This document shows positions 1 to 64,000 of a stretch of DNA of 64,000 nt, one piece after another. Numbering within the stretch: the stretch's first letter is position 1; each line of letters starts with the position of its first letter. The position numbers and the translations under genes were made by a program. Source of the DNA: Octopus vulgaris (taxonomy: Eukaryota); the NCBI GenBank assembly GCA_951406725.2, contig OX597819.1, forward strand, positions 87,110,001 through 87,174,000, written 5' to 3'. The notes under the pieces are model-generated. The model was not told the origin of the DNA, ran no database searches, and worked only from the letters and a program-made list of their open reading frames with translations.

Positions 1-35
1 GTGTTTGTGAGAAGGTTGTTTTCTTCTAGGGACAT

Positions 36-451
36 ACTCTTTACTCTTTACTCTTACTCTTTTACTTGTTTCAGTCATTTGACTGCGGCCATGCTGGAGC
101 ACCGCCTTTAGTCGAGCAACTCGACCCCGGGACTTATTCTTTGTAAGCCCAGTACTTATTCTATCGATCCCTTTTGCTGAACCGCTAAGTAACGGGGACA
201 TAAACACACCAGCATCGGTTGTCAAGCAATGCTAGGGGGACAAACACAGACACACAAACACGTACACACACATATATATACATATATACGACAGGCTTCT
301 TTCAGTTTCCGTCTACCAAATCCACTCACAAGGCTTTGGTCGGCCCGAGGCTATAGCAGAAGACACTTGCCCAAGATGCCACGCAGTGGGACTGAACCCG
401 GAACCATGTGGTTGGTTAGCAAGCTACTTACCACACAGCCACTCCTGCGCC
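36..451 (-). mobile_element. tRNA-derived SINE, family A, inserted into a CR1-like LINE
   Basis: Minus-strand head ggcgcaggagtggctgtgtggtaag...gggttcagtcc and (AAAGAGT)-like tail; several copies in the window. Confidence 0.85.
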
Positions 452-903
452 TATGATCAACCTTTTTCTGACAATGCATTTCACTGTCTTGCTAACATGT
501 GAGTTTAGAGAGATGGGCCTGTAGTTTTTAACATATGCTCTGCTCCCTTCTTTATGGACAGGGCATATTATACCCTCTTTTAGCAGAGTGGGAAGTTTAC
601 CACATTCAAGGAAACTCTGAAAAAGTACTTTCAGTGGCTTTGCAAGAGCCTTTTTACATGTCTTTAAGAGAACAGCCGGGAGTCCATCTGGGCTTGTTGC
701 TGAGTTTGATCTCATCTTGTCAATGGCTGATATTACACCCTCTTCTGTTATGTTGATATAATCGATGGTTGCCTCTTTTCTGAATAGATTCGTTACATTG
801 ATAAACTCCTCAGGCTTGTTTATTTGCATATTTTCCAGTGGAAAAGTGAAAACACTACGGAATTGTTTATTTAGTCATCACTTATCTTCCCCGGAATTCT
901 GTA
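452..903 (-). mobile_element. CR1/L2-like LINE RT fragment
   Basis: SPDGLPAVLLK...KNYRPISLNSHVSK; homologous to 45862-48745; continues at 1-35. Confidence 0.8.
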
Positions 904-1379
904 AAATTCTTTAATAATTATTTTTGTTTTTGCTGCTCTAAAATGAAGAGAAAAAAATGTACATTCTACACCCTACGATTATCCAGTTGTTTTATTTATT
1001 ATTCGAAAGATCAAAATGTTAAAATATTAGATATCTTCAGTGTTTACGTATATGAAATTGGTTAAAGGGAAATTACTCTTAATGAATGAATTATTTCTTG
1101 CGTGGATTATTGCCCTTGAAATTAGACATGCACACAAAAATTGATTGCATTGTAAATAAAAATAGCCTTATTTGATTATTTAAGTCATTTTGTGGGGTTT
1201 TTTTAAAAAAATTTAATCACTAAACTTAAAGTTTCAGAACTGAGGAGCCGAACTTCACTTCAGAGAGTGCTGATGTAAGGACGTAGAAGCACCAACGAAT
1301 ATTAGATTCTTCAGCAAAAAAATCAGTTTAGGGCGGTGTCTATGAGTGCCCCACTTTTTTTTTTCTGACTTTAACCCTC

Positions 1380-1870
1380 CAACGCCGAGTATAGGCCACT
1401 TATAATTTAATTCCATGTCGCATAATTTTTGGCTTCAGTACTTATACTCTGCCATGAATGTCCCCCTTTCTCTAGTTCCTTTTGTGTTGATCTACGCCAC
1501 AAGTTCTTAGGCCTACATCTCCTTCTACATCCATCCGGTTTCCACTATAAAGCACTTTTCGCTACATTTGGTGTGTCTTTTCTAATTGTGCTACCAACCC
1601 ACTTCCACGTTTTTCTTAAATATTTGCTCCCTAATCGAAACTTCATTTGTTCTTTGCCATAGCTCCATATTGCTTATGTGTTCAGGCCATCTAATTTTAA
1701 GTATACTACGCAAGCATTTATTACAAGGTGTCATAAGTTATTTGCAATACTTGAGGATACCAATAACTGAAAATTTACTCCCACTTTGGTGTCAGTTATA
1801 TCCATTGCAAATCATGTAATTTGATATTCTATCATCTTCGTTAGAAATTTACTTAATGTCTACATAATCT
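1380..1870 (-). mobile_element. Decayed RTE-like LINE 3' fragment
   Basis: Minus strand encodes AL.WKPDGCRRRCRPKNLWRR, typical of the RTE ORF C-terminus. Boundaries approximate. Confidence 0.6.
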
Positions 1871-2384
1871 TAGTCATTATAAGCACAGGCATGGCTATAG
1901 GGGCAGGCATGGTTGTGTGGTAAGAAGCTTGTTCCCTTCACTACTGTGTGGACGTGCTTCTTTTCGCTGCTGCTAAGCATTTTTTGCTGTAGAGATTGTT
2001 ATCGTTATTCTTTGTGAATTACCTGATTTTATTACTGTTTATTACTGTTCGTCGAACGAGGATTTGTTTTGTTGAACTGTTTTATTTCTCGGTTTTACCG
2101 GGGAATAATTTTAAAGAAAATTTCTTTGAACTATATTTGTTGGCCATTGCGGTATTTTTTCTATAGGAACATTTTTTAAAAAATTATTTGTTATAGTTTT
2201 CGTTAGACTATCTCTGTGCCCCTCCCTTTAATGGGGTTGGGATTTGAATTGTTTTTTGGACCTTAAAAAAAATTATTGTCTTCTGCAAGAGGAAAACCTC
2301 TTTATAGGTTTCCCATTTTTCGAGAAACCAGTTTTTGCATTTAAAATTTTTTTTTGTGGATAATTAATTTCAAAAGAGTAATGT

Positions 2385-2900
2385 CTGTTGAAATTATCCA
2401 CGAGAGAAGTACACTCGTTGAAAGTGGTGATGTTGGCAGTGGTGCCAACCTTGTAAAAAAATTGCAGCGGTTGCCGAAGTGGCAATCGAGAATATTGACG
2501 TTGATGTCAATCAGCTCGTTGAGCTATTTAAAAGAATGAAGGAGAAGGGTGGTGATGTTAAAATATCACCCTCCTCCAGTATCGTGGAAACCTTCAGTGC
2601 ACAAGACAGATGGTCTAAACACTTTGACAAAGAAATTATCAAAAAATGCCTGTCCCCGATTTGGAGGGACATAGTATACGTCGCTAGGGGACGGGCATAC
2701 GGCACCGTGGAGGTCCGTTTCTCAGGGGAAGAGGTGACTCGCGGACATTCCATGTGTTGCACGGAAATGGTTGCCTGAAAGGTTTCCGGTAATTCTCGTC
2801 TCACTTATTGCTGTCACATCTAAACTTAGAGACGTGAAATTGTTGAACAGGTGACCCTGCTTCCAAGCCGAACTCAGGCCCGAACATTTACACAACCAAC
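2385..2900 (+). mobile_element. L1/Tx1-like ORF1 fragment
   Basis: GRAYGTVEVRFSGEE is homologous to GKKFGTIEVRFGTGEE at 4282-4575. Confidence 0.5.
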
Positions 2901-3059
2901 TCTAAGTGTAGCCATTTAACTTAGAGGAAAGAAAATGGAATTACGTGCCTTGGTTTCCAGTGATGACTTAACAGTCTTGTTTTTCGTCGAGGGGGCAGGG
3001 AGTAAAGGTTTTCTAGGAAGTTTTTTGAGGGGTACCTGCTAAACCCTCCAGTATCTGTT

Positions 3060-5450
<2,391 letters not shown>

Positions 5451-5554
5451 TACCTGCGCAGTCCAGACAATCTCAGAATTACAATAGTAACAATAAAAAT
5501 GAACACATGGGGCCTTAGAAGGCCGAAAAGTTTACAAACACTTTTTCAACTTAC

Positions 5555-5985
5555 GGAGCTCTAAATTTCCGTGACTTTACAGTATGGCGGCCATAATAAT
5601 AATAATAATAATAGGAAACCAGACATAGTGTTAATTGAGAAAGAAAGCAAACGATGCTGGATCATAGATATAGCATGCCCAGCTGACAACAAGGTATGTG
5701 ATAAAGAAGAAAGAAAAGTCGATAGATATGACAGGTTAGCTTGGGAGGTTAAGTAGTTGTGGTCACTGAAAAAGGTGGTAGAAGTACCAACAATTGTCAG
5801 GGCCCTGGTAACAGTGAATAAAAACCTTGAGAAGTACATGGAACAAATCGGGGCTGCAATAAGGGTAGAGCACTTGCAGGAAACAGCACTGCTTCGAACC
5901 ACTCGAATACTCCGGATATGAACCGCTGACACCGTAGTACATCTCTCTCCAGCGTTCGAAGCTGTGCAAAGACAATGCAACAGTA
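5555..5985 (+). mobile_element. R4/Dong-type RLE LINE 3' fragment
   Basis: RKPDIVLIEKESKRCWIIDIACPAD...KVDRY restriction-like endonuclease; followed by (AAT)n. Confidence 0.8.
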
Positions 5986-6197
5986 ATTATGATAATAATT
6001 ATAATAATAATTTTTGCCACTAGGGCAGCTTGGGGGAGAGGTATTAAGTCGATTACATCGACACCAGTGCGAGACTGGTACTTATTTAAAATATGAAAGT
6101 CTAAGTAGACCTCGGCGAAGAAGAAGAAGAAGAAGAAGAAGAAGAAGAAGAAGAAGAAGAAGAAGAAGAAGAAGAAGAAGAAGAAGAAGAAGAAGAA

Positions 6198-9075
6198 TGA
6201 TGCACAGGGCATGGAGCGACAGAGGCCTATTTGAATTAAGTGAACAATATCTGTGTGACCATGTTAGAGCCATCAGAAAGAATGCATGGTTATCTCCTCT
6301 TGAACTAGAAAGCATTAAGAGACGGGTGCTTAGGGATAGTAAAACCAGCGGTGAACGGGAAGGATAAGGGAGAGAATGCAGATAGTGAAACTATGGTAGT
6401 GGAGTTAAAGAAAGAAAACGAGCATGAGGCTAAGATTATTGATCAGGAAAGTGATAAGAGAACCGAGGAACAAATATCCATTTCAAATGAAATCGATGAT
6501 ATTTGGACCTCTGGTGAACAGAGCTTTCATACGGGGTTTTAAAAAGTAGACAGAGGAAAACTCAATGAGTGAGTCAAGAAGATAGATGATATCACTGGTG
6601 ATATCAGGACTGACAACATCACAGACACCAAGAATCTGATAAATGCAATTTCGATCTTTATAGCTCGGAAGTTAGGTTTGAAAGTCAAAGGTAAATGGCA
6701 ATAGTACTTGAAGGAGTCATGGTGGAAATGGAGAATAACGCAGTCTATTTATGAGACAAGAAATCATATTAATATTCTGGAACGGCAAAAGAGAAATGAA
6801 GTTCAGCGATAGAAATATGTTGAGCTAGAGAGGAAGTATATGGTGAAGAGAAAGGGAATCAGTATTGTGATTGAGGAATTAAAACAGAGGTTGAAAGCTA
6901 AAGCACATACACTAAAGAGATATGAACAATACATTGAGCAGTACAGATTAAACAAACTTTTCGAACAAAATCAGAAACGAGTCTATCAGTAACTGGATGG
7001 GAAAGAAAAAGGTGAAAAAGCCCTGCCGGATGCTGAAGAAAGTAAAAGATTCTGATCAAACATATGGTCTCAGGAGAAACAACACGAAATTGAAGCAGAA
7101 TGGTTAAAGAGAAGGGTGGAGAGTATCAGCAGGAGGAATTGATAATAACCGAGGGGATGGTTAGAGATCAGTGCAGGAAAATTCCTAACTGGAAAGCGCC
7201 TGGCCCAGATGGGGTTCAGGGATTTTGGCTTTAAAATTTCACAGCTTGCACAGAAGTATTGCGAGTCAGCTGGACGAAATACTGAATAGTGATATTCAAG
7301 TCCCGGCCTGGATGACAAAAGAAGAACGGTAGTATGCCAGAAGGACCCAAGTAAAGGGAATGCGGTTGGAAATTTCCAACCAATATCTTGTTTGCCACTG
7401 ATGTGGAAACTGATAACGGCCATCATATCAAGCAGCATCTATAAGTACCTACATGAGAACGATTTACTACCAGTGGAGCAAAAAGGGTGTAAACGTACGA
7501 GCAGAGGAACGAAGATTAATCGATAAGACTATCCTGGCTGATTGCAAGAAGAGACACAAAAATTAGCCAGTGGCATGACTAGACTACAGGAAAGCATATA
7601 ACATGGTCCCACATTCCTGGATTATTGAATGCCTTAAACTCCTTAAGGTCTCACGCCAAGTTCTGAAGCTAATACAAAACTCAATGACAACGTGGCGAAC
7701 TGAACTCACAGCATGGGGAGATAAACTGGGAGAGGTAAATATCATAAGAGAAATCTGTCAACGGGACAGTCTCCTATTTGTTGCTTGTGTACTGCCACTA
7801 ATGAGCGTTTTAAGAAAGATGCGTGTGGGGTACATGCTAGGTAGGGTGAAAGTAAACAACCTTTGTTTTAGGGATGACCTAAAGCTATTCGCTAAGACTG
7901 ACAAAGACATTGAGAGTTTGAGAGTTTGCAGATGATTAGCAAAGATATTGGTATGGAATTCGGGATCGAGAAATGTGGTGTAATGATTCTCAAAAGAGGG
8001 AAAATCAGTAAAAGGCAAGGGATCAAGCTGGGAAGTGATGAAACTATAAAGGAAGTCAAAGAGAAAGGATGTAAGTACCTGGGTGTCATTGAAAGAGATA
8101 AGATGAATGAACACAAGATGAAAGAAATGTATTTGAAAGAAGAGTATTTGAGGAGAACTCGGCCTGTGCTCCAATCGAAGCTAAATGGCCGTTATAAGAT
8201 TAGAGCATTTAACACATAGGCTGTTACTTTGATGAGATATAGAGCAGGTATAGTATCTCAGAAGAAGTAAAAATTACAAGAGATAGACCGGAGAAAACGT
8301 AAATTAATGACAATGAACTACGCCCCAAGAATGATGTCAAGATTGTACGTAAAGAGAATGGAAGGAGAACGGGGATGGGATTTGTGTGTTGTGAAGGTTG
8401 TGTAAGGGAAGAGGAGAATGGCCTGGCTTGGTATGTCAAGGGGAGTAAAGGATAAATGATTGAAGCGGTGGAAATGCAGGGTACCTTAAGAGTGAACAAA
8501 GTCGCAGATCCAATACAGTTTAAGACAGGCCAGAGAGAGCAGATGAGGTAAAGTTGGCAGGACAAGAAAATGCATAGTCAGTTCTTGGAGAATAAAGATG
8601 AGATTGATTAGAATAGAATTTGGCAATAGCAGCAGAAAGGAGATTCGAAGGGGCCCACGGAGGAATTAGAGTGAAGCGCTCACCCATAAAGATGAAAAAG
8701 AAGTAAAGATAATAGATGTTGCAATATCAGGCGATTCGAGGGTGAAATGTAAGGAAACAGAAGAGATGGAGAAATACGAGCCACTGCAGGGCGAGATTGG
8801 AAACTTTTGCGGCATGAGAAAAATAATGGTGATACCGATGGTAATTGGATCATTAGGAGCAGTTTTCAAGGAATTTGAAAAACATAAGAAAATTGGAACT
8901 GCTGTCATGCTCGCGGTGATTGAGAAGACAGCATTGTTGGGTACAGCTCACATTCTAAGGAGAGTATTGACTCTTTGAGTCACAGGAGAATGCACTACTT
9001 GAAACCTTTGGTGATTTGTTGTTGCCTGCTTTCAAGTAAAGAATAACCGGTAATAAAGAACTATCAGAGAGGCTT
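6198..9075 (+). mobile_element. Decayed R4/Dong-type RLE LINE
   Basis: Interrupted RT motifs (AYNMVPHSW, FRDDLKLF, GMEFGIEKC) and RLE C-terminus (IPMVIGSLG); many stops. Confidence 0.85.
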
Positions 9076-9172
9076 TCATGATAATGATAACAACATCAAC
9101 AACATCAACAACAACAACAATAGCAACAACAACAATAACAATGATAATAATAATAACAACAACAACAACAAC

Positions 9173-9217
<45 letters not shown>

Positions 9218-9221
<4 letters not shown>

Positions 9222-11495
9222 TTCACTGCAGTAATATCACAAAAATTGAACAAGCACCTGGACGAAAACAACCTGTTTCCAGAAAAGCAGCAAGACTGCC
9301 GCAAAGGCTCATATGACTGTAAAGATCAACTAATGATCAATAAAGCCATAACTGAAGACAGCCGCAGAAAGAAGAAAGGCCTCAGTATGGCCTGGATCGA
9401 CTGCAGAAAGGCGTTTGATAGCATCCCCCACACATGGATCCTCGAAACACTAGCCATTAACAAAGTAGCACCAACAATTATAAAGTACATAGGACACTCT
9501 ATGAATAAATGGCAGACAGTGCTACAGCTCCAAACAAAAGAGGGACTCGTGAAAACCAAAGCCATCCCCATTAGAAGAAGAATATTCCAGGGAGACACGC
9601 TCTCTCCACTCCTTTTCTGCTTGACACTGTCACCTCTACCTGATATGCTAAATAGAACTGGATGCGGATATAAATGTTACGGCAAAACGATCAGCCACCT
9701 TTTATATATGGATGACCTAAAATTATACGCTACAAATGACAAACAGCTGGAAACACTATTAAAGACAGTTCATGGATTCACCAAAGAAATAGATGTGGAA
9801 TCTGGATTAGAAAAATGCACCAAAGTAACCATGAAAAGAGGAAAACTAGTTAAGAGTAGCAACATCACACTAGATAAAGCCAATGAAATAAGTGAATTAG
9901 ACCAAAGCCAAACTTACAAATATTTAGGAATCCATGAACTAGATAAGACACAACACACACAAATGAAAGAGAAAATAAAGAAAGAATACTATAGACGAGT
10001 TAGGTCAATACTAAAAGCAGAGCTCAATGCTAAAAACAAGATAATAGGTATTAACACTTTAGCTGTCCCAGTTATAAGTTCCATCTAAAATATCCTTAAC
10101 TAGACACTAAATGAACTAACCAAAATAGTTAGGAAAACAAGAAAAATAATAACAGGATCTAGGATGCATCACCCAAAATCTGACATAGAAAGGCTATATA
10201 TACAACGTATATATAGTAGAGGCCTTATAAAGCTGGAAAACTACTATAAAATAACCACCATAGGACTGCAAAAATACCTACTTCAGAAACAAGGAAAACT
10301 GATACAAATAGCGGCAAAACATGAGCAAAACAAAAAATTGTTCTCAGTATTTAAGGAAGCTGACAAATACAAACAAGAAATCATACCACCTAACAAATAT
10401 GAAGTGGAAGAAGAAGAAGAAGAAGAAGAAGAAGAAGAAGAAGAAGAAGAAGAAGAAGAAGAAGAAGAAGAAGAAGGAGGAGGAGGAGGAGGAGGAGGAG
10501 GAGAAGAAGAAGAAGAAGAAGAAGAAGAAGAAGAAGAAGAAGAAGAAGAAGAAGAAAACACAACAAAAGCTCTAAAGCAAATGAAATCAAAACTAAAACT
10601 AGAACAGCAACGAACCATGATAAAACGATGGTAAGAAAAGCCCCTTCATGGCAAGTACTGGACTAAACTAAATGCAAAAGAAATAGACAAAGAAAAATCC
10701 CAGCAATGGTTGAGAAGCTCAGGACTCAAAGCAGAGACAGAGGGATTTTTAATTGCAGCACAAGACCAAAGCCTCCCCACCAGAAATTACCAAAAACATG
10801 TAATGAAAAGAAATATAACAAGTAACTGCAGAATATGTGGAGATGGACAAGAAACAATAAATCATATTATCTCTGGCTGCCCAGTCCTGGCTAAGAAGGA
10901 ATATATTCACAGATACGACAGAGTTGGAACCTACATACACTGGAAGCTATGCCAACATTATGGAATAACAACAGAAAAAAGATGGTATAGACACACACCA
11001 GAAAAGGTCACAGAAAACGAGAAAGCAACCATACTCTGGGATATGCCGATACACACAGATAGAGAAATTAAGGCCAACAGACCAGATATAGTTGTCAGAG
11101 ATCATGAAGAAAAAAAATGCTTTCTAATTGATGTATCAATACCAGCAGATGACAATATGTCTCTAAAAGAAATGGAAAAACGTTCAAAATACAAAGACCT
11201 GGAAATAGAGGTTACTAGAATGTGAAATCTAAAAACAGAAACAATTCCTATCATAGTAGGTGCATTAGGCATGATAAAAAATATTTAGACAAATACATAA
11301 CAAAAACACTAGGACTTACAAACACATATAACATACAGAAAATTGCACTACTAGGTACTGCACACATCCTACGCAGAAAACTTTCAATACAGTAACCATC
11401 AGAGCATCACAACAAATCACAGCACATACCTAAGGCACAAAGAGCTGCGCTCGGTAGGGAAGTGAAAGCACGTTATAAAAATAAAACTACTGAAT
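9218..11495 (+). mobile_element. 5'-truncated R4/Dong-type RLE LINE
   Basis: RT (IFQGDTLSP, YMDDLKLY), CCHC (CRICG...HIISGC) and RPDIV RLE motif; (AAT)n on both sides. Confidence 0.93.
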
Positions 11496-11512
11496 GATAA
11501 TAATAATAATAA

Positions 11513-12164
11513 AATGAATGCAAATTTCGCCACGACAGGGTAGGACAGTATTTACATGGGAAGATATGCAATCACTACAAAATCAGCATTCCTGCTTCCT
11601 GGTATGAACATTACCCCGAACCAGTTGTTGAAGGTAAAAATGTCACCATCATCTGGGATTTTCCAGTTAACACTGATGGAACGATCCAGGCTAATCGACC
11701 AGAAATAACTGTTAAAGGCAGGGAAGAAGACACTTAGACTAATAGAAGTGTTCCCTCTGATAAAAATATATCTGTAAAGGAATTCGACAAATTAAGTAAA
11801 TCCTAGGACCTGGAAATTGAAATACAATTGATGTGGCATCTTAAAGTGAAAACTGTTCCTGTTATTGTGGGTGCCCTAGGTATGATATAAAAGGGATGTC
11901 AGGAACATCTAGATAACATATCAGGAGAACCATGTCTCAGAGAAATAAAAAAAATTGTGCTGACAAGTAATCCCACATCCTTAGAAAAAAAAACCTATTC
12001 CATTTAAATGTCTGTGTTGTATTATATGAAAATATTTCGCTACTGTCCCTGCCACTTCCCTTCTCCAAGCCTCATTCAAACTGTAACATCTCTTATACTT
12101 CTCTCGTCCAGGACGTTTGGTGCGACTCGGCAAATGATTGTAACAAACATGTATATTTAAAGTA
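11513..12164 (+). mobile_element. R4/Dong-type RLE LINE 3' fragment
   Basis: RHDRVGQYLHWKIC...IWDFPV...ANRP; followed by a long (AAT)n. Confidence 0.85.
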
Positions 12165-12179
12165 AATAATAATAATAAC

Positions 12180-12246
<67 letters not shown>

Positions 12247-12300
12247 GTGATAATGATAACAACAACAACAACAAAAACAACAACAGCAACAACAACAACA

Positions 12301-12430
12301 TTATTTACATTTGACGGATATTTGTCCTCATCTTGTTTGTTGTTAACACAACGTTTCGGCTGATATACCCAGGTGTCTTGGGGGAGTTTCGAACCTGGAT
12401 TCTCATTCCTAAGGTATTTTTCGATGTTGT
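12301..12430 (-). mobile_element. Penelope-type pLTR fragment (hammerhead core deleted)
   Basis: Reverse complement of about 16163-16300 but lacking the CTGATGA/stem II segment. Confidence 0.7.
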
Positions 12431-12449
12431 TGTTATTATTATTATTATT

Positions 12450-15400
12450 ACTTTTTTTTTTCTTCTTTCAAATTTTCTTCCATTTCTTGCCGAGTGTCTT
12501 CCCGACTCCTAGGGCAAAGAAACTCATAGTGTATATTGGTAGGCCATTAAACCAAACTCAGTAGTTCGTTCATTTTTTTTTTTTTTTTTTTTTTTTTAAG
12601 TTAAATTAAAATACATGAGCAGCAACAGTTCTCACATCGACAATGCTCTTCTCAATACGTGTGATGTACCAGTTAAGACAATCTTTTGCACTTCTTGCAG
12701 GGATGGTAAGCCAGGGATCATTCTCATATAATTTTCGGTTCCCTTCTTGATCATTCCTAGTGCTCCTACGATCACTGGTATTGTAACCGCCTTGAGATGC
12801 CACATTTTCTCAATTTCAATGAGTAGGTCTTTATATTTTCTGAGCTTGTCAAACTCTTTCGCTGAGATATTATGATCACAGGGGATGCTCATATCGATCA
12901 ATAAGCAAACTTTATTGTTTTGGTCTTTAACAACAATATCTGGTTTATTGGCCTTGATGGTTCGGTCTGTATGTACTGGAAAGTCCCACAGAATGGTTAC
13001 ATTTTCTCCTTCAGTTACAGCCTCAGGGTGGTGATTATACCACTTGTCGGCAGTTTTGATATTGTAATGCCGACTTATTAGCCAGTGGAGATATTGGCCA
13101 ATTCTGTCATGTCTTAATTTATACTCCACTGGTGCTAAGACTTTACATCCAGAGATTAGGTGGTCCACTGTTTCAATCATGTCGTTGCAGAATCGGCATT
13201 TTGGGTCTGCTCAATTTTTCATCACATTGGCCTGGTAGTTCCGGGTTAATAGGCTTTGGTCTTGAGCAGCCAGGATGAAACCTTCGCTCTCTGCTTTTAG
13301 CCCTGAGCTCCGCAGCCACTGATGGGTTTGCTTCTGGTCAACATCAGCTTGTTTGCTGCGGGTCACATATTTGCCGTGCAGAGGTTTCTCCTCCCACCTA
13401 TCAGCCAATTGCTCGTGCGCTTTTTTCATTGCCATCATTTTCACCTTCTTTGCAACAATAGTTGCCGTACTTCCCTCGGGTTGTTCAGTTTGGGTATCCT
13501 GCACGAGATCAATAGCAAATTTTTTGCTTTCCTTGATGATAGAATGAAGCTTCTTTCGTCTCTCGTGATTTTCCACGAGCTTTAGCATCCAGTCATTCGA
13601 TATTTCGAGATATTTGGCCAGTCCAATTGTGGTTGTTTTGTAAGCTAGTTCAAATTGGATCAGGCCTCGACCTCCTTGGGCTCTGGGAAGGTAAAGGCGA
13701 TCTACGTCTGCCTTTGGGTGGTACATCCTATTACAACTCAGCAGCTTGCGTATTTTTCTATCTATATTCTTTACTTCACTCATATTCCAGTTCAACACAT
13801 TGTAGCTATAAGTAACAACTGGAACTGCTAAGGAATTTATAGCTAACACCTTGTTACGTGCATTTAGTTCAGATTTCAGGACTGCACGAACTCTCCTATA
13901 ACATTCCTTCCTGATTTTCTCTTTCATGCTTGCATGCTGAATACCAGAGCCTTCATTTATCCCTAAATATTTGTATGTCTGTTCTTGCTCAAGCTCTCTT
14001 ATGACTGTGTCAACATCTAACACGACTGAATTTGTGGTCTTCACTTTCCCTTTCTGGAAAGTGGCCTTGGCACACTTCTCAAGTCCAAACTCCATCCCGA
14101 TGTCATCGCTGAATGCTTTCACGGTGCGCAATAGGCCTTCAAGTTCATTATTGTCTTTACCATAAAGTTTTAAGTCATCCATATAAAATAGATGGCTTAT
14201 TTTTTTATTGGCAATTTTATACCCATACCCTGTTCTGTTTAATTCACTTGTAAGGGGTATTAGGGCTATGCAGAATATTAAAGGTGAGAGTGAGTCACCT
14301 TGAAAAATTCCAGTTGATGTTTATATTTTCTGAGGCAAGTACTCCATTAGAGTGGTATAATTGGAGATTCGTATTCCACAACGACATATTGTGCTTCAGG
14401 AAGTTTGAAATCACAGGGGAAATTTTAAAGATGTCCAGCGCTCTCAAGATCCATGGATGCGGTATACTGTCGAAGGCCTTTTTATAGTCAATCCATGCGG
14501 TGCTGAGATTTCTGCGCTTGTTGTGACAGTTCTCAAGGATCATACGATTGATTAGCAGTTGATCTTTGCATCCGTAAGAGCCTCGGCGGCACCCTTTTTG
14601 TTCAATGGGGAAAATATCGTTCTTCTCCATGAATGCATATGTTTTCTCCGCCAGGATAGATGTTAGGATTTTATACGTGGTGGATAGACAGGTTATAGGC
14701 CGATAGTTTTTTGGAAGGTTGGTTTCGTTATTCTTTGGGAGTAGGTAAGTAATGCCACTTGCTAACCATTCAGGTGTTTTCTTTGGGTCTCTCAAAATTC
14801 CATTGAGCAGCTGAACTAGCTTACCGTGTGCGCACGGGAGCGATGCGAGCCAGAAATTCGGCACCCTATCTTTACCGGGGGATTTCCAATTATGGGCCTT
14901 CGTGAGTGCCTTTCTTAGGTCTGCTATTGTGATGTCTTCCCATGCTTGTTGTTGTAAATTTTGGTAGGATCCTTCAGTTTGTATAATCCAGTCTGCATTT
15001 ATGTTGTACGTCTTCTTGTCACTCCAAATCCTTTCCCAAAAGTTTTGAACTTCTTCCATGGGAGGGGGGTCTTTAACGGTTACTTTCTCCTTCCCTATTT
15101 CTCTGTAGAATTTTTTGGCATTGGATGTGAACAGCTTATTTTGCTTGTAAAACTTGTTTCTCTTCTCAAATCTTCGTATTCTTTGGGCTTTTGCTTGGAC
15201 TTTTTGTTTCAGCGTTTCTTTTATTGATATCAGTTCTTCTCTTGGTGAGGATCCAAATTTTCTCTTCATCTTTCTTCTTGTTCTGGATCTTACATCATTT
15301 CCACATATTAGTTCATTTAATATTGATATTTCCCCTCTCATAAATTCAATCTCTTTTTCAATTTTACTTCTCCAGGTTTGATTTCTTCCCAGGTTTTGTT

Positions 15401-15844
15401 TTCTTTGTTTTTTCGGGGGCATACAGCTGGTTTCAATTGCCCTAGCAGAAGCGTAAATAATTTCATTTAACTCAGTAAAATCAGGTTTTAATTCTCGTAA
15501 TATTTCATTTGTTACATAGTTGCCAATTTGGATTTGTTTTTTATTTTGGTTTGTATTTGAGAGTTTATGAAGCGGTTCTCTATCATTCATACTTGTATGT
15601 CTTACAACTTCAAGCGTATTCAGGATTTTCTGCCTCATTTCTGCCATAGACTCTCTGTGTTCTTCAGCAAATGCGAGATCTTCAGTTACTGTTGTTTTTT
15701 CGTTTTCCTGGCTATCTTTAACAGGTACAATAGAATTTCTTGTATCTTCAGGCCTTTGCGTACTTTGGTCAGATGGCAGTCTTTCAATTAAGCCTCGTGG
15801 CGGGCTATACTGTTCATCTGATTCTTCATTTCCTTTGTGTCTTA

Positions 15845-15845
<1 letters not shown>
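12450..15845 (-). mobile_element. Near-intact R4/Dong-type RLE LINE
   Basis: Three ORF pieces (14295-15647, 13211-14182, 12632-13180) join into one RT-CCHC-RLE frame with one frameshift near 14310 and one in-frame TGA at 13211; (TTA)n flanks. Confidence 0.94.
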
Positions 15846-15919
<74 letters not shown>

Positions 15920-15920
15920 A

Positions 15921-16098
15921 TTCAGGTCACTGCCTGAGATCGAAATCGGAATCTTGGGGTTAGAAGCCTGCGCTCTTAACCACTATGCCCAGGGGCATAT
16001 GTCGTAGTGGTTAAGAGCGCGGACTACTAACCCCAAGATTTCGATTCCAAGCAGTGGCCTGAATGATGATGATGATAATAATAATAGTAATAATAATG

Positions 16099-16150
<52 letters not shown>

Positions 16151-16346
16151 TAATAATAACAACATCGAAAAATACCTTAGGAATGAGAACCCAGGTTCGA
16201 AATTTCCCCCAGACATCTGATGAAGGTAGGAGGGTATATCAGCCGAAACGTTGTGTTAATAACAAACAAGATAACGACAAATATCCGTCAAATGTTAATA
16301 ATGTAAATAATGTATATAATTCCTCATCTCTTAAATATAGAACTGA
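15921..16346 (+). mobile_element. tRNA-headed Penelope pLTR/SINE-like element with an inverted head copy
   Basis: tRNA-like head at 16001-16063, inverted copy at 15921-15989, then (AAT)n and a hammerhead; same sequence as the 3' end of the PLE at 38890-39090. Confidence 0.75.
16212..16257 (+). ncRNA. Minimal type I hammerhead motif in a Penelope-type pLTR
   Basis: gacat-CTGATGA-agg...gcc-GAAACGTT-gtgtt; palindromic ACGT stem III; stem II partly mutated. Confidence 0.6.
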
Positions 16347-16959
16347 ACAACAACAACAACCAAAACTATGTGAGATATGAGTGACAAGTATTAATTTGTT
16401 ATTGACTTAAAAATCATCGCATATTTAAGATGTTCCTTTAGTAAATACTCAGGTCTCAAACTCACATTACGCCCACCTTTTGCTTTACAATTAAATATTT
16501 GTTGAAGACTAATGTCTAAGAATAATGTTTAAGGCACATTTTCAAGAAATACGCTCAACATCAGTTGGAAAACGTCGAAATATGAATACAATGAATATTT
16601 CTAGGGACCCAGTTCGCAAAACTGGAAGTGTACAAGCCTTAGCAGTAATGTTATTACAGGAAGATATGAAGACAATGTGCCCTTGAAGCTATAGCTGAAG
16701 GTTTGATACAAAGATATGTAACGAACTTAGTGTGAATATCTTCTCTTGTACTTTCGGGGTACAAGAAAGCAATCACTAGCCGTTGCTTTAATAATCCAGA
16801 TTCTCTACCAGTCAGAAACAACAAGACGCAGACGTAAAAGATATATATACTACTTTATTCTCTTTCTTGGTAACAGTAACAATAAGTGGTTATCTGATGT
16901 CCTTGGTTCTGGGCGCGCAAGGCTGAAAGTTAATCGATTGTAATATTTACAATGTTCAG

Positions 16960-17310
16960 CCGCTAAAAACAGAACGGATCAAAGATGGCGTCCGGAACAG
17001 GGAAGATGAATGTGGTCGGCAACAATTTGGTTAAAAGCTTTCGGCCGACTGCTATCAAAGCTGGACAGCGAGAAAATATACGTCCGTCGCCTTCGGTCGC
17101 TGCCGTCCCAAGTCGTTGGCTGCTGCTGCTAGCGGTCAAACGTTCTACGACCCCCTTGCCTTGGCTAACTACCACGTAGGCAAAAGGGTCGTGCTTCCGG
17201 TGGTTCGCGCATGCGCGAGAGGGCCCTTCCTTTCTGTGCCCTGGTGAAGGCACCAACACTCGCACGCGCGAAATAGAAAATGGACGGTGCGCGCGCGCGC
17301 ACCGTTATAG
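16960..17310. promoter_or_regulatory. CpG-rich island with NRF1-, ETS- and YY1-like motifs; candidate promoter/first exon or structured RNA
   Basis: tcgcgcatgcgcga at 17205-17218, gcttccggt at about 17193-17201, aagatggcg at 16982-16990, 22-bp palindrome at 17284-17305; GC and CpG content visibly above the flanks. Confidence 0.5.
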
Positions 17311-17428
17311 GATCACTACAGATACATATAATGCGTAGACATGCTTCTAAGTTTACTCGAAATGTGCATTTCGAGTTTCTAAACATGCAAATTGGTTTTG
17401 ATGGTTTTTATACATACAAGTGTTGCTA

Positions 17429-17515
17429 CGAACGCAGGAGTGTCAAATTGATTTTAGAGAATGATTCTTCTGTCTTCTCCCTATCGAATAAAAATTTCTT
17501 TTTATTACACGCAGA

Positions 17516-17556
<41 letters not shown>

Positions 17557-17663
17557 GTATATATATATATATATATATCTGCGTGTAATAAAAATAAATT
17601 TTTATTCGATAGGGAGAAGACAGAAGAATCATTCTCTAAAATCAATTTGACACTCCTGCGTTC

Positions 17664-17664
<1 letters not shown>
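17429..17664. mobile_element. Foldback MITE-like element with (TA)n core
   Basis: About 88-bp near-perfect inverted arms (17430-17518 and 17574-17663) with TA flanks. Confidence 0.8.
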
Positions 17665-17722
<58 letters not shown>

Positions 17723-17753
17723 CGCGCGCGAGTGTGTGTACATATATATATAT

Positions 17754-17917
17754 AGGTACAGGTGTGGGTGTATGGTAAGAAGCTTGCTTCCTAACCACTT
17801 GCTTCCGGGTTCAGTCCCACTGTGTGACACACTGGGCAAGTGTCTTCTGCTATAGCATCGAGCCAACCAAAGACTTGTGAGTAGATTTGGTGGACAGAAA
17901 CTGAAAGAGATCTGTCG

Positions 17918-17964
<47 letters not shown>

Positions 17965-18170
17965 CTGTGTTTGTCCCCCTACTATCGTTTGATAGCCGAT
18001 GCTGATGTGTTTACGTCCCCGTAACTTAGCGGCTTGGCAAAAGAGGCCGATAAAATAAGTACTAAGCTTACAAAGAATACATTCTAGCAGCGATTTCTTC
18101 TACTGAAGCGGTGTTCCAGTATGGCCACAGTCAAATGAATGAAACAAACAAAAGAATAAAAATAAAAGAA
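17754..18170 (+). mobile_element. tRNA-derived SINE, family A
   Basis: Homologous to the reverse complement of 36-451. Confidence 0.85.
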
Positions 18171-18490
18171 TGTATATATGTATGTATATATGTGTTTGTG
18201 TGTGTGTATGTCTGTACGTATGTATGCGTTTGCGTGTGTACATATGTATACATATATATGCATACATATATATTTATGCATGCATATCCATGCATGTGTG
18301 AGTGCGCGCGTGTGAGTGTGTGTGCGCGCGTGTGTGTGTGTGTCTGTGTGCGTGTGTCGATACATAAATAGAGATATGTAACGATTTGTTTCACAGTTTA
18401 AATAGTCAATGAACCGCTGCCAAAATACTAAAATATCGTCTCTCCACCTCCAAAATAATCCAAAATTACAATGATATAATATCAGTTAAT

Positions 18491-18496
18491 TTTATT
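18491..18496 (-). terminator. Candidate poly(A) signal of chitin synthase
   Basis: AATAAA on the minus strand about 165 nt after the stop. The AT-rich context makes it non-specific. Confidence 0.35.
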
Positions 18497-18659
18497 ACGT
18501 CAATTACATTAATGAGATTGAATTTATATCTTGAATAAAAATAAACAAACATTGGTACAAATAACATGTGCTTTATAGTATTATGAATAAAGCAATTAAT
18601 AATATAAACTAAAATTGTTAATTTTTTTTGATAGTTTTTAAGATTATGCTCGAACAATA

Positions 18660-20197
18660 TTATAAATGACTTTCTTCGTTATAGTCCACGCTGCTGTTAT
18701 ATGATAATGCTATTTTTTTAGACATTGCCATGGAAGGAATGCTGTTCTTATGTTTTCCTGGTGAGATGACAGTAGCAAGATTTCTCTTTCTTAAAGTTTC
18801 ATGAAGTGTTATTGCACCATGAGTGGACATTTTTCGTATTCGTTCAGAGACCTTTCGGGTAAATGCAGATTTCTGGGTCGATTTTACACTTTTTGTAAGG
18901 GAATATCTCATTTTTCTAACTACCTCTCTTTGGTCAATATTATTAAGTTCAAGGGGCGTATGAGGATCCGCTTGTTCAGAAATAATGTTAGTGCAAGAAA
19001 TGATGTGAAAAAATGTCTCTAACCTATGTAGAATCATTCCAAAAAACTGAAGCGCAAAAATAAAGGCAAAAAGTGAAAGAAACAGGAAAGAAAATGGTTC
19101 AATTTTAACATCGTCCTCTTCTCTTGGGATAGTAAACATAAAAGGCTTCCGGTATTGAAACATAAAATTAATAACCATCCACATTAGGTTGAGTAAAGTC
19201 ATAGCATGACAACAACTTGTACGAAAATACAGCAAATTCTCCTTTCCTCTTTCTTCTTCTTCTTTAGTGAACTCAAGAGGATAAAGATATTTGGTGATGA
19301 ATTGCTTCCAAAACTTACTTTCTGTCTTTGAAAGCTTTGCTCTCAATCCATTTCCGAGACACGAATGTTTCATCCAAAAATGTGGTGAACCTTTCTTCTC
19401 TGGTGTTGTTCCTTCCTCTTCGAAGAATCTGACTTTTGATTTGTTCATACTTCTATAACTTCTCGATTTTGATTTCGTCAGTGACATTGTTTCCATTGAC
19501 TCCATTGTATCCATTGTCTCCATTGTTCCCATTGTCTCCACTGAATCCGTTGTGCTGGCTTCATTCAAGGTTCTATCTGAAAGAGCTTTTATGTTTTCAT
19601 TCATTTCCCGTAAAAGTGTTAACATTGCGTTATCTTCTTCTTTCTTATCCTTATAGAACAGATTCTTAACCATCGACATCAATTCTGAAATTCCAAGCAT
19701 TTTGCTAAGTGTTGAGGATACAGAAGTTTCGTTAGCATTCGGTTTAATTTCTTCGGTTGTAGCTAACAGTTTTTTTTCTCTCGTACCCCAGGATACAATA
19801 TGCATATTACTCATTGAGTAAATAACTAGAATTAAATATCCCAGTGGTATACAGATAAAGTATACGATTCCACAAATTAAGCAGTAGAGTTCCTGTAAAT
19901 GTAATAAACCAGACAATGTAACAAGAATGGTCATACTCAGTATGACGATTACTCCTGGATTGAAAACTGATGTTTCTGCAGCTTGGATAATGACTCCAAC
20001 CATTACAGCTAACATAATAAAAGTGTAAATAGCACTTTGTAAAGAAGCTAAAACCAGCTGTGTTTCAGTTTTCAAATAAAAGCATGCTAGACCAAACAAA
20101 ATATTCGGTATGAGTACCAGTAAATAGGACAATGGTATTCCTATTTGAAACACAGAATCAAGTGACACTGCAATCATCATCATAACGGTCCCAGGTC
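18660..20197 (-). CDS. Chitin synthase terminal exon (TM helices, SWGTRE, coiled-coil region, C-terminal TMs)
   Basis: tttttttttag acceptor, starts GPGTV, contains SWGTRE and YLYP, ends at TAA 18660-18662. Confidence 0.96.
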
Positions 20198-20603
20198 CTA
20201 AAAAAAAATGAGATGATTTAGTTGCATACTTGTATAACACACACACACATACATAAAGGTAGAAATATATGTCACTAAAGTCACTAAGGGCACTAATCAG
20301 CAGCAGCATTATTAGAAATAAGAGTCAAAACAACTAAAAAAAAAATCAGGCACTATCTTCATGGCTAACAAGGGAGGCAAGCTCTCTATGGCATAATATA
20401 TAGCCACAACATCCATGATTTCGCATTTGATTCACACGCATCTTAATGCTCAACGGTGGCTCTCACCTAGGTTTAAACTCAGCTCATCTTGTCAGCTTAT
20501 AAGATTTCCGTTAAAATCATACACTAATTTCATAGACGGTAAAAGGGAAAATTAAAAATAATATTTATGGCAAATTTTCATATATATATATATATATATA
20601 TAC

Positions 20604-20713
20604 ACCGGAGTAAACACATAAATGTGAAACAAGGTGGAAAAAATAGAACTCAAATACCAGAGGTAGAGTAATATGCTTTATTTAAAAGCAGCAGAAATAT
20701 ACTTTTAAATAAA

Positions 20714-20809
<96 letters not shown>

Positions 20810-20955
20810 TACCGGAGTAAACACATAAATGTGAAACAAGGTGGAAAAAAGAGTACTTAAATACAAGTGGTAGCGTAATATGCTTTAATTAAAAGCAGCA
20901 GAAAATTCAACAAAACCTGTTACTCTGAGTTTCACGTTCCCGTTCGTCGGACATT
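20604..20955 (-). mobile_element. Partial tandem Penelope-type pLTR fragments in (TA)n
   Basis: Direct repeat accggagtaaacacataaatg... at 20604 and 20811; the second copy ends in a hammerhead. Confidence 0.6.
20918..20953 (-). ncRNA. Minimal type I hammerhead motif (U4C core variant)
   Basis: Minus strand tgt-CCGACGA-acg ggaa cgt-GAAACTC a GAGTA-aca. Confidence 0.6.
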
Positions 20956-21014
20956 TATATATACATACATATACATAAATATATATACAAACATATATAT
21001 GCATATATGCAAAC

Positions 21015-21058
<44 letters not shown>

Positions 21059-21059
21059 T

Positions 21060-21690
21060 ACAGCGAATAATTGTCTAAATTACTCAAATATGAAAATAAC
21101 ATTGACATCTCATTTTAACAGATATATTTACTAAAATTACATAAAATTACATAACCTCCCTATCACTGGATGCTTGATTTTATCACTCTTGGTACATGTT
21201 TTGGAAACACGAAAAACCAACGGTTGTTCTGTGTGCTCACCATCTAATCCTGGCTTGGGATAAAATTTGGCCCTTTCTCATCTTGTGTGAGGAATACTGA
21301 ATATCTTCATGCACTACCTGTCTGATTATAAACTCAGACATTCCCATGTCCCTGGCAAGGAACTTGATTGACTTGGAGGGATCGTTGTCAATCATAGCCT
21401 GGATCTCACCAGCAAATTCAAGAGTTCTTTTCTTATCAGAGTGAGTTTTCCGAGCTATCGTACCTTCGTAATCACCATTAGATTCATCCAACTCTTTCCG
21501 AATCCTCTGCTCTGTCCTCAGATTGACACCCAAATACACTGAAATGTTCGTATTGGAGCTTCCGGCCTGAATCCCAAGCAGTACAGTATGTCATTTCCAA
21601 ATTTCTGGCAGATTGAATTGCGTCATAGTGCTGTTTCTTTCACAGACGGTGCCCAAATGATCCTAATATACTGTGTAGTCGACAAAATAT
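21060..21690 (-). mobile_element. Decayed Tc1/mariner-superfamily transposase fragment
   Basis: HTH-like IDNDPSKSIKFLARDMGMSEFIIRQVVHED. Confidence 0.65.
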
Positions 21691-22279
21691 ACACGTTTTG
21701 TTTTTGCCTCATATTTTATATACGAGGTAATATAAAGAAGTACTGAAAATAATTGTTTTGAGATTAACGATATCTCATCTTAGATATCTATCACACTTCT
21801 AATGCAATCATGATACCATCCCCACCGCCAGAATAAAAAATCGTATTAGTATAGTGTCGATTATATTTTAAGGTGCTGAGTACATGTTTCTTTTGGGATT
21901 CGGTTTATTAAACCAAAACTAGAGGGGTAGTTTCTTAAATGATTTAACGTTAAATGAGTTAACTAGAAATGTCATCTCTAAGTCACTTCATTTTCTAAAA
22001 ATAACTGTTGATGAATTTACTTCAGCTGTTGTATATCAGTCAGTATAGAATGGCTTGATTTGCTGAAATTAGTATATTTACTTAAGTTAACCATTTAATT
22101 TTGAAAGGGAGCTAGCATAAATTTCCAAAGAAAGAGATTGTAGATAATGGTATGCTATACATTAGAACATAACTAAGAGTAAGAAAGCCACTGTTTTCTG
22201 AAGACGTAAAATAGTTTGGTTGTATAACATTATTTAGATAAAACAAACAATGAATCTATATATAAAAAAATTTCCTTAC

Positions 22280-22534
22280 CAATTATTGTTAACATCATAA
22301 TGAACAACTGATACAAGATGAACCAAATGCTCACATTATCATTTTTTTGTACAGTTAGTTTGTAACTGGCTAAAAGATCTAAGACATTGGCAATAGTTGA
22401 AGGCATCCAACGTCGACGCTGGTTGAAAAATTCATTGAATGTTTCTGGGGCAAAAGTGTAGGCATCAGCGGCCGCGCAATAACCAATCTTATAGCCCTGT
22501 TGAAGAAGGAGAGTACACAACCATCGATCTTCTC
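22280..22534 (-). CDS. Chitin synthase exon (EDRWLCTLL...QRRRW)
   Basis: cag acceptor and gtaagg donor; EDR catalytic motif and QRRRW processivity motif. Confidence 0.98.
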
Positions 22535-24530
22535 CTGTAAAAAAAGATAAAAAATGTTTTGCCGTTTAGCTAGTAAATATATTGATCAATAGCTAATTAA
22601 CATTAGTTGTGGATCAATATCGTAGCAAGAAAGAACAAAAAATAATTGTTATAATTACAATTAAAAGAAACTAATTCAAACTATATAAGACACTAAACTG
22701 ATTCAAAAAAAGATACGCGGTTACCAGATTACTAGAATTAACAACCAAATCTCTCCCAAATCACACACTACCACCTTTAAAAAAATGGAACGATTCGTTG
22801 ACTAATGAAATTCTAGATATACAAAATGAAAATATGAATGGTTATGGTTGGGATACCTTTCATCATAAGTTTAATCAACTGCCTTGTGACTAAATAACAA
22901 AAACAAACAACAAATCATGAGCAACAAGGTGAAATTTGACCTCTTTGAGATAACAACCAAATTACTCTATAGTCTTAGAAATAAAACAGCACTTTAAATA
23001 ATATATTACTATGAATACAACATCTTTAAAAAATCGAAGATAATTTCTATCAAAGCTACAGTTAAACTAAATAGCATTAAAAACATTACTTTTCTTTAAT
23101 TCATGAAACAGTGTGAATATAACTTGCTTGGTTAAGAAGTTCGCTTGGCAAAAACGTTTTGAATTCAGTCTTATTACATAGCATGTTGGGGAAGTATTTA
23201 CTACTATAACTTCGGTTTAATCAACACCTTATGAGTGAATTTGGTATACAGAAACTGTGTGGAGGTCCCTCGTATATGTGTATGTGTGTGTGTTAATGCA
23301 ATATAAATAATTGCCGGCTTTATAAGATGAAATTTATAACAGAGATGTAATTTTCTCTATATGTAATTTTTATAGTCGTTTATGCTAATTTTCTTGAAAT
23401 TCTGCCAAAGGGTTTTTGGATTTACCTGTCATGCATGAGGATTTATTTGTGATCTGTATTCTACTTACATTTACTGGTGTTTAATTGTTGACCATATGTA
23501 ACCAAATTAAAATTATTTTAATAATTGGTGTTTTATTGATATCTGCCAGGAATTTTTAATTCCTTTTTTTTCTTCTAAAAAAATATATATATACGTGTAG
23601 AAAGAGAGTTAGCTCCAGGCAATCTATAGTAAATATAATCAAGACTAGCTTAAGGTGACCCGCGCGTAGAGCGGGTAAGAGTGTGGTTGTTACTTTCTGT
23701 TGCTTCCTTTCTGTTTTTTATCACCACATTCTCCCTCTTTGTTTCTCTCTCCTTTCTCTCTCACTTTCCCACTCTCTTACTCTTCCTTTCTCACGGAGTC
23801 TCCCTCGCTTTCTCTTACTCTCTATCTTTCTCTATCTCTCTCTCTCTTCCATTTATAAACAACAAAAGATCTTGAGTAAGTTGAGAAATAAAATATTTTG
23901 AAAGATCAATCATAAATATCAGGCAGTGACAACGGAAAGGTCTGCTTCAAGGCAGACAGCAAAATACTAACATTTAAAAGGGACAGACGAACTTGCGAGC
24001 TGAATAAAAATAAAAAAAATATTGGAAACCAAAGTTTGAAGGGATAGAATCTGAGGATAGTAGAGTCACCATGGCTGGCATTTCTTAACGACGGACAGCA
24101 ACGTCTGGCGTAAAATTTTGAACTTGATGTAAAAGAAAATTCCTAAACACCAAGTTTTGAAGTGATTCTTTCTTACGACAGTAGACTCACCATTGCAAGC
24201 ATTCAAAACTTCTTCATCATGGACGGCAACACATTGACGATTTAAAGGCTGGCGCAAATTTTTAGCTTGATGTAACAGAGAATTCCTAAACACCCGCTCC
24301 TGTAAATTTTAATCCCCTTCCAGCCCCATTTAGACCCCTTTTCACATTTTGGTTAATATAACCAGATTTCGTTCGAGTCTACCCGGGCCACATTTTATAA
24401 GATATAAGGAATTTTGTCCTAGAGGTCACGCCTTTCATTTGAGGAAAAAAATAGTTGGCATGCAAACTCAGCAGCACTTTTAACATAGGTGTGCATATTT
24501 TCAGCTCAACCGATCTCATAATGCACACAT

Positions 24531-24567
<37 letters not shown>

Positions 24568-24654
24568 CTGTCTCTGTGTGTCTGTGTGTGTGCGTGTGTG
24601 TGTGTGCGTATGTGAGTGTGTGTGTGTGTACACATTATATATACAAATGTATGC

Positions 24655-24696
<42 letters not shown>

Positions 24697-24915
24697 CAAT
24701 ATAGGGTGGCAAAAAAATTTTGTAGAATTCTTTTGCCACCAGCGGCCTAGTAGGAAAAAATTAAATAGTCATAAACCATTTTTACGTTCAACATCACAAT
24801 CAAGGAACGGCCATAATAGGCCATTCACCTACTAGAAATAACAGCCAAAAGCTTTAACCGCAAAATAACATTAATACCGTAAACCAGGAGAAAATTGAAA
24901 AACTTTTACCCTGTA

Positions 24916-25022
24916 ATTTCTTAGACGATGCACCGTTTCATCTACCGTTTAATGGTAAACTAACCTGATTAAATTAAATCAAGCCAATCCACCATAGGCC
25001 CTTAGACTCATCAGTAAGAAAT
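24916..25022 (-). ncRNA. Type I hammerhead ribozyme (retrozyme copy, sense to the chitin synthase pre-mRNA)
   Basis: Exact reverse complement of 25820-25926. Confidence 0.9.
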
Positions 25023-25819
25023 AGCCAAATCGGGACAGATATTTTTCACGAGGCATTCCTCTTGCTGCCTCGGCAGTATCTGACCTAAAATTTTCAAATC
25101 GTCGCACTCGCGCCAAATTTATCGGCAGCAAATGAACCACCGATTCCGTTACGGAACTAACCAGAAAATTCATAATTAATCAATATAGGGTGGCAAAAAA
25201 ATTTTGTAGAATTCTTTTGCCACCAGCGGCCTAGTAGGAAAAATTAAATAGTCATAAACCATTTTTACGTTCAACATCACAATCAAGGAACGGCCATAAT
25301 GAGGCCATTCACCTACTAGAAATAACAGCCAAAAGCTTTAACCGCAAAATAACATTAATACCGTAAACCAGGAGAAAATTGAAAAACTTTTACCCTGTAA
25401 TTTCTTAGACGATGCACCGTTTCATCTACCGTTTAATGGTAAACTAACCTGAAAAGTTTTTCAATTTTCTCCTGGTTTACGGTATTAATGTTATTTTGCG
25501 GTTAAAGCTTTTGGCTGTTATTTCTAGTAGGTGAATGGCCTATTATGGCCGTTCCTTGATTGTGATGTTGAACGTAAAAATGGTTTATGACTATTTAATT
25601 TTTTTCCTACTAGGCCGCTGGTGGCAAAGAATTCTACAAAATTTTTTGCCACCCTATATTGATTAATTATGAATTTTCTGGTTAGTTCCGTAACGGAATC
25701 GGTGGTTCATTTGCTGCCGATAAATTTGGCGCGAGTGCGACGATTTGAAAATTTTAGGTCAGATACTGCCGAGGCAGCAAGAGGAATGCCTCGTGAAAAA
25801 TATCTGTCCCGATTTGGCT

Positions 25820-25926
25820 ATTTCTTACTGATGAGTCTAAGGGCCTATGGTGGATTGGCTTGATTTAATTTAATCAGGTTAGTTTACCATTAAACGGTAG
25901 ATGAAACGGTGCATCGTCTAAGAAAT
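25820..25926 (+). ncRNA. Type I hammerhead ribozyme (retrozyme copy)
   Basis: Stem I atttctta/taagaaat, CTGATGA at 25828-25834, stem II gtcta/tagat, GAAA at 25903, stem III acgg-tgca-tcgt, GUC cleavage after 25918. Confidence 0.9.
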
Positions 25927-26302
25927 TACAGGGTAAAAGTTTTCAATTTTCTCCTGGTTTACGGTATTAATGTTATTTTGCGGTTAAAGCTTTTGGCTGT
26001 TATTTCTAGTAGGTGAATGGCCTATTATGGCCGTTCCTTGATTGTGATGTTGAATGTAAAAATGGTTTATGACTATTTAATTTTTTCCTACTAGGCCGCT
26101 GGTGGCAAAAGAATTCTACAAAATTTTTTTGCCACCCTATATTGATTAATTATGAATTTTCTGGTTAGTTCCGTAACGGAATCGGTGGTTCATTTGCTGC
26201 CGATAAATTTGGCGCGAGTGCGACGATTTGAAAATTTTAGGTCAGATACTGCCGAGGCAGCAAGAGGAATGCCTCGTGAAAAATATCTGTCCCGATTTGG
26301 CT

Positions 26303-26409
26303 ATTTCTTACTGATGAGTCTAAGGGCCTATGGTGGATTGGCTTGATTTAATTTAATCAGGTTAGTTTACCATTAAACGGTAGATGAAACGGTGCATCGT
26401 CTAAGAAAT
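26303..26409 (+). ncRNA. Type I hammerhead ribozyme (retrozyme copy)
   Basis: Identical to 25820-25926; cleavage predicted after C26401. Confidence 0.9.
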
Positions 26410-26530
26410 TACAGGGTAAAAGTTTTCAATTTTCTCCTGGTTTACGGTATTAATGTTATTTTGCGGTTAAAGCTTTTGGCTGTTATTTCTAGTAGGTGAA
26501 TGGCCTATTATGGCCGTTCCTTGATTGTGA

Positions 26531-26562
<32 letters not shown>

Positions 26563-27347
26563 AATACAGATATATACACTTTGTATATATACATTATATA
26601 TACATATTTATATATAGAACACACACACACACACACATATATAAATTAACCCAATAAATATCTGATTCATAATATTTGTTCTCATGATTGTGTGGTTGTT
26701 GTGGCGATAATAAAACTCTCTTTGAACGTAGACAGACATACGGAGAGAGAGAGAGGGGAGGTGGTAGGGGAATGAGGGACAGCGCTGGCGAAGGCAGTGA
26801 GAGAAAGATAGTAGTATCTGTCAAACGTCGTTATAGAGAGAATGTGAGGGAAGGGAGGAAACAGAGAGAGACGGAGGAAGACATGCAGATAAGAGAATGA
26901 GAGGAGACTTGTCAAAGTGTGCGTTTTTTGCCCTAGTAACGACACCTTTAAAGATAGCTATTTCTAACCTAGCCCACTCGCATCCTCACCTCATTTTACA
27001 TGTCACTGAAAATTTTGGAGTCAATCCGACGGGTCTAGTGGCCTTTAACCCGTTCCAATGCCAAAACCAGACAAACAAACTTTTCGCATTTCAGATTTAT
27101 AGATATTGATATATTTGGCCTAAGGTGTAGCCTCTGCGGTATACACCACGCTTGGATATTGACCACTTCCGAGTTTCCGCTCGCTATGAAACATATGTAG
27201 CTCGGATCTTATCGGCTCCATTCCTTAATTCTTGTGTGTGTGTACACATACACACACACACACACATATATATATATAAAATTAGTGTACATTCATGGGG
27301 CATGTGCTGTCTATTTGTTCCACAATTATATATTAATTTTTAGCGCC

Positions 27348-27416
27348 CTTGCTGATGAAGAACACGGATAACAAATTATTTTATTTATTCATTAATGTTC
27401 GAAACATAGGTACAAG
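27348..27416 (+). ncRNA. Minimal type I hammerhead motif
   Basis: cttg-CTGATGA-a gaaca...tgttc-GAAAC atag GTA-caag; stems I, II and III pair. Confidence 0.75.
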
Positions 27417-29223
27417 TTGTAACTATTGAAAATGTTTTTATTTTTCATCCCCTTCAAAATTACTCTTAACCGTGGTTTGGATTTTGACTGTTCCTTTTAG
27501 CATGTAAGGTGTCCTGTCAGGGTCACCTCTTTTGTGTTGTGAGGGGTTCTTAGATTAAGTGTATAAATTAGGTTTATTTAGATTATTGCTAAAAGGAGTA
27601 TGTAGTAACATACCAGTGGTAGACTAGAGTAGTGGGGTATCCATATCTATACCTGTCTATCCTCTCGCTCAAACAAGCATACATACATTCACAGACCCAC
27701 GAATATACTCGTACCCTTATCTGGATATACATTCACTCCTGTATACATATGTATGCATAACTATATACATGCATAACCATACCGGCTTACATACATAACT
27801 ACATCTCCACCCATGTACACATACGTATACTTACACATTCACACCTATGGATACATGTTTGTGTATGCACACAAAATCCCATGCCTTCTTGCATAGCTTC
27901 TCATATATGTGTATATATAAATATATATATACACATACATACATGCACATACATATACATACACATACATGTATACATACGCATACATATATACCCCCAT
28001 ATACACTCATCTACACACAGCTCGCCGCCTTAAGCACTAACCATAACAGTATAGCACACTACACGCACCATAGCAGTTATAACCCCCAACCACAATCCCT
28101 TATGGACCATCGGATAATATATTATAGCTAAACTACTTGATACATCGAAACACGTTGATGCTTACACCCACTAGTTGATACATGTATCTAAACACAAACA
28201 CCCCCCAATGATATCTAGAACTGATATAGCCTCTTCACTAAGACCAAAATAAAGCAGTATTACACTATTAAACTAATTAAAATGTACGGGTTACCCCCCA
28301 TTAGCAATACCCAAATAATACCGTTAAAAATCCCAAACGTATACACTTCCATGTAGACAATCTCATTTAACATCCCCTTTAAAAAAAACATTCAATTAAC
28401 ACCCTAACACTGCCACTACTTGAAAATTTAATATTCTATATCTTACTAGTATACATTTTAGCAGCGAATAACTACAAGTAAGTACAACACCTAGATATCC
28501 AACGGCCATGTAAACAATTAGCAATTGTCCATTCTGGTCGGTTTTTGCCCCTGTTTATGAATAATTCTCTTGCCTTCCGTTAGCCTAAAGATTACCAATC
28601 CAGATCTTATCTTACTATAATTACTCACTATCTAAACATACACCATAGATATATTATAAAGTAAAACACCACCCACCCGTATTATCACTCGCATTAGTTA
28701 CTCCTTCGATAGATAGATATGTTTTAAATATTTATTTCTTTTCTTATATTATATTTTTTTCTTATTTTGTTCTATATGATTCTCTTCCCATAGTTTTAGT
28801 TGCTTTAGTTATTTTACTTGTTTTATTTGTTGTATTGGTATTATTTTGTTCGTTTATTTATCCCTACTAGCCATTGATTTAATTGATAGCCATACGAACC
28901 AGAACCACGTCATTGTTTTCAAATAAGAGCTGACCAATTTGTTTGTAGGAATGACCATGACCCCACCCCACAACACATAGGGTTATCGAGATTTGTTGAT
29001 CGGCAACAAAGTAGCGAACACTAACATCCCTTTTTGGCCCCACCTAGTCTTATCGCATTGATGCACTCGTATATCAAATTTCCCAAGATGGGTTCATTAT
29101 AAGTTGATTATGCTATACATTCTGCAATGCTACACCTACTAACTAGCACTTTGCATATAAACTTTCACCCTTGTAACACGGACCATACCAACAAACCTAC
29201 CACTAAAGTTCTATGGAAACTCA

Positions 29224-29489
<266 letters not shown>

Positions 29490-29504
29490 TATGTGTGTGT
29501 GTGT

Positions 29505-29960
29505 AATTCTACAGATCTTACTAAATGTATTTGGAATTTAAAAGATAGTAACATTAAATATGATTTAAAGTGGTTCATTATTAGTTATGCACCATCGTAC
29601 AATATTGGTAAGGTCGGCGAGCTGGCAGGATTGTTAGTACGTCGAGCGAAATGTTTAGCAGTATTTCGTCTGGTGTTACGTTCTGAGTTCAAATTCCGCC
29701 GATGTCGACCTTGCCTTTCATCCTTTCGTGGTTGATTAAATAAGTACCAGCTACGCACTGAGGTTAATGTAATCATCTTAATCCCTTTGTTTGTCCTTTT
29801 TTGTCGCCGCTATGTTTAGCCCCCTGTGGTCAATAAAGAAATAAATATTGGTAATTCCATATGTGAAGAAATGTATTATTAGATTACTTATAAATTGATT
29901 TTATCAAATTTTAATGATACCTTTGCAATAAAATTCTGCCATAAATTTAGAAAAACTTTC
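29505..29960 (+). mobile_element. Penelope-like GIY-YIG C-terminal relic interrupted by a family B SINE (about 29612-29843)
   Basis: NSTDLTKCIWNLKDSNIKYDLKW is homologous to 42860-42930; TSD aatattggtaa flanks the SINE. Confidence 0.7.
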
Positions 29961-30332
29961 AAATATTTTAATTCTTAATTTTAGTTTTCATGTTATATAA
30001 GATTAATTCTTGTAAAAGGTTTAATATGTTTAGTAGACAACTAATTGTTGTGACGTAAAGCCCCTGTTTCTAACAATCATAACGTAAAATACTTATCTTT
30101 ATTTTTTATTCTTTAGTTATGCAGTGAAGTTACCAATAGATAAATAGAAATATAGCCTATTTTAGAATATATCTCTTGATGTTTCTAATTGTCATAATGT
30201 AGAATTCTCATGTTTTTTTTTTCGTTGAGGATGTTAGATATAGAAATAATCTCTTCACTCAAGGTGCTAGACAGCTAAAGTTGAGAGATGCTGCTAGAAC
30301 GGAACTGGTAATAAAAATAGTAGCAAAAAATT

Positions 30333-30372
<40 letters not shown>

Positions 30373-30411
30373 CTTTTCGTATGATGTTTTAGAGCAAAAA
30401 ACCGTACAAAC

Positions 30412-30612
30412 CTTGGTCAAACTGTAAGTGATGTTGCGGTTCTGTTGGTAGGATAGTGTATTTTCGCATAACATTCATATCCATTAGAGCTGAACCTCGG
30501 AATAAACTGAAACAACCGGGACTGCACAAAACACAGCCTAGCACATGTTCTGTTGCCTTCTGATACCAATGGCCAATGGCATACTCAAAAATTTGAAACC
30601 ATATCATTGGAC
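30412..30612 (-). CDS. Chitin synthase exon (Q.FEYAIGHW.QKATEH..GCVLCSPGCFSLFR...QFDQG)
   Basis: cag acceptor and gtttgt donor; highly conserved catalytic-domain sequence. Confidence 0.97.
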
Positions 30613-33012
30613 CTGTAGAATAATTGAATACAGAATACAATGTTTGTATATACACCTTTGTATATATGTGCGTGTGAGTGTGCGTGAGTGTGTGTAAGTG
30701 TGTTTGAGTGTGTTTGTGTGTAAGTGTATGCACATATGTATGTGTGTGAGAGAGAGAGAGAGAAGTGTATGCGCATATATGTGTGTCTGTACGTGTACAT
30801 AAGTATTTGTGCACATGTATTCACACATATATGTATATACTTATTCTTAAACAATGATATTATTGACAGTGACTTCGAAGTTTTGGCCACTTAACCCATC
30901 GTCAGATTGTGATGCATTGAAGTTAATGTTCGATTTATATTGTCTCTGTTAAGTTGAAATCGTCCTTGGATATGTGAGTCTGAGTGGAGTGGTAATTAGA
31001 TTTTAGGGAGTGTTTTGGAGAAATTTTTATTGATTAAATTTGGGGCTATGTTAGTGATAACAATTTATCCATGTATGTAGAACATTGTAAGGAGATACAA
31101 ATATTTATGTACCCCATATGGCACGTGCGTATATGATGTTAGTTGTAACGCATTGGTTTTAATGGATTTAACTCTTGTTTTCATAATGTAAATGTCAAAG
31201 GTTGAAAGTTTAGTCCAGTATTTGAAAACTTAGAAATCGTGTGTCAGCGTTTTTGTAATGGAAATCTTTAAGATTTCCCAAATGAATGTAAATAGGAGTA
31301 AGCTGGCCACTTTCTTTAGTAGTTGTTGCTACTTAGGGTAATTCTTGTTCTTAATTGGAAGAATATGTCACTGTGTAGTTAGTATGTTGTGCTTTGATGT
31401 TTACAAGCGGATGTGTTTAGGTGTAAAGATTATTGGTTAGTATGTTTCTCTCTAGGGATTCGTTCCATAAGCAATTTGATTGATATGTACAATCTTAACC
31501 TCTGTGTTTTATGCAGGTAAAGTTTGTGGGCTATGTTTTTTTAATAAATATTTCAATTTTGTCTCAAATGTGTGAGTTCAAATTCCGCCGTGGTCGACTT
31601 TGCCTTTCATCCTTTCGGGGTCGATTAATTAAGTACCAGTTGCGTACTGGAGTCAATTTAATCGACTGGTCCCCTCCAACCAAATTTAGGACCTTGTGCC
31701 TAGAGGAGAAAATAATATAATTGAGTGATCTTCGTCATGATAGCAGTTGCCAGCGAAGCCCACCCAGCTTTGAGCAATAATCGTAGAGATGGGCTGAATG
31801 TGTACCTTACATTTCCTCTTTGGTATCATTCTCATGCTATGGGTTATTTTGACCCATAATAAGCTGTGAATTATCTGGCAATCAGGACATTAAATTCAAC
31901 AAGGATGACTTTCTTCAGGGAATGTATAAGAATCATTCTCAACGGAACCGAAACTTGGACTACAAAAATGGAACATCAATGTCGCCTTGATATTCAAAAT
32001 TTATCTTGAAATAAATAACAAGTGAATTTGACAGCTCTTAATGCTTTTAAATTTCGATGATATTATAGGAACTTGTATATATTAGAAAGACATCAAGTTA
32101 TCGGCTATGTCTGACAGTTAAAAGCAATTTCTATTTCAATATGGTGTAGTTACCGTACTAATACGTAATAAATTGTTGATAAACCGATGAACTACATAAA
32201 CTTAATACCCAAAAGTCATTGAAAGCATTTCCCCTTAGAAATAATTTTTAAAAATCACATGCCGTATAAATTTGAAACCTGCTTCAACAAAAGAATTGCC
32301 TACGTGCACTGTACATTGTGCATTGCAAAAAAAAAAATCAACATTACAGTCCTGCGCAAAAGATTGTCAAGCGACGACAAAGGTCCTGCAGCATTTCGTT
32401 CCTTTTTTCTGCGTTCTGAATTAGAATGCCACCGAGATCGACTTTACTTTCCACTCTTCTGAGGTACATTAGGTTTTGTGGTTGATATGATCAACCGTAT
32501 CCTTACAAATCATTTTTATAAAATAGTTTCGTAAGCTAAATGCTTAGTATATACTTCCCTGATGAGGTCTAACAGTAATGTAAAAGCGCCAAAGATCAAG
32601 CTAACTCCCCAGTTGAATCTAGTTAATTTTAGTTAATTTGAATTCTGAGGTTATGTCCTTTACATTTCTTAAAATTAGTCATGATACCGATTATTCCTCC
32701 TCACCACAAGTGCAATTTTTATTAGTCAAATCATCTTGGAATGGTACATTAAAGATGTTAGCACTCATTTTATTACTAGTACATTAAAGTTTTGTCTACA
32801 ATTAAGCTATATCCCTCAAAAGATATGTGATTCTATTTCCAATTATATATGATCGCTATCCCAACCACTCGAGATTGAAATCTGAGCTGCACCTACTTCC
32901 AGCTAAACATTTGAGAACAATTTGGTAAATTATTCAAACCCTAACAACCGTATGTCATTACGAATAAAACAAAAAGAAAACATAGAATGTGTAGAGAAAG
33001 AAGTAGCTATAC

Positions 33013-33148
33013 CTTTCCCCATTGGATGGATTCGTCCACATGCAGCTCCTAATTTTTTATCATTTTTCATAAGATCCAACAGCTTTTCAACTGCATCAGG
33101 TTGAAAATCAACATCACCATCAAGAGCCAAAATGTATGTCTTCTTGGC
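33013..33148 (-). CDS. Chitin synthase exon (TYILALDGDVDF...ACGRIHP)
   Basis: cag acceptor and gtatag donor; DxD motif LDGD. Confidence 0.97.
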
Positions 33149-34753
33149 CTGAAATAGGTTATTCCATTATCATTTTATATATATTCTTTGACGAGAGGTT
33201 TAATTTCAAAACGTGTATGTAAAATAAACCCTATTGTATTGTAACAGAGTCATTGTAAACACTTATTAATACATATATTAAATTTTTTTACGTCTTTATT
33301 TTGGTTACAGAAAAGTCTACTTCATTTTACCTCTTTTCTGTTTTATGATTTCCTTATTTTTTAACTTGCAGATGGAATATTATACTTCTAATCTACATAT
33401 TACTTGGGGGAAAAATTGCTAAAAGCGTTAAAGAAAGTTGAACATATATTTGTTGTTTGGAACTTCAGAGTGGAATGATATTTATGAATTGCGTTTTCCT
33501 GTTATTCATTTACTAATCATTTGGGGGAAATACTGTATAAGAAACGAAGAGCATCTCTAAAAATGACTACAAACTTTTTATACTATCAATATATGCGTGG
33601 TAAATTTAATTTGTCACTCGCTTTAACATTACCACATCAACCACGAATACATGTAGAAGGATTCATTTTCTTGCAAGCATTTGAGTCAGGCTTTTGCTCT
33701 GAAAATATCTTCCTCTAACCAGTTACAGTGAGCCGAAAAAATTATGAACACAACACGTCTTCCTCTGGTTAAGAGAAAGGACAGCTATATCGGGAAATAT
33801 CTTTGATTTTAATGAATGTACTTACATAGGTACGACATTAAACTCTATCTCGTAGTGAGGCTCAGCTCGGGAGTTCTGGAGTAGTGGGGATCGTGGAATC
33901 ACCCATTAATGACAATTAGTCCCATATTTGTTCTGAACCGGAACAGTAGTACCTGTGTGTCCCATCTATAGGTTAATTAGACTTTTGTAAAGGTTTATTG
34001 AGTTCCTCTCCAGGAACGCAGTCAATCTGGGAGAAGGAAAACTCCAAAATTACTACCTTCTTCTAACTTGCCCTAAGGCAGCAGGGGAAGAGCATGGCTG
34101 ATGTAAGTAACATAAGATACGTCTATTAATATAGATTCATACTATGGAGGCAACTATCTCACGTTAGTGCGCATTCTGCCGTCGGTGAAGAGAGCAGATA
34201 AACGAACTTACATAGAACGGGAAGTTAAAACCTTTGAAGGATATAGACCTGAATAAGTCTGTCAATCAGCCTTACCATTGTAATACTGTAACAAGCTGTT
34301 GAGAATTAAGTATATGACTTCTAAAATGTTTTCTCGTGAGATTATTCAATATCAGTGAAAACAAATTACCAAAATTACAATTGAGTAATTACAACGGTAA
34401 AATTGCATGGAATATTTGGGGCCTTGCTTCTGGTTCAACAGAGCCAGCAAGAAGATTCGGACTCATTTATTTAAATGAAAGACATACATTTGAACTACAT
34501 GTACTGGTGGTAGTTAATTTATCCACCTCTTTAAGAATAACAAACTACACATCTGAAGAAATTCGACAGTGTGAAACGATATCTTAGCTTAAAAACATCA
34601 ACTAATCTTTATTTTAAAAATCATTCTCGATTTAGAACAATTGCGGCAAAATATAAAAGATGTAGACGCCTAAACCTCAACTTAAGAAATATCTGAAAAC
34701 TAAATTGCAGGAAATGTAATAAAAGAAAAAGTAGAAATTATCAGCAACATTAC

Positions 34754-34885
34754 AATTTTCATTATTTCTTCGGTTCTTATTTTGTCGAGGTCAAACTCAA
34801 AAGGCCTTGCGTTTAATACCAAATTTACCCTTTCATCGGCCAACATGGGGAGTCTATGAGCAAGCAAGTAGTACATATACATAAC
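34754..34885 (-). CDS. Chitin synthase exon (VMYMYYLLAHRL...EEIMKI)
   Basis: tag acceptor; VMYMYYLL follows KRWSQ as in other CHS enzymes. The gtaatg donor gives the required phase 0, but the donor position is less certain. Confidence 0.88.
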
Positions 34886-35321
34886 CTAAAATAGATCAAC
34901 CAGTAGATCCTTTAAGAGATTACGGCATATCAGGTATGAAATATTCACTTTCAAAATAATGCGTCACAAAAACATTTTGAAAAGCAAATTAGCACAAATT
35001 TACCCCTATAAACGCATAAATAGATTTTTGGACGTGATAACATTTAATATTTTTTAAAGTGTATATATCGCAGCAAAATAACAGAATTTGCGCTGCATTC
35101 AACAAATATTCTGGAGCTGAGATAGCGATACCACAATATCACGGTATATTTTACAAATACACAAGTAAGCGGGCAAACGAAAGAAAAATGGGTACTCAAT
35201 ATATTTCGTAAGAGTCACATGAATTATATAAAACAGTTTGATTCGGCTCCGTGCGGGCCCCTAACAGAATACTGCGAAGCATTAAGTTGTACGGAACCAA
35301 ATAAAACTGTTTTAAATCATA

Positions 35322-36250
35322 TTGGGTCATCCCATAAATAATGCGGTTTTATTTTTCAATTGCATGAACTAAAAGTCAGAGGGGGATAGGATAAACTACC
35401 TGCATGAACTTACTATAAAAGCAGGTAGTAATTTTACGTTGTCCTTATTCTTAATGCAAGTTTTGAAGAGTGCAGTTCGATTTTAACAGTTATAAAGTTA
35501 TAATGGAAGTGACAAAGGAGTATTATTAGACATATTTTGCTTTATGTGTTCAATAAAGGCAAAAACGCAACGGAAAGGGCGAAGAATCTTAATGCCGTAT
35601 ATGGGGATCGGACAATAAGCATAAGACGGTGTCAATGGTGGTTCCAGGATTTCGATCCCGAAACTACTGCCTAGAAAACGAGCCTCATCCTAGAAGATCT
35701 GTAAAACTCGATGAGGACGTCCTGCAAACCCTGGTGGAACAAAATCCTATCTTAACTGTTGAGGATCTAGCAGAAAAGCTTAGATTTCGCCATTCAACCA
35801 GTCATTCAAGTCAGCGTTAGAAGAAAAACGACCATCTTTGGTTTCAAGACTAAAGGTGTTCTTCTAACAAGATAATGCTGGGTCACACACAGCGAAGATG
35901 ACATTCCAAAGGCTGGAGCAGTTTGAATGGGAAACGATGCCCTACCTACCATATTCACCGGACATTGCCCCATCTGATTATTATTTATTCCTTTATTCCG
36001 CAGTCTTCAAAATCATTTGGACGGAAAAAATATGAATTCTGTAGACGAAGTTAGAGCAGTACAGGACGAGTATTTTTCGTCACAGGCAAGTGAATTTTGG
36101 AAGAGAGGCCTTGCAAATCTACCAGATAGATGGAAGAGTATTGTAGAAAATGGAGGAGACTATATTTTAGATTAAAAAAGAACTTTATTTATCTTAATTT
36201 TGAAAAATACAAGAAGCATAAAAATCCGCATTATTTATGGGATGACCCAA
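35322..36250 (+). mobile_element. Internally deleted mariner element
   Basis: TIR ttgggtcatcccataaataatgcgg at both ends, TA flanks, YSPDIAPSDYYLF motif. Confidence 0.92.
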
Positions 36251-36274
36251 TATATATATATATACATATATATA

Positions 36275-37909
36275 CAGTTGCGGCCAAAATGTTCAGAACG
36301 GCATTGTTTTCGTCAGAAAAGTAAGTATAAGTTTTTATTAAAGTTGTTTTATATTCTATAATTTTCACAGACAATAAATACCATATTATTTGTTATTGTC
36401 TGAGATTTTAGTGTAATTTGAGAGGATAATACAAAAGTTATGGATGATTTAGTGATTTACTGCAAAACTCATGGCGGCCAAAATGATCAGAATGGTTGCT
36501 TTTACTTCATGTTTTATTATATTTAACCAGCGAACTCTAATATTTTGAATTTGTTTACGTGACGGTTCATTTACGAAACACGCCGTAAGAATATCTGCAG
36601 TGTATTTTGTTAATATAATGCCACTTACTCCATTACCAATTCGTCAGCAGATTATTAAGCTTCGAAAGAAGGATAATTTAAGTATTGGGTCTATTGCAAA
36701 GATTGTTAACAAGTCAAAAAGTGTTGTTCACGGTATTCTTAAGGTCTACGATGATTGTGGTTCGTGTGAAGCAAGAACGTCTACAGGTAGGCCAAGAAAA
36801 ACGACCAAGAGAGAAGATCGTGCTATGGTAAGGTTAGTTAAAAAGGTTAGATTTAAAACTGCTGCTGCTGTTTCTCGGGAAATGAGCATTGCACTGAAGA
36901 AAACTTTATCTCGAAAAACTGTGTCTCGTCGTTTAGTTGAACATGACCTACAAGCAAGAGCACCTGCAGTGAAACCACTGATCAGCTCCAAGAATAAAAA
37001 GTGTCGTCTTACCTTTGCAACCGAACATGTGTTGTGGTCTCAAGAAAAATGGCCAACGGTGCAGTCTATGTTATTTGGCTCAGATAGAGGCAATAAGGTA
37101 CGTTCGTCGAAAAGCAGGTGAAAAATTGTCGCCTAAATGCCTTAAGACTAATGTTAAATTCGGTGGAGGAAGTGTCATGGTTTGGGGGATGATAACTGGA
37201 GATGGTGTGGGCCCTTTGGTGCGATTACATGGAAAGGTAAATGCAGGAGTTTATAAACAACTTGTAAAAGATCATGTCTTGCCTGTGCTGAGAAATTCAA
37301 CTAAGCGACCACCCATATTCATGCAGGACAATGCCCCATGTCACAAGGCTAAGGCGGTCATGAACTTCCTCAAGGCTGAAAAGGTTATTATTATGGATTG
37401 GCTTGCTCAAAGCCCAGATCTCAATCCTATTGAAAACATGTGCTGGAGTCGGAAAGACAACATCCAGGTCTCCTGGAGAACGTTCGAAAGCCAGAAATCC
37501 TAAAACAACTGAGCAATTATGGAATGCCCTTCCGGAAGAATGGAATAAGATCACCCAGCAAGAAATTGAAAATTTAATTTCCTCATGCAGTCGAAGATGT
37601 CAAAGTTTGATTGAAGCTGAAGGGCTTCACACTAAATATGAAATAATTCCAGCATTCTCTGTCATTTTTTATTATTTTGTTATTTTTTCAACCATTCTGA
37701 TCATTTTGGCCACCATGGGTTTTGCAGTAAATCATTATATCATCCATAACTTTTGTATTATCCACTCAAATTATATCAAAATCTCAGACAATACCAATTA
37801 CTATTGTATTTATTGTCTGTGAAAATTATAGAATATAAAACAACTTTGATAAAAACTTATACCTACTTTTCTGTCGAAAACAATGCCGTTCTGAACATTT
37901 TGGCCGCAA

Positions 37910-37912
<3 letters not shown>
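36275..37912 (+). mobile_element. Tc1 (DD34E) transposon with long IR/DR-type TIRs and a frameshifted transposase
   Basis: About 220-bp TIRs starting cagttgcggccaaaatgttcagaac with an inner direct repeat; GRPRKTT, KFGGGSVMVWG, QDNAPCH and SPDLNPIEN motifs. Confidence 0.95.
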
Positions 37913-37965
<53 letters not shown>

Positions 37966-38073
37966 GTATTAATAGTAATGGTAAGACAACAAAAGAATGA
38001 ATGAAACCTCGATATTATGTAAATAGAGGAATGTATCTGTAATATAATATGTGACGATTATTCGGTTGCCATA

Positions 38074-38129
38074 ATAAGACTCCGAGTTTCGGATGTCGGG
38101 GCGGAAACCTCCAGCATCTCGTCAGCTAT
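38074..38129 (-). ncRNA. Minimal type I hammerhead motif
   Basis: Minus strand atag-CTGACGA-gatg...catcc-GAAACTC g GAGTC-ttat. Confidence 0.65.
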
Positions 38130-38139
38130 AGAGGCAATA

Positions 38140-38800
38140 AAAAAATGCTATGAAAATGACCGTTAAACAAAAGGAAATTACTATGTAATTCACCTTTATT
38201 AAGACAAAAGAGCTATTAGAATGACTTTTAAATAAGGGCAAAAAAAAAAAAACGAAGGGGAGAAAGTAAAAAAGTAAAGAAGTAAAAATCTCTCATCACA
38301 AGTAATGATTTGATGCAAAAATGGTATTTTTCCAGTCGAGAAAACAATATGGAGCACACTTCGAGGAGTCTGTTTTTTTTTAATCTCGTTCAGTTGATGT
38401 GGAACAAACTTATCCGTTTTCTTGACTTTTCCAGTTCTTTCCAGGTGTCCAAAACAGATGTTTTGGAATTCTGATGAAAGTTTTCGAAACTTTGTTCTCG
38501 GATTTTGTTCAACCAAAGCATTTAATCCGCCATACAGAATAACTGATTTTGGCCCACCCCTTGGTTTATTTTCAAGGCTACCATCTCCTGAACGAGAGCT
38601 TTGGAACCATCTCTGAACAGATATCAACAAAACCAGAACCAAAAGCTCGCTTGCTATTCTGTAGAGCTTCTGCGGCAGTGTAACCTAGTTTGTACTCATA
38701 CGGGAAAATCACTCAACATAGTTTGGTTGTTATCAATTTCATAAGATCTGTGGGTACGAATTTTGTATACCAATATTGTTGGGAAAGGAAAAGAATCAAG
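38140..38800 (-). mobile_element. Decayed mariner fragment
   Basis: VQRWF..SGDGSLENKPRGG, FVPHQL and IITCDE motifs. Confidence 0.75.
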
Positions 38801-38889
38801 ATTAAATGCAAGGTATACATAATTAAGTTTTTAAATGACTGAAATAAGAGAAGTAATTAAAAATCCGACATTTCATATATCTATCTTTA

Positions 38890-40040
38890 CAGTTCTATAT
38901 TTAAAAAACGAGGAATTATGTACATTTGACGGATATTTATCCTCATCTTGGGGAAATTTCGAACCTGGGTTCTCATTCCTAAGGTATTTTTCGATGTTAT
39001 TATTATTATTATGATTATTATTCAGGTCACTACCTGGAATCGAACTCGGAATCTTGTGGTTAGTAGCTCGCGCTCTTAACCACTACGCCATATGGGCAAT
39101 TATGGAGTGAATTTTAGGGCTTATAAATCTAATATTCTCCTATCCTTCCTTAATATCGATTCCCATATGCTGTTCATAAATGCACTCGGTCTGCTTAGAA
39201 GGTTGTTGTGTCCTAGCATATGTGCTGCTTCTTTTAGTTTTCATATTTTCCAGTGGTGTTCTCTGTCTATTATTTTAACTTCATCCCACAGGGGGAGGTG
39301 GTCTTCATTTTTTCATACATGATCAGCTAACCCGATTTATCAATATCTCTCCATGTCACAGCTTTGCGATGTTCCTCTAACCTTATTTTGAGGAGGCGGC
39401 ATGTTTCGCCTTTGTATAACCTACCACAGCTGCATGGGATGGAGTATACGCAGTTCTTGGTCATATTCTCTTCTACTGGCCTTTTTACTCGGAGATATTT
39501 GCGAAGTGTTGTATTACTTTTGAATACTGTCCTAATGTCATATGGCCGCATATCTTTTGTATCTTTTCGGAGAGGCCTTTCACATAAGGTAGACAGACAG
39601 TAGACAGTTTATCGGTTACATCCTCTTTTTTCTTCATAATTGGACTGGAGAGTATGCTTTTAGGGTAGTTGTTGCTTAATAGATTGCTACTGAGTTCGAT
39701 CATTTCTTCGTGTTGGGTATCACGATCGCTACTTATATTCATTGCTCGACGTTTTAGGTACTGAGCAATCCCTCTCTTTACACTATGGATGGTGGGAGTT
39801 GAAGTTGAGGTATCGTCCAGTGAAGGTCGGCTTGCAGTATACGGATGTCCTGAATCCATACTTGGTGCGTGTTATTAATACATCCAGGAATGCTAGCTGA
39901 GTGTCTTCTTCTTTTTCCATTGTGAACTGTATGGATGGCTTTATTGAGTTCACATGATCTAACATCACTTGGACATCTTCCTGGTGGGGCCACAGTATGA
40001 AGGTGTCATCAACATATAGTTGATGTAGGATGTTACAGCC
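38890..40040 (-). mobile_element. 5'-truncated Penelope-like retroelement (RT C-terminus, GIY-YIG and pLTR)
   Basis: YVDDTF, LAFLDVLI, VYCKPTFTGRYLNFNSHHP and CVYSIPCSCGRLYKGET motifs. Confidence 0.9.
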
Positions 40041-40134
40041 ATGATCTAGCGATTGTGATTTCAATTCCTACACCAGGTGGTGTGTTGTGTTCTTGAGAAA
40101 AACACTGCATCTGACATTGCTCTGCAATCACTTC

Positions 40135-40173
40135 GAAACCTGACGCGTGGTACATTGTACATCTGTTCAGACA

Positions 40174-40220
<47 letters not shown>

Positions 40221-40405
40221 ACACACACATGCATACACATCAATATGACGGGATTCCAGACAGTTTGCGTACACCAAATTTATGCATAAGACATTTGTAG
40301 CCTTAGGGATATAGTAGATAATACTACGGTACCGCACAGTGGGACTGAACGCTAAACCTTAGGGTTGTAAAGTGAGTTTCTAAACTACACACCCTTGCCT
40401 GCGCC
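40135..40405 (-). mobile_element. Degenerate family A SINE
   Basis: ccgcacagtgggactgaac...cctgcgcct head. Confidence 0.65.
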
Positions 40406-40956
40406 TACGCATTTATACATTTGAAATTAAATAAATACAGTCCATTGATAAAAAGACTAAGTGTTCTATTATTACTGTGTACTGCTTTTCATGCTGTGTA
40501 ACTTATCAATAACTAAGTGCATATTACATATTCCGTTCAGAGTATTCATACGTAGTTCTGAATTATTGAACAATAGCGTAAAAACAAAGCTTCTTGAGAT
40601 AGCAGAATAAAATATTATGAAGACATGAGAGTTTTATTGCATAACAACTTTTAAAACTGCTGGTTGATTCAAAACAAGCACGTATGAATTGCAAAATTCT
40701 GACCAAATTCAATTAAAGCAGACTGCATAATCCTAAAATTACCACGAACAAACGTTGAAGTTGTGACTTATTGCAAGGTTCTCGTCAAGCAGTATGTGTG
40801 CGCTCAATAACCTTTGACGCTTGTGTGACATATAAATAAATATCTTAAATACATATTTTTCGCTGATTTTGTTTTAGAGAATTACCAACAATATTATTGT
40901 TTTGTTTCTGCATATAGGTTTCCTGTATAAAAAATTTCATATAATTATACATTTAC

Positions 40957-41110
40957 CTGAGACCATCTTTTCTTGTTTCGAATTTTTTTCTTATCTTTTA
41001 AATGTACGAAGAGTAGGACATTTTCTTGTATTTGCCATAATAGTTGGCCGCCATATGGTGTGATAATTTTACATGGTGGATGCACTGTTGTTGGGCATTT
41101 CATCACAGAG
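40957..41110 (-). CDS. Chitin synthase exon (TPYGGQL...HLKDKKKIRNKKRWSQ)
   Basis: tag acceptor and gtaaat donor; conserved TPYGG and K.RWSQ motifs. Confidence 0.96.
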
Positions 41111-41348
41111 CTATAGAGAGTAAAAGCAGAAAAATGCGTCAAACGTTTTTGAAATAGTTTTTGATATGCATACATACATATATACATACACACATACACA
41201 TGCGCACGCGCACACACATACGCACCAACACAAACACAGATATATAAATATGTATATACATGTATATGTATGTGTGTGTATGTGTGTGTATGTATGTATG
41301 TATGTATGTATATATGTATATATGTATGTATGTATATATGTAAATATG

Positions 41349-41382
<34 letters not shown>

Positions 41383-41384
41383 TA

Positions 41385-44300
41385 TGTAAATCTGACCTTG
41401 GTAAATTGAGTAAACTTATTTTAGATAAATATATTAATAAATTAAATAAACTTAATTACTTAAAATTATGGTTTAGTAATGATAATACTTTGAATTGGTT
41501 TAATAATATTAAAGATAAAAATCGATATAAATTTATTCAAATAGATATAGATAATTACTATTCATTCTTCTATTAATGAAATTGTGTTTAATAAGGCCCT
41601 TATTTTTGCAATGAATAAAGTGGGAATGACATTTGAAGAAGTTAATGTAATTAAAATGGCTAGGAAATCGTTTATTAAATATAAAAATAAATTATGGGAT
41701 AGGAAAGATACTAGGGACTTTTTTGATATACCTATGGGAGCACCTGATTCTGGACAAGCTACGGATTTAGTAGGTATTTATATTTTATCTGAACTTCAAT
41801 TAGAAAATTTAAAAATAGAGGGTGGTTTATATAGGGATGACCTTCTACTAATTACTAAGAATTGCACTAATAGGAACCTAGAAGTATATAAGAAAAAACT
41901 TTATAGTTTCTTTAAAAGATATGGTTTAAGTATTACTATATATAATGAGAATTTTAATGTTAATTATTTAGATGTTAATTTTAATCTAATTACAGGTAAA
42001 ACACAACCATATTATAAACTTAATGAGAACCTTAGATATATAAATGTTAATTGTAATCACCCACCATCAATTAAAAAATCGTTGATTAATAATATAAGTA
42101 AACTATATCATTACTTTCTTATGATTTAGAGATTTTTAATAAACATGTTCCTTATTACAATGAGGCCCTTAGAGAGGCAGGTTATAATAGTAATATTAAA
42201 AATAATAAAAATAATATAAAGTAATAAAAATAATATAAATAAAAATAAAGAATAAAAATAAAAATTAAATTAATAACTTTAATAATTCTTTAAATGTTAA
42301 TTATAAATTTAAATCTAATAATAATAATAATAATATGATAAAGAAATATAATAATAACAATAATAATGACAGTTTTAATAATAAGAAGAAGGAAAATAAG
42401 AATAAAATTTGGTTAATAGTTCCTTATGGTGCTCAAGTTAAAACGAACACTATTAAAGAGATTTTAGATATTATTGAACTATTTATTCGAGATAATCGTA
42501 AATATAAAAACATTTTCTCTAGTGATAATTTTGGAGTAGGTTATTCCACCACTAATAGTGTAGGTAACACTATTTCTTCTTTTAACAAATTTAAACTGAA
42601 TAATTTTTATAAAAATAAATTATATAATAATACCAATAATAAATATAAGACACTAATTACATGTAGAGATAAAACTAAATGTAAATTAAATAATAAATGT
42701 GATATTAACGATGTAGTGTATAAATGTATAGTTACATTACATGATGAGAATAATAAGAATAATAATAACTCAAACGCGATATATATAGGGTCCACTTCCT
42801 CTAAAATAAAATTAAGAATCGCACAACATATGAATTCATTTAAAAATAAAAACTTAATTAACTCCACTGGACTTAGCAAGTACATTTGGGGACTTAAATC
42901 CCAAAATATTAATTATAATTTATCTTGGGAAATATTTAGTAAAACTAAATCATATAGTATAGGAGCGAATTTTTGTTATTTATGTTCTAGTGAGTTTAAG
43001 GAAATTTTATTTTATAAGCATGATAATTTACTGAATACCTGTGATGAGCGCAAAATAAAATGCAGACACAAGTTGCTTTACTTATATAATAAATTTCTTG
43101 ATAAATAATGAATATTTCTTAGTCTTAATTAGCTCCCTATTTGTTGTTTTATGTAATAGTATTCTAAATATAGCAGGTGATTTGTAGTACTTATTATATT
43201 AGTTTATTTTAGTTATTTAGGTTCTGTTTTTAATTATAGTTAGATTATATATAGTTGTTCATTTTATTACTAAATATGTTATTACTAAATATATTTTTAA
43301 TAAATATTTAATGGTTTATTGAATATAGAGTCTGGTAAGTTACAATTTTATTTATTTTATATATTTTGTTATATTTCTGTTATAACTTCGTTAAATTATA
43401 ATTTTTGTTCTATTAATCTATCTGTATGTAATCTCTTTATATTTGAAATAGATTTATTTAGTTGTTTATTTAATCTATTTTATTTAATATAGAAGTATAG
43501 ATTAGTAGATTAATTATTTAGATTTAACTTAATATTTACCTCTATTTTGTATTGTAGTATGATTATAGACATTTATATATGTATTTATTATTTGATATAT
43601 ATGGTTGTGTGTGTATGTGTATATGTGTATATGATGATGTGTGTGTATATATATGTATATGTATATACATTTATTTATGTGTATGTGTGTGGGTGTGTAT
43701 ATATAGGTGTAAGTGTATATACTGAGTATTGTATGTACATGTATGTATGAGTGTGCATATGTGTTTGTGCATGTATGTGTATATATGTGTGTATATATGT
43801 ATATGTATGTATGTGTGTATGTATGTGTATATGTGTATGTATATGTATATGTATGTATATATATATATATGTATATATATATGTATATATATATGTATAT
43901 GTATGTATATTTTTTATATATTTATGTATACGTATGTATAGTTATACTACAAATTCTGATAAGTATCTATAGATTTGGTTATGATCACTAATTTTAACTT
44001 ATAATTATAAGGGCATGGGAAAGAATTTATAGTATGTTGAGGGGTTACTATATAAATAATTTTTTATATATTTATTAACCTTATAAGATTTTTAGAATAT
44101 ATTTAATAATTAGTGGTTTTTAATCATTTAAATCATTTAATGTATTTTGTATTAAGTTTCATTTATCATAGTTATTTTATTAATAAATATTATAGTATAG
44201 AGAGATTTTATTCTTTATTTGTGACTTCATTCTATTTACAATGATAAACAAATAATTTTCCCATTCACAATCATTAATAAAACGTAGGTTCCTCACGCGT

Positions 44301-45510
44301 AATGAATTCTTCAACCATTTATTCTTTTTTTTGCTAATAACGTAATACCACGAGTATTCTTATAAACGCTCTAAAGACGTTTTCCGATTCAAAATTTTAG
44401 TTCATTGCTAAACCTCGCTAAGATAAGTATGTATTTATTTAAGATCTTCAAATTGTAAATTTTAATATTGTATAAGTCTTTGGAGTAATAATATTCTCCT
44501 TATGTAAATATCGTTGTTTATGTAATGATCTAATTATCGTAATTTTCTATATTATTAGATATTAAATTTAAGTTTATTCGTAAGATACTACTTAGCGATA
44601 GATTTGTTATTTGATAGCAAGAATACGAGGTGTATTAAGTTAGGCTTTTGTATATACATGTTTTAATAGTATTAATTGTAGTTTTAAATTTATAATTAAA
44701 TTAGACAAACTTTGATAAACTTAGATATGTTTCGACTAAAGATTGGTCCAGGCCATGTCTAATTTAATAGCATAACTTAGTTATTTCTTTAAGGTGATAG
44801 TCGCTAGTTATTCCCATTGATAATTATGTTTATAGTATTTATTCGATACTATATTACTACGAATTGATTATTTCTAAAAGTATTTTACATAAGATTTCCG
44901 AAAGTTCGTTTAAGTTTGTGTATTTGTATTTTGAAATTAGCTATTTCATCTTCAAATATGAAAAATTAAATTTATTAGGTTTTTATTATATGTGCATATA
45001 CATTTATTTATAGAGATTATCTTAGATCTTAATTATAATATTTATATACATTTATATATTTTCATTGATAATTTATATATATTAGTCATTTTTAAATATT
45101 TATGTAATTAGATATAGACTAATACCGATATTAGATTATGGGTGGGTTTCCTACCTTATAAATTAAAATTAATATTTAACATTATAGTCGATTTTGATAT
45201 AATCATAATTAAGTTCTATGTTTCTAGTTTGATAATTATAAGTAAAATTATTATATTATTTATATCTTAAAAATATTGTTTAAATATTTCTGATTATATT
45301 TTAGATATTTAAATTACCTGAAGATTGACTGTAACCATAACTCGAATTATTACGAATTAGACAGCCATGAAACGATCGTAGTGTTTTACTCATTATCTTT
45401 TATTAAACTTTTAATACTTTTGATATATATTTAAAATAATATAAATTAATTTTTATGTATTGGCTTAAGTTTTTCATTGTTTGATTTGCCTAATAGTGGT
45501 TTTATCTCTA
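41385..45510 (+). mobile_element. AT-rich Penelope-like retroelement (Neptune-like RT and GIY-YIG) with long 3' region and terminal hammerhead
   Basis: MGAPDSGQATDLVG, GGLYRDDLL, VVYKC..IYIGST..RIAQH and CYLC..KCRH motifs; frameshifts; flanked by (TA)/(TATG)n. Confidence 0.88.
45314..45384 (+). ncRNA. Minimal type I hammerhead motif at the 3' pLTR of a Penelope-like element
   Basis: tac-CTGAAGA-ttgactgt...acagccat-GAAACGATCGTA-gtg; palindromic ACGATCGT stem III. Confidence 0.72.
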
Positions 45511-45725
45511 ATTTATATATATATATATATATATATCAAAATATATATATATATTAATACATATATGAGAGGGAATCCACTAAAAGTGAGCTCCCTTACG
45601 CTAGCCACTAAAAGTTGTTCTCAAGAAAAAATTTTACCACACCATGAACGTAAGCGGGCAGGACAAATGAAAAATAACAAAAATATAGATTAACCCTATA
45701 CAATTGTTTAACTGTTAATAAATTA

Positions 45726-45797
<72 letters not shown>

Positions 45798-45861
45798 CAT
45801 ACTCTCTTTAACTCTTTATCTTGTTTCAGGTTTTAAGCTACGGTCATGCTGGGGCACCACC

Positions 45862-48745
45862 GTTGGCTGCCCCATACCATTATTTGAAACCTCCTCTGAT
45901 ATGTGACATTTGGTGAATGTAAGACCTTGAAATTGCTGCTCTCATCTGGGTTTCCTACCTTGAGGTAGGCTCACCCGGAACCCTTGACAGGATGAGATCT
46001 AGTATTATTTTTAAGAGACCTACATCCCTACCATGAGGGTCTTTCGGGCATTTTGGAAGGATATTGAAGAACTGAAAGCCTTGAAACCCAAGCTGTTGCA
46101 ATATCTGGTCCTGTATTTTGATGGCGACGCTGGGATCTTGGGCAGTATGCAGTGGCGCCCCGTTCTGTTGACTGTGTAACTTTCAATACCAAAGTTTGGT
46201 GCAAAGCCTTCCTGGACTTTCTAGATATATATCACCGCATATCTTTCCGCCTTCGTTCTAGGGAGAAGAATTTTAACTCTTTCAGCCTGCCCCAGTAGCT
46301 GATATGTTGTATTGAGACGATTTTCTTTGTGTAGCTTCGTTGGATTGCTTCGAGTTCCGCCGTTAATTTTATGCTGTGTGGTGACCATAGTTGGGAGCAG
46401 TAGTCCAAGCGACTGAAGACATACACCCTCCATCATAGATACGTTTTCTTTCGATTGATATTTCGGAGGATCCATCCAGCAAGTCGTCTGCATTTTATTA
46501 CCAAATTAGTAATATGCTTTTGGAAAGATGCATCATTACTCATGTGCCCAGGTCACGCATTGAGTTTAATACAGGGATTGCAATTCCTCCCGGACCAGTG
46601 AATCCTGTTTTCATCTCATTTAGCTTAGAGTGCTGATAACGCAGGGCTTGGAATTTTCCTGCATTAAACTATATGTTGTTGTCCTCAGCCCACCTGTATA
46701 TTGCATCCAACTCCAGTTGCAGATGCGCAATATTTCCAGTGTTCTGAATTATTTGAGAGACTTTTGAATCATCTGCATAGCTAGCAAGGGTGGCTATCTA
46801 AGCAGCTGAGGGGAAATCTGAGAGCGCCAGTATAAATAGTAGTGGCCGTAAGACAGTACCCCATGGAACACCACTTACTATAGTGTTTCCTTTCAGATGG
46901 CTCTATTGGCCACCACTGCCAGACGTCTATCTTTTATAAATTCGTGTAGTCACTCACCTAGTTTTCCGACTATACCGAGATCACACCATGGCCGACTTAA
47001 CCAAAGGCTTTTGAAAAATCGAGATGTATCACATCCACACTTGAGTTGTTTAGCAGCTGCTTTAACACCCAGTCGCAATGTTGTAAGAGCTGTGTCAGGC
47101 AGCTTCTACCAGGTTGAAAACCATGCTGGGTGTCAGTCCACAAGTCATTCTCTTCAACGAACGTGAATGGTTTCTTGCGGACTATTCGTTCCATGACTTT
47201 ATTAATGTCTGAGGTCAGAGAGATAGGTGTATAATTTTTAACACCTGCTCTGATTTCTCCTTTGTGGACAGGGCCTATTAGTCCTTCCTTCAATTTGCCT
47301 GGGAGATTACCACTAATAAGAAAACTCTGAAAAAGAAGCTGCAGTGTTCTTGCGAGATATCGTTTGCACGATCTGAGAAGGATTGCTGGGAATCCATCAA
47401 GGCCAACAGCTAAGTTTGTGTCTACCTTATCTATGGTCAGTGTTGCATCTTCTTTAATGTTGATTTAATCAATTTTCGCCTCTTTGCTTACAGGTAAAGT
47501 ATCAAAGAATTATGCTGGCTTCTTCACTTGCCTGTGTCCCAGAGAAGTAGTGAACACACTTTGGAACTGCTCGTCGATGTTTCACTTATCCTCATTGAGT
47601 TTTCTGTGAGGGAGCCAGCTTTTTGGAAGAGGGCCCTATCTCGTGGCGTACTGTAGTTGTTTCTTTAGAAAAGTTAATGAAAGATTTAAGGTTCGGCTTA
47701 ATCAGGCTTCCTTACCTGCTCTTTTTCGTGAAAGTGATGCAGACTTTTCTCAATCTCCAAGAGCGTTCTCTTCAGGAAGAACTTTTCACTACTTTTGGTG
47801 TGCTTGTTCAGGCGGTTCGCAATCTTTGTCCGTCGTCTCATAAGAATTTTCCTTTCCCAAGGAATCTTGCTTTTGTGTATGTTGGCCTTGTGCTCTGGGA
47901 CAGATTTGTCTCATATAGCTTGTATTATGAACATGAAATGTTTGTTTCTCATGTCAATGACTGGTACGGAGAGACATTTAAGCCAATGCTGTTTAAGGAT
48001 CTCTTTCTCAATCGGCTTCCAGTTAGCTTTATGAAAGTTCAGTTTGGAGAGATTTCAGGTGCTTTTATAGGCTGTACGCCTGCAGGAGCTTTTGTTTCAT
48101 ACATAGTCAGCTCTATTATGTTGTGGTCCGAGGCTAGCGTCGGTGTCACTTTCACATTATGGATAATGTCCATATTGTTTGTGAAGCAGAGATCCAGTAT
48201 ATTATTTGCCCTGGTTGCTTGCAGCACAATTTGCTCAATGAATGAAGCATTGGTAAGGCGGAGTAAGGACATTGTGCTTGTTGGTAGTGTGTCATTATTC
48301 GGAGCATCTGGTCTTCAGGTTAGCCCACACTGGGGACGTTAAAGGCACTCAGAAGGAATACACGGATGCGTTGCTCCAGTTTGGTGAGAACTATCTTTGC
48401 TAGGCATTCTTCAAACTTACCGGTATGATTTTGAGCATATGATGAGCGATATGTAGTATATATAACAATATTAAGTTGTCTTATGTGTACAAACAACTTG
48501 GATGTCACATACTGAGTTTAAATGTAAGAGCAGGACCTGGGGCCTCGGCTCCTCTCGGATGTACACAGCAACTCCATTGTGGTTTCTTTCTTGTCTATCT
48601 GAGCGTATTACAACATATTTTGCTATGTATTTTTCAGCATCCTCTATATCGGGTCTAAGCTGCTATGCAGAGAGCTTGGTTTCATGCAGCAAGATCTCTC
48701 AGGAAAGAGGTTTTTGTTTTGCAGTAGAGGTGCAACAGACTTTGG
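45862..48745 (-). mobile_element. Decayed CR1/L2-like LINE (APE and RT)
   Basis: NILDLCFTN, SDHNII, QHGFQPGRSCLTQLL, HLDFSKAF and SRLDYCSQLWSP motifs. Confidence 0.9.
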
Positions 48746-49169
48746 ATACTCTTTATACCCTCTTTTACTCTTTTATTTGTTTCAGTCATGTGACTGCGGC
48801 CATGCTGGAGCACCGCCTTTAGTCGAGTAAATCGACCCCAAGACTTATTCTTTGTAAGCCTAGTACTTATTTTATCGGTCTCTTTTGCCGAACCGCTAAG
48901 TTACGGGGGCATAAACACACTACCATCGGTCGTCAAGCGATGTCGTGGGGGTACAAGCACAGACACACAAACATATACACACACATACATATATATACAT
49001 ATATACAACGGGCTTCTTTCAGTTTCCGTCTACCAAATCCACTCACAAGGCTTTGGTCGCCCCGAGGCTATAGTAGGAGACACTTGCCCAAGGTGTCACG
49101 CAGTGGGACTGAACCCGGATCCCTGTGGTTGATAAGCAAGCTATTTACCACACAGCCATTCCTGCGCCT
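48746..49169 (-). mobile_element. tRNA-derived SINE, family A
   Basis: Highly similar to 36-451. Confidence 0.88.
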
Positions 49170-51229
49170 GAAATAGTTTTGAGATGTCTGTGTTTTCGTT
49201 AGTTGTGTCCACCCTGTATCTGTTGTCTGTGGTGTCCTTGTGTGGTGATAGAAAGTATATTTACATTGATTTCGTTATTTTATTTTAAACTGTATGGCAT
49301 TTGGTTTAACAGCAGCATCATCTTTCCAACTGTTGTTACAAGAAAATCTCCAGCTGTTAGTCGTGGTTGTTGTAACATATTTTCATGTGCTGGTGGTGGA
49401 AGATGGTGTTAGTGGCGTATGTTATGATACTAGTCGCAGTCTCAGTGATATATTTATAGGATCTACCAATCGATTATTGAATTTCGGGTCTAGGCGTTGG
49501 ATCAGTATAGCTTCCTTGATACGAAGATTCACTGTGTTCCTCTCTGAGGTTAGCATGGAAGCATCTATTTCTTTAGTGACCACGTGCAGAACTGCAGCTC
49601 TGCACGCTGGCGAATTGCTCTATTCGAAAACCAACATATGCCTATGTATATACGCAATATACAAGATAAGATACGGTGCTCCAAATGCAACAACTATTAC
49701 AATCGTAGCACAGTCCGAACACACCAAGTCCGAATGAAGGAGCACTTCACTATCGACGCGTCTTTCTTTCGCTAACATTTAATCATATGCGGCAATACCA
49801 CATAAACATTAGGGTAGCTAACATCAACTCGAGTACTCAACTAATACTTATTTCATAGATTCCGAAATGACGAAAGGCAAAGTGGACCTCAGCAGTATTT
49901 GAACTCAAAATATAAAGACAGAAGAAATGTCAGTATGTATTTTGTTTGATGCTCTAACGATTGTCACCTCGCCACCATGATATTAAAATAGAGTTAAAGG
50001 ACTAACTCCAATAATAACAAAACTATGTCTAATAGCAACACTATCCAACTCTCAAGAGAACTACACACATGTGTAATGAAAAGAAATTGGAAAATTGTCA
50101 ACGCAAACACAGTCAGAGATGCATGGAGATTTGTGATTAAAAAATAACTATTTAGTTATGGATTTGGTTTGCAAGATACTTTATATGAGTTCGTGTGTTG
50201 AAGCATATTCTGTTGTGCCTTGGGAGAGTCATTTTCTTTTTGTGCCTTATAATGTAACACACACACCGGTAAAATTTCCACTTTTTTCTTATTTTTATTT
50301 TCCTAAAATTTTCGTTGCGTCTTGCAACCTTTTCAATAGTTATGGTATCTTTGATCCGCGTAATGAACTCCCAAAGCTAAAATAGATGGCTCAGAGGAAA
50401 GTACACACTAACAATTAAAAAATATCCCACTACAAACTATGAAAACATCACAAAGGAACCTATCATAGAGAGGAAAGAAAGGAAGCAACTGAGACGATCA
50501 GACATAATCCAAACGAGACCTCAAAATACGACAGAGCCAGTCATACAAATAACATAGATGGTATAACAGTAAACCAAAACTAAGCACACACACACACAAA
50601 AAATATATTAAACTCCGAAATGCCAAAGTGGTAGGGAAATAGTCAGCCAAATTCGTTAACCACACTTAACAACAAACAAAATTAACCACAAATGGCAACA
50701 AATTAACAACAGTTGACAGAGAAGAGAAACAATAAAGAAAGTAAACAGCAATAAAATTGATGAAAATGAGAAACAGAAATCATTGCCCAAGCTACATACA
50801 AACAAACAACTCTGCGAGAGAATACATTAATACGACAGGATCCCGCAAAAAATCCCTGTACACAGAAAGAAATTACCCGAATATCAAAAGGTCTAAGTTG
50901 CCACGTCAGTTCAGTAGCATTATCTTGAGAAAACTGGTATAAAGTTGAACTCTGCTCAGGACCTGATTTCGTAAGGTTTTCATTTGTGTTGTCACAAATG
51001 CAGCAGAATTTTATTCAGCCCTCTAATGATTATACACATCTATTTGATTTAAATAACTATTTCCAGCAGAGATACATAGCTTGAAATACGTAGGGAGGAT
51101 AAGCCAGTAACGTCGATTCCAATATTTGACGGCGACCACGAAAGGATAACAAGCTTAATTAACGTCGGCGTTCTTTGATATCAGAACATAAAACGCCTGA
51201 ACAAATGATGCAAGGTATTTTGTCCGAAA

Positions 51230-51460
51230 AGGCGGCGAGCTGGCAGAATCGTTAGCACACCGGGCGAAATGCTTAGCGGTATTTCGTCTGCCGCTACGTT
51301 CGGAGTTGAAATTCCGCCGAGGTCGACTTTGCCTTTCATCCTTTCGGGGTCGATTAAATAACTACCAGTTAGGCACTGGGGTCGATGTAATCGGCTTAAT
51401 CCGTGTGCCTGTCCATGTTTGTCCCCTTTGTGTTTAGCCCCTTGTGGGTAGTAAAGAAAT
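51230..51460 (+). mobile_element. tRNA-derived SINE, family B, with 17-bp TSD
   Basis: Head aggcggcgagctggcagaatcgttagc; TSD aggtattttgt(c/t)cgaaa at 51213 and 51461. Other copies near 29612, 31570, 49800 and 63300. Confidence 0.88.
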
Positions 51461-51530
51461 AGGTATTTTGTTCGAAATTCTAATGCTTCTGCCAAATAAT
51501 AATAATAATAATAATTAATATCTTACATAC

Positions 51531-51633
51531 CTGGCTGCTTTGTCAATTGTGGTGACGAGAGTTTTAACATATTTGTTTAGGCAAACATCTTCAAAATCAT
51601 TTATCTCCATAGCATCATCAAAGAAAATATGAG
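51531..51633 (-). CDS. Chitin synthase exon (HIFFDDAM...TIDKAA)
   Basis: tag acceptor and gtatgt donor; conserved HIFFDDA motif. Confidence 0.95.
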
Positions 51634-51834
51634 CTATAAATAAATGAAAAATAATTGAATAGATCGCATTCTTTCCAATTTTCCTTTGAGACAAAAAAAA
51701 TAATGAAAACGTTCCTATCTTCCTCCTCCTACTCCCTCCCTCCTCATTGTCATCATCATCATCATTTACATAGATAAACGTATATAAAAGTTGCTGCAAG
51801 TTTTTTTGATATTTATGGATAGATTACAAATACG

Positions 51835-52024
51835 GTAACGATTATTTGCCAACCTAAAGTGGCAGTCCCGTTTAGGTGGGCGAATGCTGCCCCTGTTCGA
51901 AAATATAAATACACAGATCGTGTGTCGTATAGCCAGCTGGAGACGATGTCTGCTGGAGCTAAGCAACAGTAGCATTCGCCCACCTAAGCGGGACTGCCAC
52001 ATTAGATTGGAAAATAATCGTTGC
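51835..52024. mobile_element. MITE-like inverted repeat
   Basis: About 52-bp arms (51837-51888 and 51971-52022) around an ~80-bp spacer. Confidence 0.7.
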
Positions 52025-52337
52025 GTTAAAGTGCTGCTCCTGAATACATCTCTTTGAGAGATTTAGAAATGGCAATGCTTCTAGTATATATACGTATGTA
52101 CATATGTGTGAGTGGTCGTCAAACGTAACAATCTTTTCATAGTAGACTATGCTTATAACAAGTTTAATAGCATTCTACCATAGGCTTTGAAATTACTACC
52201 AGTCCCTGATATTAATACACACACGCGCGCGCGCACACACACACATGCACATACTCACATACATACATGCATACATACATACATACATACATACATACAT
52301 ACATACATACATACATACATACATACATACATACATA

Positions 52338-53140
52338 CACTACTGGACAAAATCTTAAGCCCATTGAAAAAAACTTCTTAAATGAACTTCTTGCAGATCG
52401 ATGAATTTGACTATTTTTCATTATAAACTCATAATTGGCAAATAGAAAAGGATATACGAAAACCTAAAGAAATGTTTTGATACATAAGATACGCATTGCA
52501 TGAAAATGAACAATATTTTGCCTATTATTAAATTTAAGACCATAACCAAAAAAAAAAAAAAAAGAAGTTTAAATCCGTCGTAAATTATAAACTTTCTTAC
52601 ATTGTTCAAGCTTTTTCTGTGTCAACAACTGCCGGTCACTCTCTGTCTATTTCACAACAATGAGCAAGGCTAAAATATTGACGGATTTTGATCGTGGAAG
52701 AATTATAGAGCTCCAGAAGCAGGAGGTTGGATGGCAAGAAGCGTTTACAACAATTGAACGCAACTTGTGACTGTGAATGCTTATTTGTCAAGCAGTATTC
52801 ATCTCGTGGCGTAACATCCCGGACAACATCCTGCAAACGTTTGTGTCGAATATACCACGGCGAATTTTTGAAGTTATTCGCAGGAAGGTGGAGCTACTAT
52901 TATTGTGCAACCTTGTTTACTATTTATTTATTTTTGTTTGTTATTTGTCATGGTCTTAAACTTTTGACTAGGCAAAATATTATTAGCGTTCATACAATGC
53001 ATATTTTGTGCATTAAATGTTAAGCATTTTTTTAGATTTTCGTATATTTTTTTTCTATCTACAAAGAAGAATAGTTGAATATATCGGTCTGCAAGGAGTT
53101 CATTCCGGCACTTCTTTTCACTGGTCTTAAGATTTTATGT
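52338..53140 (+). mobile_element. Tc1-like deletion derivative
   Basis: caaaatcttaagccca / tggtcttaagatttt ends, with transposase N- and C-terminal remnants. Confidence 0.45.
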
Positions 53141-53154
53141 TGTGTGTGTGTGTG

Positions 53155-53217
<63 letters not shown>

Positions 53218-53470
53218 CGTGTGTGCGTGCGTGTGTGCGTGGTGTGTAGTGTAAAGAGCGTTGCCAGGGGGGATCTTGTTTCCGCGTTTAACAAGCAAGT
53301 ACTCCGTAGCCATACACAGAGAATCTACTAGCTTATAGTTTAGACCCGTTCCATGAGATTACGCTAATAGACTAAAATCTGAGACACTGCGAAGGGCAGC
53401 GGCATTATGTGGTAGTTCTAACATCAAAATATAAAATAAACAATTTGGTATAATTGACAAAAATACTTAC

Positions 53471-53565
53471 CTTCAAAATCATAATAGTCATCATAATCTC
53501 TTGATGAGCCAACACCTTCGGTCGCCATTTTTATGTCGGTTACCAAGGTTTGTTCAATTGCCATT
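53471..53565 (-). CDS. Chitin synthase exon (95 bp, MAIEQTLVTDIKMATEGVGSSRDYDDYYDFE)
   Basis: tag acceptor and gtaagt donor. Not in the ORF track; it bridges phases exactly and gives the conserved DYY.FE/AHIFFDDA. Confidence 0.92.
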
Positions 53566-54229
53566 CTAAAAATGAGTAATGAAACAATTCATTTTATTCG
53601 TAAGTAGTGGAGTATTTCATCAATAGTATTATAGTTTCATATAGTATACATAATTCAGAATGGAAATAATAATCAGAATGTATCTCAATATAATATTTTA
53701 TACAGAAAAGTATTGCCTGAAATTCATGAAGAATGTGGAAACAATTTACTTCATGGACATAATAAGGCAGTTCCAAATATATGGGGGGAGGAAGTAGTAA
53801 TCATTTTTTTTTAATTTCGAGAATTAATGTCATTAATACCAACAATTATAATTTAACATTTTCATAGAAAATAAAGATGTTTAAAATAAAACATTTAAAA
53901 CATTTCTCTAGTTCCAGGTATGATTGGTTTTGTTTGACTGCAAAGTTGATTCACTAAACACGGATAAAATCTTAAATGTTGACTTGCTTTCCAAATACGC
54001 TGCATGCATTAGGAATTGACTTAATTCGTTAACTGAAACATAAACTTTATTTGGAGAGAGTCGTTTTCACTCTCGATTTCCTTTCAAATTAAAATTTCTT
54101 TCACAAGTAACACTATCAAAAGCAAGCACCGAAACACCAACAGAGATGTGATTAGCAAAAACATTATAGTGGTTCATTAAGAAAGTAGTTTGAACAATTT
54201 CATCAATGAAAGGTATACATCTACCCACA

Positions 54230-54820
54230 CATACAAATCGGTAAGTGAAGAAAATATACAGAAGAGACAAGGAGCAGTGGGTAAAAAAGAACGGTATGGA
54301 AGCTCAAGCAGCAGACAGAAATGACTCACGGACGCTGTATAAGATCTATGCGAATTAACAAGTGCGCAAAAAGGTAAGAATCGTAAAATGCTTACAACAG
54401 AGGAGGAACAAGCAAACCTCTAGAAAGGAAAGAGTATTTTCGTGAAGTTCTCATTCGGCCTATTCCAGCAACTACATTTGAAACGGATAACGAACAACTC
54501 ATGAATGAAGCGAATATCAACGTGGATGATATAACTGCAGAAGTGGACATGCAAATACGCAATTTGAGGAGCAACAAAGCCGATAGCATAGATGAGATAT
54601 AAACTGAGCTCTTGAAGCATGGCGTGGAAGCATTTGTACAATATCTGATGCATTTCTTCAAATTTATTTGGTAGAGGGAAGATCTACCAGGTGATTGGAA
54701 TCATGGAATGGTGTACTACGCATAAAAGGTGATGTGACAGTATGTAACCATTGGTGCAGCATTACACTGTTATCCGTGTCTGGTAAAGTTTTCTGCAGTG
54801 TCCTAGTACTTATTCTATTG
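54230..54820 (+). mobile_element. Decayed RTE-like RT fragment
   Basis: KGDVTVCNHWCSITLLSVSGKVF motif. Confidence 0.7.
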
Positions 54821-54824
54821 GTCA

Positions 54825-55091
54825 CTAAGTTACGGGGACGTAAACAAACCAGCATCGGTTGTCAAGCGATGTTGGTGGGGGGATAAACACAGACACACAA
54901 ACACACACACAAATATATACATATATACGACGAGCTTCTTTCAGTTTCCGGATACCAAATCCCCTCACAAGGCTTTGGTCGGCCCGAGGCTATAATAGAA
55001 GACACTTGCCCAAGGTGCCATGCAGTGGGACTGAATCCGGAACCATGTGGTTGGTAAGTAAGCTACTTACCATACAGCCCCTCCTGCGCCT
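54825..55091 (-). mobile_element. Family A SINE (3'-truncated)
   Basis: Similar to 185-451. Confidence 0.85.
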
Positions 55092-55094
55092 ATA

Positions 55095-55194
<100 letters not shown>

Positions 55195-55218
55195 CTTATA
55201 TATATAAAGAAATAAAGT

Positions 55219-55305
<87 letters not shown>

Positions 55306-55376
55306 AATGGGTTGTTTTTAAAGCTTGAAACGCGTATACCGCGATATCCTTTGTGTTTTTTTTATATTTTTTGATT

Positions 55377-55417
<41 letters not shown>

Positions 55418-55519
55418 CACAGGAAGTCACTGCTCTACCTAATTACTCTCTTTGTGGTTTTGGTTAATGGAATAACTATAAAAATGAATCTTTTGAATTT
55501 AACTAAATTCTATATTTTT

Positions 55520-55609
55520 ATGCAGCTGAAGATTGCTCTACATTTTAAAACTGGTGCAATACTTGCATTGCTCAATTAAATGGACTCGCATGAAACGATC
55601 GTACTGCAT
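55520..55609 (+). ncRNA. Minimal type I hammerhead motif
   Basis: atgcag-CTGAAGA-ttgc...gcat-GAAACGATCGTA-ctgcat; perfect 6-bp stem I and a long stem II. Confidence 0.8.
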
Positions 55610-55821
55610 TACCTCTTGATATCCTTGTTGCTTATTTTGATTATAATCACCCCATTTTGAATTATATGGATAATACCATACAAAATTCTGGTGCCTTTAA
55701 TTTAAGTACCATATTCAACTGAATCTAAATTTTTACAGAACTTCTATATATATATACATACATACATACTGAGATATATGTGTGTGCGTGTGTGTAACAG
55801 AAAGAAAGAAAGAAAGAAGGA

Positions 55822-55884
<63 letters not shown>

Positions 55885-55954
55885 GAAGGAAGAAAGAAAT
55901 GGGTAAAAAAAGGAAAGAAAGCGTGTATGTGCGTCTTCTGTAAATTTTGACTAC

Positions 55955-56194
55955 CTGAATATAGATTTCAGTAACTGCATTATTTCATTTTCATTTTCAT
56001 GCCACATAGTAGCGCACGCATAAATCCTTGGATAGACTTTCTCCGTATTTCTTGTTCTTCCTTCACTCCTGTCTGAACCTTCATTTTCAACATCAATTCT
56101 TTCTTCCTCTTCCTGTGATGTGTCAGAGCGTTTGCGATCAAGTAGTAAGGTTTGTTCATAAAACACTGAGCAGTAGGTGGGAGACACAAATAAC
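55955..56194 (-). CDS. Chitin synthase exon (LFVSPTY...IYACATMWHE)
   Basis: tttcag acceptor and gtag donor, in phase with neighbours. Contains the CHS signature CATMWHE. Confidence 0.95.
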
Positions 56195-56374
56195 CTGAAA
56201 TATAGACATGAAATTAAAAACTAATATAATTCTATAAATATTTTTGTTTATTGTTTTTTTTGTTGCATAGTTTTGCTTGAAATAGATTAAAGTACCTCAG
56301 TCAAGGATACATATATGATGTGATATCACATATGAATACATACATACGTACCTATGTATGTATACATATATATA

Positions 56375-57662
56375 CGAGGGACGTTCAATAAGTAATGCCT
56401 CTGACCCACTTGCAGTTGTTTGATCTAGCTGAAATTTTGCATGTGCTATTATTTATATCTCTACAGAGTAAGTGGCAAATTACAGCTCTGAATACATTGT
56501 GGTTTCTGATTTACAGGTGTTTGAACCGAGTCAAGTGTGAAATGGAGCCTGTTGAGTGTCGAGCAGTGATCCGGTTTTTGTATTTGAAAGGACACACACC
56601 ACGGGAGACTTTTGATAAAATGAAAGTAACTTATGGTGATGATGCCCCATCATATGACCTTGTAAAACGCTGGCATCGTGAATTCAAACATGGTCGGAAC
56701 TCTGTGGAAACAGCTCCCAGATCTGGTCGCCCCTTCTGCCATTGATGAGGCATCTGTCCGTCAAGTTGAGGCTGCCATTTTGGAAGATCGGCGCATAATT
56801 ATTCGCCAAATAGCCCATGAGGTCAAGATTAGTACCGGGTCTGTGGAAACTATCATTCATGACCATTTGCATATGCAAAAGGTGTCTGCCAGATGGATTC
56901 CCAGGTTGCTCACGCCTTTCCAGAAGTAAGAACGCGTCGAGTGCTCGAGGGTGAATTTGGAGATGTGCCAAGAAGATGAGTCAAAATTTTTCAAAAGACT
57001 GATTACACAGGATGAAACCTGGGTCCATCACGATGATCCAGAGACCAAAACCCAGTCAATGCAGTGGAAGCACCGTGACTCACCCCCTCCAAAGAAGGCA
57101 AGGATGCAGCCCTCCGCTGGCAAGGTCATGCTCACAGTCTTCTGGGACCAGGACAGAGTAGTGATGACAGATTTCTTGGCAAAGGGTACCACAATTGCAG
57201 GAGCCTATTATGCTTCACTTTTGAGGAAATTAAGAGAAATTATCAAAATCAAGAGGCGGGGCAAGATCAGCAAGGCATCCTCCTCCTGCAGGACAACGCT
57301 CCGGTCCACAACTCGCTTGTCGCCAGATCAGAAGCACAGGCGTATGGCTATGAACTCCTCCCCCATCCCCCTACTTTCCTGACCTTGCACCCTCTGATTT
57401 TCACCTCTTCCCAGTCACGAAGTTGTTTTTGAAAGGAAAGCGTTTCCCAGATGATGCAGCCTTGATTTCTGAAGTCACGTTCAGGTTGAAGGACCAAGCT
57501 GGGTCTTCTACAAAAACGGTCTCCAGAGCCGTATCAAACGACGGGAGAAATGCGTAACTCTGGGTGGTTCCTATGTAGAAAAAGACTAATAACTGTGCCA
57601 AGTTTCGTTGCTCTACTGCTATGGGAAGTGGGTCAGGGGCATTACTTATTGAACGCCCCTCG
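56375..57662 (+). mobile_element. Full-length mariner (DD34D) with disrupted transposase
   Basis: TIR cgagggacgttcaataagtaatgcc / ggcattacttattgaacgcccctcg, TA flanks, 1288 bp; WIPRLL, DETWV and PDLAPSDFHLF motifs. Confidence 0.95.
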
Positions 57663-57691
57663 TATATATATATATATATATATATATAATA

Positions 57692-58109
57692 CTAGACTAG
57701 ACTACCTGTGATCCGTTGGATCACCTGGAAAGTCTGACTTTCGAAATGACGCGTAAACGGTTACTTTCCTCAGAAAAGGTAAGAGTTGGCTGCTATTTCT
57801 TGCACGTCCTGCTACCAAGTAACAGGTATTTCGGGTCCTTTATCGCAAATAGCCGTTACGTGGTAGCAGGGTGTGCTAGAAATAGCAGCCAATTCTTTGG
57901 AGCTGAGATACGTTGAATGCACTCCAAAATATTTTTGTAATGGTATTCCCTTGGGGCGATCTTTCGCTTTGACTCTCAGGACTTTCATCCAGATCAACTG
58001 GTTTTGTTCGTTAATTTCCGTAAAAAATTTATTTATTTACTTTTGTTTTAAAGTGAAAGAGGAGAGAAAGTGAAAGATGCATGAGCATGAGCATGTATAT
58101 GAAATGGAC

Positions 58110-58140
<31 letters not shown>

Positions 58141-58794
58141 TGCTACTTACACATACATGAGAACACACACGTTCAGTTACTCTCTCTCTCTCTCTCTCTC
58201 TCAAACACACACACAGCACATACACACGTACATTTAAAAAGATGTACGCATATGTATTGATGTATGTACGTATATATGACAACATACACCTTCACTCACT
58301 CTCTCTCTCTTCTTCTCTCTCTCTTTCTCTCTCTATATCGTTCTCTCTCCCTCTCTTTCACACACACACGTTCATTCCATATACACGTACATACATCTTT
58401 CACTTTAAAACAAAGGTCAATAAATAAAAAAATTACGGAAATTAACGAAAAAAATACATTAAAAGATTGTCTGTTTAAAGAACGCTAAAATATAAATATT
58501 TATTGTACAAACAACTTACATTTTTGAAATCACATTCAGTTAAAAATATTTCTAAATGATTAAAATATTGTGTACGTCAAAAAGTCGACTTTTTTTTTCT
58601 AAGAGAGCGCGAAGACTATGTCACAGATAGCAGATGTGAGTTAGTGTTAATTGACACGCCATGACATTCATTATATGTGTGTTTGAATGTATATATGAAT
58701 GTGTGTTAACGTCACGTAAGCCATGTTTTTGTTTTTTCGTCGTCAAGAAATACAATTTCTGAGATATTTCGGGTACACAAAAACATCTCTAGAG

Positions 58795-58805
<11 letters not shown>
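57692..58805 (-). mobile_element. Putative non-autonomous Helitron with internal foldback
   Basis: CTAG terminus with perfect hairpin gtgatcc-gtt-ggatcac at 57708-57724; internal inverted repeat at about 58001-58452. Confidence 0.55.
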
Positions 58806-58875
<70 letters not shown>

Positions 58876-61260
58876 TATTTGCCATTTGAATATGGCTAAC
58901 CCATAAGGGTGGATGCTACTGTAGTTTGTAGCCCCAGGAAGATATCTCCTCCAGCTGGCTATAGACACACTATCTGTGTCCTCTCAGTATTTGTGAAGGG
59001 GAGTCATCCTCCCCGTCTTCAACACATGATACACACATACCCGAGTTTCAAGGTGTTTACCTTTCATCAGCGTGTGACAATCATGGTTGTCGATGAGAAG
59101 TCAGATCCCTTCACAAATACATATACTTTTTCCAGTGTCGATTTGACACTGATATTGAAAAAGTGAAATAGGGATTTATGGCACAGAATTTTTCCGAGGG
59201 CGTAGAGAGAGGAGTTTCGGAAAATTCGCACGGTCTAGATTTTTTCCCTCATAACTTTCATGAGGATTGGTATCTTTTAAAGAAAGTTTATGCAAGTCAC
59301 TTTCAAACGGCCTAGATTACGATTATGAAGCAATTTGTGAAGAGAATTTTGTCGGGGGATTTTCCCCATTTTTTTAAAAACCACAGCCTTCGAAATGATG
59401 GGGTTGAAGGAGGGGCATCTTTGTATGAAAATGTATTGAAAACTCTTTTCTTTTAACCTGACTCCCTCATTATTCCATTCCGGACCTATTTTGACCAATG
59501 TTGGGTTTTTTGTTTTTGCATTTCAAAACCATCAGAAGAGCATTTTCGGTAAAAAAAAAGGGGGGGGTTAGCACATCCAAAAGCAACGCCCCTCATTTCT
59601 TTATCACTCTCGCATGTATGGATGTTTTTCAATATGTTCTCTCATAAATACATTTATATGCTATAAAAAAAAAATTTGAGTTAATACGAATTCTTTGCAA
59701 CCCCACTCCCTGCTCCCGATTGTTTCTGTTTAGAAATTAAAATACTGGAGAGCCTGAGGTCATTGCTGGCATTTATACACAGTGACTTAGAAAAGATTAC
59801 AGAGATGTACTTGCATAAATGTACTTGCATAGCAGCGTGGAAGGTGTTTGTAAGGCATTCAAGAACACACAAACACCGTTAGTTTCACTTCAACATTAAA
59901 ACTTCATTTGTGTCAAAATGTTTTCGTCGCTTTGAAACCGTACCCTGTTCAATGACAAAACTTCACAAAATTTCACCAAGTTCTGTCAGTAAACAGCACG
60001 CGCGCGCACATACACATTCATTGCATTTCATTTGTGTGTATGTGTATCTAAGTGTGTGCACGAGTGTATATTTGTGTGTGTGTATGTGTGTGTGCGTGTG
60101 TGTGTCACAGATGATGTCGATCGTGTAACTTGTTTGTGTATATATTGGCTTAGTGGCAGAGAGTGTTTGGAAACTGTGAATAAGGTGAAAGTTTCGAGTA
60201 CTTGTCGGTAACTTTTGTTTTTTTTTCTCCTCGTCTTCTTATAATAATTACCCAACTTTCTAGGCTCTTCTCACAGCTACACTGCGTTCAAAAATTATAC
60301 GGGTATTTTTTTAAAATTTTCATTCAATAAATAATACTTTTACATTACGTATACATTAACAGAATAAAGTGTTGGTTTTCCAAATAGCGAATTAAAACTT
60401 TAAAGAGAAAGTGAGAGATTTTTCAAATGGAAATGGAATACTCCGCAGTGAATGCAATGAATATTCAAATTTGTGAAGAATTGGACGCAGTGAATAAAAT
60501 AAATATCTGAATATTTAAATTACTTTTAGTAATTGTTACATACCTAATAAATAAGCAACTTTCTCCATTATAGTAAATATATATATATATCTTTTATTTT
60601 GCTACGATTTTTTTACCAGTGTGTTTGTTCTCTTGCACCATGCATTTGCAGCTGTTTAGACGGTTGAGGACCGACATAGATTTTTACATTGCATCACAAC
60701 CACCACCAATACGCCCAGGATCCATTGGAATATCAAACCAAAGACTTGACAACTGGAGGAATGGGGTGCTGTATCTATTTAACCCATATGTGAAAGCAAA
60801 GTTTATTTCAAGGTGACCTTCATCCGCCTTGTCACAGCGTCGTAATATAGTAATTACAGATTTTTCGAAAGGGAAATACCACCACTTAACTGCACACTTA
60901 CACTATCGCACTTGAGATTCTAAACTAAGGGTACAGTGTGAACATATTATATAAACAAAATCGATCATGAATTGCGGTGCTACACAAACAAATATAATAC
61001 TCTTCAATCTCACAAACGAGTAAAATTTAAGAAAAAAAATGACGGTGATACATTTTTAAAAGCGATAGTATTTGGTATAATGACAATTTTCCGAATAGCC
61101 ATGCAATACAGCCATACAAAGAATGAAATAAGTTCTTACTTAAATAAACAAACAAAAAATGGAAATAAAATATTCAAGCGTTTTTCTCTTTTGAAACTGC
61201 ATTAAAAGTAAATATTGTGAAAATCAAATGAGGCAGTGAATAGAAATTGTTTAAACTTAC

Positions 61261-61608
61261 TTTTCGTGACGTTCAAGACGGGAATTTTTAGGATACCAAA
61301 TATAAGAAACAATAATTTGAAAAGTTATATAAAGCATAGCTCCACAGCCCATCACAATAATCTTGTTCATTGTGAAAAACTTTGAATAATCATATACAAC
61401 AGTTTCGTCCTGTGAATCCAAAACAAAATATGCTACCACTGATGCAGGAGTCGATAGCAGTAATGGCAGAGAAAAGGAGAATCGTTGCATGCGTAATCTA
61501 CATGCCAGGTATGAAATGTAGTAGCCAAGTGCAGTGCAACAAGTCAGTAAAATTATGGCCAGCTTAGGTGAAATGAGGAGCCATTTTCCTTGGTCTAAAT
61601 CTTGGAAA
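61261..61608 (-). CDS. Chitin synthase, first exon visible in window (transmembrane region; 5' exons lie beyond 64000)
   Basis: AG acceptor at 61609-61610 and gtaagt donor at 61260. Reads FQDLDQGKWLLISPKLAIILLTCCTALGYYISYLACRLRMQRFSFSLPLLLSTPASV...YIWYPKNSRLERHE, matching the metazoan CHS pre-catalytic TM segment. Confidence 0.88.
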
Positions 61609-64000
61609 CTTTAATAGATAAGAGATAATAAATCAAAATTAGAGAACAAAATATGATTAAATATATTATATAAAATGCTAAAATATTCAAAAGAAAAAAA
61701 CATTCAAAACTATTTATTAAGGGAAATTAACACCAATTTTATAATCTTATTTTTACTGATGCATAGATTTTGCACATCAAGTTTTTAAAACAAAATATGA
61801 AGAAAGAACTGGGATTCATTAAAGGAAAAACTAAACATAACTAATTTATGTTCCTTGAAATGAGGAAAAGTATCGTACCATTAACACGTAATATATGCAC
61901 ATCCATAGAACAGTTTAATAAAATCGGAGTGGCACAAACACAGCATCTCTGCAAGTGTTGCTAAAAGCATTTGATACCGTGACCCATTCACAAACTAGAA
62001 TCCTTGAAAATCGTATTGATGATATTCGACGAAATTAATGACTTTTATAGCGTGTGTATTTTATCCAACCATAAAAAAATTTAATAGAAATTAAATTTCA
62101 AATATTTACAGTTATGTTGTGACTAAATCTAAACATCCATGCAAGTACACTAATGTCGAAAGAAGTACAGATTATGCGAGGGCAGTAAACAGTTTACAGA
62201 AACTTCTAAAACACTGAAATTGATTCTTTTTTAAAACCAATGACGGGCCCTTTGTGTAATCGCTCTACCTGCCAGAAATAACAGCCATGGCATAACTACC
62301 GTTTTAATGGGTATTAGGTAATGCAATTTTTAATGTATATATTTCAAAAGAACGAGATAACCTCAGTTCGAACTCATTTTATCATAAATCTATTCAATCA
62401 GCAGTGACGAACGGCTAAACAATATTATCAACGTTTCATGGAAGATGATTCATGGCATTGCAATTGGAAATATATTTATTTAGACGATGACATTTAGTGT
62501 AATGTGAACAAGAAATTTATTACTGTTCCAATAATGTAAACTTGCTACAGTAAACAAACGTTTCATCGTGAAGTACAACATTAAGCAGTTCGACACAAAA
62601 AAAAAATCACTAAAAGTCTGTAGCAAGTTTTAACCTAAGTGTCCATGCATGCATACTATTAAAAGGATTAGAAATGTTCTGGATTAGCGGAATGCAGAAA
62701 TATTAAGCACTTGTAAAGCTACAAAAACTGCACTTCGACAATAATGAAGAAGCAGCACCCTATAACCTATTATACTATTGATACTGATAGTAAAGAAACT
62801 ATATCATGAAAGCTAATTATTTAGGGACTTCCAAATAATCCCCTGTATATTTTACTATTTAGTGGAAACAGGCTAAAGGGAAATACTGGGAAAGTCAATG
62901 ATTACATGTCTATATAACTTCTAATGACGAGAATAGAATTAATAAGCCCAAACCGTAAATAGATTTTACAAAATATTCAAAACAATAAAATGTCTAATTA
63001 GTAGTGTACAAAGTCTACAAATTATCTTCCACTTCTCTATGATTTTTATCGACCTAACAACATTATCAATGATCAATACTCACAAAAATATAATTTGGTT
63101 GACGGATTTGATTAGGTGTCTACTAAATAACCTGTAATGCCTGAAGTAAGCTATCGCCAATGAAAGGCAGCTTAAGTGTAACGACTAAATGAAAAAGTTC
63201 TTCCTTTTATCAATCAGTCGCCTCTTCCATTAATATTGGTTTCAAATTTTTGCACAAGGCCAGCAATTTCAAGGGAAAGGCTAAGTCGATAACATCCACC
63301 ATAGTGCACAGCTGGTATTTGGTTTATCGACGCCGAAGAGATGAACGGTAAAGTCGACCTCGGCGAAATTTGAACTGAGACGAAGGTGGTGAGCTATTAG
63401 AATCGTTAGCACGCCAGACCAAATGCTTATTAGAAACAATATTTCCAGATCTTTATTTTCATAATACCACCCTATCAGCGAAATAGCTGGCTTTGTGCCA
63501 AAATTTGAAACGATAGCAGTCAAAAGGATAATCTTTATAGTTCGAAATTACGGAAACTACATCTATTGAAGCTAAGTTCTCGACTTAAGAACCAAATAAA
63601 CTTTAGTTCATGATTTGTGCACAAAGCCTCAGAAACTAGTAGCAAGGGAAAATAGTGAAACTTTTGAACCAAATCCAAAAGAATGCCAGAAAGTTCTCAT
63701 TTACTATTGAAGTAATGTAATAGGATAAAATGGCTTTATGTCTTCATTTAATAAGACTTGCTAAAGTTAGAATTCAAAATAGGAGTTACAAGAAAGCAAC
63801 CTTAAACGTTTATAAAACTATAAATAATGTTTCATATTCAGTTTTCATTTTCTCAATCGAATAAACTTACTCGGTAGATATTTGATCTTATCTCCGAATT
63901 ATGTATTTTAATTTATCAAGATTCTAACAATTTTTATTATCAAATTAAGTACCAGTCACGTACTGAAGTCGATGTAATCGGTTGTCCCCCTCTCCACAAT

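Follow-up and report, generated by a model that had tools for sequence, protein, structure and literature searches.

The window, by which we mean the whole stretch of 64,000 nucleotides of the Octopus vulgaris genome analysed here, contains between positions 24693 and 26531 a unit of 483-484 nt that is arranged as two head-to-head arms inside a (TA)n tract. The original prediction had described this region as a tandem repeat of near-identical 483-484 bp units, and the units are indeed 483-484 nt long, with a mutual identity of 99-100%; consecutive units do follow one another within the arms, but the array as a whole is inverted about 25451/25452, where an arm of 1.6 units meets one of 2.2 units. 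Units are numbered here from 25919, the base after a predicted ribozyme cut, as position 1. The inverted arm (24693..25451, minus strand, about 1.6 units) has its 5' end at unit position 439 and its 3' end at site B (position 230), while the direct arm (25452..26531, plus strand, about 2.2 units) runs from unit position 17 to site A (position 130), with an overlap of 1 nt at the junction (25451..25452). Both arms point outward into the (TA)n target tract, whose left half lies at 24659..24694 and whose right half is read from the sequence at 26530..26560; such TA repeats stand beside nearly all sampled 3' ends at sites A and B of the family. The segment from site A to site B, a "tail" of about 100 nt (24693..24793, minus strand), is confined to this side of the insertion. 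The original prediction mentions neither the arrangement as inverted arms nor the fixed A and B ends nor the (TA)n tract as target.

Three full type I hammerheads and one half copy are present, all where they had been placed. The full copies lie at 24916..25022 on the minus strand (predicted cut after 24924) and at 25820..25926 and 26303..26409 on the plus strand (predicted cuts after 25918 and 26401), the first of these plus-strand copies being the one on which the 58-nt stem II extension is marked. The half copy (25400..25451, minus strand) retains GAAA, stem III, GUC and the 3' strand of stem I and is without CUGAUGA, its 5' half having been lost to 5' truncation. In the plus-strand arm, two units in succession (at 25820 and 26303) carry an entire type I hammerhead. 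Measured from cut to cut, the unit (25919..26401, plus strand) would be released as a monomer or a circle; it has 38% GC and contains no ORF of at least 120 aa. Its strong self-complementarity, noted at the outset, is borne out by folding against shuffled sequences, with z scores of -5.8 for the linear form (100 shuffles) and -6.3 for the circular form (60 shuffles), and the unit is thus non-coding, below 45% GC and highly self-paired, the properties by which retrozymes are recognised. One hairpin (26015..26036) ends 12 nt before the internal site A (26048), and a second, of 15 bp (26101..26136), ends 12-17 nt before the internal site B (26148-26153). The length of 483 nt, once thought to be at the long end for such elements, is not unusual, because families of 51-972 bp have been reported (bioRxiv 10.64898/2026.07.22.740005).

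Elsewhere in the window, translations judged by eye suggest two LINE-type reverse transcriptase (RT) remnants and a Tc1-like transposase remnant (9057-15914 and 36549-37822), one of the LINE-type remnants having long open frames on the minus strand at 12632-15914. An open frame of 554 aa (18660-20324, minus strand) has no match in Pfam or PDB and resembles, by eye, the latter half of a chitin synthase, which is rich in membrane segments. Short repeats at 23640-23700 and 26920-27100 resemble non-autonomous Helentron or DINE-type elements. Rfam matches to miRNAs and snoRNAs in the window were rejected as microsatellite noise.

The hammerhead ribozyme

Each full hammerhead in the window combines an 8-bp stem I, CUGAUGA, a 5-bp stem II, GAAA, a 4-bp stem III with a UGCA loop and a GUC site, every one of these parts being present as first described, and the core is that of a type I hammerhead, with CUGANGA, GAAA and NUH joined by stems I-III and stem I open. 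The insert in stem II had been taken for a branched structure of about 60 nt; in the predicted fold it is 58 nt long and unbranched, made up of a 7x7 internal loop and a 19-bp hairpin. A search with Rfam supported the class of the ribozyme only in part: the two plus-strand copies alone match Hammerhead_1, and they do so at 22 bits (E 0.12), under the gathering score of 34. The low score is probably caused by the long stem II insert. By prediction, the lowest-energy fold of the monomer (-34.2 kcal/mol) is favoured by about 4 kcal/mol over the catalytic one (-30.0), and the palindromic stem III would allow two copies to pair, with a predicted energy of -18.9 kcal/mol.

To describe the conservation of the ribozyme we compared one unit from each of 50 loci, with a divergence of up to 9.8%. 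C3, G5, A6, G8 and A9 are invariant, U4 is changed once, and all four bases occur at N7. One pair of stem II is swapped from A-U to G-C in 4 of the 50 loci, the loop of stem III is changed from UGCA to UAUA in 3 of the 50 with the palindrome kept, and the cleavage triplet is always GUC or GUA. The conservation of the 3' core is partly a matter of construction, because the 3' core served as the rule for cutting out the units, and therefore only the CUGANGA side provides an independent test of conservation. Among the common changes outside the hammerhead, all predicted pairs pooled, 15 keep the pairing, 11 break it and 1 is compensatory; the covariation support for the remainder of the fold is therefore weak.

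The pair 10.1-11.1 at the base of stem II is G-U or A-U rather than the usual G-C, and is G-U in the window. Across the 50 loci it is G-U in 34, A-U in 15 and U-U in 1, and never G-C. The G10.1-C11.1 pair has been noted as conserved (PMC4209133), and an axolotl retrozyme with a U-U mismatch at this place is described as retaining weak cleavage (PMC7229834). Of nine predicted Xenopus retrozymes, eight showed no cleavage in vitro and one cleaved, in a study that also suggested local growth of arrays (bioRxiv 10.64898/2026.07.22.740005).

A young and abundant family

The family was surveyed in the 2.80-Gb assembly, which comprises 227 contigs. A DNA search returned 631 candidates, and the 40 that were scored gave 222 matches on many chromosomes, the full-length ones 96-100% alike. 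An exact pattern for the intact hammerhead of this family matched 2,363 times, and a reversed-pattern control gave 0. Exact A ends (position 130) fused to (TA)n number 429 (reversed-pattern control 0), a count from an exact pattern that misses variant subfamilies. On the forward strand alone, 612 B ends close to position 235 run directly into (TA)n (control 0), the figure being given for that strand only as a variable gap inflates the reverse count. Arrays elsewhere in the genome hold up to 6-7 units, in copies that are 99-100% alike and dispersed over many chromosomes, and the spread of the family is very recent. Searches of the literature, with repeat libraries and supplements outside their scope, found no paper on this 483-nt family, and the words "hammerhead" and "retrozyme" are absent from the main text of a paper on O. 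vulgaris repeats (PMC13282606).

Two-armed insertions pair one A end with one B end

The anatomy of the insertions was read from a sample of 101 distinct copies, made up of the best DNA matches, the first matches of the A pattern on contig 1, and the matches of the B pattern on contig 1. Loci found with the B pattern that were already in the A-pattern sample were counted once; L011 and L013, as well as L018 and L021, were merged as duplicates before counting, L015, L103, L106, L108, L121 and L126 were dropped as duplicates, a self-match of 55 nt in L037 was excluded, as was the third match in L180, and L128-L157 were left out of the counts. Seventy-three of the 101 insertions have two arms head to head, that is, a partial tandem with an inverted 5'-truncated copy, 26 (about a quarter) have one arm, and 2 are complex.

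The 3' ends fall into two classes. Those at site A lie at positions 127-135, mostly at 130, and those at site B at positions 224-242, mostly at 230, 232 or 235, so that the tail between them measures about 100-105 nt; TA repeats follow 164 of 168 class A or B ends. In the two-armed insertions in which both ends could be classified, one end is always of class A and the other of class B (68/68, no AA and no BB), and this is true of 23/23 insertions that were not chosen by their end type as well as of 19/19 and 26/26 in the other two samples. Three of the remaining 5 two-armed insertions are cut by the edge of a stretch or by a gap, and 2 have abnormal ends (L099 and L110). The inner junction, on the other hand, differs in position in almost every copy, as it does with 5' truncation, and the arms are often joined with 0-5 nt of overlap or filler. 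In public runs of related DNA, loose ends with (AT)n stand exactly at A and at B, and one joint between opposite strands was also seen.

Of 24 complete one-armed copies, 21 are flanked by (TA)n on the 5' side too, and the tract is therefore older than the insertion; a (TA)n tract made by the RT itself was rejected, as one-armed copies carry (TA)n on both sides. Second arms as short as 7-30 nt were seen in L036, L163, L177 and L192, and some copies scored as one-armed may therefore be two-armed with a tiny partner. The A and B ends, the one-ended tail and the (TA)n target are together the signature of a Penelope-like element (PLE), from which we infer two internal start sites for reverse transcription.

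Clues to the RNA template

The 5' ends of the arms gather just after the predicted cut: 27 of 166 lie in positions 1-23, vs 7.9 expected (p 3e-8), and that of L002 is exactly position 1. Long arms have no significant pile-up (10/103 in positions 1-35, p 0.21). The gathering of ends could alternatively come from stalling of the RT at stem I or from AT-rich joining. In 22 of 67 insertions, vs 8.8 in shuffles, the starts of the two arms are no more than 25 nt apart. Among the short insertions this is so in 15 of 18 (6.9 in shuffles, with 0 of 20,000 reaching 15), and both ends lie near the cut in 11 of 18, while in long insertions the starts match in just 7 of 49. The simplest reading is that short copies come from a linear RNA with a 5' end, and arrays from an endless or long template.

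The sequences of the units were compared among 119 full units out of about 2,400, a sample in which nearest neighbours are under-represented. The 7 units of L160 have 0 differences across both arms, vs 6 to the nearest sampled locus, the 4 units of L043 have 0 differences among themselves, vs 4 to the nearest, and the array of L197 is uniform across both arms yet distinct from the nearest sampled locus. For these, the simplest reading is that a single RNA variant was copied into both arms in the course of one event. In 2 of 27 arrays (L030 and L046), however, units with and without a 6-bp indel are mixed, and the units of the L196 array are heterogeneous; a single monomer circle is therefore insufficient as an explanation. 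Possible alternatives are that the RT stalled at stem I, that synthesis folded back, or that unequal crossover came later.

One rival reading needs no circle and is compatible with mobilisation by a PLE, differing from ours in the template only: the PLE would insert monomers or short pieces from linear RNA, the arrays would grow by unequal crossover of DNA, and the second arm might arise by fold-back. We regard this as possible, though rather doubtful. Such a route has been proposed for vertebrate retrozymes (bioRxiv 10.64898/2026.07.22.740005), mixed arrays do exist, and fold-back also predicts the equal arm starts of 15/18 short insertions. It accounts less well for the long insertions, whose arm starts are unrelated (7/49 match) and in which the A arm can far exceed the B arm (3,095 vs 545 nt), and for the fact that copies 99-100% alike already carry up to six or seven units on many chromosomes.

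Part of the unit is present in 20 of the 22 listed public runs (share 0.19-0.44, five coded organisms), none of which is recorded as RNA. When contigs from four runs were placed on the permuted unit, all 29 bins were covered and some contigs bridged the cut site; in such contigs DNA, uncut precursor, circle and tandem look the same and RNA status is a guess, and we place no weight on them as regards expression. The substitutions in these runs give no ground for a claim of RNA editing, as A>G and T>C are matched by as many C>T and G>A.

Candidate helper elements

The search for an autonomous partner included a GIY-YIG family search, with 150 of 6,136 candidates scored, and covered four groups of PLEs: two Neptune-type, one Hydra-type and one old, broken family. 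None of these four groups, which are far from a complete sample, shares sequence with the unit in its pseudo-LTR (pLTR), and the 69 PLE-associated loci (324 kb) contain no match to the unit except copies of the family itself. Among the PLEs sampled the likeliest helper is the Hydra-type PLE, for which we see about an even chance. This element (L200-L213), assigned to the Hydra clade by the motifs given in PMC8557442 and without a tree, has an 841-aa ORF with RxxWK, DKT, CxCx5C, CxxC and CxH motifs, and its end region occurs in 4,824 exact copies in the genome. Like the 483-nt family, it has a (TA)n target and a hammerhead core with a long stem II. Its end spacing is the closest to that of the family among the PLEs sampled, with 140 nt from the cut to site A (vs 130) and a tail of about 90-99 nt (vs about 102-105), as read from a subfamily near the broken copy in the window rather than from the young 840-aa subfamily, and its two-armed loci have one A and one B end in 3/3 cases. 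The unit's apparent likeness in end motifs to the Hydra-type ends did not reach significance in a shuffle test (p 0.07 and 0.20). The broken Hydra-type copy in the window, with RT and GIY-YIG-like frames, lies at 41400-43110 (plus strand) and downstream; among the 17,973 genome-wide candidates for this type are young members of about 840 aa, and the tail of the type, close to 95 nt, exceeds the published 30-40 nt.

The first Neptune-type family (L081-L096) is young, with intact 781-aa ORFs (in Pfam, RVT_1 below and GIY-YIG above the cut-off) and a (TA)n target, and it has two ends, with one A and one B in 2/2 two-armed loci; unlike the 483-nt family, it has a tail of 38 nt and 74 nt from the cut to site A, and no sequence likeness. 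Ten of its 16 copies also carry an upstream, overlapping ORF of 300-480 aa, and a degenerate hammerhead-like motif was seen. The second Neptune-type group is represented by L198, with a 775-aa RT and GIY-YIG ORF. Both Neptune-type families were rejected as partners, as they share no sequence with the unit, and so was the old, broken family found with the window fragment 39488-39763. The match in L053 is a 55-nt fragment of the family, and that in L180, at 69%, looks like chance.

It is conceivable that the unit is the pLTR or the 5'-truncated end of an ORF-bearing PLE outside the sample, the copy in the window being debris, but we judge this improbable. In its favour, the build of the insertions is purely that of a PLE, the sample covers 101 of well over 1,000 insertions, and 31 Penelope-like families are reported as recently active in O. 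vulgaris (PMC13282606), against the four groups sampled here. In L110 (499-724) one arm departs from the unit at position 297 and enters the terminal codons of a Neptune-type endonuclease, which is present on the opposite flank as well; this single case is perhaps a rearrangement. Against this stands the finding that 82 of 166 arms exceed one whole unit and still stay within the unit, while tblastn with PLE proteins recovered only neighbouring, separate insertions, and the unit has no counterpart in the 69 loci described above. No RT and GIY-YIG ORF is continuous with the unit in any of the 101 sampled insertions, and the refuting case named in the original prediction, a unit that is just the pLTR of an ORF-bearing element, did not occur in this sample.

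Other two-armed hammerhead elements stand beside PLEs in this genome. A second, unrelated element with a long stem II (L059:90-574, the same place as L097) lies in the (TA)n that follows a Neptune-type PLE; its two arms make up an almost perfect palindrome, and its ends are placed 37 and 137 nt downstream of the cut, which gives a 100-nt tail. A third (L062:2825-3264, also L082) has a hammerhead core on one arm and lies in the (TA)n with which a Neptune-type copy ends. There seem to be several such hammerhead families in this genome.

Probable mobilisation in trans and a proposed mechanism

We consider it highly probable that the 483-nt units constitute a young, abundant, non-coding family of non-LTR retrozymes that is mobilised in trans through the PLE route. 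A non-LTR retrozyme served by a Penelope-like RT had been proposed from the window alone and is still the best reading, its PLE part now backed by the genome-wide pattern of insertions. More than 1,000 young copies bear the PLE signature, and the link between retrozyme and PLE therefore rests on mechanism. Earlier proposals of PLEs as mobilisers and of a circle as template drew on co-occurrence and on kinship in sequence (PMC7229834; bioRxiv 10.64898/2026.07.22.740005).

Inverted outer ends in TA, tandem arrays and the lack of an ORF might also suggest an element that moves as DNA, either a MITE with terminal inverted repeats and a TA target or a Helitron-like rolling-circle repeat, the hammerhead being incidental. 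However, there is a constant offset of 100 nt between the two ends, the place of the inner junction varies in nearly all copies as with 5' truncation, and 26 of 101 insertions are one-armed, all of which makes a DNA element very improbable. Large palindromes are a known artefact of long reads, but that the inverted arms are assembly artefacts from fold-back reads is scarcely credible given the unique and differing flanks on each side, the strict A and B pairing in 68 loci, and the opposite-strand joint and (AT)n ends at sites A and B in independent public runs.

For the retrozyme mobilised by a PLE, the following sequence of events may be proposed. Arrays would be transcribed, and the hammerhead, to judge from related families, would cut once per 483 nt to give linear monomers, perhaps more efficiently as a dimer formed through the palindromic stem III; the monomers might then be ligated into circles. 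An RT-endonuclease of a PLE, acting in trans, would cleave a (TA)n tract on both strands, the target being observed and the enzyme presumed. Within the RNA, one DNA end would prime at site A and its counterpart at site B, about 100 nt further downstream; while the fixed ends and their pairing are observed, internal priming is suggested by in vitro work (PMC11167929). Both cDNAs would then stop and be joined head to head, as the joints observed in the genome indicate. Short symmetric insertions would result from RNA whose 5' end lies close to the cut, and long uneven arrays from a template without a shared end, i.e. a circle or an uncut multimer.

More tentatively, and with some doubt, one may picture a single RT complex that uses site A on one target strand and site B on the other, linear RNA giving short palindromes and circles giving arrays by rolling-circle copying. 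If this is true, the family offers direct genomic evidence that circular RNAs made by ribozymes are templates of animal retrozymes, a Hydra-clade PLE with a 100-nt tail is the driver, and the hammerhead acts in vivo even though it is dispensable in vitro. The family is a natural record of how Penelope-type machinery copies RNA, through which the priming of both target strands and the role of the hammerhead in the PLE cycle in vivo can be tested, and its 483-nt RNA with defined start sites would be a compact substrate in vitro.

Comparison with known retrozymes and Penelope-like elements

The work that defines animal non-LTR retrozymes shows their circles and names PLEs as the likely helper (PMC7229834). 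The present family resembles those of coral, mussel and axolotl described there in its non-coding, low-GC and highly paired tandem unit, in the single type I hammerhead per unit with its palindromic loop III, in its thousands of copies and in its co-occurrence with PLEs. It differs in unit size (483 nt vs 170-400 nt), and the 58-nt extension of stem II and the G-U or A-U pair at 10.1-11.1 set it apart from known retrozymes. Expression and circles were shown for those retrozymes, whereas the 483-nt family is known here from genome sequence. Inverted arms, fixed ends and a target were not found in the main text of PMC7229834, from which the words "inverted" and "target site" are absent. In vertebrates, too, retrozymes with units of 51-972 bp have been linked to the pLTRs of PLEs (bioRxiv 10.64898/2026.07.22.740005).

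The other relatives are the endonuclease-bearing PLEs, whose inverted copy, 30-40-bp tail, often at one end only, and (TA)n targeting are described together with the Hydra clade in PMC8557442. For Poseidon of Anolis, both target strands are cut and extended, and two internal start sites bound the tail (PMC11167929). With these elements the family shares the partial tandem with an inverted 5'-truncated copy, the one-ended tail, the two internal start sites, the AT-rich or (TA)n target and a hammerhead near the end, and it differs from them in the lack of an ORF and in a tail of about 100-105 nt rather than 30-40. The start sites of Poseidon were used without a difference between strands in vitro, where cleavage by the hammerhead was dispensable as well (PMC11167929), while in our sample the pairing of A with B is absolute; and whereas no RNA ends were seen after the ribozyme cut in Anolis, the 5' ends of the 483-nt family gather there. 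Circles have been proposed as templates for copies longer than one unit (PMC4209133). The MRC1-like elements of Chlamys (PMC8557442) are comparable as non-autonomous PLEs with multicopy head-to-tail insertions, but they have 3' sequence in common with autonomous families and belong to a group without canonical hammerheads. The kind of element and the one-ended tail were thus already known; what is new is the strict pairing of A with B ends across a large number of sampled insertions, a tail roughly three times as long as those published, and genomic hints that linear RNA left by cleavage and templates without an end are both used.
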